A DNA stretch of 63,206 nucleotides, counting the filler, from Diploschistes diacapsis (Eukaryota): assembly GCA_023645945.1 (NCBI GenBank). It is 15 parts of 15 records of this genome, joined end to end, with 100 filler letters (N's around TTAATTAATTAA, not from the genome) between each part and the next. Parts side by side here need not be neighbours in the genome. Positions count along the whole stretch, not along the records: positions 57,924 to 60,519 come from JALAIB010002147.1; 14 more parts are not named here. One strand, written 5' to 3'. Shown piece by piece: positions 1-63,206 of this stretch. The position numbers and the translations under genes were made by a program. The notes under the pieces were generated by a model that ran no database searches, was not told the origin of the DNA, and worked only from the letters and a program-made list of their open reading frames with translations. The stretch's first letter is position 1, and every line of letters starts with the position of its first letter.

Positions 1-2781
1 CCCCACAAGCCCCTCACCCCGTCCCTCAACCGTCCAGCCTGAATGGCACCCGCTTCGCTCTCCATCCCCGCCACCACCGCCGCCCGTTCCCTCCACGCCG
101 CGACCACCCTCCGCGCCAGATTGACCTTGACCATGCGCCGCACCGCCACATACGCCTCCCTCCTCCTGCCCTTCTTGCTCTCCACCACCGCCCTCCCGAG
201 CGCGCGCAACGAGCGCCTGGCGCGGAAATACCACGCCGCCTCGACGCCCCACCGCTCCAGCTCCGCCTGCCGCTGCGCCGCGGCGTGCCACCCGAGCATT
301 ACTCTCCCCGTCACGCGCGGGCACAGGAACTCATGCGCGCGCTCGCTCAGCCGGACGGTGCTCCGGTACCTTTCGCGCCACCGGTCCAGCGCCGTCGCCA
401 GCACCCGCCTGTCTCTCCCCTGCACGGCCCGTCTCTCGGCCGGGCCCAGCCGCTCATCAAGCTCCCGCTTCCTCTGCACAAGTCGAGCCAGCACGCGCCC
501 CTGCAGCCGCTCCCCGTTCAGCCGCGCGAGCAGCACCCCGCGCTCGGCAAGGACCCACTTGTACAGGGCGTGCAGCGCGAGGCGGTCCGTGATGGCGCGC
601 GCCAGCGTCTCGATGCGCAGGCGGTCGTTCCAGGCGGTCCAGGCGTTGCGCAGGACGCGCTGGTCGCTGACGTGGGTCGCGTGGCGGCGGAGCTTGGTGT
701 GGAAGGACCAGGTCTGGAGGGCGGTGGAGGCGAGGCGGTGGGCTACGAGGGCGGTGGTGCGGCGGAAGGGAGACGAGAGGCGGGATTGGATGCGGAGATG
801 TTGGAGGACGTGCTGGGCGAGGGCGTGGCGGTGGTGGGAGGCGGCGGTTTGGTGGTGGGCGAGCGTTTCTCGGTGGCGCGTGGACCAGGTTTGGAGGGTT
901 CGTTTGTAGAGATAGTATCTGCGGAAGGCGTCGGCGGTTGCGGCTTGCTGCTTCTGGGAGGCCAGAGCCACGGTCCAGCGGCTCAGGGTCTTCTCCCGCA
1001 GTCGATGCTCCTGTAGCTTGGTGGCCCATCTCGCGCAAAAGGCAAAGTACCACCCCCAGTACCACCTCTTCACCGCGGCCCTCCTTTCTACCTCTGCCGC
1101 CACTCTCTTCATACTTTCAATCTCCCCTGCCTTCCCCTTCCACCTCTCAAGCATCCTCCTCATCTGAAACCCCCTCACCTTCGCCTCGTTAACGGCCGTC
1201 ACCTCCCGCCACGCGCTCCAGTACCTCATCCGCACAACCTGCCGTCTCGCCATCTGGCCCCTGTCGCGCTCCTCCGAAGCGCATTGCACCCAGTGCGTGA
1301 ACGCCCTCGTCAGCAGATCCCTGTCCCTGTCCCTCGCGACTCTCTCGCCTATGTGAGCAAAAAAGCGCTCCGTTTCGGCTGCATGTTTACGGACGACCCG
1401 CAGCTGGCGCCACTGATCGAAGGCCTGACGGAGGAGGGCGTGGCGGTCAAAGGCTTCCGCATCCTGGGCCAGACGGAGGTGAGTGGCGTGCGCAGATATG
1501 GCGCGGGTACGCCATTGTTGAAGGAGGGCGCGGGCATGGGAGCGAACGCGGAAGTGGGAAAAGGTGTCGGCGTCGCGAAGGAGCTGTGTTGCCGAGGGGC
1601 GGTAGATGAAGGGTGGAGAGATGGAGCGCGAGGTTCTCTGACTGGATTGGGAGGCGTACTGCCTGTCGGATCGAGAGGTTACGCGACTCGATTGCGTGGG
1701 GTACAGCCTATCGGATAGCGTGGCTTCGCGATCGATAGTGTCCTCATACACTGGGATCTGCTGGACGTGACGTCGCCTGCCCTGGTCCAGGCTCCGCCGA
1801 TTGCGCGCTTTCCGCGTTCTCGGTAGAGGCTTGAGGTTTCTTGAAGATTGTTGCGCATCTGGATGTTCGTTGTAAAATCTTTCATCCCGGGCGACCTGCT
1901 GTCTCATCCTGCTTCGATTCCTGGCCGCCTCGGCTTGAACTTGCTCTCGCTCATACCCACCCGCTCCATTCTCCCGTCGTCCAGCAGCTCCCCTCTTCGT
2001 CCTAAACGGCGTGCTCCCAAACCCCGTCGAATGATCCTGCAACCTCGACACGCTCGCCCTCGAGTCCGCTCTCCTCCTAACCTCCCTCGTACTCTCATCA
2101 TCCGCCTCGAACACGCCACTGAAGCTCGCTCTCCGCTCTCTTCTGCCTCCCATCCACTCGCCGCCGCCCGTCTCGTCGTCGTAGTCGTCGTCCTCCTGCT
2201 CCTGCATTCCTCCACCCCACTTCCCTCCATCCCGTAGAGACTGCTCCGTGTACCCTCCTCCTCCCTCGCCCTCGCGAACCTGCACCTCAGACCCCTCCTC
2301 GCTGCTCCCGAACTCGACCCGGATCCCCAGCTCCCACAACAGCTTCTCGAACTCCTCGAGCAGCGCGCCCTCCTCCACGCTGTCCCGTCGGCCCAGCCTC
2401 TCACCGAGTCGGAACAGGAAGCGCAGATAGACCTGGTCGTGCTGCGCCCGCAGGCCGTGGCGCGCGAGGACGGCGTCGTAGGCGGCGAAGATGGAACGGA
2501 AGGGTAGGTGCGGGAGGGTGGGCGAGAGGGAGGCTGTGGCAATGATTTCGTGGAGGAGGACGACATCTGTTTGTCAGGGGGTGTCAGCAAGAATATGGGA
2601 ACTTGGGGTTGGGAGGGAGAGGGAGAGAGAAGTTGAAGGGGAAGGAGTTGTGGGAGTGCTGGGGCGCACCGTGATTCTGAAGATACGGAAGGTCGGGATG
2701 GAGGGTCGTGGGGTCGGGCGTGAGCTCGTGGTTTTGGAGTTGCTGTGTTGGTCCCGGTATGTAATGGGAGGAGGCAGGCAT
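1..2781 (-). CDS. SFI1: Sfi1 spindle-pole-body centrin-binding protein (3' end truncated by window start); exons 2781-2670 and 2566-<1
   Basis: ATG at 2781; GT-AG intron 2669-2567 with a GCTGAC branch site. Exon 2 reads DVVLLHEIIATASLSPTLPHLPFRSIFAAYDAVLARHGLRAQHDQVYLRFLFRLG, like the N-terminus of filamentous-fungal Sfi1. The same frame later has Trp-spaced helical repeats (LATALDRWRER, VMLGWHAAA, RRVVAAWRER). Frame continuity was only spot-checked. Confidence 0.85.
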
Positions 2782-3186
2782 CGAAAGCAGGAAGCGCGGC
2801 GCATGCTCTTGTTGCTGCGGAGAGGCATCAAGGACGGTTCGTGGCGGGAGAGATGGTCGATTGCAATGGCGCGATGTAGCTATGCGACGGTAGCAAAATC
2901 GTGGAGCAGCATGAGTTTGTGGTAGAAAGCAATGCGAGATGCGAATGCGCTGTATATCAATAGAGGGAGGGGGAGAAATTCTATCGGTTGAAGAGGACGC
3001 GCTTTGTACGGACTCGGCGTGCGTGTTTACGCCAAGCTTTTGTACTGCATTGCTTTAGGTTTAGCGCAGCCGTGAAGAATGGAGAACCCTGCACCAATCA
3101 TTTTCATTCCTAGGGAACATACATTTCGCCATCTCTCTATCTACCAAATCCCTCCCCATTTCTTCCCTCCACCTCTCCTTCCACAA

Positions 3187-3435
3187 ATGCCTCCACGCAC
3201 CCGCCCCATTGAGAAGTTCGCCTCGTGCGTCGCCCAGTGCTCCGCTGAAGCATCCGTGTACGGCAAGTGCATCGTGGCCGACTTCAACGGCGTGCACAAA
3301 GACAAGTGTCTCAAGGAGTTCATGCTGCTGAAGGAGTGCTACATAGTAGGTGCCCTCTACGTTTTTTTCCAAGGAATAAGATTAGAAAGAAGTGCAGGCT
3401 AATGGCAGCAGAGAGTGGCGAAGCGGAAGACGTGA
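3187..3435 (+). CDS. Twin CX9C protein, NDUFAF8-like complex I assembly factor; exons 3187-3345 and 3409/3412-3435
   Basis: MPPRTRPIEKFASCVAQCSAEASVYGKCIVADFNGVHKDKCLKEFMLLKECYI has two CX9C motifs. GTAGGT donor, GCTAAT branch site, CAG acceptor and a short basic last exon. Confidence 0.8.
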
Positions 3436-3548
3436 AGCTCTCTCTCAGCAGTGCTTTTCTTCTAGCGATGCTTTTGATTGGGACATCTCTTATCTACTCT
3501 GGCCTACAGTTGGCTGTTGTTCGATCCCAAGGGATCTAGACAGCTACG

Positions 3549-6500
3549 TCACAGCTTAACCAACCTCAACAAGAACGCCGCCTTCTGCACCTCGTGATAC
3601 TCCTGCGCAATAAGCCCTGGATCCCTCTCTTCCGACTCCGTCTCCCCTCCCACCTTCGTCACGACATGCTTATCCAGGGGCCTCCTCAGCGCCTTCTCGA
3701 ACGACTTCCCTTGCCTTTCAAACACCTCTTCCAGCCCTATATTCTCCGGATCGCTCAGCACCTTGTACTCCATCTTGACGTCGTCCGTGGGCACGAGGTG
3801 CGACGTCTTCCGCATTTTCTGCACCCGGTTGATGATCTCTCGCACCATGCCCTCCTTGGCCAGATCGGGGTAGATTTCGCTGTCCAAAATGATGAGGACG
3901 TCGTCGTCTGTGTTAGTCTCGAGGTTCTTGCTCGACTCGTCTTCCCCGAGGCCGCGCCTCACAATGAGGTCTTCGTCTAGCAGCTCGATCCCGTCGACCG
4001 TTATCTTCTTGTCCTGGACGAATCTGCGCACGTCGTCGCTGGTCAGGCTTGGAAGAGCTTTTTTGACCTTCTGCGCGTCCTTCTTGAGCTTTTTGCCAAG
4101 GATCGGCCAATCGGCGGTGCACCTGTACTGGACATTGTACTTTCCCTCGTCCGATGTGAGAACGAGGTCGTGGATGTTCAGCTCTTCGCAGATCTCAGTT
4201 TCCATAGATTGTAGATCGCCGAGGTAGTCGGAGTTTGGATGTATGACTACGAGAGTCTTCAGCGGCTGCTTGAGGCCAATGGTTTTCCTCTCTCTGCAGA
4301 TTCGGCCTAACTCGATAACTCTCTGCATTCGGCTCACTTTCCTCTCAACCGCTTCGTCGAAGAGCTCCTCTCGTACCTCGGGAAATGGCTGGAAATGTAC
4401 ACTGCGCATGTCTTCACCATGGAGAGATTCGGGTAGATGTTGTACGATGCGTTGGTAGATGGTTTCTGTGAGGAAAGGGGTGAAAGGAGCGAGGGCACGA
4501 ACGAGTGTGTAGAGTACTTCGAAGAGCGTGTTCAGGGCATGCTTGGTATCTTCAACTCCGTACTCGCCTTTTAATCTTCGACGATTGAATCGAATGTACC
4601 AGTTTGTTGTGTTGTCGATGAGCGCAAGTAGTTGCGGCACCACCGTATATAGTCTGTACTCTGCCATCTCCTTGTTGATGAATCTCAACAAACTCTGACA
4701 GCTCGCCAATATCCACCTGTCCATAAGGTTCTTGTTGTGCGGTCCGCTCGATGGGTCGAATACGAACTCTATGTTTTGTACTTTTTTTAGTAGCAATACC
4801 TGGTCTGCGAAGAAGCGGTAGCTGTTCCATAATGGGAGCAAGACCTTCGCAACGGTTTCTTTGACGCCCGACTCCTTGAAACGGAGTGGCTCAGCGCGAA
4901 CGACCGGCGAGTTGATCATGTACAACCGTAATGGATCAGCGCCGTATCTATCCAATATGATAGTCGGGTCTGGGTAGTTTTTCAACCGTTTTGACATCTT
5001 TTTGCCATCTTCCGCCAAAACAATGCCGTTCACAACGCAGTTCTTGAACGGCAGCACACCCCTCAGATGCGTCCCCAAGACCGCCAAGGTGTAGAACCAG
5101 CCTCGAGTTTGATCAATCCCTTCGGCGATGAAGTCGCCTGGGAATGACCTATCGAACTTTTCCTTATTTTCGAAAGGATAATGACCGGAAGCATAGGGCA
5201 TGCTGCCCGACTCGAACCAGCAGTCAAATACTTCGCTAATACGTTTGAGCGGCTTCCCACCCTTCTTGCTGGGAACGGTAATGTCGTCGATCTTGTCCCT
5301 GTGAATGTCGTTGAGCTCCCCTTTGAAGCCACTGAGTTCTTTGAGTTCGGCAACACTTCCTATGCAGACGACCTCCGAGAGATCTTCGTTCGTCCATATC
5401 GGAATAGGGGTGCCCCAGTATCGACTGCGTGAGATATTCCAGTCTCGTGCGGAGGATATCCAATTGGCGAACCGCTTCTCCTTGATGAAGCTAGGAACCC
5501 AGTGCGAACTTTCGATGTTCTCGAGCATCTTGGGTATAACGGGTCCAGTCTTGATGAACCACGACGGGACCGCACGGTAGATAAGGGGCGTATCCGATCT
5601 CCAGCAGAACGGATAACTGTGTGTGATTTGTCCATCAACGACGAGTCGCCCCGCCGCTTTCAGGTGCTTGATAATGGCCTTGTCGGCTGTTTTGACATGC
5701 TGGCCTTCAAAATCCTTGACCTCTTCGGTGAAGCAACCGGCATCATTTACTGGGTTAGGTGGCAAGCGCTTGTCTGAGATAACACCGTTCTGCATTGCAA
5801 CGTTGTAATCAACGTCGCCGAACGCCGGCGCTTGGTGGACTATACCGACACCGGCGTCTGCGGTAACATATGTCGCATTGAGAACCCTAAAACCATGCTC
5901 CTTGAACTGTTCGTAGAAGTAGGGAAACAGCGGCGTGTACTTCCATCCTAGCATATGCGAGCCTTTGAATTTCTCCATAATCCTATACTTGGCCTTCCTT
6001 GGATCTTTGTACAACGTCCTCAACAGCGCTTCCATGAGAACATATATCTTCCCCGACTGCTCATCCTTGAGCTTGACATACTCGAAATCCGCATGCACAG
6101 CGAGCGCCACGTTCGAAGGCAGCGTCCAGGGGGTGGTCGTCCACGCCAGCAGATTGGTCTCTGGGTCTTCCACCAGCGGAAAGCTCACCACCACTGCCGG
6201 ATCCTGTACGTCCTTGTAATTCTGGGCCGCCTCGAAATTGCTAAGCGTAGTATTCAGCGCCGTTGAGAAGGGCATGACCTTGTAGCCCTGGTACACCACG
6301 TCCTTGTCCCACAGCTCCTTGAAAGCCCACCAGCACGACTCCATGAAGGTCACGTTCATCGTCTTGTAGTCGTTATCGAAATCGATCCACCGCCCCAGCC
6401 GCGAGATCGTCTTGCGCCATTCATCCGCATACCGCATGACGATGGCTCGGCATTCTGCATTGTAGCCTGCCAAACCTAGCTTCTCGACGACAGCACTACC

Positions 6501-6791
6501 TGACATGCCGAACTTCTTGTCAATCTCGTGCTCGATGGGCAAGCCATGGGTGTCCCAGCCGAACCTCCTTTCGACGTGGTAGCCCTTCATAGACCAGTAC
6601 CGTGGTATGATGTCTTTGATAGTGGAGGCGAGGAGGTGACCATAGTGCGGTAGACCTGTGGCAAATGGAGGACCATCATAGAATGTAAACGGCGGTCGGT
6701 TTGAAGAAAGCTTGACTTGGTGCTGGAATGCATCGACCTTGTCCCAGAGCTCGAGGACGGTGAGCTCCTCTTTGGGAAAGTCAATGGACAT
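3549..6791 (-). CDS. ILS1: Isoleucyl-tRNA synthetase, cytosolic (intronless)
   Basis: Starts MSIDFPKEE; FYDGPPFATGLPHYGH (HIGH-type motif), GWDTHGLPIE, WTTTPWTLP editing motif, KMSKR. Confidence 0.97.
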   Translation of the reverse strand: MSIDFPKEELTVLELWDKVDAFQHQVKLSSNRPPFTFYDGPPFATGLPHYGHLLASTIKDIIPRYWSMKGYHVERRFGWDTHGLPIEHEIDKKFGMSGSAVVEKLGLAGYNAECRAIVMRYADEWRKTISRLGRWIDFDNDYKTMNVTFMESCWWAFKELWDKDVVYQGYKVMPFSTALNTTLSNFEAAQNYKDVQDPAVVVSFPLVEDPETNLLAWTTTPWTLPSNVALAVHADFEYVKLKDEQSGKIYVLMEALLRTLYKDPRKAKYRIMEKFKGSHMLGWKYTPLFPYFYEQFKEHGFRVLNATYVTADAGVGIVHQAPAFGDVDYNVAMQNGVISDKRLPPNPVNDAGCFTEEVKDFEGQHVKTADKAIIKHLKAAGRLVVDGQITHSYPFCWRSDTPLIYRAVPSWFIKTGPVIPKMLENIESSHWVPSFIKEKRFANWISSARDWNISRSRYWGTPIPIWTNEDLSEVVCIGSVAELKELSGFKGELNDIHRDKIDDITVPSKKGGKPLKRISEVFDCWFESGSMPYASGHYPFENKEKFDRSFPGDFIAEGIDQTRGWFYTLAVLGTHLRGVLPFKNCVVNGIVLAEDGKKMSKRLKNYPDPTIILDRYGADPLRLYMINSPVVRAEPLRFKESGVKETVAKVLLPLWNSYRFFADQVLLLKKVQNIEFVFDPSSGPHNKNLMDRWILASCQSLLRFINKEMAEYRLYTVVPQLLALIDNTTNWYIRFNRRRLKGEYGVEDTKHALNTLFEVLYTLVRALAPFTPFLTETIYQRIVQHLPESLHGEDMRSVHFQPFPEVREELFDEAVERKVSRMQRVIELGRICRERKTIGLKQPLKTLVVIHPNSDYLGDLQSMETEICEELNIHDLVLTSDEGKYNVQYRCTADWPILGKKLKKDAQKVKKALPSLTSDDVRRFVQDKKITVDGIELLDEDLIVRRGLGEDESSKNLETNTDDDVLIILDSEIYPDLAKEGMVREIINRVQKMRKTSHLVPTDDVKMEYKVLSDPENIGLEEVFERQGKSFEKALRRPLDKHVVTKVGGETESEERDPGLIAQEYHEVQKAAFLLRLVKL

Positions 6792-7435
6792 GCTGGAAGT
6801 TTTCCTGCTCTCAAGCCTCTTGGACGCTAAATCAGTGCTATGACTGATTCCTCTGAAAGTCTGATGGAATATTACTTCCCACTGGCTTAAAGTCCACAAT
6901 GAGTCATCGCGCAACTGGGTGGATCTCAACTCATGGCTACTTGGCCCATTGGCCAACAGTGCGAGGACGAAGCTGGGATGAGGAATTAGGCAAGCTGATG
7001 GATAGACCTCTCAAAGCCTGGAAGAACTCCTTCGCTGATGCAGTGATGGTGACGGTTATTTAATTTGCACTATAAGAAAAGGAGGTTTCCGATTTTTGCT
7101 GCCACTACCTCCCCACATTCCCCCACCGTGGTGGGCTGCCCGCATGGTTTCACCGCCTTTGATTCGAGTTATCTACTTTTTACCCGTAAAGGGCAGATTC
7201 ACCAAGTTTGCATGAAAAGATTTCAAGGCAAAGCAGGCAGTTTCAGTACTATTTTTAGTGCTTCGACAAACGCTCTAGGCGTGTTCCAAGGGTATCTACA
7301 ATAACCGCTTGCTAACTCACAGGACCTTTCCCCTAAGCATCTGGCCCAGAGCTGGCTCAGACATTATAAAGATGCTGGTAACATAGAGAATGACACGCAA
7401 TGATGGTGTGGCATCGACTTGCGTCGATCACCGGC

Positions 7436-10400
7436 TTAGCTGGTACCGCTTGTGCTCCTTTTTCCCCACGAGCTGAAGAATCCGACGCTGCTTGTGGATG
7501 GAGTCGACGCCTTCTCTTGTGCTGCAGGAAGGCCCTTGTAGTTCGAGGCTGTAGACGCATTGTGAGAATGACCCGACCCTCGCCCAGTTGCTTGAGACGC
7601 CGCACCACCAACTAATTTGCGTAGCGACTCCAGCTTGGCCTTTACTTCTTCCAATTCTTGACGGGCAACAGCCTCGGCTGTCTTGGCATTCACCAGCTCG
7701 AGCAGTAGCGAGTCTTCTGCTGACTGTTTGTTGGTTTCGGACGAGAGCACTTCCTTCGTCATCAAAGAGGAAACGCGCTTATTGAAGGCAGGTGCTTGGA
7801 CCGAAGCTCGCCCCAGTCTCAATTCCCGAAGCCCACCGGGGCCAGTTGGAGAAACCGCACTGTCCGGTGAAATGGGAGAATCGAGACTAGGATCATGGCT
7901 ACTGGGTCTGCGAACTCTTAGTTCCCTGTTGATCTTCTCCAATCGTTGCTTTTCTCGGTGAGAGTCGGCAATACGCGCTCGTGCTTCACGAAGCTGCTCT
8001 TTGGATGTTGCGACATCTTGTTCACGCTCAGTCACCTGTCTCGACAAATTCGACGATCGTGTGGCCTCTTCGTTATACTGAGCCTTCCACCTTACTACCT
8101 CTTCACGGAGCTGATGCTTTGTTTGTAGAACCAGTGACGAGCGTTTGCCCGTACTCGGGAATTGAGCTTCCAGCTCGGATATCGTGGGTTGGAGAGTCAA
8201 GAGTGAGGGAAACGGCTGAGGCACCGAGTCCGTATCCTCCGTGGGCGGAGGTTCGACGTGAGTTTTCAGAGTGCTGAGTGCCCTTCGAACGACTGAGCGA
8301 TCCTCTTCGCGTTCCTCACGCTCCTTTTGCAGCTCGTTGGAAAGGTTGGCATGCTCGTGTTGAAGGTTGCCCAGTGCTGTCAACAAGTCTTCTATTTGAC
8401 TGTGCAAATCTCGATCATGATTCTGTGACACCCGTGGAACCGGCGCGGTACTGCTGTGACTGAGGCCTTGCTTAAGAGCGACGTCTTCTGGAGAAAGCTC
8501 TTGTGACATTGTCGTAAGAGTGGTAGACGCTGAGCTGTGATGACCCTCGGAACTCTCAACAGAATTTAGTGTCGAGGCCATACTCTGCTTCGAGGGTGTG
8601 CGATTCATCTGAGTCGTTGACTTTGCTGGCATAGTAAGTGTTGGAGCAAGTGGCTTCGGGCCCGACGACGCTCCTGTCCAAAACCGACCAAGAAAGCGAG
8701 ACGCTGCTGTGTGAACGCTGGATTTTGGCTCTATGGCAGCGCTCTGCTGCTTCTCCTTGAAGCTGGTTTCAAGACTCTGCAACCCTTCTCGAGTTACAAG
8801 CCCTGTCCAGCTGCTGAAGTCATTCACCAGATCATCGGCGTTGCAGCCATAAGTATCCCAGAGTCCTCGAGACAGCAGCAGTTGCATTACGTCTTCGAAC
8901 TCCTTGGCGGCCAAGATTTTGTTTGCATTGCGGCGCATCAATGACAGGGCCACACGCATCAGCGTCTCCGATGCGCCTTCGGTCAATATCACGTCATAGA
9001 TCCTAATCAACATGGGGAGCGGACAGGTGACGCCGAAAAAGGAAAGAAACCACTGCGAGAGGTAGAGAGGTTCAACCTTGAGCTTCTCGAGATGAGTATT
9101 CAGTTCGGGCAGATGTTGGGAAAGGAGGTGCTGAAATTGATAGATGCGCAGGTGGAGACCGGCAAGATTTGGAAGAAAGCAAGATCGCAGGTCGTAATGC
9201 TCCATGAGCCTGGTAGATATCAGCATGAAAGCCACAGGGACTGAAACGTACGACATGCCTAACGAGAACGCAGAATGCCTCCTTATCGCCCATATGCATC
9301 AGCAGAGGGCCAACCACGAAGCCTAGGCCTTGGCAGTATCCAATCTCTCGATCCCACAGACTGAATGCATTGAGAACCTTGGACAGCATTCTCTGACCGT
9401 CACCGTTCGGATCACGAAACATGTCCACACCGGGGTAGCTTCGCCCCACATCCTTGTTTATCAATTTCTCATACGGGCTTGATTCGACAGAAAGCCTGAC
9501 GTATTCATCCTCCAGTCGAGGATCTCTTGCGCCAGCAATACTTTGCCAAACAACACCACGAAGCGGAGGCGGGATACCGCTCCGTATCTTGTTTGAAGTC
9601 AGGGTTGGAAGTCTCATGGCCGTCTGGGCGTAATCGCGGACCAAGGCCGACCAAAACTCTAGTTCGGTCATGGGAGGAGGGGTAGGAAGCATGGAATATC
9701 GAAGCGAGGGTTTGGCTGGCTCAATGACGAGTCTTTTGATCTGATGAAGAGAAGGCGGTCTTGAGCGGCTGCGTGCCCTAGAATGACCCAGGCCAGCTTT
9801 CGGGTTCACGGCCAAAGCATTGTTTTCTTTCTCAAGCCGTGCGAGAAGGAAAGCGGTACTCTAGAAACTAGTCAGTATCTGACCCCAGCAGATGCTATAT
9901 CAGAAGCACCTCGTCTGTTGCTCGGTCCCGCTGCTCCTGCTCTTCGTTCTTGTCCAGCTCTTCCCAATCCACCTGCACGCTTCCTGAATCCGAGCTGCCT
10001 GAGCTTTGGCTGCGCGCCCTTGTAGTATGACCTTGCATGTCTCTTTCAAGCCTGTCCATATCCTCAACCGTAATGTTGGAAAAGCTGGATTTTGAGGACG
10101 TTTGGCTCCGCTCCGGCTGGTCTTCGGCAGCCTGGAAGATCATGTTCGAGCCTCTTGACGATGCATCGTCGATGGCCTCCTCCATGTCAAAACGAACTCT
10201 GGAGGCTCGGTACGAGGATGGAATAGAAGTTGATTCAGCTTGTGATTCTTCTTGCGGTGGACGACTTTCTCCAGCTTGTAGAGGAATCCGAACCGGTTCT
10301 GTATCTTTTGCTCCCTCGCCGGAAGACATGGGTTTTTCTACCATGGCCTCCTCTTTGTCTGCCAAGGGGACCTCATCGGCAGCGGAAGCAGGCAGCTCCG

Positions 10401-10545
10401 GGTCATCGGACAGCCTTATGGTAACCATGGAGTCTGAGTGCTCATGCTGAGCCGGTATTGAAGCTTGAAGAGCGTCAACAGGCGTTTCATTGTTGGCCTG
10501 AATTGGATCTGGGTGCTGGAGCGAAGGTTCGGTGGTTGTTGCCAT
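7436..10545 (-). CDS. Rab-GAP TBC-domain protein with C-terminal coiled coil (Gyp5/EVI5-like); exons 10545-9910, 9860-9259, 9209-7436
   Basis: VDWEELDK, STAFLLARLEKENNALAVNPK, GIPPPLRGVVWQS, IxKDVGRS, IGYCQGLGF and SQWFLSFF motifs. Introns at 9909-9861 (GT-AG) and 9258-9210 (GC-AG) restore the frame. Confidence 0.9.
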
Positions 10546-11921
10546 GGATGTCCCTAGGCGGTGGGGTTTGTCCAAAGAAACGCAAATAAAAGAACGAAAG
10601 GGGACCCGGTCCACAGGTCCAAGCCCGCTGAACAATGAACGTCGCGTGTTCTGGGAAGAAGCTACCGCATGAAGCCTCCAGCACTCTTTCAAGGGACGGC
10701 CCAAACTCGTTAGCAACGTCTTTCGAAACGGCTGCGGTGAGGGTATTGGTATGACAGTAGTGAGCGTGTATGAGTGAATGGCTAGCAGAAGTTTCTTGTC
10801 TGCTGATACGGAAAGGAAAGAGGAACTCTCTGAAAGGAATGACAGACTCGGCCTCTTCTCCAACGAGTGAAGGAGTTGGGTGAATGGTGAGAGATGTTTT
10901 GAAGAGTTTTGGTCGATACTAATTAGTAAAGGGTACCAATCAAGCAGTACCACTTGTTCGAAACGGCTCTAAACTGCTCAGAATTCGGTCCCGAACCCTC
11001 TCACTGGACGAGCGATAAAGAGTCTTGGCCGTATTGGGTCTGGACGAGCGGCACCCTGGTCCTTCTGAGTCATCATCCCCTAAATGCGTGTTCAAGTGCT
11101 AGCGCATCTCTTCGTTCTCATGTGAACAGAACTCAAGAAGTGGTATGGTACACTAACGACTGGGCACGCTTGGTGGCTGTATGTCTCATTCCTTAACGGG
11201 AGGAAAGGAATCCCCTATCCAAGTGTATAACTTCAACTTGGGTTGCTTCCATTCACGGCATAAGGAGCTGGCTATTTTACAAATGCAGTAATTATCTTCA
11301 AATCGAAAATTTAATGTGCAACACACAATTCATTCTGCCCTTAATTTCTAGCAACTAAAACATAACTATTAGCATGCTGCATCCGTAACTTGTCCTGGAC
11401 GCCATGCTTTGATTGCTCGGCGTCACACCTTCCAGACTTCGTGATATATCGACCGAGGATGCTCAAACAAGGTCTTAAAGTTATAATCTTTCGGAAATAG
11501 TCTTCCCTTGCTTTTACCTGCGGGAGGGGAACGACCACCGCAACAAGATTTGGCGGACAAGCCGCTTTATCAAGGCCTGCACAAGGCAGAGGATACACTC
11601 CTGCAGAGGGGGACGTAGCTGGAATCCCAATCTTCTTCCAAGCGGAAAGGATGTGTAACGCAGGCGATTGGATAGGCACAGACCGCTGGCCTTCCCCATG
11701 TCTGATTAGGAAAGATGTGAGGAAACACTAGTCTCGCGAACAACCGCGAAAACAATCCGAAAACATTTGTGCTCCTCGTTATGGCACTGGTGGGTGAGTA
11801 ACCGTCAATAGGAAGGACATGGAATGGCTGTCCTCCTTTCTCATGAGCATAAGAGCCATCAATCCTCAGCGTCTTCCTCGCAGTCTTCTTCCAACCCTTC
11901 CTCTGTTTGTCCCTCAGACTC

Positions 11922-12647
11922 TTACTCAGAACTGTCCAACAAGAATGCGCACCCCTCGCCCACCACATCATCGTCCTCCTCCGGCGGATTCCAAAGCGGC
12001 CTATCCATCGCCCTACGCCAGAAGGCGCGGCTCTTCATGCCAATCCGCCCTTGGTAGGCAGGCGAATACGACACATCATCGAGCGCGTTGTAAAACGCCC
12101 TCGCCTGGCCGTCGAGACCCAAGAGCCGGCAAGAGCGAATAATCCTCGTGATGCGCAAATGATTGTGGTCAAAGGGCTTGACCCACCTCCGAAAGCACGA
12201 CTCGTGGTTGTCGGATCTCCGCACCTGGTACACCGGAGGTATGATTGGAGGGGTATTTTTGTCGCGCACGGCTTTGAATCCGTAGAATCCGAGCACAACT
12301 ACGAGGGAGTTCAACAGGTTGCAGCGTAGGCATTGGCCTTCGTAACTGTCTTCGTTGAAGGCGTCGACGACCTCTTTGGTTACGACCGGCGCGGAGAGGT
12401 TGTATGCAGATCGCTCTGGGAGCGGGAAGACGTATTGGACCCAGTCGTGCGATCCCTCCATCTGGTCGTCCGTCATCCTGAGCATGTCCCCGAGCGTCCT
12501 GCCTCGGTCATCGGGCTCTGGCTCATGTTGAGGGAGATCGCGGTAGAATTTAACGAGGAAAGGTAATGGCTTTGAAGACTTCTGCTGACTCTCGGATTCC
12601 GGATCCCAGGGCGGAGGTGAGAAATTGCCGTCTATCCTCTCAGCCAT
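11922..12647 (-). CDS. Opioid growth factor receptor N-terminal (OGFr_N) domain protein
   Basis: DDRGRTL...HDWVQYVFPLPERS...AP...FYGF...DHNHLRITRIIRSCRLLG...FW matches the OGFr conserved region as I recall it; single exon. Confidence 0.85.
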   Translation of the reverse strand: MAERIDGNFSPPPWDPESESQQKSSKPLPFLVKFYRDLPQHEPEPDDRGRTLGDMLRMTDDQMEGSHDWVQYVFPLPERSAYNLSAPVVTKEVVDAFNEDSYEGQCLRCNLLNSLVVVLGFYGFKAVRDKNTPPIIPPVYQVRRSDNHESCFRRWVKPFDHNHLRITRIIRSCRLLGLDGQARAFYNALDDVSYSPAYQGRIGMKSRAFWRRAMDRPLWNPPEEDDDVVGEGCAFLLDSSE

Positions 12648-13216
12648 GGTTCTGTCAGAGCTATCTGGTGTTGTCAGATTGTCGATCTTTACTTCCAGCT
12701 CTTGTGTTGCAAAGTCTGGTTAATTTAAGCCTTTTCTAGCAACTAGAACCTGAAACAAATCTCAATTGCGAGCGAAGCGGCTTCATAAAGGAGCTTAGGA
12801 TTCTTTATGTAGAATGTCTGTGTTATTCTTATGAGTCGAAAATGAATACCGCAAACGTTAGCGCAGCAAACACACCTACAGTCATTCATGTAATGTGGAA
12901 GCACCTCATTTTAATGAATGAAAGAAGCCAAAAAAATCTGTGATGTTGTCTCCAGCAACTTTAAGCTCACGACCAGTACTTCAAGCGTTCCTGTATCTGC
13001 CTTGCAGCGAAACAAACCTGAGACACGCAGCAGTTCATGCTGGTGTGACCGTTTATGCAGAGCTTCATAACTAGATACCCAACTATCTGCTCATACATAC
13101 TTCTCTCGTGCTCAACCAGTGTCAATTCCTAGAAAAAGCCGTCTGCATCGCTGCTCGTGTATATAATCCTCGCTAGGCCCAAACCACAATCAATAGACCT
13201 CTACTTCCCATCGAAA

Positions 13217-14299
13217 ATGCCAATAACCCGCCCCCCACACCAACCCTGGCACCATTCCCTGACGCTCGATCTCCTCGTGCACATCTTCAACAAAAGCCTC
13301 TTCCATCCCTTCATCGCCTCCCTCGTGCCCCTCTGTCTCCTAGCCGGCGGCTACCCGCTCTCCGCTCCCGCCATCCGCAACACCATCTACTACGCCCTCC
13401 TCATCTGCACCTGCTCCATCCTGCACCCGCTCAGCGAGCGGCTGGCGCACGGCGTGCCACGGCCCGTCGACCACGACGACGAGGTCATCGTGATCAGCGG
13501 CGGCGCCAGCGGGCTGGGGAAATGCCTGGCGGAATCGTATGCGCTCAAGGGGGCCAGCGTTGCGGTGCTGGACATCGGAGGGGAACGAGTGGCAGAGGGA
13601 GAAGAAAAGGAAGAGGAAGAGGAAGAGGAAGGGGTGGATGGGGTGCGGTATTACACGTGCGACGTTGCGGACGCCGACGCGGTCGGGGAGAGCTGGGGAC
13701 GCATCACGAAGGAGCTTGGGACGCCGACGGTGCTGGTCAACTGCGCGGGCTTGGTGCACGGGAAGAGGATGGTTGACATGAGCGACGGGGAGGTCGAGCG
13801 GAGCTATGCCGTGAACACGGTCAGCCAGTACCGGCTCAACAGGTTCTTTCTCGACGGCGTCAAGCGCCGCGCGGGCGGCGGGACCATCGTGACGGTGAGC
13901 TCGGTGCTGGGGAAGCTCGGCGCTGCAAGGTTGTCCGCGTATGCGGCTACCAAGGCGGCGCTGACGGCGTACCATTACTCGCTGGCTGCGGAGCTGAGGG
14001 AGACACTGCCCAAGGTCAAGCTGATTCTTGTGGCGCCGGGGCGGTTGTCGACGGAACTGTTCTCTGGCTTGGAGCAGGGGCCCGTGCAGAGATTCTTTGG
14101 GCCGGTGGTGGAGGTGTCGGATTTGGCGATGAAGATTATCAGGATGACGAGCGAGGGGAGGGGGGGTATTATCGCGGAGCCGGCGTATGCGAGATGGATT
14201 GGGGCTATGGAGGTGCTGCCGGTGGGCGTGCAGAGGATTCTGAGGGATTTGACGGGCGTGGATAAGGCCATGGAGACGTTTCGCGGCAAGGGGAGCTGA
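13217..14299 (+). CDS. Short-chain dehydrogenase/reductase with N-terminal hydrophobic segments (Tda5/17-beta-HSD11-like)
   Basis: ISGGASGLG Rossmann motif, LVNCAG, TVSSVLG and catalytic YAATK; ATG at 13217. Confidence 0.9.
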   Translation: MPITRPPHQPWHHSLTLDLLVHIFNKSLFHPFIASLVPLCLLAGGYPLSAPAIRNTIYYALLICTCSILHPLSERLAHGVPRPVDHDDEVIVISGGASGLGKCLAESYALKGASVAVLDIGGERVAEGEEKEEEEEEEGVDGVRYYTCDVADADAVGESWGRITKELGTPTVLVNCAGLVHGKRMVDMSDGEVERSYAVNTVSQYRLNRFFLDGVKRRAGGGTIVTVSSVLGKLGAARLSAYAATKAALTAYHYSLAAELRETLPKVKLILVAPGRLSTELFSGLEQGPVQRFFGPVVEVSDLAMKIIRMTSEGRGGIIAEPAYARWIGAMEVLPVGVQRILRDLTGVDKAMETFRGKGS

Positions 14300-14957
14300 G
14301 ACGTGATTGAGAAGAAGAATGGATGCTGCTACTTTGAACAGGAGTTATGTTTCTGAAGTGTGACGGGAGATTACCTCGTCGCGCCTCTGTTCCCCAGAAG
14401 GATCGGAGACCTGTTTAGCATGATCTCCTTGGTAAGCTCGAAGAAGAGCTTTCTGCTGTTACAGCAAGTGCCACCCGAAAGAGAATCATGGCCTCCGCCT
14501 GTCGGGTATCCAATGTCTTAGTCAGGTCTCTACGCTCCAAGTTGCACTCGGAATTGAAGCTGAAAGAACTGCCGAGTTGGCCGATCAAGCCGCCTGGAAT
14601 CGAACATGTCGGAGCAGAGCATGGCAAAGCCGTGTTTGCTGGATATGTTACCTATCGTATGGAACGAGAGCGTCATTCATGGTGCTTCATTCCATCCCTT
14701 GCTATTTGCATGTATGATATTTGTATCATCCCTACTAAACTGTGAGGTCTATGTTGTTTTGCAGCTCAGGTGTCTATTCATCGCAACCGTACTCTCCCAA
14801 TACCCAAAGGGGAAATCTCAAGCTCACTGTCTCGGCAGCCTGCTCACATACCAAAAGATGAGCATTCAAGCAAGCATGCCAACCCTCCTCCCCCAACAGC
14901 CATCCACAAGCCTCAATGAATCCGTACAGGACACACCCCTGAGAACCCATCTTTAAA

Positions 14958-16947
14958 TCATCCTGGTAGGCCAAGCTCATGCATACACTTCACCCTCCGC
15001 AGCCATCCTTCTCCCGTTCTTGCCAGCCCCCTCTGCTCAAGCCATTCCTCCACAATCTTCCCCCAATCACCAGGCATATGAGCGCCTCCAAAAAGCTCCT
15101 TCACGGCCCCCCACAACCACTTCACCCATCCCTTCGCTTCCGTACCCTTCCGCCATGCCCTCAGCCGCAAGTCCCTGTGCAATGTGCCCAACAGGCTTAT
15201 ACCGTCGTACATGACATCCCCCAGAACCCTGCTCCCTGGACCATACGGATGCCTCCAGCGGAAAAACCTCTGCGTCCTAGCCACCCAGTACCTCGCCTCT
15301 TTCCTCGTCCCCGACACGCGCCATTCGGCCAGTTCGTGGTGCAGATATGCCCAGGCCCACAGCGCGGATATCTCGGCACGCGGCGCGCGGCTTGGAAGGT
15401 ATGAATTTTGCCCAGGAAGACCAAATTGCGTGTAGAACTTGCGACTTGGCAAACGCGGGGCCATGAAGCGGTAGACGCGCCAGGGCTCAGGATACTCAGC
15501 GGACATTCTGCCCTCTGTGGCGGAGTCCGAGAACGCGCCGGCTTCGGCAACGGAAGCGGGAGAGGATTTTGGAATCTGCGCGGGTGGACAGGGGCAGTTC
15601 AGTCACGCTTCTGAGCCGTGGTATAGGAGCCGCTAGAGACCCCCATATCGCTGAGGTCTTGTATAGGCTTGAAAGTAGAGGAAGGGGAGAGTTTCTGCCC
15701 TGTCACCGGAACGATGGCATCTGTCCGGACGGTGCGGCCACTTTGAAAGCGAAGAAAGGCCTTGCGGATCCGCATCGTGGTTTTCATAGTCTTGATACGG
15801 TGCCAGGTCTTCTTCCAGCACTTCGACTCCAGCCTCTTCGCAGACTTTCCAGAAATCCCGGTCGTAGTTGAGGATGCCAAGCTGAGCGGCATACCAGAAT
15901 ATATTGTGCCGAAGCATCAACTTCAGCCTTACCCTTTATCTTTGTCCCTACGTTGGGATTCGTGTACCCGGCTTGCCACAGCGTGTCGCTCGTCATCTTC
16001 TCAAAGAACTTACCTACTGCCCACCTGCCCAATCTCGTGCCATGCAGCCACTTCCTTGCCCAACCAAACCCATCTTCCCCTCCCCACAAGCACTGACTGA
16101 ACCACGTTTCAGGCCGTACCGTGAGCAAAGCCTCAATCCATACCTTCCAAGGCCCCATAGACATATAAGGAGGCACCATGCACCAGGCCCCGCTCCCGGA
16201 CTTGCGCACAACCCACGTTACCTTCTTTCCAGCCAAGGCGAGGGAGTAAATCGCATCGTATGCGCCTTTTGCACCCCCAAGCACGGTGATGTAGGATATG
16301 CTTTAGGTCGGATGCTAAAACTGGCCCAGTGGTAGGAAGAGCGGTGAAAGGGATGATAGGGTGGGAGAAACGGGACTGAAGGCCGAATTGGAAAGAGGAT
16401 GAGGGAGGAGGAGTGAAGACGATCAAACGCTTGTGCGGTCGATGAGAGCGGTACAGGTAATCGTCGAGTTCCTCCCGTTAGAGCCGGTTCGTAGACTCAG
16501 GCGCCATCCCTTGCCGGACGTTCTTGAGGTACTCTGCAGAGCCAGGGACGGGTTGATCTCAATCTCCTTAGCGGACATACATACACATGATGTTCAGGCA
16601 AATGTACGGTTCAACGCAGGCCCAACGAGCGTAATGTTCCATGTATATGTGCATGGCTGCGCCAGGGATGTGGGCACCATCACGAACGCCAATATGCTCG
16701 AGTCCAGCCGAGAGGATCGGAAAGGAAGGGAAGGAATAGGATGCTGCAATGTTGTTGGTGTGTAGGCTTTGATAGAAGTTCTCTTTGCACCAACTCCTCC
16801 AATAGATGAGTGTGGATCCAAGATCAGAAGAGGATGACCGTTGATGAGATTTGGAAAGAGACTTTTGATTGGGTAAAGAAAAGCTCAACCTGCAGCAAGT
16901 CCTTGAACGCCAGCGTCGAGGATGAGAGAAACATAATGCTAAGTCAT
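14958..16947 (-). pseudogene. Degenerate flavin-containing monooxygenase (FMO-like)
   Basis: Fragments across several frames: MT*HYVSLILDAGVQGLAAG* (decayed GAGxxG), SSIGGV/..LHTNN, ITVLGGAKGAYDA (NADPH-binding), IFWYAAQLGILNYDRDFW, TDAIVPVTG, PWRVYRF, AEISALWAWAYL, RWRHPYG. Several frameshifts and in-frame stops. Confidence 0.8.
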
Positions 16948-17175
16948 AGTTCTCTGGCTAAAGATAGAAGAGATGAGGGCAATAGGAAGACTAAGTAATG
17001 CTGGTGTTGCCGGCTTTTTCCAATCTAGAGTTTTACAGCTAATATTCTAGTACATAAATATTGGAGTTATTATCTAGCGAGTTAGTGCTACCGGTAGCAA
17101 TGCTAATATTAACTATTATTTATACAATATTATATTCCTATAATGTCCAAGGCTTCCGCAGAGGGCGCTGAGAAG

Positions 17176-19744
17176 CTACCATAGCTCGCAAGTTGGCTCT
17201 TTGACCGGGCAGTTAAAGGCCTCTCGGAATTCACGCGAGTTTTCCATCGTTCCCTGTAGCTCATTAGCTTCATTTCGAGATCGCTTTGAGAAGTGCTTAC
17301 CTTGATCCGGAGATCGATAGGAGAATGTGGATCAATGTATACGCGATTTCTGACCTCTTCTGGACGAACCATGCCACACCATGTGTTCGCATAAGAGATG
17401 AAAAACAGTTGCTCTTTTGTGAAGTTCATGAGTCCAGGCAATATAGGCCCCGGGTTCTCTGCTTCTCTAATCTTCCAGGCGTGGAATGCTGCAGAAGCGC
17501 CCCCTGCATCTGCAATGTTCTCTCCCAAGGTGAGCTTGCCGTTCAAGTGAATTGGCGCACCTTTCGGGTTTGGAACAGTATAATTATGGTACTGTTGGAC
17601 AAAGCAATCCGCCTTCTCTTGGAATGCTTCGACCGTTTTGTTATCCCACCAGTCCGAGAATCTGCCATTCATGTCGTAGTGGCGTCCAGTGGAGTCAAAA
17701 GCTATCGAATGCGTCAGCGAAGCAGTGCGGGGAACCAGAGATGCAAGGTTCACTCACCGTGAGAGAGCTCGTGTCCAGCCACGGATCCGAATGCACCATA
17801 GCTCAGGTACTGAGGTATCACCGGATTGTAGAATGTAGGCCGCTGCATTATGGCAGCAGGAAAGACTACTTCACCTAAGGGAGGGTTGTAGTAAGCCTGT
17901 CATAATTATCGGTGCCGACTCGTCTACCGACCATAGGGTATACTAACATTGACGGTTGAAGCAGTCATAAGCCACTCGTCCTTGTCTGTTGGTTTACCAG
18001 CCTTAGCCCACTGTCGGACTATACTAGTGTTCATCATGGATAGTTGATTAGAGAAGTACCCCCCCTCTGTAATCTTGACTCCAGCATACCGTTCCTTCAG
18101 CTCCTGCGCATCTTGAATGTTGGGACTGTTCGCTGGATAACCGATCTTCTGACGAATTGAGTTAACCTTTTCGATTGCCATCTCGCGCACATCTTTACTC
18201 ATCCACTCAGAGTTCTGAAGCTTGTTCGCAAGTCGATCTTTGATGTCTTGTATCACCTGATCACCGAAATCTTTTGAGTCTTGTGAAAAACTTTCCTTAA
18301 TATAATGGTGAGAAAGTATCCAGCCAAGCCCAGAGTCCACATGACCAATGCATGTCCGCCAGCGCTCTGGTCTCGAAGCGACGTCCTTACCTCTAAGGAG
18401 GTTGTAGAACTCGTAGAGGGGTCTCACAGCTTCGCTTTCAATCCGACTATAGTACCCTACGATAAGCTTCCACTGCAAATAATGTTCGATTGTTTCGGAG
18501 GAAGTTTGGTTGAGAATTTCAGATAGGGATCGCAGATAGGCCGGCGACTGGACAATGAACTTGCCCTCTGGCAAGTATTTCGGAACTCTCTTCTCGACTA
18601 GAGTAGAAATGGAGATTTGAGGCAGGAGGTTCTCAACTTCGGTTTGGTTCAAGGGGTTGTAAGCAAATGTTGGGTCACTGGCGTCCTCGGGGTTCGGCGA
18701 TGCCGCCGCGATCTTGCTTTCAAACTTGATAAGGGAATCAACACTGCTTTCTTTCGAGAAACTTGTGAGGTTATCGCAGAGATTGGAGAAAGAGCAAGAA
18801 CGTGACTTTTTGTCGGCCGCTAGACTTTCAAAAACAGGTGTGATGGTCCTCTTGTACAGTTCCAGTTGTTTCTCGTCTCTGTAATACTCTTTTGATAAAA
18901 GGCCCAGCCCCGGGCTCACTATCTGGATGATTTGCTGTTCTGGGTTTTTGTCGTCAGCCTCGACTCCAATATCCAATACGGCATCTTCGCCAAGTGTCAA
19001 CAGATAATCGATGCCAGCGGTGAGGTCGTTGGCTCCTTGTGCTTGATAGATATCTTCTAGCTTTGCTAGTAGATCTAACAAGGGCGTGTTGCCTTTCTCT
19101 TTAATGGCCGTTTCGTTCATACAGGAGTTGTACGCGGTTTGTAGCTTCTGGAAATTCTCTAGCTCCGCAAAATGCCTAGAGGACTCCTGAGCATACGGGG
19201 ATTCCAACACCTGTCGGAGAACAGCCTGGGCCGTTTCGCTCATGATGGACAGAGTCTGTATCGAGACCTGATCCGGTCGAATGCTATGTGTTCTACCAAA
19301 ACCCTCACAAGTGAACCTATGGAAATCCTGGCAAGGGTCTATCTGATCGTAATTTGGAGACATGTCCCTGATCAGCTCAGCGGCCGCGAGTACGCAGCCG
19401 GGCGTCGTACAGAGCGACATTGGGCTAGCTATGTATCGATTGACAAGGTCTTTGATACACACAACAGCTGTGCCGACGATGAGAATGCACGCAAGTGTGA
19501 TCAACAGAAGGTTTCGGAGAATTAGGTGTTTGACGGATCCACGAAGGTAACTATTCTTCTCCTCATAGTCTTTTACAGATCTGCGACGTTGGCGGCCCAT
19601 TTCCACGTCACTGTTTAATAGCAGAGGAGTATCTTCATCGTCTGTTGCTGGGGAAGGGTCCTTGAAGCGAACGCGTTCCTTTCTCTTCTGACCCTTGGGT
19701 TGGCACTCGGCATATTGTCTTGCGGTCGTCCCCGTGGATTCCAT
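17176..19744 (-). CDS. Peptidase M13 (neprilysin/endothelin-converting enzyme-like), type II membrane metallopeptidase, 4 exons
   Basis: N-terminal TM segment, CTTPGCV, IDPCQDF, VN|AYYNP across intron 17947-17897, zinc motif GHELSH, TLGENIAD, DPHSP, and C-terminus FNCPVKEPTCELW*. Confidence 0.93.
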
Positions 19745-20613
19745 GCTTTGTGATGATGAGATTACGGTGTATCCTCCCTTGTAGATGGGAAAGAGCGGTA
19801 CAGCTCAAGCTTGAGCTTCAAGCCCTTGGTACGTCAGTCAATATCGACTCCACTTTGACGATGCCATGGAACTGTAGACCAAAGTACTACGGATTTGCAC
19901 CATGAAGCTTCCAAAGACATCTATTGAACTTTATCAAGAGATGGTTTGCTCCTCCCACGGCATCAATCAAGGCGCAATTTTCTTCCACCGAAGGTAGGTT
20001 TGGGAGGGGACGTCACAAGCTCAGGATATCGGTGTTACGTCTTGGGCAGGCTTAGCCACAAGTGGCTAGGGCTATGGCTTATCGCCCTTTGGCACAGAGG
20101 GCAAGATATCACCCTACATTGTTCTCCCCCTTTACACGTACATCTTGGAGAGTATCTCAGCGGCTTCGTCTCGATTTATTGCCAAAGCACGCGCGCAGTA
20201 CAGGCACCGATGATTTTGTGTGATTTTGTGCCGCGCTTGTGGAAACTGAAATAGGATAGTGGAAAGTTATGCCTAATCAGTAGAAACACAGAGGTAATGA
20301 AGTCGATTGTGAAGCTCACCAGTTGCGACAAAGCGGGCTTATACGTCACTAACCGATCGCTGGTGTCCCAAAGATGTATTCAGTCCTGTCTCGCTTTTCT
20401 CTGATTATGTATGCAAGTCTGGTGAGTAGAGGAGGGTTTCCACGTTGCGGTCGCGTGTTCAACCCTTAGCCTACCATATTGCGACGCAGCTGAGGTCGAA
20501 GAGTGAAGCTTGGCACGTCCTTTTCAAGATAGACGCATAGAATATCTTTATATTTGGCAAGCCGTAAGCGCGTAAACGTGAGTTATTATATAATATCATA
20601 TCATACATCCATC

Positions 20614-21928
20614 CTAGACTCTGCCAAAGTCCCTGTCGACCCTTATTCCCTTTTCCCAGGCCTCGATCCCTTTCGACAACGTACCTTCACTGTCCGCTGA
20701 CCGGCTGTTCACAGTCACGCTATTCCCCAACCAGTCCTTCGCGCGGACATGACTCTGTAATGGCTCCAGGCTATAGCTGCGTGGACGGAAGCCGTCGCCT
20801 TCGTTGATATGAGGAGGGTCGGATCCGAAAGTTCCGGAAGAACCCTTGCTGAAGCGACTCGAGCGGAAAGAGAGCCAAGATTTGACAGAGGATACGGCGG
20901 CAGAGGGGAAAATAGGGCGGAGCGTGGGCAGGCAGGCGCAGATGAGGCCCACCCCTGTCTCGGCGTTGGACCAGATGATCAGCTTCGTGCGATCAACTGG
21001 TGCGGCTGTTAGCGAGAGGGAACTTGCTAAGCTGAGTAGGAGACAAAATGCCAAGTGACTTACAATCTGCTGTGTTGGCATTGTAGACGAGCGCGACGCG
21101 AAGGATGGCTGCTATGCAGGTACTGCGAGCAATCAGCTAGGTCTTTTTTTGATGGGATAAATCGGCTGACGAACCCGGCGCCTAGCAAGAAGATACCTGC
21201 AAGGGCGAGCTTGCGCTCGTTCGGCATTTGCAAGCCTCGGATCATGACGAACGGCAGGCAGAGCAATATCGCATCGATTAGGGCGTTGATAATCATCCCC
21301 CACAAGAACCCATCGGCGTAGTTGATACATGATGTGGCGTGCACGGACGGATCCCAGATAGATGCAACGGGCAGGCAGCGGAAGGCGGCGGCGGCTATGA
21401 TCACTGTCGCATGGATGAAGATGAAGATACCAAGGCCAAGAGTTACCCGGTGAAATCGTTGCGTTGTGAAGATTCGTCGGTACAGAAAGAGCACGCAGAA
21501 GCGCACGCAGACAACGTTGACTATGTTAACAAAGGATGATATGTAGTCTGCCTATATTTCATGTTCATTGGGCTCTCGATTGCGTGTGTCATGCAGGATA
21601 GGCATACTTTGTAGTAGACTACTAGTTGTTGAGGTGTAAACTCGTTGAGAGGCCATCCGACGCCTCCATCAAAGACACCTGGAGCGCTTCAGCAAGCTGA
21701 ATCTGCTACTTTGCACAGTCGGGTGAACCTACTCCAGTAGTCTGCCGCCACATTGCTCATGAAGAAGAGTACCGATAACAGTGCGAAGAGGTCATCAGCG
21801 CCGAGGTCGGCCTTGGTACGCTTTCGCGCGATGAAGCGCAACGCAACAACAATGATGTCCAATACGATAAAAACAACAGTCTCTTTGATTATCGTCCATC
21901 CGCTCCCACTAACTGTGGTCGGAGCCAT
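20614..21928 (-). CDS. PTH11-like integral membrane protein (fungal rhodopsin-domain family, no CFEM), multi-exon
   Basis: VVALRFIAR..LGADD, VLFLYRRIF, CLPVASIWD, DAILLCLP..IRGLQM..KLALAGIFLLG, WSNAETGVGLICACLPTLRP. Confidence 0.88.
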
Positions 21929-23258
21929 GATAGGGGACGTAATTCTTACCCAAGCTCAAGCTCAAGCTGACAACTCACAGCGAAATGGCGAAACGTGACG
22001 GGCAAGACTCGATTGAAAAAATGGAGAAAGGGCACAATAAACAAGGTTATAAGACACATGATGGCATACATTTTCAAATCAAGACGTGCAATGCGACATC
22101 AGCGAGCAAAAGCCAATGCTTACAGCAAGGATAGCCTGCAGTGAGTGAAATGGCGCTACAACAGTAGCATAGCTTGCGCAAGCCGACCACCCTTCAGGCC
22201 TGAAGGAGTGCTCGACCCCGTCCTAGCGCATAATCGGATGCATCTCACATCGGCCCTTACAGGCTACAGAACAGCGATATTTGGATGGCTTATCGGCAGC
22301 CTGTAAGACCTTGATCCGCTGGAGTTTAGAGGCGCAGTGCTTGCGACGTGGCTGGCTCGTGACTGGTGAGTAAAACATACTGAGATGCACGTTCATGGAC
22401 GAGGGAGTGGACATGCGACGCTCCGAAGCGAACAAAGGGGAACAGATGGGGTTGCGTAACAAATGATAGGTAGGCTAAAGGGTAGCTGGCCAAACTAATG
22501 GTGGAAGTTGACGTGCGCAAGCTCAGACAAATTAGGCTCGAAAAAAGTGTAGGAGCCGAAGGCCCAGATATGCTGCTCGAACTATTAGCACGTAAATAGT
22601 ATCGGGACTTGAGCAGGGAGATGTTTGCCCAATCACCTTCGCTAACAAACTCTCTCTCAAAGCATTTCCCTCGCCTAACCTTAACCTATTCCGGTATCAA
22701 GCTACCTATCTACTATCTGTCTAAACACGCGACACTAGCTTGCTTGGCCTTGTCTTGGAAGCCGTGACTGTCGTGATAGATGGGGTGTGAACCGTGTGAA
22801 GGGTGCTTATGGTAACTCCGCGCCTATAAGAGACTGCGTTGGCTCGTTGGGGCTGTCGTCCCTATGCCGAAGTGCCGATGGGGATGGGGATTACGAAGCG
22901 TAATCTGGGAGTCGCGGATAGTAGTAGCCTCAGAGTTATGGTAGGGATTTCAGGTTCAATTTTGGTAGCACACGTAGTACTACCCGCCGACAGCCACGGG
23001 TCCAGCCGTAGGAGATGTATAACGTGCGACCGGGAGGCGGAGGAGGGTGCAGTGCGGAAACACAAAGCACAAAGGCTGTGCCTCCAGCTGTACGAGTTCT
23101 AGCATCAGCTTTAGATGTAACCATACTATTTCGAGCAACGCATCGAGATTCAAGGTGTAGGGCATTTCATTAGTGCTAGATATCCTCAATCGTTCGCAGG
23201 GCCCGCACACTACTTCGGACACGTTTCTTGGTACACCCTGCCAACAGAACAGAAAAAA

Positions 23259-24711
23259 ATGGATATCGAAACACCCAAGGATATCGTTATAGTAAGCCCT
23301 CACACACTTATCCCATCCTGGTGCTCTATTGCTCATGGCCTTAAGGTTGGCGGTTCAATATGTGGTCTGATGCACGGCATCATACTGAAAAGACTCGGTC
23401 ACAATGTTCACATTCTCGAACAGAGTTCAACATCTCTCCGGCCTGCTCTTGCAGCTGGCATTACTGCAGGGCCATATTTTCAAGAATTCATGAAGAAGCA
23501 TGATCGATGTCAAGAACCCTACAGCCTTCCGAGTGCAGTGCAGTTCATCAATGCCACTGCCAGCGTCACTCGGAAGTTCAACGTGCCCCTGAAAATGACG
23601 AGCTGGGACGTTCTGTACTACCGACTGAGGGCCAATTTCGATGGATTCACTAGCGACCACTGCCCTCGTTCGTACGTCAATGAAGATAACGAGGGCAATG
23701 CATTTTTCGATCTCGGAAAGAAGGTCACCGGCGTGCAATCCCGCGCTGACGGGAAGGAAGGTCTCGAGGTGGCTTTTGACGATCTAATCGACCCTTCCAA
23801 GGGCTCCTCCATCTTTGCGGATTATGTTGTTGTAGCCGATGGCGCAAGTTCCTCAATCCGCCAGCAGTTGATTCCTGAGCCACACCGTCCTTACTCGGGT
23901 TATGTCGCCTGGCGCGGGACTGTCCCGGAGGAAGACGTGAGCCCAGAGACCGTCTCCCTTCTTGATCGGCATTTCTCAGCGTTCGTCATGAAAAAAAGCT
24001 ACATGGTTTCGTGAGTCCCAATAAGACTATTCATTCCGCTCACGTGGTTTCTGGAGCTGATCCTTATGAAGATATGTTATTCCGGGGTCCAAAGGTTCAC
24101 TACAGCCCGGTTCACGCCTTGTCAACTATCTATGGTACTTCAACGTGGCTGAAAATTCTCCAGAATTTGCGCGCATCATGACGGACACTGATGCCCATAG
24201 GCATCGCCACACGCTTCCAGTGGGCAAGATGCAGCCCGCAGTCTGGGAGCAGCAGAAAGCCGCCGGCCGACAGATGAATTTACCAGCGCCATACCAGGAG
24301 CTGATGGCAAAAACCGCATACCCTTTCATCAGCGCCATCCGTGATACGGCTCCTCGCGGTGCGTTGTTCCTAAACAAGCGTCTCTTCTTGGTTGGTGATG
24401 CACACGCGCTGTTCAGACCGCATATAGGCGCAAGCACCAACCAGGCAGCTCTGCACGCACTCGAGCTTGAGAAGGCTTTTCGTGGGGAAATTACCATCGA
24501 TGAGTGGGAGGCCGCTGTGACAGCCTATGGGAAACGGGCAAGAGCGCTGAGCGTTGCGCTTGGCACCTTCTTTCAGAGTGGATGGCTGGCCACATTGCCG
24601 TGGCTACTGACTGTTGTTGGCTTGTTCATCCAAGAGACGATCATGGGAAGAATAAAATGGGTCCAAGGTTTTTGGGTGGAGAAGAAGGTCCGCAAAGAAC
24701 ACAAGGCTTGA
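23259..24711 (+). CDS. FAD-dependent monooxygenase (2,6-dihydroxypyridine 3-monooxygenase-like); exons 23259-23291, 23346-24010, 24072-24711
   Basis: IVI|VGGSICGL, VVADGASSSIR, YSGYVAWRG, VGDAHALFRPHIGASTNQAA; two GT-AG introns. Confidence 0.9.
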
Positions 24712-24963
24712 TTGTTTTGGACATCGGATCTTGAATAGCGGAGGAAGCTCCCCGTGCCTTACATGCTACGGAGTTGCTGGAGCACTCGCAGGTTGCGTTT
24801 GACCATCCCTTGCTTGCAGATATCGAGTATATAAGTATTTTCAATAGATGGCTGGCAAAGACACGGCTGGATAATACAATTGACTTATGGCTTATGACGA
24901 AAAAACTGCTCAAGGTTGCATAATATGACTTTCCTCGAGAAAATGCTTACTCATGATAGTATA

Positions 24964-25312
24964 CAGTACTAGGCCAAAAGTAGTTAGGTACACCATAAGC
25001 GGCAGTAAATAAACAGTCCAACTCTTACTATTATTCTTACAACTATGTCACCCCAACGCCGTTTGAAGCCATTCGAGCGCTTTAAGCTCCTCGGCGCTCT
25101 CTACAGCGGCAATACTTTTAAAGATACCGCCTAAAAGCTTAATATTACCTGTTCTACAGCCCAATATACGAAAGCAAAAGCTTTAGAACGCGACGATAAA
25201 CAATATAACCTTTATCGCTCAAGACGACCCCGAATTATTATTTAAAATTAAAAAAAATAGGCTCTGTCGACGCACTAAACGGGAATTAAATATATAATAA
25301 TATGAATTACTT
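24964..25312 (+). mobile_element. Tc1/mariner transposon 5' end (TIR plus decayed transposase N-terminus), cut by contig end
   Basis: TA followed by CAGTACTAGGCCAAAAG, a Tc1-like terminus. ATG at 25045 gives MSPQRRLKPFER...RSRRPR (GRPR-like motif) with stops; sharp shift to AT-rich sequence. Confidence 0.7.
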
Positions 25313-25412
25313 NNNNNNNNNNNNNNNNNNNNNNNNNNNNNNNNNNNNNNNNNNNNTTAATTAATTAANNNNNNNNNNNNNNNNNNNNNNNNNNNNNNNN
25401 NNNNNNNNNNNN
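25313..25412. other. Artificial contig linker (first of 14; others start at 28031, 30749, 33464, 36179, 38891, 41602, 44310, 47017, 49721, 52425, 55127, 57824, 60520)
   Basis: Identical 100-nt blocks of 44 N + TTAATTAATTAA (stops in all six frames) + 44 N. Confidence 0.99.
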
Positions 25413-28130
25413 CCCCAACTGAGCCACAGACACAGATACAGATAGATACAATAAAACGTACTTTTCTACTTTTAGATACTTGTAGTAGTTAGCCCCTGAC
25501 ACTACAACGTACGATCATTGTGCCAATCTCCTTTTGCCAATCTCCTTGCACAGATAATCTGCGCCGGTGCTCACGGATCGAGTCCGGGAATAACATGGCT
25601 TGTTCGAGCGTTTCAGGTAGAAGATCCCTTCATTTCTCAAAGCTTGGCAGTCATTTAAATAAATTTTAAATCCCCTCCCCGACTTATCGAGTTCCCATCC
25701 AATAGCATATCAGGAATTCGGAAAAGACCGCTGTGAGTGGTGGATCGTTCAAAGTGCTGCATTCCACAGTTTCAGGCTATTTACGCTTCGGGAAGCAGCT
25801 GCTCCTCACATCATCCAGCTTATGCTCCTTGCATGCCTCTCTCCAGCAAAGGCCTTCCCAATCCGTGCAAGCTTGATACATATCGAGGAAAAGGGCGCAC
25901 ACAAACCTCTGTCCGGTGTCCGCCGTCGTAACATTCTTCCTCCTTTCTTCGTCCCCTAAAAGACCCTCGCAGCAATTTCTCAGTGGCGGCGCAACTTACG
26001 CCGTAATCGGGTGTAAGCTGACCAATGGACATTCCTCCTACCTTTTAACCATATTGAAAGCTCTAGCTCAAGCGTTGAGATTGGTGATACAGGACATGCA
26101 TCTCTGACTTCCTGCAGCAGCAACAGCAGCAGCAAGCGCGCCTAACAAAATGTGAAGGCTGACCATTGAATTCTTGGGCTTGACGCAGAGGACGCTGCAC
26201 GGTGATATTGCTTCGTGGTGAACCTGGTCTTACTTATGCCTCGGTTGTTGGTTGATCGAGCCCTCAAAATGTCTCTGTCCCAATCAATTATCGACTATAA
26301 GCGAGGTGAAATCGGGACCCTGGTCATGAATCAATTGACCGTGCGAGTTATTATGTCCACGTAGATCTACACCCGATGGACATGAGCGACTAAAAGAACT
26401 GCTTTAACGCTCGTATCGTTCGCTGCTGCAACGTTTGATCGAGCCGCGCATCCTTAGTGCTGGCTGACAGAGAGATTCCCAGATAAGAGAAGCTCCCGAT
26501 AGAGTTCACGATGCTTGCCAGCGGTCGCAAGGCCCTTGTCGTCGCCTACAAACCTTAGGCATGTCAAACCGAGCTCTTTCCCATGATGTATTGGGCATGT
26601 GGATTGTTTTGACGTAGTAGTTACAAGGTTGGAGTGATCAGCAAAGCCACACGAAGTGAGCGACAAAACTCTAACCCGAATGCTTCAGCCACTCTAGCCA
26701 CTGCACAGAACTGGCAGAAACTCTAATACTCTCTACCGGATCCTCCACAGAGCAGGTCGACACGACTGCACCCTTTGCTTTGGACGATCATTTCCCTATG
26801 GAATAGCAGTGCATATTACTTGCTGCTGCCATGCGAAGCAAATGGTCAATGGCGATAGGAAGCTTTTCTCCCCATTTTTTCTACCTTGTAATTGGTTGGA
26901 CAGGCGAGAGCGTCCCCGTAACTCGGTCCGGCTCGCCGTCGCAAGGCTTGGCATCTCTGTCGGACTTTCTTTTTTTCTTCCTTTTTTCTCGCTTGTGACG
27001 AAACAGCGAGAATGTCTTCTATTTAGCATTGAGCACTTCCAATCACGGAAACAGTACGACAAATCTCACAAAGGTGCAGCTCCTCACCTCCATGTTGTGT
27101 GATTTAGTCAGTGTCGGGGCGTATCATTCAAACTACATTGTTCCTACGAGGTAAGTTCGGAGTTAATGAATAATTTTACCTAGTATCTTTTGTACGCAAT
27201 TATTGGCTGTAAAACCCCCACTTCGGAAGAAAACGAGCCTACACCGTTGCGTCGAAAGTAGCTAGCCGCTTTAGGATTGGACCAGGTTGCCAAGCCTGGA
27301 GTGAAGAATATTCGGGGGGTGGCAGCAGCGGGAGTCGAACCCACGACCCAAAAGGTCTGCCAGCAGCCGTCTTGCCGTCCAGAGTTAATATGCGCAACCT
27401 AACTACAATCTTGTGCAGGGTGTTTAATCCCCTACAATATTTGATAGCCATGCCCAGCAGTGCTTCGAGCACGACGTGATGCTTAGCTGTGCCTGACATT
27501 CCAGAATCGCGGACCTGGCTCACTAGCCTCGATAGTTCGTACTCATGAGCGGAGGTATGCCGGACCCGCAAGGCTCTGAGACGAGCAGCAAGCATCACCA
27601 AGTCCATAAACCCCCTTGTGGTGAGGATCCCCTGTCTCTCGCCTCCCATCACTTAAGGGCCCTCCCGTTCTTTATATAGCACCGGTAGACATCCTTCCAA
27701 CCCATCTCCCACGACTTGGCCAACGACGACCAAGATCAACTCAACGCCCCTCGTTATACCGCTATGACATCCGCAGTCACAACCATGACCCATACGCAAC
27801 GAGAATCATCCAGATCCTCGACTCGACGTGCCTCTACATCTCCGTCCCTGCCTCTCTTCAAGCGTCACCCTCCACTTCCTCGCCAGCACCCCATTCTACG
27901 AGCCCGAAGCGATCCGGTGCACTGTTTGGTAGGCACCAAAAACCAATCATTTGGTACCCAACCATATAAATGATATCCATAAATGCACTTGTGTCGCCCC
28001 TTGGTCCAGACAAACCACCAGACTTAAGGGNNNNNNNNNNNNNNNNNNNNNNNNNNNNNNNNNNNNNNNNNNNNTTAATTAATTAANNNNNNNNNNNNNN
28101 NNNNNNNNNNNNNNNNNNNNNNNNNNNNNN

Positions 28131-28955
28131 ACTTATAATTAATATTTTAATAATAATACAAAAAATAATCTTTTACGATAAAAACGAAAGTAATCGAATG
28201 GTTCAATAACGGTTCAACTGAACTTCGATAATTATCAAGTAAACGAGTAAATTCAACGGCGGTACAATTAAAGATCGATGATTAACGAAGGAATCGAATA
28301 AGTCCAATAACGAAAATAACGACTCAACTAGATTTCGAAAATTAATAAAATAATTAATAAGATTTAGTATAATTTAACTAAACTTCGATATTATCGAGAA
28401 AAAAAGGACTCAAAGGTTTTTCGTTAATTTAACAAATAATAAATCCGGGAACCAAATACTGCTTATTTAGACCTATCTTTAGCCAGCGTAATAAAATCCC
28501 GCGATCTTTTATAATAATATACCTTCTATTTTTAAATCTGCCCACCCTAAAATTTTATAATTCAGATCCTAAACTTTCGAATCTCTTCGATATAAACCTT
28601 CTAAATAAGACCAACGTATTCAATCCCGCGTTCATAACCGTTCCAACTACCGAGAAGACTTATCTCCAATAATCAAAAACGAAGTAATTCGAATAAACTA
28701 ACCCGGGCTCATAACCTATTTAATAACGTAATAAATATATTAAAGTCTAAAGATCTTATCCTAAAAAGTATCCTACTATACAGACTTTTATCCTCGCGGG
28801 ATACGCTAAACCCTACTTCCTACACTATTCCTTAATCGGTCTAGTTAGGATTCCAGGAAGTTCAGCTAAACTAAACCTCGGAGTTCGGCTAAACTGAACC
28901 TCCTTCTAGAACTCAGTCGAACTCCCAGCCATACCTTCTGCCTGTCTACTCAACA
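28131..28955 (-). mobile_element. Copia-type LTR element 5' part: LTR ~28717-28955, PBS, degenerate internal region
   Basis: LTR starts TGTTGAGTAGACAGG and is followed by GGTTATGAGCCC, a copia-type PBS. Homologous to 37100-38099. Confidence 0.75.
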
Positions 28956-29000
28956 AAATCTATAGCTTCTAAGGAAGATTTTAATAATTAATATAGTAAA

Positions 29001-29592
29001 TAGGCTGGCCGTCACAGACACTGACACGGCCGTGTCAGTGACACGGACACTGACAGTGTCAGTATCCGTATTTTAGATTTTTTAGCTACAGTGTCCGTGT
29101 CCGTGGATTTACGGAAATACAGTATCCGTGTCAGTATCAATATTTTAAAATTTTTAATTATAATGTCCGTGTCCGTGCTTTTATTATAATATAATGTCCG
29201 TGTTAATGTCCGTATCGAAATTTTTTTTATTACGGTGTCCGTGTCCGTGCATTTAACGAAATTTTTTTAAATATTTTTTTAATTTTAATAAATCTGGAAT
29301 TATCACGTCTATTTTTTACGCTTTTATTTTTTTAAAAAAATTTCATCGCGGTGTTTCGGTGGATTTATCGTAATATTTCGATAAATTTACTATAATATAA
29401 TATCCGTATTAATATTAATGTTTTAAAAACTTTAATTATAATGTCCGTATCCGTGCTTTTATTATAATACAATATCCGTGTTAGTGTCCGTGTTTTAAAA
29501 TTCTAGCTATAGTATCCGTGTCAGTGTCCGTGTTTTGAAATTTTTTGCTGTAGTGTCCGTGTCAGTGACCGTGGCACGAAACGGCCAGCCTA
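29001..29592 (+). mobile_element. Non-autonomous TIR element (MITE-like) with internal ~30-nt periodic repeats
   Basis: Perfect 12-bp TIR TAGGCTGGCCGT...ACGGCCAGCCTA; recurring GTGTCCGTGTC(C/A)GTG motif; related copies at 36420-36698 and 43827-44210. Confidence 0.8.
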
Positions 29593-30413
29593 AAATAAAG
29601 TATTAGACGGTTATTAAACCTAAACGTTAACACCTAAATTTTAAATTCGCTAATTATAGATTTAGGGAAGGCACGACGATTTAGAAGATATGGACATATT
29701 TAATCAAACTTTCGAAGAATTATCGTATAAACGAATAAAATATGTCATAAAGGTTTTTTTTCATATTACTTATAATACTATCTTTTAATTACGTAGTCAT
29801 TGTCGACGCTATCGATACGTAAATTAATGGTGTTTTATCCGTTAATATCGATTACGATAAATAATTTAAAAGGCTATCCGATAAATAGGAGAACCTGATA
29901 GAAGAAATTATAATATATTTCTTTCGTTAAGGGTTATCTCGTACTTAAAGGACGATCTAACGAAAAGCGACGCCGCCGTATTAGCCCAAAAGGCTTACCT
30001 AAAGGATGTTTATTTTATAATAATGATGATTATTTCGCGTTATAATGCAAGCTTGTCAAAGAGTTCAGAAAAATGATTATCACAGCAAAAAATAAGAAAC
30101 GGGAGAAAATCCCGAGATATCGACAGCAAGCAAAAAGGCAAGAATAAACGCGCTTATAATGTAAAAAGTTTAAATAATGAGAGTTTAGGAACCGATACTG
30201 AACCTGAACCTAAACCTGAATATTAATTATAACTGATTAGTTTATCTATCTAGATGTTTGATTTTTATTCGAAGACGACGAATCGAAATCAGGAGAAAAA
30301 TAATCTATTTAGATCACCTTACGCTACGCTGGAAAGATCAGGTTCCGATAATTTGTATTTAGGATATATTATGGACGTCCCTGAACTAAAAGCAATCGCT
30401 TATCGAGACAGGA

Positions 30414-30748
30414 TGTTACGATCCAAGTAACTAGGTGATAGTCCACTTGTTATGATCTCTATCTCTACAAGGTAGACACGAGGTATTGATTAAGGTGGGT
30501 TTGGTCTCTATTAGAAGAGGAGTATAGGAAAAAGAAGAAATAGATCGGTTATAAATCTGTACTGATCTCTAAAAAGATTACTTTCTCTTAATAGAAGGAA
30601 ACGAATATAAATTGATTTTAAACAATCACTTAAGATATTTATAAAAATGAACACGCCTCGATTTATAAAAGCTATAACGGTATTCTTGTATAATTAATTA
30701 ATTTTTAGCGAAATAAATTAATAAATAAATAGAATTACCGTTCTCCCG
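30414..30748. mobile_element. Nested gypsy family-A LTRs: + copy from 30414 interrupted at 30448 by an inverted copy
   Basis: TGTTACGATCCAAG at 30414, then TGTTATGATCTCTATCTC (reverse complement of the LTR 3' end) at 30448. Confidence 0.8.
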
Positions 30749-30848
30749 NNNNNNNNNNNNNNNNNNNNNNNNNNNNNNNNNNNNNNNNNNNNTTAATTAA
30801 TTAANNNNNNNNNNNNNNNNNNNNNNNNNNNNNNNNNNNNNNNNNNNN

Positions 30849-32772
30849 CCCCGGCGGGCCTCGCATCCTCCATCAGCACCCTCGGCGCGTCGCTCACCAC
30901 CGTGACCCTCAGATCCGCCGGCTTCGGCCTGTAGTGCCAGCTGCTCAGCGCGTCCAGCTTCCCGCTGACTTCGCGCCACAGCCGCTCGACCTCCTCGTGC
31001 GCCGCCCTGAGCCGCGCGTCGCGTCTGTCCACGTAGTGCGGGTCCGTCTCGCGTACGTGCTCCTCCGCGTAGATCTCCGCTAGGCCGCGCTCGTCCCGGG
31101 CGTCTGAGATCTCGACCAGGCCGCGCCGCCTGTTGGCAGTGCCGGCCAGTAGGTCGTCGCCTGCGCCGGGCCGGCGCCGCGGGACCTCGTCGAACTGGCG
31201 GGCCAGGATGCGCGTCTTGATCAGCTCCTCGAGCGAGGAGGTGGTGGCGGCGGTGACGAGCGGGACGGGCTTGCCGGCGCGCTCGAAGTCCAGGTCTTCT
31301 TCCAGCAGGCTGTTCAGCGGCCGGTCGGCGGCGCGCGCTTCGCCGGAGAGCGTCCATTGGCGCTTGGCGACGGCCGAGGCTTCGAGTTGGCGGATCTGCT
31401 GCGCGAGGGCGAGTTGGCGGCGCTCGTGGGAGGAAAGGGTCCGGGTCCCGTTGCTGGTCGGGGCTGTGGGGTCGGAGGGGTCGAGGTCGGATGCGTCGGA
31501 GGGGTTGCTGAGGGAGTCGTCGGAGAAGATATCGCGGTGCACGGCTGAGATGGTGCGGTTGAGGTCTTCTTCTGTTGGTAACGCGTCTGGCGCGGCGGAG
31601 GTGGTAGGCTGGGCTTTGGATGGAGTGTGGCGACGGGAGGTTTTTGATTTGGCTTTGGCCGGCGGAGCGAAGAAGTCGCCGTAGTAGATTTCGTTGGCGT
31701 TGTTGGTGGAGTCATCCATTGGTAAGTCTTCGTCGTCTTCGGCTTCGGAGCCAGAAGACCAGGGCGCGTTGAGGTCAGCGTTGCCGAAGGTCGGCCCGTC
31801 TTCTTCTGACGACTGCGGCGAGAAAGCGCGGGCTTGAGCTCTCTTGGAAGTACCTGGCACAGAGGTGATTCGCTGGGCCAATGGGTCAGTGTCCCAGTCT
31901 ACATCTTCCTCGTCACTGGCGGCGCCATCGTCGGGATCCCCTCGCGCATCCTGTTGCTCGAGAAAGTCAGTGTCTCGGTTGAAGTCGTCTATGGAGAAAA
32001 AGCCGTCGTTGAGGCCGTTCTTGTCCTTGACGAAAGTTGAAGAATTTGCTGAGTTGCTTTCAGCAAAGTCCTCACCGTCCTCGTCCATCGCCTCGATATC
32101 GTCGAGCTCTTCTTCACCGATACTGTCGACAACGCTACCAGATGACTCTTCTTCGCCATTAACGAGATCATCATTCTCCAGGCCCTCTTCTACCAACTTT
32201 TCCTCCGCTGGATCCTCACTTTCAGCGTCCGAATCGTTCGGTCTATCGATTTCCGCTTGAGAGTCTGTTTCAGACGCAGCATCCGCAAAGCGCACTGTCT
32301 TTACAGGCCGATGAGTACCACTTGTAACTGCGGGAGCGGCGCGCAGTACCAAATTCCGGCCGTTCTCAGCAGGCAAAGAGCTCTCCACTTCCTTGCAGCT
32401 GGCATCAAGAACTCGCCTAGCCTGTTCCCATACCTGTTCTAAGCTTAAGCCTTCCATGTGAACTTGTTTTAGACGCAGCACGCTGTCGGAGTTGGGTCCA
32501 CCATCGTCACCCCTCTTCCTCTTCCGTCGTGCAGCTTGAAGTTTAACATGCTGGACCTCGCTAACGGAGGTTGCTAAAGGGTCAAGATAGCGCTTAGCAA
32601 GGACAAGGGCAGCAGTATGCAGGGTAGAAGGTGCCTTAAGAAACGTATGGGCGGAAGCGGAGAGAGTGGTAGTTATGAGCTCGTCGGAAGTTGGTGCCAT
32701 TTCCATGGCATTAGGATGCATCTGCGGAAGCTCTGCACTGAGAGCAGAAGATGATACAAGAGCTGCTGCCAT
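30849..32772 (-). CDS. MPP10: U3 snoRNP protein Mpp10 (3' truncated; start codon uncertain among several Mets)
   Basis: EQVWEQARR, GLNDGFFSIDDFN, YGDFFAPP, SSHERRQ, WTLSGEARAADRPLNSLLEEDLDFER, LDALSSWHYRPKP. Confidence 0.93.
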
Positions 32773-34082
32773 TTCTGATCAGGCGTTCCCGGTGTTAAGG
32801 GAGGCTAAGAGAAGCTCTGAAGGGTGAGATTGTGCTGCAGCAGAATATGGCGATGTCCTACTTATATTGAGCTGAGATAGAAGCACAGCAGTATGCTCGG
32901 GAAAGACTTTAAGGTTGGGGGAATGCTCAGGGTATTGAAAATGTTACTCTCTATGTCCCCCTTGTCGGACGCTTGAGTCGAAGAAATTTTTACAACCTCA
33001 ATTCTCATATACTATATAAACTCAAGATTGCCTTTAATCAAGAAAAGGCTTGTAGAGTCGTTACTCTTGTCATGCCATTTTCTTTTCTCCCTCCCGGCCG
33101 TTAAACTTTGTTGAAATTTTGGTATGTGCTATTCTGCCTACTGTAAAATTGTATAACATATTTGGTGGCGCCCTAGTGATGCATTCTATCTAGCTCGCTG
33201 TGGTTCTGTCAGGTACCTAGATCTTTATATAGATTATATATAAATATATATCACTTATAAAAATACGTAAAATTATATAAAATTAAATATAAAAAAAATA
33301 TAATTTTATTATTATCGTGTTTATAATAATTTATAAAGTAAGTTATATAACTATAAAAATTATATAATAAAAAAAATAGATATTAAAATATTAAAAAATA
33401 TTTAAAATGTTTTAAAAATAAATTAAAAACGTGCTTTTAGATTTTTTATAATCTTTCTTATACNNNNNNNNNNNNNNNNNNNNNNNNNNNNNNNNNNNNN
33501 NNNNNNNTTAATTAATTAANNNNNNNNNNNNNNNNNNNNNNNNNNNNNNNNNNNNNNNNNNNNATAGGAGGGAGACAAGGAAGAACGGGGTTTGGAGAGG
33601 GAAGAACGGGGGGGGGGTAATCGGAGCGGAACAGTGGGAAGTTTTGGTAAGAGAAGTGGGTTGAGGAGGACGTAGCGGTATAATCCGCAGCAGCAGTCGT
33701 GCAGTGTGAGGGATTTAATGTGGTACTGTGTTGATATGGCGCCACTTAATAGGGAAAGAGAGCGAGGTGAAAGAGATGCGATATAGAGGATGGAGGATTG
33801 GAAAAAGTGTCAGCGTTGAAGCATTGGCGCAGTAGGAGAAGCACCTTCGATCAACTGCCGTTGAAAGAGAAGGAAGACAAAATTTCCATGCATAGGAATA
33901 CCGATTGTAGGGGCCCATTCGCCAGACAAGAAGCCCAAGTGCTGGATTTGGCAGATTTTATACATCTCAACATAGCCGCTCCAGGCAAAAGCAACAATTA
34001 GCGAGCTGCGTGTAAAAGCCCCGCTAGTCCTCCACGTGCCACATTCCACATGGCATACTGCTCACTACAGTACCAATCCTCC

Positions 34083-35344
34083 TTAAAATTGATCCTACAT
34101 CTCGGTCAGTACCCTGCTATCCTCCATACGCAGCAAAGACAAGAAAAATGGCGGACTGGTACAGAACTGACCAGGGTCATGGACATGGAGATATCCGTGC
34201 TCTCCACCATCTTGGTAAACTCCTCGAAGCTGATCTTGCCATCGCGATCCTTGTCCGCCTCCATTATCGTCTTGTCGACAATCTATGGTCCCATGGTTAG
34301 CCCTTGACCCATGAAAAGCACCACTTCGCCGTCGCTCTGAATAGGCCAGCCCTCCCTTCTCCACGTTGTGTCTCCCCTTAATTTCCGACATCCTGCCTTT
34401 CGCTCGGCATCTCCTGAACTGTCGGCCCCTGCTGCTCTCAACGTCTCCTCCCCTCTTCTCTCCCGTACTCCCCTCACGTCCTTTCGCCTCGCACCTTTTC
34501 CCTTCCCCGCGAATCGTCAAAACTCACCTGCTGCAACTGCATATCCTTCAAATTGCTCCCCACCATCATCTTCAGCACAATGAACAGCTCCCCATTGCTA
34601 ATATACCCATCCCTGTCGATATCATACACCTTGAACGCAAACCACAGCTTCTCCTCTTTGTTGCCTTTTGAACTGAATGCGCTCAGGCCGGACACGAATT
34701 CCTGGAAGTCCACGTCGCCGCCGCCGTCTTCGTCGAAGATGGCGATCATTCTGTATGAAATCAGGGTGAGTTGATAAACCGCGAGCGGTAAAGGGGGGGA
34801 GGGTAAGGAGCATGGTGAGCTGATTGTGAATAGTAGGCAAACACAAAGGTGGGCGAGACGTTAACAAGGAGAGCAGGACTCGAGGTGAAGAAACGGACGC
34901 ACGGACCGAGTCGCAAGCGGATTCGTCGAGACCTGCGGCAGAGAGAGAAACTCATCGCGATCGATCGTGCCGGAGTTATCCTATCGAGTCCCAAATATTA
35001 ACCCGACATGCCTTTTTCTCCTTCACTCTGACCACCATCGTTGTCGCGAGCCGCTCAGCTCGACGTAAGAGCAGTACTATTCACAATGCAACAGCTGAAA
35101 GAACCGTAGTAAATACCGCTGCGCACCTTATCCAGCTTCATAAACCGCTTCCGCAATCGATCGACTTCTTCCCTATTAACTGTTCAAGCGAAGAGAAGAA
35201 ACTTCAGTCAGCTTTTCCTATCTTTTCCCGTCTGTATGTACTCGCCAGCTTCCGGGTGGAGAGGGTAGGACGATTCCTCACAATTCGATTCCCTCGCTAT
35301 GTTGTCCAGCGTCGCCACGCTCGAGCTGGACCGGGCGCGCGCAT
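34083..35344 (-). CDS. CNB1: Calcineurin regulatory subunit B, 6 exons
   Basis: [70 protein letters not shown]...[16 protein letters not shown]...|[22 protein letters not shown]...MSMTL|DQF*. Four EF-hands. The nearest ATG is out of frame (see findings). Confidence 0.93.
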
Positions 35345-36419
35345 CGTGAAAAGAATTGGAAGACGCCAGGATTGCGGTTCGTTGAGTTTGTGGAGAGAGG
35401 AAGGAAGGAGGGGTGGGTGTGGCGCGGAGCAGAGGGGAGAAGAGGGAGGGAGAGGCGGGGAGGAGGAAGAGAGAGAAGTGTAGGGGTTCCGCGCAGAGAG
35501 TTGCTGAAGACCGGTGGATGAAAAGAAGCAGGATGTGTTACGTAGAGGCAAAGATGGTCTTGATAAATTCAAAGGTGCCTTGACTAGATACATCAGCCGG
35601 GTATTGCGTGGTTTTGGCAGCTTTCCGGACCTAACCAGAAGCGTCTCTAGGGCCATCAGAATCAGACAATCAGATCTAGCATAAGGCTGATTGTCCCCAT
35701 AAGCCCCCAGTTAGAGTTCCAAAGTGCATGATATGATATCTTCCCGCAGGCTTCAGCCTGGCAGGGTAGCTGCCCACGACCGGAAACAAAAGAGCAAAGA
35801 GAAAAAGAGCAATAGGCGGTTAGCCAGCACGTATTGCTCGCCCTTGATTATGCCAGCCCGATCCTGATTACAGCTTTCGAATTGTTGCGCTTCGTAGGGA
35901 AAGAGAGAAAAAAGGGTTACGAACCTGTATGTATACTATACTACGGAAAAGAGAGGGCATGTTATGTTACAGAAGGGGTACTCAAAGGTACGAGCTAAGC
36001 TATATTAGGATTAGAAACACGCTATATATACTCTTTACGGAAGTGGAAGTTCACATTTACTATTTACTAGTACGTCGTTTACACAGGTGTGGGTGTGTGG
36101 TTATTGTGTGGTCTGATGTGGTCTGATCTGATCTGACTCCTCCTTCTTTGTGCCATCATGTCCTTTGGGGTATTGCCCNNNNNNNNNNNNNNNNNNNNNN
36201 NNNNNNNNNNNNNNNNNNNNNNTTAATTAATTAANNNNNNNNNNNNNNNNNNNNNNNNNNNNNNNNNNNNNNNNNNNNGGTGCCCTCCTCCCACCTAGAT
36301 AGTTTCTTCTTCAGCTTTTCGAATCGAGACCTTTTACCTGCAGATGCCCAAGCTACACCTAATCCTTCCGGATCAGGCCCAGCCCCCGGTGGAGTAGCAT
36401 CCTTTCCTGCGCTGGCGTT

Positions 36420-36698
36420 ACATGATAATTCTAAAATTATTAAAATTAAAAAAATAATTTAAAATGTTTCGGTAAATACACGGACACGGATACCGTAATA
36501 AAAAATTTTTCGATACGGATACTGACACGGATATTATATTATAATGAAAGCACGGACACGGACATTGTAATTAAAAATTTTAAAATATTGATATTGATAC
36601 GGACACTGTATTTCCGTGAATCCACGGACACGGATACCGCAGCTAAAAAATCTAAAACACGGACACTGACACTGTCAGTGTCAGTGACGGCCAGCCTA
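36420..36698 (-). mobile_element. Partial copy of the TAGGCTGGCCGT TIR element, abutting a copia-type LTR
   Basis: Ends GACGGCCAGCCTA; reverse-complement homology to 29001-29310. Confidence 0.8.
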
Positions 36699-38099
36699 GT
36701 TTAGAAGTCTTGTCCTAAGAAGTATTCTATTGTATAGACTTTTATCCTTCACGGTATGCGTTAAGCCCTACTGCCCTAACCGGTCTAGCTAGAATCCCAG
36801 CAGGTTCAGGAAGGAAGTTGAGCTGAACTGAACTTTCTAGTTCACTTAACCTAAATCTTCCGAAATTAGATCGAGACTGCCATGCCTTCTACCTATCCGC
36901 TCAACACTCCCCCACAAGCGGAACCATCCAGCATATCTAGTTTAACTGGATCTTTTAACCTAGGCCGAGTTTCCTGCCTCGAGTAGTATAGTAGCTTCGC
37001 ACGCTATTAGCGAGAAAAAATGAAAACAATCCGCTTATCGGATAAATTATTTTTTATCTTATTACCCTTTTTTTAATCGAATGGGTTCAGTTTAGTTCAG
37101 CCGAACTTCGATGATTATCGAAGGATATCGAAAAGATTTAGTAATAATAAAGCTAAATATCGATTATTATTAAGTATCGAGATAGTCCAGCGGCGATAAA
37201 GCTGAATATCGATGATTATCGAAAGGTCGAAAAGGTTCAGTAAAGGTTTAACTAAATTCTTAATAATTGTCGAAAGTTTCGACTAGATCTAGCAACAATA
37301 GGTAACGATATTATTAATTATTAAAGATTGACGAAGGGATTCGACTAGATCTAGTAACGAAGGTAGCGATGCTACTAATTATCGAAGATTGACGAGAGAT
37401 TTAAGTAAATCTAATAACGAAAATAACGGTGTTATTAGTTATCAAAAATTAACGAGAGATTCGACTAGATCTAACAGCGAAGATAGCGGTACTATTAGTT
37501 ATCGAAAATTAACGAAGAAGATCGATGGAGTTTAGCGTAAGAATTCAACTGAACTTCGATCGTTAACGGAGGAAGAGAAGGAGGTCGAAGGTTTTTCATT
37601 AGTTTGGTAGATAATGAATCCGAAAGCCAAGTACTTCTTATTTCAGCATATTTTTTATAATAATATATCTTCTATTTTTGGATCTATTTATTTTAAGATT
37701 TTATAATTTAGATTTTAAGATTTCGGATTTCTTCGACTTAAATTATTAAAATTAATATAATCGGTCCCGCGTTCATAATCGTATTAATTACCGAAAAGAC
37801 TTATCTTTAATATATTAATAATACGAAATAATTCGAATAATTTAATTCGGGTTTATAATCTATTTAATAACGTAATAAATATATTAAAGTTTAAAATTTT
37901 AATTTAAAAGATTATTTTGCTTTATAGACTTTTATTTACGTAAAATACGCTAAGTTTTATTATTTATACCATTTTTTAATCGGTTTAGTTAAAATTCCAA
38001 AAAGTTTAGTTAAACTAAACCTCGAAGTTCAGCTCAACTGAACCTCCTTCTGGAACTCAGTCGAACTCCCAGCCATACCTTCTGCCTGTCTACTCAACA
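36699..38099 (-). mobile_element. Short (~1.4 kb) non-autonomous copia-type LTR element: 5' LTR ~37861-38099, degenerate PBS, internal 60-bp repeats, PPT, 3' LTR 36699-36906
   Basis: Both LTRs begin TGTTGAG; GTGGGGGAG polypurine tract immediately before the 3' LTR; no room for pol. Confidence 0.7.
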
Positions 38100-38703
38100 A
38101 AAACGAATGATAAAATTTAAACGTTTCTTTTGTTTCGAAGATGAAAAAGACATCGCTGTCTTACGACTTGGGATTCTCTTTTATTTAATACTTATGCTTA
38201 TCCTTCGGTACTTGTCGGGCCGACAAAGTTAAAGAAGAGGGATAGTATTACGATTCAAATGACTAGATAATAGTCCACTTAGTACTTCATAATTGATCGG
38301 ATATCTTCTCAATCATTCCTTATATATAGTCCAATTATGGTGATACTGGTCACGTGATGAATAAAAAGCTTTAAAGGTTATTTTACCTTTCTATAGGTAG
38401 AACGGGAGAACGTTAATTTTATCTATCTATTGATTTATTTTACTAGAGAGTAGTTGGCTATATATAAACACCGCTATGGTTCCTATAAGTTGGGGCGTGT
38501 TTACTTTTATAAATATCTTTAGCGATTGTTCGAGATCAATTTATATTCGTTACTTTTTATTAACAGAAAGCAATCTTTTTAGAGATCAATACAGACCTGT
38601 AACCGATCTACTTCTTCTCTTTCCTATACTCCTCTTCTAACAGAGACTAAACCTACCTTGATCAATACCTCGTGTCTACCTTGTAGAGATAGAGATCATA
38701 ACA
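38100..38703 (+). mobile_element. Gypsy family-A 3' end: start of antisense ORF, PPT, LTR 38246-38703
   Basis: AAAGAAGAGGGATAG PPT, then TATTACGATTC...GATCATAACA; antisense ATG at 38153. Confidence 0.85.
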
Positions 38704-38890
38704 AATAACGGACACGCATAAAAATTAAAAGATCTTACTTAATAGATATAACGATATTAAATAAAATAACTCGTCTAAATCAACTAATAGGGTTTAATAT
38801 CAAGTAATAATCGGTAGTATTATACATATAATAATTTATATTAAACCAGATATTGCCTTCGCAATTAAAAAACTTAATCAATATATAAAT
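38704..38890 (+). mobile_element. Degenerate copia pol fragment (RT-RNaseH connection)
   Basis: YQVIIGSIIY...KPDIAFAIKKLNQY resembles copia YQSxIGSLMY...TRPDIAFAVxxLSQY. Confidence 0.65.
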
Positions 38891-39027
38891 NNNNNNNNNN
38901 NNNNNNNNNNNNNNNNNNNNNNNNNNNNNNNNNNTTAATTAATTAANNNNNNNNNNNNNNNNNNNNNNNNNNNNNNNNNNNNNNNNNNNNTTCCCCACCT
39001 TCCCTCCTCTCTAACACCCCATCGCAG

Positions 39028-39591
39028 CGCAACTTCTACCTTACCCTCGCCGCCATCCCCGTCTCCCTCGCCTTCTACAGCTTCACGACCTCGGACCCGA
39101 CCGCGCCGCCGCTCTTCACCCGCATCATCAACGCCTACTCCGACTACAAGGACGAATGGGCGCTGCGCAACACGCTGCATACGCACGCCATCGAGCAGGC
39201 AGCGTTTGATCGCAACTTGTTCCAGAATGAGACCGGGGCGCCGAGGTTGGTGGATTTGAGGTTTCCGGAGTAGGTTTTACCAGCCCTTCCCCCTCCTTTT
39301 TCACCCCGGCTTCCTCTTTTCTCTAGATGGAGAGACGAATTTTGCTCTACGCACATACCGGCTAAACGGTAACGGTGTCGGAGAGCTGGGCAGCAGGCTA
39401 CTTCTTTCGCCATACTTTAATGGTGAGCTAATGGTCGATATAGGGTTTTCAACACAGGCTCCCCTTACAACGTACCACCAGGCCATGCCGTGAACTTGGA
39501 CGCATTGATAGAACACTACAAGGAGAAGAATAGGAAGATGGTGGAACGGGTGGCGAATAAGACGGAAAGGCAGAAGTTGGCGGCGATGTGA
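39028..39591 (+). CDS. NADH-ubiquinone oxidoreductase 17.8 kDa subunit (5' exons missing); intron ~39270-39443
   Basis: FYLTLAAIP..., WALRNTLHTHAIEQAAFDRNLF, VDLRFPE|VFNTGSPYNVPPGH..NLDALIEHY. Not in the ORF track. Confidence 0.85.
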
Positions 39592-41388
39592 GGTCGCCGC
39601 ACATCGACAGGAGATGACGAGTGTGTACATATCTCGTTGAATGATGACGGCTAGGGACTGGAACCTTTAGGCTAGGCTCGCGAGAATGGGTGAGAAGGGG
39701 ATGATGCGAAATTATCAAGTATATTGACACCTCCATGCCACTTTCCATGCTATACTCTACAGTTGTTTACACGATCGCCCGCGCTCTGTTCGAAGCACCT
39801 CACAGCCCACCCCACCACGAGACCACTATGAAGAGGCCACCCATCCATATTCCCCATCCGGAACCCTTTTTGGGAGCCTTCCCAGGCGGCTCCTCCCATT
39901 CTCTCCTCCCCACTCTCCTTCCCTCGTCATCCACTACTGCCCTTGCCTTGGCCCCTTCCTGAACCCCAATCCTATTCCCTTCCGCGCCCTCTTAATCGTC
40001 TCTATCCTAAGAAATCCATTCCCCACCTCGCCCAACGCCGTTACTATCATTCCTCTTCCCCACTGGACCAGCACAGTACCACATTAACTGACACAACCAC
40101 CCAGCAAGAATGTTTCCGGGCCGGGGTACTCCCCAGCACTACCATGACGTCCCATCTTTCTCTCTTCCTTGTCCATCCTTTCAGCCTTTCACAAGTCCAG
40201 CTCCAACCATATACATATACCCGCGGCACAGGTGCCTTGCCTCCCAATCCAGCAACATGAGTTGAGAACGACAAGCCTCATATCATATCTTATTCACTAT
40301 TGCCGGGGAGTACTCCAGCCACGCCGCCATCATCACTACCATTATGCATACACACGCAGTTCTCGAAGGTTCCCTCCAAAGCTTCATCCAACCATAAAGA
40401 CACCCCCTTTATTGCACATTAACACCTCGCCAGCCTTTATCTGTATATTCGACTCCGACGCCGCCCAAAAAAAAAGAGAGATGGATTCCGCCCTCTGATC
40501 TCCGAGGAGAACGGACAAACCGCTTCAAACTTGCGCAGATGGCGAGAAGATGGCAAAAGGAGCTCGACGGGCACTGATACAGCCCGCCAGCCCGGAGACG
40601 GAGACGGAAACTGTTGCTGGAAAGCAGACGTCAAAGAGGTCGTTTAGGGGCGGAGCGCAGGGGTTGAATCCTTCCAACATCGAGACTACGAGTCCCTTCC
40701 CAACACTGCCAAGAACCAGGACTTAATGCGGGAGACGAAGGGCTTTGAAGAAAGAGATGGCGCAGATGAGAGAGAAGGATGGCAATGATGGATTGGGGTT
40801 ATCAAAGGTATAAAAGACGGGGGAAAAAGAGAGGGGCGGGATCGTAGCGATGGGAAAGAAAAAGCCGGATGAAGAAAATGCGACCCTTACCGATGCTAGA
40901 CGGCGCTTTCTAACCTCGGCGCCGCCCGGTAACTCTGTCGTGAGGATCTAACAAAAGGCCCGTGGCTAGGAAATTGGGTGATAGGAAAGCGCTCAAGCAG
41001 ATGGGCGCAAGGCGGGACGCGAGAATGGCTCCAAATGGAAGAAGACATGGTTCCAGGGCAACTGGTGAACGAACTATTTTATGTGAGTAATGTGCGTGAT
41101 GATACCGGATATGCACAGAAGAGAAAGTTATGTGCTGGACCATGGGGTCCAAGAACTTACCCGCGGTTGATGCTACCCTGTCAAGGATACAAGATGCGAA
41201 TATGCGAAAGGCATTTCCCATTTTGAAGGCTTAAAAAAGCATCTTCTCATTGGTTCAGCGGTTTTCGTACATGCACCTGGGTTTTGCCCCAGATGCTGGA
41301 ACCGCCCACCACGACCGCCGCGGCCGCAACTACTGACCGAATCTTTACGCACATCATTCCCATCGTCCAGTATGTATCAAGCAATACG

Positions 41389-41601
41389 TTATGTATAAAT
41401 ATCGATACAATACATAGCGTCCGTCCAATCCTCCTTCTCTCTAGCGATCCAGGTATCTAGCGACCTCTCCCCTCCTTCATTCTCCTCGGCGTTCCTCGAA
41501 TCCAAGTTCTCCCAATCGATTCTAGAGCCAGTCTTAGAAAGCAGCTGGGAGGCTTGCCGAACCGACAAACGACTCCCCATCCCGCCCTCATTCCCATGCC
41601 C
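41389..41601 (-). CDS. Probable 3' end of an unidentified gene entering from the contig end
   Basis: Frame is open from the contig end and reads ...LDTWIAREKEDWTDAMYCIDIYT*; composition looks coding, family not recognised. Confidence 0.4.
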   Translation of the reverse strand, partial: GHGNEGGMGSRLSVRQASQLLSKTGSRIDWENLDSRNAEENEGGERSLDTWIAREKEDWTDAMYCIDIYT

Positions 41602-41701
41602 NNNNNNNNNNNNNNNNNNNNNNNNNNNNNNNNNNNNNNNNNNNNTTAATTAATTAANNNNNNNNNNNNNNNNNNNNNNNNNNNNNNNNNNNNNNNNNNN
41701 N

Positions 41702-43177
41702 GTATAGATTCATCCGAATTAAAACCATTAATTAACGATAAAACATATGTAAAACATATAATTTCGGATACGAACCTATTTATAATAAATATATATCTTA
41801 CGATACGAAACTAAATAACCGTATAATCGAAACGAGTATCTAATATAGAGATACGGATACCTATAAGAATAAAAAAAATGCATACATCTGCGATAAAGAT
41901 ATTTAAGATAAATGGAAGTAATATTCCGCGAGATACACCTATAGCTCAGGATGATTTAAATGATAGAAAGCATCCTTCGGAAAGAATATCAGCTTTAGCA
42001 ACCACGTCGGCCCTAGATACAGACCGACGAGATCAAGTATCTATAAACGGACTAATACCAATATTTAAAGTTCACGATGTGGCACCTATCTAATATACTC
42101 GAAATGTATAATTACGAGAATAACAGTATAGACGTCGTGAGATTGTTAAACTGGTTAGACCACGCTTAGAAACGATAGACGTTAAAGACGTATTAATTAT
42201 AATTAAAATTATTATAAAGGAAATCTACGATAAACGTTATAAGATCTATTTTATAAAAGTTAAAAATTTTGCGATGTTACGTTTATATCGGAGATATAAA
42301 TTATTTATTGTAGTTAATATTAAGTTTTTCGTGTAGCTTATTAGACCTTTTAAGATCTTAAAACGCATTAATACATTAATTTATAAATTATAGTTACCGG
42401 ATCATTATTATATTTACGATATTATTAATATTGCGTACTTCGAGCCGGTATTAGATCTAATTAATAATCCTTATTACCGACGATTTTTACCGTCATTACC
42501 TATAACGATCGGGATCGACGAGGAGTACGAAATAAAACGACTATTAATTAAACGCCGGATACGTAAGGAACGTAAATAAAATACGTAGTATTTGATTCGA
42601 TGGTTAGGATATAATATTACCGATAATATATGAATCATCGAGCGAGAATTATAACGATATTTAGTAAACCGGATCGCCGAGTTCGAAGCGAGATATAATA
42701 CCGCCGTGGATGCAGGACTATAAAAGGTATAAAATTAGGGTTATGTTTACGAACTGGAAATAAGTTTGATGGAGAAGCAGAATTACCTTAAAGATAAGAG
42801 AAAAGGAAGTAATATAGAAGATATTATTAGGATATTTTAGGACTAAATATCGAGGATTTATCTTGTTCATTTGGTACTTATTTAGGATACTGCTTATGTG
42901 GACATAAGCATTTTGTGTCGGTGGATATTGTAGTAGCTGTTATGGCTACTAGCTGTTGCTACTGCTACTGCCATTGCTACTGCCACCAGGGGGGGTGTCG
43001 CTTGCACTTGCACTTGCTGGTGTCGTTAGTGACGCCATAGTGGATGCCACTGGGCATCCACCCATCTACTATAGCTATGGGCACCCACCTACCTATTGTA
43101 GCTATAAGGGCTCGCTGCCCTCAGTAGCTTTTGAAATCCATCTTCTACACACACTACAATTTGAGTCTATACTGACA
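41702..43177 (+). mobile_element. Gypsy family-B 3' end: degenerate integrase C-terminus, chromodomain, LTR 42929-43177
   Basis: RPFKILKRI..LIYKL*LP, then EEYEIKRLLIKRR..YLIRWLGY chromodomain; LTR TGTAGTAGC...ACTGACA. Confidence 0.85.
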
Positions 43178-43669
43178 TAAAGATATCTTTAAATAAATAC
43201 CGCTCTTCTATCTAACTGTATTTAGAAAAGTAAAATATAAAAAAATAGATCCCGGAACACGACTACGTCGAAAAAAAAATATTAAAAATAATAAAATTTT
43301 AAATATTTCAGTTGCCGAAAAAATACAGAACTATATTAAGATATAAAAATAACGAAATAAAAATTTCTTACTTATAAAACTTATATAAAGTTCGTTATAA
43401 GACAACGAACTATTGCGAAGAGGGATCGTATATAAACATAAAAATAAACCGCATACTTGATAGGGATAGTTCCTATAGGGCAGCTCCATTTAAGGAGGCC
43501 TGCTAGGTAACTCTAGAAAAAAGAATACATCCTATACTTCACAAATGTCCTACCTAGGTATGCTGTTGACTACGAAATCACACTACATTCCCCTACTACA
43601 CCACCTACGACTATCTACCTACTACAGCAAGGGAAGTCTCCCTAGACAGCGCGCCTTGTGTTTATATTA

Positions 43670-43826
43670 TATAATTAACTGCTCTTTAATAGAATAAATT
43701 AATAAATAGATAGAATTACCGTTCTCCCGTTCTATTTATAAAAGGATAAAATAGCCTTTAAGGCTTTCTACTTATCACGTGACCCGTGTTACTATGATTG
43801 GACTATATATAAGGAATGGTTGAGAA
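43670..43826 (-). mobile_element. Partial gypsy family-A LTR interrupted by the TIR element
   Basis: TCACGTGACCCGTG...GATTGGACTATATATAAGGAATGG shared with the other family-A LTRs. Confidence 0.75.
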
Positions 43827-44210
43827 TAGGCTGGCCGTCACTGACACTGACACTGACAGTGTCAGTGTCCGTGTTTTAGATTTTTTAGCTGCGGTGTCCG
43901 TGTCCGTGGATTCACGGAAGTGCAGTGTCCGTGTCAGTGTCAGTATTTCAGATTTTTTAGCTGCGGTGTCCGTGTCCGTGCTTTCACTATAATACAATAT
44001 CCGTGTCAGTGTCCGTGCCGAGAAAATTTTTACTACGATATCCATATCCGTGCTTTCACTATAATATAGTATCCGTATCAATATCCGTGCTGAGAAAATT
44101 TTGATTACGGTATCCGTGTCCGTAAATATATTACGATATAATATCCGTGTCAGTATCCGTGCCGAGAAAATTTTAACTACGATATCCCTGTCCGTAAATA
44201 TATTACGTGT
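43827..44210 (+). mobile_element. TAGGCTGGCCGT TIR element, left end with an expanded ~30/60-nt array
   Basis: Same TIR and repeat motif as 29001-29592. Confidence 0.8.
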
Positions 44211-44273
44211 CGGAATACTAACCTAAATAGGTTAGTCAGATTGCTTACTAAGCTTCTAGCATGTTTGAATATG

Positions 44274-44309
44274 CTGGAAGGTTCTAGAAGGTTCTAGAAG
44301 GTTCTAGAA
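44274..44309. repeat. (GAAGGTTCTA)n 10-bp tandem repeat running into the contig end
   Basis: CTGGAAG GTTCTAGAAG GTTCTAGAAG GTTCTAGAA. Confidence 0.9.
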
Positions 44310-44409
44310 NNNNNNNNNNNNNNNNNNNNNNNNNNNNNNNNNNNNNNNNNNNNTTAATTAATTAANNNNNNNNNNNNNNNNNNNNNNNNNNNNNNNNNNN
44401 NNNNNNNNN

Positions 44410-47016
44410 CTTATATTATTCTAATAGATAAATCAATGCGATATTAATACCCTTTATTATTTAATATACTTTTAGAGATTAATATAAAATCGTATTTAAT
44501 CTTTTTCTTCTTCCTATTTACATTTTTCTCCTATACGAGACCAAATTTACCTTAATCGATACCTCGTGTCTACGTTATAAAGATAAAGATTATAATACTT
44601 AAATATCCTTAAAAATAAATGTAACTAATAGCACGACCGGGCGATCGCCACCGATAACTAGATCCGTACTATTCTAAATCCTAAGAAAAGCGACCCCATC
44701 GGAAAAAAGGAATGTCCCTATAGCGGACACGGCGGAAACCAAAAATAACGATTCCGGAAATAACGATAAACCCGACGAAAATAACCCGCACAAAAAACCC
44801 ATTATAAAAACAGCAAGATTAATAACGTTCCACGAAAACCGCAAAAAACTAAAACACTAAATACTCCAACTCTCAATATACTTCTTTTAGAACCCGCACA
44901 TCATAGACGACTAAAGACAGCGAACCGTCTTCGCCGTAAGATTCATACGTAACCGCGCATTGACATAGATAAAACCCTATCTCGACGTATACTTAAAAAA
45001 CCAAAAAGATAGCTACGAAATATTTAAAAACTTCGCAAAATTTAAAAAATAAGTCCGACTAACCTTCGGTATAACCAACGATAAAGAATATACGATCCGA
45101 GTCATCAAAACAGTTAACCAACGAAGCTCAGCTTCAAAATACACGGCAAAATTTTAAGAATTCGCCAAACTAACTAAATAAAATAAAGAAACCTTAATAG
45201 AAATATACAAGAACGGACTTAAAAACTTAATCAAAAATAAATTCATACGCAATTAAAACCAGATTCAGAATCTATCGACCCTTTAAGCTAAAATAATTAT
45301 CATAAACGACCGAATATTTAATCGAAAACAAGAACGTCGCTTTAATCGAAACAAAACTATTAAACCAAAACTTCGTTACCGCACTAATTATATAAAGAAC
45401 ACACAAAATACACGACATATAGACACCGACGCCATAGATCTCGATACCTTAACTAACAGACCCCGTCCTAATCAGAAAAAAAAAACGAAAGGACTCAAAG
45501 GAAGACCTTCAGCCAAAGGAAAGAAATGCTTCGAATATGGCAAGATTGGCCACTTCGCTCGAAATTATAGATCAAGAAACAAAATCGATAGAAAAGACAC
45601 CCTAACAACGACAGATCAATATTTCAACGCAACTATCGAATACCTTACAAAGGAATGGCCGACCGACGGTTAATTTTGGGAGAAAATCACCACCGAATCG
45701 GACAACACAGCCTGACAGGGCGACACCGACGATTCAGCGGATAAAGACACCGAAATTACGCCTTTACTAATTATAACATCAAACGACGAACAGGTTTCGA
45801 AAAGCAACGATATTCTAAACAAAAATATAACGGAATATAGAGAAATAACTAAACTATTGTTATCAATAATTTAAACATGCTATCTAATCCCTAAAACTAA
45901 ATCGAACAATCAAGGACCCTTAAACAACAATCCTAACGAAGACACATCGTACGAATTTAACGTTAACGGTCAAATCATTGAACGATAAGAATACTTTTAA
46001 AAAAAAGCTCTCGTAATTAACGATAAGAATCATCCGGACCATAAACGACTAAACAAATACGGAGACTTCGAATGCAATTACGAAAGACATCGCGACGGGA
46101 AGTACGTCCTATATAACAAGCTAATAACCGATATAACCTTCGCACGGTATTACGAACACGTCTTATTAAATATTCAACATCAAAATTATTACTTTATATA
46201 CGACTATATCGATAAGAATTATAAAACGCATCTCTATAATATAGAAAAAAAAGAAAACCTAAGACCATCATTTATAAACGGAAAAAACGTTATATCAAAA
46301 GTTTATTTCGCGTACGAAACGTGCAAGAACGGAAAGTACGAATATCCACTATATTTAACACTTACGTTATCGCGAAACTGCCGAGACAACAATTGTATAA
46401 TCTTAATATATCACGATTAGAGATTCTGAGACGGTATAATTTAGAAATTAAGATTAACGGACGAAGACCCAATGCACCTAGTATACGTTCTATAAAGTTA
46501 CCGTTTCTGCAGGGCTGCAAACTGCAAATACCACGATAGAGGATTTTCTTACCCCATTAATAAAGACATTATAAAAAAAGCCAGAGCTTTTCAGTTGTGA
46601 ATCGAACTAAAGAACTATGCGCCATAGACATAAGTACTGACGCGCGGATTCAAATGCGGAGAATTTGAGCCGATTTCGAAATCGGATTAGATCGACAAGC
46701 TATACGGACATTAATCGATTTTAGTGCTACGATAAACGCCATCTTAATTACTTATACATAAAGATTAAAGATAAAGAATTGCGAATTAAAAAAGAAATAT
46801 AACATCGAAATCGTAATAGGACGTAACGTTATACGAATTATTAAACGTACGCTTCCGCTAATAATTAAAATCTTAAGGCATGTTAAGGAACTTATCTTCG
46901 ATATAATAAAAATAATCGTCTACGATGTTATTCTCGGAGATCTTTAGTTAAACATTTACAACCCGTTAATCAACTTCAAGACACGGACTTTCGATATAAA
47001 TAAATATACGTATATT
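44410..47016 (+). mobile_element. Gypsy family-A 5' part: end of 5' LTR (to 44597), degenerate gag with zinc knuckle, aspartic protease
   Basis: KCFEYGKIGHFARNY (CCHC with Cys to Tyr) at ~45524-45570; TLIDFSAT (DSGA-like) at ~46710; many TAA stops. Confidence 0.85.
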
Positions 47017-47116
47017 NNNNNNNNNNNNNNNNNNNNNNNNNNNNNNNNNNNNNNNNNNNNTTAATTAATTAANNNNNNNNNNNNNNNNNNNNNNNNNNNN
47101 NNNNNNNNNNNNNNNN

Positions 47117-48170
47117 GGGCGTAGTGGCGGGGTGTGAGGGGCTCGGCTTCGCTGTACGTCCCATCGGGAGCCATCTCGGGGGAGCCCATGGGCGGAGAGA
47201 TGGGGAGGTCGCGGATCGAGGAGCCGCGCTTCTTACCGAAGGAGCGGAAAGAGGCGAAGGAGGAGCGGGAGGAGTTGCGCGAGGGAGGGTTGTTGAAGGT
47301 AAGCGGTGCTGGAGCTTTCTTGTGCATGCGGCGTGGGGTCCCTGTTGATTCGCGAGAGGAAAGGGTGAGAGAGGTTGGCGAGCGCTGAATTTCATTTTCA
47401 GGCGGCGGAGAAAGGGGGTACCCTTGCTGCCGTGGGGCGTATCGGAGGTGTTGCAGTTCTGATGGGTTTTGACTGAGCAGTGAGGCCGGGACGACCTGAG
47501 ATTCGACCCTCCCTTGTGTACGCTCGGCGTCGTGCTCCGCTACTGCAGCGTAAAGCCTGTCCATTTCTATCTCATTCCTTGCCCTATCTTCCGAGATAAC
47601 CGATTCATCGAAGGTGAGAATGCTACTCTGTGTTGAATCTTGACGCCTGTGCTTTTTGATTGTGCTCCAGCTTCCCAACTTAGGAGACCAAGGGTTCTTC
47701 TTTGTAGGACTGCCAGGACTCGGGTCCCATGGATTGCTCTTTTTTGTAGGACTGACCGGGCTTGGGTCCCAGGGATCGACCTTGACCTCGCTAATCGGAC
47801 TTGGATTGAAGGCTTTGGGGAGAGACTCGGGCTGCACCTGCTTTACAGAGCCACGTAGGATTTCCATGTTGAGGCTTTTTGGAGAAGACTGTGCGCCACG
47901 ACGTAATCGACGACCGACTGTCAGTATGGCAATACCGACGAGTATGATCCAAACAAGGTAAGCCCCAACAATCGACCCAATCTGAATAGGCAGATATGCT
48001 GGGTCTCTAATAGCGTTCGCCGATTGCGCTGGCCCGTCCTCCGGGGACGGAGCTGGGTTGTTATCGATGTTAATAGTCCAGATACTGCCTTGAGGGGCCG
48101 CGGCAACCTTGGAAAGTTGAGCCCACTGTACAAGCGATACTGATAGCAAGAGTTTGAATAGGAGAATCAT
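47117..48170 (-). CDS. Uncharacterised fungal single-pass membrane protein (signal peptide, TM, Ser/Pro-rich tail), 3' truncated
   Basis: MILLFKLLLSVSLVQWA signal-like segment; PAPSPEDGP..ANAIRDPAYLPIQIGSIVGAY; TM followed by GRRLRR; long open frame. Confidence 0.8.
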
Positions 48171-49094
48171 GTTATACACTCCTGGTGCATGAATGAGCAG
48201 GCCTTGGCCAAATGAACAATCATGCAATTGCAGAGCTCTTGCGCATGTCGCCGGTATGAGGATGTGTTTGAAAATTCTCTTCTGGGCGGCTGCTGGATAT
48301 AAGAAAGTTGCGCGGAGGAGGGCGAGTGTCTTGCAGCGAATGGGCCGAACCCTTGCAGATCTGCCATTCTCATTGGAGGAGGGTGGGGGGGGAGCTTCGA
48401 GAGGGGATTCGCGACAGGAGCTGGTGGGAGGTGTGAATGGGGAGTGATGGCGTGATAGCGCATAACGGTGGGCGCTTACAGCTCTGATTCGAGCGAATCA
48501 CATCTTGTACTCTTCATTGTCTTCACGCCCGATCTGTCGGTTACCGAATGAGGGTTAGTCAGGGCAAGGATCTGGAGTCTGTCTGAACAGACTTCGCACA
48601 CTTCATCCAACAGCAGTAATTGAATGCACACGGTGCGAACGCCATTACCTGGAAATGCATGATGAGAAACGATGAAAAGCTGACAGACAACATCATGTTG
48701 TCACATCCAAATCACAAAGCTCTGCCCAAGGCCGCTTAGCTGAACAGCAAACTTGTGAAAGCTTCAAACCTATCGCGGCGTTTACTCGGACACCCATTGC
48801 AAGACCATGTCTGGATCTGGAAATTGCACGAGAAAGGGACGCCTAGATGATGCCTTCCATTTGGCCCCTACATATTCTCTGATCCATTTGTCGCTGTATT
48901 GACTTCATCCAAAAGAAATAACTTGTCGTTTCGCAAGCACCACCATCCGATCCATACCATCCATCCATCCGACACTGCTAGCAGCTGTTGCCCTTCTCCG
49001 TTTCGGACAGAGACACTTACCAAGCTGCTTTGAAGGAATATCAAGAGGGTGAGAGCAAAGCGGGAGATGTTTCGATAGAGAAAAGCTGCTTTTC

Positions 49095-49256
49095 TCACAT
49101 AACGACGCACTTACTACGTTTCTTGATAGGCTTCGCGCCGCCTCCAGAGCTTATTCCTAGCACCGCATGGGCCTTGTTCGACACTTTCTTTCCCGGCATC
49201 GGCGCCCTAGCAGGAAGGGGCTGCGGTTGTGGGGAGGGGCTGTATTTGGCAGGCAT
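49095..49256 (-). CDS. Candidate 53-aa prenylated (CaaX) small protein
   Basis: MPAKYSPSPQPQPLPARAPMPGKKVSNKAHAVLGISSGGGAKPIKKRSKCVVM*; below the ORF-track length cut-off. Confidence 0.55.
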   Translation of the reverse strand: MPAKYSPSPQPQPLPARAPMPGKKVSNKAHAVLGISSGGGAKPIKKRSKCVVM

Positions 49257-51580
49257 CGTGGGTGGGCTTTAGGTCATAGTACCGGACTATTTCAATGACA
49301 TATGGAGAATGTAATGGACCAAGATAGAGAGTGATTGCGTAGAAGCAGAAAATTTGAATAGGTTGAGGCATCTTGATATGTAAACTATGAGACATACGAT
49401 ACACACTATACAAAGACCGAATGCGAATTATAGTAACCGATTCTATTTTAAGACATTGATTCTATATGAGTTCACATGCGTTCCACGAGAAAGAAGACCA
49501 CAAGGAATAAAAGTTTCCAAAGTATTGACAATACCAAAACCCGGTGACTAGGACCATCAACCTAGCGTGAGTCCTCCATAAAGAGGAAGCTCGAGTAAAC
49601 GGTTTGCTGTCCAAGCATCATCCTCCAGGAGAAACTCCTGCACACTCCACAGATTTCAGGAAATGACAACCTACCACTGCCCCTGCACAACCCTCCTCCT
49701 CTACCTCCCTCCCTTCTCCCNNNNNNNNNNNNNNNNNNNNNNNNNNNNNNNNNNNNNNNNNNNNTTAATTAATTAANNNNNNNNNNNNNNNNNNNNNNNN
49801 NNNNNNNNNNNNNNNNNNNNCTCACTGACCGACGGCGTCTTTGATGACGGATCCACAGACGTTGGAGTAAGTAAGCACATAAGCAGCAGATCATTTGAAA
49901 CGCAGCACGTACTGAGCGCCTTTTTTCATACAATATTTAGGATTCGGGATGCGGGATGCAGGATGCAGGATGTGAAGATGCTCACGAGCTTTTCAAGTTG
50001 TTGCTCTGCAAGGCTGAGTTACGGTAAGGTGCGAACGAACCCAACTACATTGTTCTTCTGCCGTCTCAGAGTTTCTAATCAGCGGTGGCTTGCCCAATGC
50101 CTGCCATGGGAGGGGTTTAATTTGATTGTTTATACAGCATCCTAGACTACAGATGGCAACCGGAAAGCGTCGGACAGTTTTCAAGTTTTAAAAATAAATA
50201 AAACAAAATGTCTTGCTTGCACAAGATTTGCCCAATTTGTGAAGCTTACTGGCGCGGGTGGAGCACGTTCCGAGTGGGGACCAGTCATATATAGATATAT
50301 CGTCGCCTTCTCAATGTGCTACCACACCTCGAAGAAGACGTCAAGACGGAGAGCAACCATCTGTCAGTTCGGGCCCAACGGCTGCTACTACTACTTGAGC
50401 GAAGCTAGAGACCACCACTCCAAGCTACCCTGCACAGATGCGTGACACCATGACGGTGACCATGTCCGGTCTGTATGCAAAGGCGATCTGCGGTTCCCCT
50501 TCGGAGCTTTGTACTAATTACCACCACATGACGACACGACACACCTATCCGTGTCGCCTTGTTGATCGCTCCTGTTGCGTATCCTTGTTGCGGCCAGTGG
50601 CTGCCGTGCCCGATGGACAGGGCCTTTGCTGGTTTTATTGCAGTTGCAGCGATCCAGCTAGTTGGTGGCTTTCCGTACGAAGTGCACCTGCTTGTGGGGT
50701 GGCGTGATGCATGATCCCAGCACGATCATGCAAGTGGCAAGGAGTTCGCTACACCGTCCAAAATTCAAAGTTCAAAATCCAAACGACATGCGCTCCGTAT
50801 GCAACAATACTACAACAATAGCGAAGAGAACATGTCGGAGGATTGCGCGACGAGCTGATTTTCCTTGTAGTGGCCACCCTTGTAAAACAAACCAAGCCGA
50901 GAATGTACCTGGTACGCGTGCGTGCCGAGCTGAGATGGGCGAGAGGCGAAAAGGCAGGCAGACGCTGCTGGTTGATGTGCCACTTGTGGGCGTGACTTCG
51001 TCCTTGGTGTAACTTCAGGCTGTAAGCCCTCCTTGGCCCTCTGCTCTTTGGTGATAAGTACACCAAAGCACTGGCCATGTGTCCCCTGCGGCCGTTGTCC
51101 CGCAGGAAGAAGGCTAAAAGGCCTCGATCCTGTCAAATCCCGAGGAAGCTATTAATTTCTGACGTGGTACATGGCAAAAGGCAAGACAACCTAGAATCAT
51201 ATCTAGATGCTTTGCTTTTTGCACTACTACGCAGACATCTTGTGTCGCGAACCAAGGGCTCGTAACGCTCCCGTCGGTGGTTGGGAAGGCGCATGACAGT
51301 GGACAGTGAATGCATGCATGAAGTAGATACGGGTGTCCAGAACAGGCAACACCTTGGTGAAAGGGGGATATTGGAGAGCTAAGCACGATCTTGCTTTTTT
51401 TTTATTTTTGCCCATCAAATCTGAACTCTGGAAGCGAGTAAATAAACTTTCGTTTTTTCGATAGCCGCACACGTGCAGATATTTGACCATCGATAACATC
51501 GATAACCTTGGTGGGTGGGCTATCGCTTCCGTTCGTGGCTGACGACGTCACAAATATGCTGTGCGAATGTAAGAGAGCGG

Positions 51581-51642
51581 ACACATACATACGTACATAC
51601 GTACGTACACACACACGCGCGCACACACACACGCGCGCACAC
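51581..51642. repeat. Compound microsatellite (ACAT/ACGT/AC/GC)
   Basis: acacatacatacgtacatacgtacgtacacacacacgcgcgcacacacacacgcgcgcacac. Confidence 0.85.
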
Positions 51643-52524
51643 AAGGTTTGTATTCATCGCATCAACGGACGCTTGGAAAGAAGGATGATTACCTGACGGG
51701 GGCAGATCACGTGCTATACAAGACTGAAGCTTAAATAATCAATCAGATCAGCCGAAGCCCGAACTCATTAGCGCCGGCACTACAGGTGTGTGACGGCCTG
51801 GAATTCAGAAATGTAAATGTATGCTGCCAGTGCTTGGTGCGGTTCAAAGGCGCTGGTCACGCCGCGTGGAGCGTGGTGGATGTGACGGTTGGTTGGTACA
51901 CAGTGGGGGCAGCTACTACTTACTACTGCGTACTTTGTCTCAGACTGCGAGCGCATATTCAGCCGGACATGGAGATAACATGCCACCAGAAACAAATGAT
52001 CTGGGCGGAGGAGGCCTTGAGGATCTCGAAGATATAAGGTCTCGAAACGTCCTTGATTTCTGAAGATTTCAAAAAGACCTCAGACATCGTCTTGGTGCAT
52101 TGCGCACCGGTCCTCTCACATTGCTAAGAGAGTGTTGCTGCAGAGTCCCGCTATGAACCATGAACCCGACTTGTTCATGAAGAAAACAATGCATTCCGTC
52201 TCTTGTGTAGCCGTTACTCAAAGATATCCGTGCTTGCGCACATAGGAGCAATGTAAGCTGACAAAAAATCCATCAACAGTGGCATAACATTCTGTTTGAA
52301 TGCGAAGCTAACTATCTCAACCTTGTTGACTGAAATTTTTGCGCTCGTGGAAAAATCCTCCAAAGGTTGTGGTGGGTGTGACCGTGTTGGGGTTGTTGCG
52401 CAGACCTTCCAGAAAGGGCGGGCANNNNNNNNNNNNNNNNNNNNNNNNNNNNNNNNNNNNNNNNNNNNTTAATTAATTAANNNNNNNNNNNNNNNNNNNN
52501 NNNNNNNNNNNNNNNNNNNNNNNN

Positions 52525-54097
52525 GCGACGGGGGAGACACGGGCGTAGTGGTTTGTGAGGAAGCGGGAGAGGGCGGGGAGGAGGAGGATCAGGAGGAGAA
52601 GTTTTGTTAGGGACTCGAGGGTCGGGAAGAGGGATGCCTGGTTGGTTTCGTGTTAGTGGTGTTGGCACGGAAAGCATGTTGAAAGCTCGGTGCGGATGGA
52701 AAGGGCCAAGCAAGGAAAAAGGAGAATGACGCACCTGCTCGATCTTCCAGTTGAACCGTTCGGACGCATACTGCAGGAGGAAAGTGACGGACGTCTGGCC
52801 GAATGAGGCGAAGAGGAAGAGAGGCAGCACGACGGCCAGCCCGCGGGACTCGGTGAATAGGTGCACCGCGTCGCGGGCTGCGTCTAGCACTTGCCTTGCT
52901 AGTCTATCCAGCAGCTTCCCTTTCTGAGCGGGAGCCTCGTCCTCGTCGGCCGTGGAGAAGGTCGCGGTATTGGACTTCCTGCTGCGGAATTCCCTGGGCA
53001 GCGTTTCGGGGAGAAAACACGTCAGGACTGACCCAACAGCGACAAAAGCACAGGAGATGCCGACGGCTAGCCAGGGGGTGGCACGCATGGTTACGGCTGC
53101 CAAGGGAAAGGCGACGAGGTTCGCGCCCTGCGTGGCGGCTGTTATCTGGAAGAAGACGGACGCTCTGCGGATGGCTTGTCAGCAGGCAGGGTTCCGTTTG
53201 TCGTGACCTTGACGAGCAAAAGAGGGGGTTGGATGCTGGGAAAGGAGGTGGCGGGGGGGACGGCCTACCTCTGCCCGGGTGCCACGGCATCCGCGATCAT
53301 TGTCGTGGCGACAGAAGTGAACACTGCGCCGCTGCCGCCAAAACACTGGAAGAGAGGGCCGATCAAGAGCAGATAGAGGGGGAAGACGTTGTAAAAGTAG
53401 GCTTCGCGATTAGCCTCCTGCAGCAAAAGTATGGCATTCGAAGATACATACACACCATAAGCAGCCAGGCCAGATCCATCAGATACCCAGCCAGCGCCAT
53501 CAACGCAACCGGCTTTCTACCAATCCTATCTGCCAGGATTCCGTATGGAATCGTAAGCACCAAGCCTGCAACCATGAAAGTATTAGCACGCGCCTCAAAT
53601 CCACCACTCAAGCGCATTTTCGGCTACCAGCAAAAGAAAGAGGGGCATCATTCACCCGGCAAAGATTCCATTAAACCCAACCACGCCCTCAGCTTCGCCA
53701 GCTCCAACTGAACGTGCGGAACCTTGCACAGCCCCTCCTCTACCTCCCGGTCCTTGCCTATCATGGTTGGATCATGCTCGCGATAGTAATCCCGGCAAAT
53801 GATACTCTCGTAGATGCGCTGCATTGGCGCGACGAGCATGCTGGCGCCGATATCGATGCAGATCGCGATAAACACGAGAAGAACGATAAAGAGGAGCTGC
53901 CGTCGCCGGTCTTGCGAGAGCGAGAGCATCGATACCGACAGCGAGGGGCGCCGACTACCCGGACGGGGGCGGCCGAGCAGAGACGCCTGCTCGTCGTGAG
54001 TGTCTGCCGGTGGATCGTCGCGGACAATGGCGCCGTAGCTGATCACGGGCTCCTTGAGGGCGGAGGCGGGGTCGTGGCTGGGGTTTGGGCCGGTCAT
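52525..54097 (-). CDS. MFS transporter (UstT/SLC46-like efflux pump), multi-exon, 3' truncated
   Basis: RIYESIICRDYY...CKVPHVQLELAKL, PYGILADRIGRKPV (MFS motif A), FGGSGAVF..MIADA, FLPETL, LLQYASERFNW. Confidence 0.88.
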
Positions 54098-55433
54098 GGT
54101 GAACGGTGACGGGCGTCGCTGGTGGTGGTCGGAGCACAACGTACAACGGCCGAGCCAGGAGGACGGGTAGCGGTGAGCGATTGGTGGGAGGATGTTCAAA
54201 CGGATGCAGAGCACTCGGGCTCTTTATAGTTTAATGAAGTGGTCGGATGAATACTTTTTGGCTGTAGCCATTGCGAAAGTGGACATGGCCATGGACGCGA
54301 TACATTCAACCGAGGCCAGTGATTACTCTGTTGGTGATTGCAAATCTCTCCGCAGTGCACCAAAAGAGTGTATACTCGCCGCCTCGCGGCCAGGACGTAT
54401 AGTGAAGTAAAGAAAGTAAGCTAGTCGGAAAGATGCCGGTGGTCTATTCAGTCAACTTCTGTATGTCAGCCACAAGCCATGGTTGGACGATTAATATAAT
54501 AAATTAGCCGGCAATTAATCGGACCGATTATTGATTTAATATTTATGCAATATTCTAAAACACCTCTTAATAAATATTTGTAATATTTTTATCCATTATT
54601 TACGAGATGTTTTAATCGATAAGCTATTCGGCCCGACTAATCACCGATTAATCGCTCCTAAATCTGTCCACACAGGGGTTCACAAGTTGCGTCGCCGTTG
54701 CTATCAGCTTGCGCGGCACGTACGCGCTGCGCTCGAAAGAAACGTCAGCGTTGTCCAATCAGACATTCGGACAGCGATGCTTGACGGTGATTATTCCTTG
54801 CTGAGGATACGCTCTTTTTGGATATGGGTTGGTGTACGGAACGGCAAGGCCACGAAGCATTCGAGATGCATGTTACTGACGAAAACGGACGAAGCTTGAA
54901 GAGCCATGCTTTTCAAAGAGTGTGCTATCACATCTATGTTGCTGCCTTTGTATCCCCAATACAGGACCTCCGGTGGAATATAAGAAAAACGGATGAGCAA
55001 TATCTCACTCGTTTAATAGCTTGTTGATGCAGCTAGAATACTATAGAGGAAGGGTGCTCCTGAACCATCTATCCCCATCAAGCATCCACGAGCCACCATC
55101 GCCGTCCCCCTACTCCCCCTCCAACCNNNNNNNNNNNNNNNNNNNNNNNNNNNNNNNNNNNNNNNNNNNNTTAATTAATTAANNNNNNNNNNNNNNNNNN
55201 NNNNNNNNNNNNNNNNNNNNNNNNNNTAATACGTGTTAACATTATTTTTAAATCTAATAGAACCGTATTCGTTTATTATATTTAAATTTTTCTCGCTTTT
55301 TTCTTTTATTACAATTATTTACGTAGGTTTTAAAACTCTTCCGCCGTCTTTCCGCTATTTTTTCGCCGTCGACGCTGCTCGTTATTGCTTTTAAAAACGG
55401 CCGTTATTTTTATAATAATAAATTCGATAAAAA

Positions 55434-57387
55434 TGTAGTAGCTATAGTGCTACTAGGGAGAGTCGCTTGTTATTGCTGGGCTCGCTTGTGCCTGCCCTCG
55501 CTAACGTCGCCTGTAACGCCATAAGACATAATGCCATTAAACATCCACCCGCTTAATAACTACAATAATAGCTATAAAGAGCTCGATAATAACCATAACT
55601 TTTAAAATACATCTTTACTTCACAAATCAATTTAAGTCAATACTAACAAATGATAATAACGAATTAAACGACCAATTCCTAAAGCAATCCTAGCTCCAAC
55701 AATTCCTGCACCCAGTTCATATACTAAACCAAAATTCGTAGCAAAGCTTCGGCCTTATAAAACTTCTTTCTTCCCCTTAATCTACAGTTACCAAAACTTA
55801 CTTTATACATTATTTTATTTTCCTTTCCTCTTTTTAACTAGATTATAATTAAGTTCTAATTACATATATCGACCTCGTCCTTAATCAACCTATAATTAAT
55901 TTAAAGCTAATTTTAATCTATTAATTATTAATTAGTGTTTAAGAAGGCATTTTTAATTAAAATTTCCTAAATCTGTTTATATTTAAAAAAAACGAGCATC
56001 GAATATAAATTACTTACCAATTTAAAGCGAGTTTTGATCGGAAAACAACTTTCTGGACCAATTATCTCGATAAGAAATCTCTATATCAGAATTATTAACC
56101 AAGAAATAGCGAAACAACTTCCTTCTAAAAACGTTATAATTATTATATTATACGTAAGCTAAAAACCAGTTCCGGAATTCAAAAAATTATCTACCTATCT
56201 TTTAATAAATCGTCCGCAACCACGAGCATCCTCCACTAATAACTAAAAGATAATAAGAGTTTAATCGAAGACATTCTATCGTCGGAAAGAAAGAACTCAA
56301 AAACAACATTCAACCCAAATCAATTAAAAAAAAGCGTCGACTAACGTTATTCCCGTTAAAATAAATAATAGACAAATCTCTTATCCAGATCGAAGTCAAG
56401 ACCTTTATTAAAAAATATTTAACACAAATACCTAACCTACTTCTTAATAATATTCCATCAAATAGACCCGAATCCGCTTATTATTAACGAGCTCGATCTC
56501 AACCTCCGGGCACTACCAACGAAGGATCTAAATTAAATCTACCGCATTTATAATCTCGATATACACCTCTAAATCAATCGAAAGAACCTATACTTACTTC
56601 GTTCTTAACGGCTATAAAAACTATAATTATATTCGATAAATAGCCATTTAAGATACTTACGATCGAAAAACAGTAAGATATAACGTCTATTTAAAAAGAC
56701 GACATCTTACGATCGCTAAAAAAGTAGATAAAAAAAACCTTTTAAAGAAAAATAAATAATTTATTAGACAATTACGAGCGTCGACGAAATCGACGATTAT
56801 AAAATTTATAAAAAGATCTTCCCGAAAACGATCCGCCTACGACTACAATAAAACATTAGTTTAATACTCGCACGGTCGGATACTTCGACCTAGACTAGAA
56901 TATTTTTATCGTCGAAGTCAAAAACAAGTATAACGTGTATCACGATCCCTACGTTTTTACCGAGAAACTTTAAGCAAAATTAATAATAGAAATTAACGAA
57001 TTCCTAATATAAAACCTAGATATTTACTTACTAGAAGCCGCGAATCGATGGTATACAAAAGAGATTAATAAGATTATAAAAATCGAACTTCGCGTTAACG
57101 ACGTCGAGATATGATACGATAGTCTAATTATTCGTTTTAAACAAAGTTTAAATAAAGCTTTATTTAATTTTAAGTCTTTACGATTTAAGATTCACGATAT
57201 ACGTGTTAATAAAAACCCTTTAAAATTCTTATTAAATTTCAAGCACTTAACGATACATGCCAGCATCTTTTATGACGAGAAAGCATAAGCATTAATAATC
57301 TATTAGTATTTAAATATATAATTACGTCGAGACATCAGATTATTAAGAAATAATAATGTTAATTAATTTAATCTTATAAACCTAGTT
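55434..57387 (+). mobile_element. Gypsy family-B 5' part: LTR 55434-55648, decayed PBS, degenerate gag
   Basis: TGTAGTAGC...ACTAACA followed by TGATAATAAC (mutated TGGTAGCAAC); VGYFDL...VYHDPYVFTEKL...NLDIYLLEAANRWYTKE gag-like. Confidence 0.75.
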
Positions 57388-57823
57388 GTTACGATCCAAG
57401 GTACTGTTCGGCAGTACTTGGCACGCAACAGCTAGTCGGGTACTTCCCAGCCATTCCTTATATATAGTCTAATTAGGGTGACACGGGTCACGTGATAAGT
57501 AAAAAGTCTTAAAAACTATTTTATTCAGTCGTAAATAGAAAAAAAGAACAATAATTCTATTTATTTATTTATTTATTTTATTAAAGGAACTGTTAGCTAT
57601 ATAAAAACGTCGCTATGGCCTTTATAAATCTAGAGCGTGTTTACTTTTATAAACATCTTAAGTTATTATTCGAGATCAATCTATATTCGTTATCTTTAGT
57701 ATTTTAAAGCCTTCTTTCCAGAAATAATCTAAGATCTATAATTATTCTATCTTTTTTTCCTGTTATATTCTTCTTTTAATAGAGATTAAACTTACCTTAA
57801 TTCTACTCGTGTATATCTTATAT
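57388..57823 (+). mobile_element. Gypsy family-A LTR (near complete; no PPT upstream)
   Basis: Starts TGTTACGATCCAAG; internal motifs shared with the other copies. Confidence 0.85.
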
Positions 57824-57923
57824 NNNNNNNNNNNNNNNNNNNNNNNNNNNNNNNNNNNNNNNNNNNNTTAATTAATTAANNNNNNNNNNNNNNNNNNNNN
57901 NNNNNNNNNNNNNNNNNNNNNNN

Positions 57924-58654
57924 GATAAAAACAATCGATAAAATCTTAAGAAACGTTAACATACTTTTTACTAATTTTAACACATTCTACGCACTTAATA
58001 GATTTTAAAGGCATCTTATAACAGTCTTTACTCAGTCGAAAACAACCTTAATAAAAAAAAGAATCAAAAAATCTAAATCGATAGATCTAATCGATTAAGC
58101 GATAATTACGAAGAATTAAAGAAGATATCGTTGTTTCACGACTTAGGATTCTTTTTTGTTTAATATTTATATTAGACCCTTCGGCGAATCATCGGGCCGA
58201 TAATATTGAAAAAAAAAGATAATATCACGATTTAAATAATTACTAAATAATCTACTTAACACGTCCCAGCTTTTTTATATATAGGCTAATCATGGTGACG
58301 CGGGTTACGTAATCGATAAACGACAATCGACAACCGTCTGGCAGCTGACATCTAACGGTTGTTAGATGGGCGACGCCAGCCGGCTGGTATCTAATATTTA
58401 ACGATATTAACTATATATAGGAACGTCGCCGCGATTTTCTTAAATCCGATATATTTATTTTTATAAACATCCTTAATTATTACTCGGATCAATTTATATT
58501 CGTTATCTCTATTATTAAAACCTTCTTTCCGGAGATAGTCTAGGACCTATAATTATTCTACCTTCTTTTCCTACTTACACTCCTCTTCTAAACGAGACCA
58601 AATTCACTTTGATCAATACCTCGTGTCTACCTTATAGAAATAGAAATCATAACA
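57924..58654 (+). mobile_element. Gypsy family-A 3' end: antisense six-Cys ORF relic, PPT, LTR 58223-58654
   Basis: Same layout as 61244-62341; LTR ends ATCATAACA. Confidence 0.85.
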
Positions 58655-59220
58655 TTCTAATGCGTTGAATGCTTGTTTCTTTAATAATTCTTTTTCTTGA
58701 ATAAGATAGTTAAGCTTAACATTTTATAACTTACGTTTATCGAAAGTAACTGAATAAAATAATCCGTTATTATTTTTCTGAAATAATTGATATCTTAAAG
58801 CCCATTCGGACGCATCCGTGTCTATTATAAACGATTCGCGTAATTTAAGTTATATTAATATTGATTTATTAGTTAAAACAGTTTTTAACGCTTTAAAAAC
58901 AGTCTGACATTAAATAGTCCAAATGATCGTTCGATATTTATTTATACGGGTCTAAGTATTTTCGGATTTAATTAAGTTTGATAAAGGCGATGCGATATTA
59001 GTAAATTTAGATACAAATCGACGGTAATAAGTGATTAATTTTAAAAATTGTCGTACTTTATGAACATTCGTAGGGACAGATTATTTTAAAATAGTATCGA
59101 TTTTGTTCTAAGCTGGTCTAATAACGCTATTTTTAACGATATGATTCACAAACTCGAGAAACTTTTTACCGATTTGACACTTCTTAGGATTTACGTATAA
59201 ATCGTTTCTTTTTAATTCTG
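58655..59220 (-). mobile_element. Degenerate gypsy RT/RNase H fragment
   Basis: LYVNPKKC..., VPTNVHKVRQFL..YYRRFV..IASPL, FIIDTDASEWAL, NYLIQEKELL. Confidence 0.88.
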
Positions 59221-60519
59221 TGTTATGATCTCTATCTCTACAAAGTAGACACGAGGTATTGATCAAGGTGGGTTTGGTCTCGTTTAGAAGAGGAGTGTAA
59301 GTAGGAAAAGAAGGTAGAGCAATTACAGGTCTTAGACTGTTTTTAGAAAGGAAGGTTTTCTAATAATAGAAGTAACGAATATAGATTGATTCCGAATAAT
59401 AATTATGGATGTCTATAAAAGTAAATATATTAAGATTTATAAAAGTTATGGCGACGTTTATATATATAGTTTAGAATAATAATTAATTGCCGATAATAAA
59501 GTTGTCGCGATAGCGTTGTTATTAATAAAAACCTACCCGAGCAGATCTGTTCCGATAAACATCTATTATCAGGTATCTATCAGTCACGTGACCCGCGTCA
59601 CCTTGGCTGGTTTATATATAAGAAAGCTGGGACGTGTTAAGTCTGGTACTTGGATCGTAATATTATTCCTTTTTTTCAGCATTATCGGCCCCATGATTCG
59701 CCGAAAGGTCTGATATAAATATTAAATAAAAAAGAATCCCAAGTCGTGGGACAACGATATCTTCTTTAATTTCCTGTAATCATAGATTTGCCGACCGAAT
59801 CTTTCGATTAAATAAAACCGTTGATTTCTTTTGCTTCTACTGTTCTGTTTCTTACAATTGTATTATTATGTCGTTCATTTTTTCCCGCTGCGAGAGATGC
59901 GTTCGTTTTAGACGGAAGAACTGCGTATCGATATCCTAGAAGGTTATAGACAGGATACGCGTTTAAACGGAATCTAGGTTAGAGGTAGAAGAGGAGAAAA
60001 GACGAAAGCTTTTTTTTTAGTTAGTAGAACACGAGGCCCGTATTGAGAGACTACGGAAGACTTTTAAGCTAACCGAAAAGAAATTTATAAAACAAGTAAA
60101 GTGTCTTGTTGATCAACTCGACGAAGAGGCGGAGGCGGTCGGTGACTTTAATAATAGTATGGTGCTTACGGGTAGCCCGCAAGATCTTTAGTTCTTAGCG
60201 GCTATGTCGCTATTTTAAATAAACTGGGAGTTAGGGGACGAGGTCCCTGTCCCGATAAGTTAGTTTTTATATTAGGTATACGTATGTTTCGTAAATTTTC
60301 TATCTTTAATCCTAATTGTTTTTAATAGTAAGTCCGTTAATGTCGTAGAATTTCGCTAATTTTATCTTATAGTGTTTTAGGTTTTTTTTAGGTTCTTATA
60401 TTATTTCCGATTTTGAGTAATCTTTCTATTAAATTAAGTATCTATCGTCTTTATAATATATTATTATTTCGACTTCGTATTCATTTTCGTTATTTAATTC
60501 GAAATAGAAGGTATCTTAT
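59221..60519 (-). mobile_element. Gypsy family-A 3' end (inverted): chromodomain relic, antisense ORF, PPT, LTR 59221-59662
   Basis: ENEYEVE..YLI..DY..EPKKNL chromodomain relic at ~60370-60490; LTR termini TATTACGATCC / GATCATAACA. Confidence 0.88.
59757..60263 (+). pseudogene. Retrotransposon-borne antisense ORF: Zn2Cys6-like motif plus coiled coil (stop-interrupted)
   Basis: C-x2-C-x5-C-x9-C-x2-C-x7-C at 59832-59924 (CFYCSVSYNCIIMSFIFSRCERCVRFRRKNC); single frame with internal TAG/TAA stops. Confidence 0.8.
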
Positions 60520-60619
60520 NNNNNNNNNNNNNNNNNNNNNNNNNNNNNNNNNNNNNNNNNNNNTTAATTAATTAANNNNNNNNNNNNNNNNNNNNNNNNN
60601 NNNNNNNNNNNNNNNNNNN

Positions 60620-62341
60620 CGGTTAAACAGAAAGAATGAATTAAACTTTCGAACAATATTTACGGTATTACGTTAATCAGAATATAGATAATTGGGTTGA
60701 ATTATTATCGAACGCCGAATACTATTTTAATAATAAATATAAAGAAATTAAAAAGATTTAGAATATACGATTACCCAATAACGAGATACTGAGAAATATT
60801 AAAAAATACACGATCTTAAAAAAGAATCATTAATTAAAAAAGGGAAATAAAATCTATCTATATATAAATAATTTTAGAACACGTAAACTTTTTAAAAAAC
60901 TCGATCACGTTAAAGTCGGATCTTTTCTTATCGATAAATAACCCGTTATACCGGACGAAATCAGACGAGTTAATTATCGACTTAAATTATTAAAGGACGT
61001 AAAAGTTTATTCAATGTTTTATTTACAATATCTCGAATTAATATATCTAGACATACCGTTATAAAAAACCTTTTATTTCGAAATAAATAACGAAAACGAA
61101 TACGAAGTTAAAAAGATCTTGAATAATAACCTTAACGGATTTCTTATTAAGTAGAAAGGATACTCGTTAGAACAGAACACGTGGAAATCTTTAGAAAATT
61201 TGAATAATTATAAGAACAAGATAAGAGAATATCGTAGACTTATTTAATTTAGAAGGATAGAAGTTTTATTTTTTAAAAATTAATTTAACTGAGCCGGCGA
61301 TATTGTAGTTAGTTTTAACAATTCTGGACCGAACTCCGAAGGCACGCCTTCTTAGGCGTTCGCGTACGTTTCGGACGATTTTAAATCTAGTTCTTTCGTT
61401 AAACATCTCGCTTGCGCGTTCGCACGATTTTCCGTTAGCTTAAGAATCTTTCGGTTACGGCGAATGCGACGTTTGCGTTAGAGACGACGATCTTTAATTT
61501 TACGGAGTTGTTTTTTTAGCTCTTCCTTTTGCTTATTATTTTCGTTAATAAGCTTTTTATCCTTCTCGATCTCGTCTTTTTTCGAAAGGATGATCCGTTT
61601 AATTACTTTTTATGTAATAGAGACACAGTTCTTTTTATTAGATTTAGTATAGCGAGTATATTTTATCGAGATAGAAGGCATCCTGATATAGTCGTGAAAG
61701 AATAGGTAGTGGTTATAAGATAATGTGTCTAAAAAGCCCCGAAGACGAATGATAGAGTTTAAACGTTTTTTTTGTATTAAAGATGAAGAAGATATCGCTG
61801 TCCTACGATTTAAGATTTTCTTTTGTTTAGTATTTATATTAATTCTTCGGTGCTTGTCGGGCCGATAAGGCTGAAGGAAAAGGATAATATTACGATCCAA
61901 GTTATTAGTCGGTAGTATTTAGTACGTAATAGCTAGTCGGGCATTTTTTAATTATTTTTTATATATAGTCCAATCAGGGTGACACGGGTCACGTGATGAG
62001 TAGAAGGTCTTAGAAACCATTTTATTTAGTTATAGGTAGAAAGGGAGAACGGTAATTTTATTTATTTATTTATTTACTTTATTGAGGGAGTTGTTGGTTA
62101 TATAGGAACGTCGTTATGGCTTTTATGAGTTTAGGGCGTGTTTACTTTTATAGATATCTTGAGTTATTGCTCGGGATTAATTTATATTCGTTATTTTTAT
62201 TATTTTAGAGCTTTTTTATTAGAGATAGTTTAAGATTTATGATTGTTCTATCTTCTTTTCCTGCCACATTCCTCTTCTAACAGAGATCAAACCCACCTTG
62301 ATCCTACTCGTGTATATCTTGTATAGATAGAGATCATAACA
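60620..62341 (+). mobile_element. Gypsy family-A (chromovirus) 3' end: integrase, chromodomain, antisense ORF 61795-61244, PPT, LTR 61888-62341
   Basis: G*TERMN*TFEQYLRYYV..NWVELL, KKLDHVKVGSF, EYEVKKIL..FLIK*KGY..NTWKSLENL. Confidence 0.9.
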
Positions 62342-62929
62342 CTAGTTTGCTTTCGATGTCTAGTACTTCTAAGTATAATAGATCTAGGAAATCTTAATTA
62401 AAGATATCTTCCGAGATACCAGATAATAATAGATAACTTTAAACTAGCTTCAAACTAGCAGAAAGAAGATCGAAGATCAGATCGACATATCTAGCTAAAA
62501 CTTGATTATAACTTAGTTAAAAAAAGGAAAGAAAGATAAAACAGTGCATAGAGCCAAGTTCTGGTAGCTATAAATGGAAAAATAGGGAAGTTCACAAAGA
62601 CCAAGCTTTAATATGAATTCTAGTCCACTAAAGAGGACTGATACAGACAAAGACTTGTTGCTGGAGCTCTAAAGACGCTCTAGGAATTAGTCGAACAATC
62701 GTTGCTACCAAATGTCAGTTTATAATCAAATTTGTAAGTGGTGAAAAAGATAGATTCTAAAAGCTAGGTAGGTGTAACGAGCTCTTATAGCAACAGGTAG
62801 TGGATGCCTAATGGCATCGTGGGCCATGACGTCACAAGCAACACCGGCAGATGCAAGTCTAAGCGACACGCAAGCGACACCTCCTAGTAGCAGCAACAGC
62901 CTGTAGCCATAGCTGCTATAGCTACTACA
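62342..62929 (-). mobile_element. Gypsy family-B 5' LTR (62713-62929) with intact PBS and leader
   Basis: TGTAGTAGC...ACTGACA, then TT and TGGTAGCAAC (complementary to an initiator tRNA-Met-type 3' end); leader homologous to 55650-55990. Confidence 0.82.
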
Positions 62930-63206
62930 GGGTTATTCGATTCGAATAACGTCAAATCGGGTTAGTTAATTCTAGAACGGCTCGTAACGCCTAATTAAAT
63001 TCTTTATTAACCTTTCGCAGTTCGGTTATATTTGGTAGAAAGTTATATAATAAGAATAAATCTAAATCGAATTAATTCGAGATTGAAAGAGGGCTGTAAA
63101 ATGGAAGTGAAAGGGTCCGGTAAGTCGAATAAAGTTTATTAAACACGGTTATAAAATTAATAAATTATAATTCAATATTAATAAAGCTTATTTAAACGTT
63201 TCGATT

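Follow-up and report, generated by a model that had tools for sequence, protein, structure and literature searches.

Antisense genes with a six-cysteine cluster between the chromodomain and 3' LTR of RIP-inactivated chromoviruses in Diploschistes diacapsis

LTR retrotransposons can carry an additional antisense gene at their 3' end, a feature familiar for decades from plants and, since 2011, from Botrytis. The closest precedent for the locus described here, as far as the accounts consulted go, is brtn, carried antisense by the Boty-like Ty3/gypsy elements of Botrytis cinerea and Sclerotinia (Zhao et al. 2011, Virology 417:248, as cited in PMC8365987, PMC7264820 and PMC4227169); BRTN-like transcripts have also been reported in Monilinia (PMC5987419). 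In plants, genes of this kind, termed aORF-3R, are described from maize Grande (gene23), rice RIRE2, Silene Retand and Phaseolus PvRetro13 (PMC7264820). According to the same source, aORF-3R genes are conserved within families, some of their products are nuclear, and the Grande gene has its own upstream promoter, while the products are described as having no clear database similarity and no known function (PMC7264820). Among retroviruses, HTLV has an antisense promoter in its 3' LTR (PMC7264820).

Here we describe a real, conserved, element-borne antisense gene in fungal retrotransposons. The window, by which we mean the whole 63,206-nucleotide stretch of Diploschistes diacapsis DNA analysed, consists from 25313 on of ~2.6-kb contigs chained via N44-TTAATTAATTAA-N44 linkers, and the contig at 57924-60519 bears the copy that we call A. 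The elements are chromoviruses (Ty3/gypsy), with an integrase C-terminal chromodomain, TG...CA LTRs and a PPT. Their features are as follows.

60312..60519, minus strand: pol 3' end and RIP-degraded chromodomain of element A, by direct reading; truncated by the contig end at 60519
59757..60263, plus strand: antisense ORF copy A, 169 codons, RIP-degraded; from translation, family HMM and the P0008 match
59832..59924, plus strand: six-Cys cluster of copy A, C-x2-C-x5-C-x9-C-x2-C-x7-C, all six codons still TGY
59760..59775, minus strand: PPT of element A, by direct reading; its complement encodes antisense ORF residues 2-6 (SSLIS)
59221..59753, minus strand: 3' LTR of element A, 533 bp, TG...CA; LTR alignment and boundary reading
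59584..59620, no strand assigned: conserved LTR block with CACGTG palindrome, CCAAT/ATTGG and TATATATA; invariant columns of a 5-LTR alignment
60621..61247, plus strand: integrase C-terminus and chromodomain of element B, ending in the stop at 61245-61247; Pfam Chromo
61280..61795, minus strand: antisense ORF copy B, 172 codons; P0006 match, HMM 77.3 bits
61799..62341, plus strand: 3' LTR of element B, 543 bp; LTR alignment and boundary reading
57925..58128, minus strand: antisense ORF copy C, first 68 codons, truncated by the contig end; HMM 19.3 bits, iE 2e-7
58132..58654, plus strand: 3' LTR of element C; LTR alignment and boundary reading
38094..38153, minus strand: ORF stub copy D, still with its ATG and MSFSSSKQKKRLNFIIRF, unrelated beyond that; sequence reading
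38157..38703, plus strand: LTR of element D, 547 bp; LTR alignment and boundary reading

The arrangement of these parts is fixed. The pol/chromodomain of element A runs on the minus strand from 60519 down to its stop at 60312-60314, and copy A lies antisense between this chromodomain and the PPT and 3' LTR (LTR start 59753), where the first-pass annotation had placed it. Pol and the antisense ORF are convergent in elements A and B, with the ORF stops at 60261-60263 in A and 61280-61282 in B. The order of pol stop, reversed ORF and PPT/3' LTR is entire in these two elements, and C and D contribute the LTR-ORF junction. In all four, the ORF starts 3 nt from the first base of the LTR (59753, 61799, 58132 and 38157 in A to D), and beyond the LTR ends the flanks differ from one element to the next, which marks four separate insertions. 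The chromodomain regions of A and B share 65% DNA identity (blastn, E 1e-14); the Pfam Chromo match of element B (E 1.9e-5, 24.9 bits) falls 0.2 bits under the cut-off of 25.1, in RIP-mutated sequence. We considered and rejected the possibility that the ORF belongs to the sense-strand 5' region (LTR, primer-binding site, gag) of a different element: a purine tract and not a TGG primer-binding site adjoins the LTR, two elements have a chromodomain that converges on the ORF, and four insertions with different flanks have the same junction.

Repeat-induced point mutation (RIP) has inactivated all of the window copies. The element contigs have a TpA/ApT of 1.10-1.38 and a genic contig 0.71, (CpA+TpG)/(ApC+GpT) is 0.49-0.62 versus 1.24, and transitions make up 88-91% of the differences between copies. 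Every copy seen in the Diploschistes diacapsis window is a dead relic.

Copy A nevertheless reads in a single frame, with five internal stops and a terminal TAG (in order TAG, TAA, TAG, TAG, TAA, TAG). It has no frameshift, because the family profile described below aligns to it in one frame (59769-60158, 95.3 bits, iE 9.5e-31), and it matches the database protein P0008 at 28% identity (E 4e-20). The first-pass annotation had described a single-frame 169-codon relic on the opposite strand whose internal stops are all TAG or TAA; the translation agrees with the string that it quoted, and direct reading of the stops bears it out. It derived these stops from Trp or Gln codons; relatives have W, Q, Q and Q at the first four places and R or Q at the fifth. 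Similarly, the initial Met that it assumed survives as ATG (38153-38151) in copy D, which retains the first 19 codons only, whereas the first codon of copy A is now ATA, a TpG-to-TpA change of ATG. Copy B has three internal TAA stops, and five of its six Cys codons are now TAY (Tyr), those at the early Cys positions being TGY-to-TAY changes; it aligns ungapped over 171 aa to the intact protein P0006 at 46% identity (E 1e-49). We also considered that the first three cysteines might precede the true Met and be unconserved. This was refuted: in intact relatives, which retain all six Cys, the protein begins ~38 residues further upstream.

These relics belong to a protein family with intact members. 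An exhaustive HMMER search of 1.84 billion proteins with a profile of A, B and P0003 returned 51 proteins at E<=1e-3, of which 7 fall at E<=1e-10, the best E-values reaching 1e-20. Nearly all of the 43 matches that we read are intact, at about 90-210 aa, and 42 contain the family motifs, the exception being P0048. Members share a common architecture: a start rich in Ser and Pro and a basic N-terminal helix come first, then six Cys and a VSW motif, and finally a long helix with an acidic tail behind it. In intact relatives, of about 160-200 aa, the six-Cys cluster is followed by VSW-x-S-x-DR, and the long helix, of 70-100 residues, ends in a conserved R-x-R-K-V-L-x2-A-E-x-R-A-x2-K-x2-C-L. Mean identity among relatives is 24%, with Cys, Trp and Arg columns invariant or near-invariant. 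An HMM built from external members alone matches A, B and C and nothing more in the window. With three copies and a stub in the window and intact relatives elsewhere, the earlier claim that this element family encodes its own small protein is borne out.

Annotated protein sets seem to lack the family. A word-index protein search linked copy A to one relative, P0003 (81 aa), and gave no match for copy B; the family profile found 17 proteins in a word-index search, where the sole name was one 'hypothetical protein'. Each of the 30 matches whose origin we checked derives from a metagenome or run assembly, and again no name other than 'hypothetical protein' was attached; none of the 30 is an NCBI or UniRef entry or bears the name brtn. 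Scans of metagenome contigs and viral contigs found no relative. One likely reason for the missing annotation is that repeats are masked ahead of gene calling.

The link between ORF and LTR extends beyond the closely related copies. Two diverged contigs join the LTR end to the ORF start (X2 record 9, 59702-59827; X3 record 17, 59720-59880) and another joins the ORF end to the pol end (X1 record 7, 59989-60355); these bridging contigs are all DNA contigs and were drawn from three runs. Moreover, the N-terminal extension of P0063 resembles the window LTR termini (59-60% identity, E 2e-6 and 3e-6). Diverged subfamilies retain the LTR adjacency of the ORF; a position within chromoviruses is established for the window copies, the bridging contigs and P0063 only. 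P0005 and P0006 are encoded on contigs of 6215 and 6155 bp.

The ORF also overlaps the PPT, and its N-terminal Ser run, or Ser/Pro-rich N-terminus, is the complement of that tract. Across 23 members, Ser and Pro make up 0.45 of residues 2-9 (83/184) versus 0.13 elsewhere (503/3973). With the start codon only 3 nt away from the LTR, a 5' UTR could not be accommodated elsewhere, which would place the antisense transcription start inside the LTR. In the ORF direction, the conserved LTR block reads E-box, ATTGG and TATA, then ~137 nt to the start codon. We infer a promoter role for the block with respect to the antisense ORF, whose mRNA would begin at an antisense promoter within the U3 of the 3' LTR. 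A CGGGCCG close to the LTR start is conserved as well.

Structure prediction suggests a dimeric helical protein. An AlphaFold2 model of the family protein (mean pLDDT 89.7) has a helix at 3-18, the Cys region, and a helix at 61-161. Homodimer prediction scored 0.53 versus 0.02 for the best of 3 controls, with at least 81% contact agreement between runs and partner pLDDT of at least 75. In calibration, the dimer mark was reached by 21/30 proteins solved as pairs of one chain and 0/23 solved as single chains, and on eukaryotes by 17/29 pairs and 0/30 single chains, counts that are only rough here as the dimer was run without an alignment and with zinc included; a coiled-coil dimer can moreover pass merely through likeness to solved coiled coils. 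The predicted contacts (such as 114-76, 93-93 and 69-118) point to an antiparallel homodimer formed by the long helix, which would put the two Cys clusters at opposite ends. Of the dimerising coiled coil that had been proposed at first reading, the long helix and the predicted homodimer remain, in an antiparallel pairing unlike that of Gal4.

The six cysteines are conserved family-wide. Within the six frames of the 63-kb window, their pattern occurs once, at 59832-59924. Copy A departs from the strict Gal4 x6 spacing: it has x5 and x7 (listed above), a spacing also found in P0005, P0006 and P0008, and x11 occurs in one member. Among the 23 members that bear the N-terminus, motif strings read by eye place the canonical C-x2-C-x6-C-x8-12-C-x2-C-x6-C in 15; a loose six-Cys pattern fits 19, and 4 are without the complete motif. 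Zn_clus (PF00172) is the commonest Pfam match, found in 14/37 members at E<=10 (best 18.7 bits, E 0.0019) with the six Cys in register over profile positions 1/2-31/32; none of the 37 reaches its gathering score (21 bits). DUF3716 (PF12511) comes second, in 4/37 members (best 18.1 bits, E 0.0025), with matches that span the N-terminal helix together with the first triad of Cys, and no member reaches its gathering score (22 bits). The RIP-degraded window copies match no Pfam family.

Gal4-type domains carry basic DNA-contacting residues between Cys2 and Cys3, in a PROSITE-type signature. In this family the first triad is mostly non-basic (e.g. CDHCIKRNKSC, CDRCSVRGVDC) and the basic run lies in the second, C-x2-C-T-R-R-G-R/K-P-C. 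Searched with the profile, PDB sequences yielded no match at E below 0.2, with PPR1, GAL4 and Pho7 at E 2.2-6.6 only, among coiled coils, and the only small-domain matches in Foldseek were to Leu3 (E 2.1-5.3). ESM Atlas returned coiled-coil look-alikes only for P0003 (scores 0.87 or below) and, as a lead only, unnamed Ascomycota clusters at 0.91 for the N-terminal 75 residues of P0031. The Gal4-type Zn2Cys6 membership proposed in the first-pass annotation is therefore partly supported: canonical spacing and the rank of Zn_clus speak for it, sub-threshold scores, the x5/x7 spacing of copy A, the misplaced basic residues and the antiparallel dimer against it. We regard some zinc site in the cluster as likely, and lean slightly towards a binuclear Gal4-like one.

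Combining these observations, we think it probable that copy A is a RIP-inactivated accessory gene of an ascomycete chromovirus lineage, reversed between the pol stop and the PPT. The Cys cluster of its product would bind zinc, and the long helix would pair proteins as an antiparallel homodimer. A tentative proposal is that this dimer attaches to nucleic acid and controls the LTR or the copy number of its own element, in which case it would be a counterpart in fungi of the antisense factors that retroviruses produce from their 3' LTR. The full model is more doubtful still: a chromovirus-encoded dimeric zinc-cluster DNA-binding protein, with a bidirectional U3 promoter and PPT-complement first codons, would bind the LTR and set the sense/antisense balance or copy number. 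Since the two LTRs are identical, the 5' LTR would under this model also drive transcription outward into the host DNA. If true, this would be the first Zn2Cys6-type transcription factor to be carried by a transposon, and would parallel in fungi the antisense regulators of retroviruses.

Alternatively, the gene is real and its cluster is another zinc module, for example DUF3716-like, serving protein or RNA contacts, as in copy-number control or a chaperone, in place of sequence-specific LTR regulation. Such a module fits a Zn_clus score that is always under threshold, a runner-up Pfam family covering the N-terminal helix and first triad, and basic residues in the second triad; it also fits an antiparallel dimer with clusters at opposite ends, unlike Gal4-type dimers. 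DUF3716 proteins are moreover transposon-borne in Zymoseptoria tritici, where REP9-1 and REP9-2 belong to a class II transposon (PMC8232023). We nonetheless consider this alternative rather unlikely, given that 15/23 members have exactly the Zn2Cys6 spacing, that Zn_clus matches are 3.5 times as frequent as DUF3716 matches with all six Cys in register, and that Leu3 provides the sole small-domain matches in Foldseek.

A different possibility is that the antisense RNA is the functional product, forming dsRNA or siRNA with the element's genomic RNA, and that the frame is incidental or secondary. Regulatory antisense transcripts have been discussed for several retroelements (PMC7264820), and an ORF that overlaps the PPT and abuts pol would suit such a role. 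However, intact frames of 160-200 codons persist despite 24% mean identity, and the conserved Cys/Trp/Arg columns and confident fold point to selection on the protein, making an RNA product very improbable. A chance frame, or a host gene fragment picked up in a single transduction and without a role in the element, is the least credible explanation of all: AT-rich RIP-mutated DNA can yield odd frames and retroelements are known to transduce genes (PMC7264820), but four independent insertions share one junction, family E-values reach 1e-20, LTR adjacency is kept in diverged subfamilies, and the external-member HMM, matching A, B and C alone in the window, contradicts it.

An accessory gene of a chromovirus lineage, the reading that we prefer, can be set beside five known systems. 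Like brtn, with which it is compared by description only, it is an extra opposite-strand gene between pol and the 3' LTR of a fungal chromodomain gypsy element; the passages citing brtn make no mention of a Cys cluster, coiled coil or PPT overlap. The novelty first claimed for the locus is accordingly reduced by brtn, while full-text literature searches for a fungal gypsy antisense ORF, a zinc-cluster antisense LTR retrotransposon and a chromovirus additional ORF met with no description of such a protein. Plant aORF-3R genes, in the partial account available, match it in position and orientation between pol and the 3' LTR; unlike it, they belong to non-chromovirus plant lineages, and their products are described without clear similarity where the fungal family has a recognisable six-Cys module. 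To our knowledge, there is no sequence similarity between aORF-3R products and this family.

Gal4-type Zn(II)2Cys6 factors (Gal4, Ppr1, Leu3, Pho7) are likewise fungal, and have after the cluster a dimerising helix such as is predicted for the antisense family; most members of the antisense family fit their C-x2-C-x6-C-x5-12-C-x2-C-x6-8-C pattern, and weak similarity recurs in Pfam, PDB and Foldseek. Unlike them, the antisense family stays under every threshold, has its basic residues in the second triad and a far longer helix, predicted to be antiparallel, and is a tiny, transposon-encoded protein with no regulatory middle domain. The DUF3716 proteins of REP9, as far as described, are also fungal, transposon-borne accessory products, with weak matches over the N-terminal helix and first triad; those matches number 4/37, all sub-cut-off, and REP9 is another class of element.

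HTLV-1 HBZ is a retroviral antisense bZIP protein from the 3' LTR, without zinc. Its gene too is antisense and at the 3' end, with transcription from the 3' LTR as would hold here, and HBZ is small, dimerises and has a basic region, as predicted for the family protein, which is by this likeness a plausible regulator of its element's own promoter. The analogy is one of layout only, with no sequence relation. Intact natural members of the family are available for expression, which together with the features of the family makes the role of the gene directly testable in fungi. Set against earlier 3' antisense genes, the family offers a recognisable six-Cys zinc-cluster spacing together with a predicted dimerising helix, and a fixed layout in which the start codon stands 3 nt from the LTR and the N-terminus overlaps the PPT.

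Copy A of the antisense ORF reads as a single frame of 169 codons, matching exactly the translation in the first-pass annotation, which had placed it between the chromodomain and the polypurine tract (PPT) of a Ty3/gypsy element. The frame, its stops (five internal and one terminal, all TAG or TAA), the pol stop, the purine tract and the LTR positions bear out that placement. Residues 2-6 of copy A are the complement of AGGAAATTAAAGAAGA; the Ser/Pro run at the protein start is what a PPT complement encodes. Copy A belongs to one of four gypsy insertions in the window that carry this gene or its remnant.

Features of elements A to D and their contigs
57924-60519: contig bearing copy A
59757-60263, plus strand: ORF copy A
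60312-60314, minus strand: pol stop of element A, which follows a degraded chromodomain
59753 (first base, TGTCCCACGA) to 59221 (last base, ...ATCATAACA): LTR A, beyond the purine tract, below the ORF
59584-59620: invariant LTR block of copy A in a five-LTR alignment, also in LTRs B, C and D and a partial LTR at 57389-57823
58128-57934, minus strand: ORF copy C, truncated at the contig end
60620-63206: following contig
Plus strand: integrase and chromodomain of element B (Pfam Chromo E 1.9e-5, 24.9 bits, cut-off 25.1)
61280-61795, minus strand: full frame of ORF copy B (tblastn match 61765-61385)
61799-62341: LTR B, after ORF B
38157-38703: full LTR of element D, adjoining an ORF stub
38094-38153, minus strand: ORF stub D, an intact ATG and 18 more codons (19 in total), then unrelated sequence

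Copies B and C were recovered by tblastn of the window with the copy A ORF. In element B the pol stop (61245-61247) converges on the ORF stop (61280-61282), and the ORF start codon of each of the four elements is 3 nt away from the LTR's first base. Since the sequences beyond the four LTR ends are all different, these are four separate insertions of gene-bearing elements. Diverged copies bridge the same junctions in contigs of three public sequencing runs from three studies: record 9 of run X2 and record 17 of run X3 span from LTR end to ORF start, and record 7 of run X1 spans from ORF end to pol end. The best DNA match to the stretch among public runs is a lichen metagenome. Small contigs elsewhere in the window hold more pieces of this LTR family (43668-43826, 44453-44599 and 30448-30747), with no ORF copy beside them by a search of the window with the family HMM. 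A gypsy RT/RNase H fragment (58682-58921, minus strand; Pfam RT_RNaseH_2, E 7.8e-14) is flanked by the outward-facing ends of LTRs C and A, indicating two oppositely oriented insertions into an older element.

The window copies of the gene are relics killed by repeat-induced point mutation (RIP). Compared with the first 25 kb, the element contigs have a GC content of 0.32 versus 0.53, TpA/ApT of 1.10-1.38 versus 0.71, and (CpA+TpG)/(ApC+GpT) of 0.49-0.62 versus 1.24, a RIP signature by the index thresholds in general use. Transitions make up 88-91% of the differences among the diverged copies in contigs of the three public runs. Stub D is the sole window copy whose start codon was spared the TpG-to-TpA change. 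From base 25313 onward, contigs of ~2.6 kb are chained by 14 identical N44-TTAATTAATTAA-N44 linkers (28 N runs of 44), so adjacency across linkers is artificial. The linker-joined contigs at 25313-60619 are ordered by decreasing size, and the record resembles a string of unplaced contigs.

The RIP-mutated copies matched no Pfam family, and a word-index protein search returned a single relative of 81 aa. A profile built from copies A and B and this relative, scored against 1.84 billion representatives, retrieved 51 proteins at E<=1e-3, of which 7 pass E<=1e-10. We inspected 43 of the 51 (all but P0012, P0013, P0016, P0027, P0038, P0045, P0050 and P0055), and every one except P0048 carries the family motifs. 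P0016 (1455 aa) matched the profile in 17 places and is probably a false positive of the coiled-coil kind. Copy B aligns to the intact relative P0006 without gaps over 171 residues (46% identity, E 1e-49), and copy A to P0008 at 28% identity (E 4e-20). An HMM made solely from external members scores A at 95.3 bits, B at 77.3 and C at 19.3, and matches nothing else in the window. For the 30 family members whose origin was checked, the source is in every case an ENA, JGI/IMG or Logan assembly; among them four clusters are labelled "hypothetical protein" (P0005, P0025, P0039 with member P0056, and P0053) and the others are nameless.

Family proteins share a common layout. A Ser/Pro-rich N-terminus (S+P 0.45 of residues 2-9 versus 0.13 elsewhere, 23 members) is followed by a basic helix, a six-Cys cluster, a V-S-W-x-S-x-D-R motif, a long helix and an acidic tail, after which the closest subfamily has a short F-G-P...L-A-x-M-S-P motif. 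The long helix (61-161 in P0005) terminates in R-x-R-K-V-L-x2-A-E-x-R-A-x2-K-x2-C-L, and an AlphaFold2 model from 31 sequences has a mean pLDDT of 89.7. A P0008 homodimer with four zinc ions was predicted at 0.53, against 0.02 for the best control. The mark used was reached by 21 of 30 proteins with solved structures of same-chain pairs and 0 of 23 solved as single chains (17 of 29 and 0 of 30 for eukaryotes), counts that apply only approximately to P0008, which was run with zinc and with its alignment unused. Contact agreement across runs was at least 81% and partner pLDDT at least 75. The predicted contacts (114-76, 93-93 and 69-118) describe an antiparallel coiled coil spanning residues 60-128, although the pass may stem from coiled-coil likeness to many solved structures. 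A seventh Cys, invariant in alignments A2 and A5, is that of the K-x2-C-L motif closing the long helix (C144 in P0005, C131 in P0008), a region placed near the partner's Cys cluster in the predicted antiparallel dimer.

Is the cluster of the Gal4 type, as the first-pass annotation had suggested? The six-Cys pattern occurs once across the six frames of the whole window. A loose six-Cys pattern fits 19 of the 23 members that have an N-terminus, and by manual reading of motif strings the precise spacing C-x2-C-x6-C-x8-12-C-x2-C-x6-C is present in 15 of them. Among Pfam matches Zn_clus leads by a wide margin (14 of 37 members; DUF3716 and Kbp-5 follow with 4 each), its alignments place the six Cys in register, and Foldseek's top three rows are all the Leu3 DNA-binding domain (E 2.1-5.3). 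Zn2Cys6 proteins account for 4 of 26 weak rows in a PDB sequence search (PPR1, GAL4 and two Pho7 entries; E 2.2-6.6). None of these scores reaches a threshold (for Zn_clus, the best of the 37 members has 18.7 versus 21 bits), and the copy A N-terminus modelled alone is weak (pLDDT 68.9) and found no match in a fold search. Unlike Gal4-type clusters, the family has basic residues in its second Cys triad, and in the subfamily of copy A the Cys spacing is x5 and x7. For these reasons we do not class the family as Zn2Cys6. What stands of the first-pass interpretation is a small Cys-cluster and coiled-coil protein encoded by the element itself, while its Gal4-type assignment is plausible and unproven. 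The cluster probably binds zinc at some site, and a binuclear Gal4-like arrangement is slightly favoured. The reading that the first three Cys lie unconserved upstream of the real Met was rejected: intact relatives begin ~38 residues further upstream and retain the six Cys. Copy B has Tyr at first-triad sites because of TGY-to-TAY changes.

With the ATG only 3 nt from the LTR, the ORF mRNA would take its promoter and 5' UTR from U3 of the 3' LTR in reverse orientation. The invariant block there is TATATATAG-CCAAT-GGTGAC-N5-GTCACGTGA, in which GGTGAC-N5-GTCACGTGA is a palindrome containing a CACGTG E-box. In the ORF direction it presents the E-box palindrome, ATTGG and TATA, then ~137 nt to the start codon, as promoters directed at a downstream ORF usually do. 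The block could be a bidirectional promoter core. RIP has left it intact in each of the five LTRs. In P0063, a predicted protein from a 2228-bp ENA contig, the frame runs from the LTR terminus directly into the antisense ORF. Translated LTR termini of the window are 59-60% identical to its N-terminal extension (E 2e-6 and 3e-6), with residues 5-39 of P0063 aligning to the LTR ends of elements A and C, so the LTR's first ~100 nt are conserved across distant subfamilies. A T/G-CGGGCCGA-T/C-AA motif (~59682-59692, minus strand), ~60-70 nt inside the LTR, recurs in all four LTRs covering it, in the same column in B, C and D. Zinc-cluster proteins usually read CGG and CCG half-sites, and we speculate that this motif is a putative site for such a protein.

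Fungi already offer a precedent for this kind of gene, an antisense ORF placed between pol and the 3' LTR. A review lists such ORFs in plant Grande, RIRE2, Retand and PvRetro13, and in fungi as brtn in Boty of Botrytis and Sclerotinia; it gives their products as having undescribed function and lacking clear database similarity (PMC7264820). Other papers note that brtn is absent from the current B05.10 annotation (PMC8365987), name a "brtn-106" (PMC4227169) and report a Monilinia transcript that resembles BRTN (PMC5987419). Full-text literature searches found no zinc-cluster or coiled-coil antisense protein reported from a fungal retrotransposon. As far as these searches reach, what is new is the protein's domain make-up, its family (no fewer than 42 relatives can be recognised), the overlap of the gene with the PPT and its start codon 3 nt off the LTR, and the predicted antiparallel dimer.

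Follow-up and report, generated by a model that had tools for sequence, protein, structure and literature searches.

Near the end of the DNA stretch from Diploschistes diacapsis analysed here (the window, 63,206 nucleotides in length), a minus-strand frame of 184 codons runs from 61795 to 61244, between the remains of a pol gene and an LTR. The question that this locus raises is whether the frame belongs to a gene, and what its product might do for the element that carries it. The first part can be answered firmly: 61795 to 61244 is confirmed as a RIP-killed copy of a real antisense gene in a fungal Ty3/Gypsy chromovirus. It is almost certain that the antisense frame represents a real gene; the window copy itself is dead and without function. 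Its contig (C1278, positions 60620-63206, from assembly G000 of 29.1 Mb in 4361 contigs) is laid out as follows:

60621 to 61247, plus strand: 3' end of pol, with the C-terminal part of the integrase and a chromodomain, broken; apparent stop at 61245-61247
61244 to 61795, minus strand: antisense accessory ORF of type A, 183 codons plus stop, broken by RIP
61247 to 61402, minus strand: C-terminal tail of the type-A ORF
61349 to 61612, minus strand: long helix or coiled coil, codons 62-149, placed from the model of the intact relative P0001
61625 to 61717, minus strand: six-cysteine cluster C-x2-C-x5-C-x9-C-x2-C-x7-C, codons 27-57, Zn2Cys6-like
61796 to 61887, minus strand: spacer of 92 nt from the LTR edge to the ORF start, read from the sequence
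61831 to 61838: TATA-like box in the spacer, facing the type-A ORF
about 61868 to 61887, plus strand: polypurine tract within the spacer, ending at 61887 just before the LTR
61888 to 62341, plus strand: 3' LTR with a RIP-altered TG start and a TAACA end, present in many copies

The contig carries the end of pol only, not gag or the PR-RT-RH part. The chromodomain (PF00385) at the C-terminus of pol scores 27.7 bits in Pfam against a cut-off of 25.1 (E 2.5e-6), and an LTR with TG...CA ends follows the polypurine tract, the arrangement by which Ty3/Gypsy chromoviruses are recognised. The antisense placement between pol and the 3' LTR is that of an aORF-3R. The region is AT-rich, with a RIP-type composite index of 0.35-0.84 over 55-63 kb, where the first 28 kb has negative values. 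RIP damage is evident in the frame itself: C>T/G>A changes turned TGY into TAY and created stops. The start codon reads ATA, and internal stops stand at codons 62, 106, 148 and 172, so that the frame is not open. Five cluster cysteines are read as tyrosines (Tyr27, Tyr30, Tyr36, Tyr46 and Tyr49), followed by the intact Cys57. The initial annotation had described this state, and the frame reads as it was quoted there. The tyrosines occupy cysteine positions 1-5 with the x2-x5-x9-x2-x7 spacing of the copy at 59757, and intact relatives have cysteines at identical sites; the proposed alignment of the two tails was confirmed as well. The helix region of the type-A ORF is acidic in its first half and basic in its second, and contains a conserved seventh cysteine (codon 131).

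Several short motifs surround the ORF. The spacer contains CGG-G-CCG at 61857-61866, a possible factor site. In the LTR (61955-62000) a conserved TATATA is followed by GTGAC...GTCACGTGA, which may also be factor sites. The E-box core CACGTG lies at about -200 in 11 of 23 copies, and 5 of 15 intact relatives have it upstream too. No antisense promoter was read into the TATATA, which stands at about -170 in the LTR, since it fits either strand in all 23 of 23 copies.

The window holds two further copies of the gene with parts of their elements:

59221 to 59662, minus strand: LTR of the type-B copy
59757 to 60263, plus strand: type-B copy of the antisense gene on contig C1277, 168 codons plus stop
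60264 to 60519, minus strand: pol end of the type-B copy
57924 to 58128, minus strand: type-C copy, truncated by the contig end to its 5' part, with the canonical spacing x2-x6-x9-x2-x6
to about 58654, plus strand: spacer and LTR after the type-C copy

The type-B copy has all six cysteines intact and five internal stops. The neighbourhood of the 61795 and 59757 copies was rejected as a biological feature: they lie on separate contigs (C1278 and C1277) joined by an N spacer only, and their closeness therefore carries no meaning. Between 25313 and 60619, fourteen 100-base N spacers with a central TTAATTAATTAA follow one another about every 2.7 kb. After 25312 small unrelated contigs are concatenated in size order, so that neighbourhood across the spacers is not genomic. 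On the minus strand of 58655-59220, two LTR ends that face each other enclose a broken RT/RNase H fragment (PF17919, E 1.2e-14), a case of nested insertions into the pol of another Gypsy element. The LTR family of the antisense gene has additional pieces at 38100-38704, 30447-30748, 43668-43826, 44493-44604 and 57389-57820. The segment 38100-38266 is 80% like 61742-61908 (ORF start and spacer), yet has no match to the protein profile. A different, RIP-marked repeat family is arrayed at 29034-29567, 36420-36694 and 43837-44200; its units measure 72 bp, are rich in GTGTCCGTG/CACGGACAC and occur in either orientation. A three-copy array of 60 bp lies at 37335-37515.

The coding signal can be followed among the broken copies of D. 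diacapsis. At least 60 loci were obtained from own-genome searches in which the best 40 of 679 and the best 40 of 640 candidates were scored; column counts refer to copies of full length without gaps, of which there are 19 in type A and 8 in type B, frameshifted and partial copies being left out. In the six cluster columns, all 114 type-A codons are TGY or TAY (32 Cys, 82 Tyr), as are 47 of the 48 type-B codons. The control Tyr columns of type A behave differently (columns 29 and 34 alternate with His, and column 144 is Tyr in 19 of 19 copies), which argues that the Cys/Tyr-only pattern of the cluster is not chance. The first type-A codon is ATG in 7 and ATA in 12 of the 19 copies, and the last is TAA throughout. 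Stop-bearing columns are fewest in the antisense frame among all six frames (14 vs 25-31 in type A, 14 vs 21-32 in type B). Of 24 type-A copies 6 have small frameshifts, and of 13 type-B copies 3; all are private except one common to two copies, and none is fixed between types A and B.

Selection within the types was assessed by ignoring transitions and comparing shared transversions at fourfold and other sites. With C>T/G>A sites set aside in this way, the ratio is well below 1 in both types. Type A has transversions at 9 of 59 fourfold sites and 12 of 490 elsewhere (N/S 0.16, p=1e-4), a signal that comes mostly from two diverged copies (L023 and L029) compared with 17 near-identical ones. 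For type B the counts are 8 of 61 and 15 of 440 (N/S 0.26, p=0.003). Codon periodicity is absent from the LTR and spacer; the indel and transversion rates of the LTR pool types A and B and were left out of any comparison of rates. The two window copies do differ by transversions, as had been noted, with 50/32/65 by codon position (168 codon pairs, p=0.004), and their proteins are 27% identical. The in-frame difference of 15 codons described between them is real in size; it consists of two gaps, both in-frame (1 and 14 codons), and not of one. The pattern of substitutions in these copies supports the view that purifying selection preceded RIP inactivation.

Intact relatives were sought with a profile built from 14 broken copies against 1.84 billion representatives, which yielded 99 relative proteins. 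P0001 (183 aa) and P0102 align to the window type-A copy without gaps, with 45% and 56% identity (the latter being 55.6%), and the cysteines of these natural proteins stand at exactly 27, 30, 36, 46, 49, 57 and 131. There are no informative names among the relatives. The Atlas neighbours are Ascomycota clusters at 0.90-0.94, one of them auto-named Zn(2)-C6. In one relative of 407 aa (P0090) the coil and the second half of the cluster are duplicated in tandem, which may be an artefact of assembly or annotation. Longer fused forms (462-2000 aa) were absent among 8000 scored candidates, which is weak evidence, and none of the 44 pattern matches of an IMG/VR scan was confirmed.

A metagenome scan, for which a narrower alignment was used, gave 35 loci holding 40 matches. 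Of these matches, 35 are antisense to a pol end and face it, four run off the contig and one is without such context. Six metagenome loci were scanned for the remaining element genes: three (L064, L091 and L093) have the full gag-PR-RT-RH-IN-chromo order and three have gag or pol parts. Among GC-rich intact pairs the ORFs have dN/dS values of 0.09-0.28 (0 in one near-identical pair), comparable to those of their pol ends (0.08-0.23); transition-only, RIP-like pairs give 0.29-1.11. The earlier claim that the protein was under selection before its inactivation is thus borne out by the transversion ratios, the in-frame gaps and the intact relatives alike. The antisense ORF is common to most copies and conserved like the other element genes, as is typical of an aORF-3R.

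In 20 of 21 intact relatives the ATG follows the LTR edge at a distance of 76-117 nt. A TATA-like site is found 18-62 nt before the ATG in 15 of these 21, near-duplicates included (six are without such a site), vs 17 of 132 LTR control windows. In both window copies (61795, type A; 59757, type B) the TATA-like TATAAATA stands at -43. At the other end of the ORF, the overlap of its stop with the apparent pol stop on TTAA (61244-61247) had been singled out, and both stops are indeed there in 19 of 20 copies. The 4-nt overlap was rejected as a family feature: both stops lie at RIP-mutable sites, and all eight intact elements examined have an ORF that shares 53-113 nt with pol, so that the short overlap may be RIP-made. 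We conclude that the antisense frame is a protein-coding gene, the third in ascomycete Ty3/Gypsy chromoviruses; it is arranged tail-to-tail with pol and read away from the 3' LTR. Its coding selection, position and wide conservation are observed directly.

The encoded proteins are small (165-220 aa). The model of P0001 (mean pLDDT 90.5, pTM 0.53) consists of a helix (4-19), a cysteine knot, a single helix (62-149) and a looser tail. Zn(II)2Cys6 clusters follow the pattern C-x2-C-x6-C-x5..12-C-x2-C-x6..8-C. The canonical spacing (x2-x6-x8..13-x2-x6) is found in 96 of 103 related clusters; types C and D have the x6 second gap, and types A and B an x5 second gap and an x7 last gap. The cysteine domain of L064, modelled alone (pLDDT 83), retrieved Zn2Cys6 proteins in the top five rows of Foldseek (best E 0.45, TM 0.50) and in the top six rows of VIA (best Z 3.1, rmsd 1.6 over 40), each match being weak individually. 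The full-length model gave no match below E 9.8 in Foldseek and only generic coiled coils in VIA (Z up to 7.6). Sequence searches of the PDB returned nothing at E<0.001, the four weak rows of one search all being Zn2Cys6 proteins. In Pfam, Zn_clus (PF00172) matches 7 of 51 relatives weakly (best E 0.0019) and neither the window copies nor P0001; the window ORFs have no Pfam match of any kind. The protein probably has a zinc-cluster fold.

The residues by which such a domain would read DNA are a different matter. The CGG guanine is read by Lys18 in Gal4, and by Lys, His or Asn in others, according to passages of PMC6265462. At this position the 96 related proteins have Lys in 2, His in 0, Asn in 14, Gly in 27, Ser in 17 and Leu in 15. 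Basic residues between the second and third cysteines number 0.42 on average, with three or more in 1 of 103.

The length of the helix varies in heptad steps. The distance from the sixth to the seventh cysteine is 53, 60, 67, 74 or 88 in 87 of 90 proteins (the 90 of 172 in which both are locatable). It is 74 in type A and 60 in type B; the 14-codon gap between the window copies thus corresponds to two heptads. Cysteines, tryptophan and heptad register are kept across proteins that are 20-35% identical. In the four closest relatives the first half of the helix carries a charge of -8 to -12 and the second half of +8 to +13, as an antiparallel pair would favour; the polarity is weaker in two more distant relatives. 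Conserved basic residues of P0001 are found at 9, 11, 45, 51, 113, 115, 116 and 124. Of the relatives, 68 have a measurable tail, and in every one of these it is net acidic (median -9).

A two-copy prediction of P0001 (residues 1-150 with zinc) scored 0.47, against 0.00 for the best of three controls. At least 95% of the contacts are common to the runs (pLDDT at least 82), and the predicted contacts are antiparallel (111-76, 93-93 and 118-69). In a calibration without zinc, which the present prediction did include, 21 of 30 solved homo-pairs and 0 of 23 single chains reached the mark used for such dimers. Among eukaryotes 17 of 29 pairs reached it, but only 1 of 7 that had no older solved relative; a resemblance to known coiled coils may therefore drive the score. 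On balance, we lean towards an antiparallel homodimer as predicted. Knot residues 24-25 and 32-33 lie in its predicted interface, where loop 32-33 (the Gal4 Lys18 position) is buried against the partner helix. The loss of the Lys18-position residue and the predicted burial of this loop make sequence-specific DNA binding doubtful.

The initial annotation had spoken of selection across subfamilies. Selection across both copies holds, but the word proved too weak: the two copies represent two of four ancient types that occur on mixed backbones. Types C and D were reached by following the third copy at 58128-57924. In the D. diacapsis assembly the four deeply different gene types are observed on near-identical backbones. 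Among six representatives the spacers differ by 1-6.5% in transversions and the distal LTR by 2-8%, vs 14-31% between types over the first 180 nt of the ORFs; the spacer is nearly identical across all four ORF types. No type is as close to another type in D. diacapsis as it is to a foreign protein.

The combinations of pol end and ORF, drawn from this fragmented assembly, are mixed in both directions. The pol end of the 61795 copy is joined to ORF A in most loci and to D in L105 and L108 (2%), and a close form of it to C (L097, 5%) and to B (L039, 6%; L058, 9%). The other pol end, of the 59757 type, is found with B, with A (L016, L019 and L020; 1-3%) and with C (L098; 1%). Mixed junctions are seen repeatedly, in separate contigs that have their own private mutations and also in other data sets. 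The same mosaic is seen outside D. diacapsis: the intact elements L064 and L068 differ by a dS of 0.26 in their pol ends and of 1.16 in their ORFs, and for L064 against L068 and L070 the ranges are 0.16-0.26 and 1.1-1.2. We regard type swapping as probably real rather than a misassembly of repeats.

What, then, might the protein do? The best overall explanation, to which we would give an even chance, is a putative element-encoded accessory regulator; that it is a nuclear transcriptional or anti-silencing regulator seems about as probable as its opposite. A short transcript would start at a compact TATA promoter in the spacer of 80-115 nt, convergent with gag-pol. Its product would fold into a Zn2Cys6-type knot followed by a long helix that is predicted to pair antiparallel, so that a rod of about 9 nm (a length estimated from the residue rise) would carry one knot at either end. 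Each knot is predicted to pack on the conserved basic segment of the partner, leaving two acidic tails. The protein would enter the nucleus and, as an accessory factor, regulate its own element family in trans. The composite basic ends might hold nucleic acid or chromatin, though not in the CGG mode of Gal4, and the acidic tail might recruit the transcription machinery; the element would thereby stay expressed, by activation or by anti-silencing. Recombination in the conserved spacer and at the pol end would swap whole gene types. Four very different types behind one LTR and spacer fit poorly, however, to a factor that co-evolves with a site in its own LTR.

The main rival is a protein-protein adaptor directed against host defence, in which the end knots bind silencing or surveillance proteins, or the integration complex, and the types are products of an arms race. 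We hold it to be a serious but tentative possibility. It is favoured by the lost base-reading residue, by the uncoupling of four ancient types from LTR and pol and by the contrast of dS between pol ends and ORFs in L064 and L068, and would also agree with the predicted packing of the knot loop on the partner helix. B-boxes, which sit on the antiparallel coils of TRIM proteins, offer an analogy. On the other hand, selection within the types is purifying, with no dN/dS above 1 in intact pairs, and the conserved basic residues and acidic tail suit nucleic-acid binding and activation. A bolder and rather doubtful reading is that of an exchangeable accessory cassette: a captured host zinc-cluster domain would cap an antiparallel coil ruler of heptad-tuned length, and the types, older than the host lineages, would be shuffled because each pairs with itself or counters a different host silencing factor, making the gene a counter-defence or self-recognition locus.

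It is unlikely that the protein handles RNA or is associated with particles, for instance by a Rev-like export or the packaging of genomic RNA with the rod spanning two RNA sites. The conserved Arg/Lys-rich segment and the small size would suit such a role, and retroviral accessory proteins are the analogy drawn in passages of plant aORF reviews (PMC7264820, PMC11963269); the fold neighbours, however, are DNA-binding domains of transcription factors, an acidic tail would be unexpected, and none of the results points to RNA. Very unlikely is a canonical Gal4-type factor, bound as a parallel dimer to paired CGG triplets in the LTR or spacer. The canonical spacing in most clusters, a coiled coil after the cluster as in Gal4-type proteins (passages of PMC6265462), the Asn that Pho7 has at the Lys18 position and that recurs in some relatives, and the CGG-N-CCG of the window spacer all speak for it; the scarcity of basic residues between the second and third cysteines and the predicted antiparallel dimer speak against it.

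That the frame has no protein function, being a shadow of pol on the other strand or mattering only as antisense RNA, is largely refuted and keeps hardly any probability. In its favour, the pol-strand frame sharing third positions has a transversion ratio in type B much like that of the antisense frame (0.27, p=0.003), with a weaker bias in type A (0.43, p=0.09), and column 106 is a stop in all 19 gap-free type-A copies. Against it, every copy has the same fixed stops in that pol-strand frame, 4 in type A and 5 in type B; two frameshifted copies (L030 and L057) have a sense codon at column 106; and the cysteines, tryptophan and heptad register are conserved across the diverged proteins.

Fungal Gypsy elements are usually treated as gag-pol only, with one antisense gene (brtn) in print and no function given for it. 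The present gene family is widespread, under selection and has a testable structure. If its product is a regulator or an anti-silencing factor, it bears on the persistence of retrotransposons against RIP and RNAi. Since many small fungal proteins annotated as Zn(2)-C6 or hypothetical are transposon genes, counts of transcription factors can be inflated. The four ancient types on one backbone raise a question of specificity that is directly testable.

Antisense genes at the pol/3' LTR position are already known, from plants and as brtn of Botrytis. Zhao (2011; PMID 21802103) is said to have studied brtn, the antisense gene of a Botrytis retrotransposon. Passages of four papers place such a gene in the Boty elements of Botrytis and Sclerotinia (PMC7264820, PMC8365987, PMC4227169, PMC5987419); it is drawn in Fig. 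S1 of PMC8365987, and the Boty domain list in PMC4227169 includes chromodomain Gypsy features. As in Boty, the element described here is an ascomycete chromodomain Gypsy element in which an additional gene, opposite in sense to gag-pol, fills the space from pol to the 3' LTR. The antisense gene may well be of the same family as BRTN, the chances for and against being about level. The likeness is one of position and host element; no protein bearing the name BRTN was returned among the relatives, and the passages citing BRTN make no mention of a cysteine cluster, a coiled coil or exchangeable types. The fungal LTR survey PMC3248453 has no passage on 'antisense' or 'additional ORF', and PMC2864245 refers, in a figure legend only, to an additional ORF of unknown function. 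A zinc-cluster/coiled-coil antisense gene of fungal Gypsy elements was not found described in the literature searched, most subscription papers being outside its reach, and neither type swapping nor a heptad-stepped antiparallel rod was found there.

The plant aORF-3R of Ty3/Gypsy elements (Grande gene23, RIRE2, Retand TRP28), as presented in passages of PMC7264820 and PMC11963269, share position, orientation and a conservation equal to that of other element genes. In these passages Grande gene23 has its own promoter, and a regulatory role is proposed for plant aORFs. They belong, however, to a non-chromovirus lineage, with a pol-LTR region of 2.9-6.6 kb and TRP28 or Smc-like domains, whereas the fungal unit is compact (0.6 kb) and encodes a fungal zinc-cluster-like domain; in Pfam, none of 51 relatives matches the TRP28 domain.

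With the Zn(II)2Cys6 factors (Gal4, Ppr1, Put3, Leu3, Hap1 and Pho7; PF00172) the protein shares the six-cysteine pattern, the predicted fold, a downstream coil and an acidic C-terminal region. It differs from them in its size of only 165-220 aa, its extra N-terminal helix, its origin from a retrotransposon and its conserved seventh cysteine, as well as in the x5 and x7 gaps of types A and B, the Lys18 position, which is not conserved, and a helix of about 88 residues that is predicted to pair antiparallel. In those factors a coiled-coil dimer holds the clusters side by side on paired CGG triplets, whereas here the clusters are predicted to lie at opposite ends of the rod.
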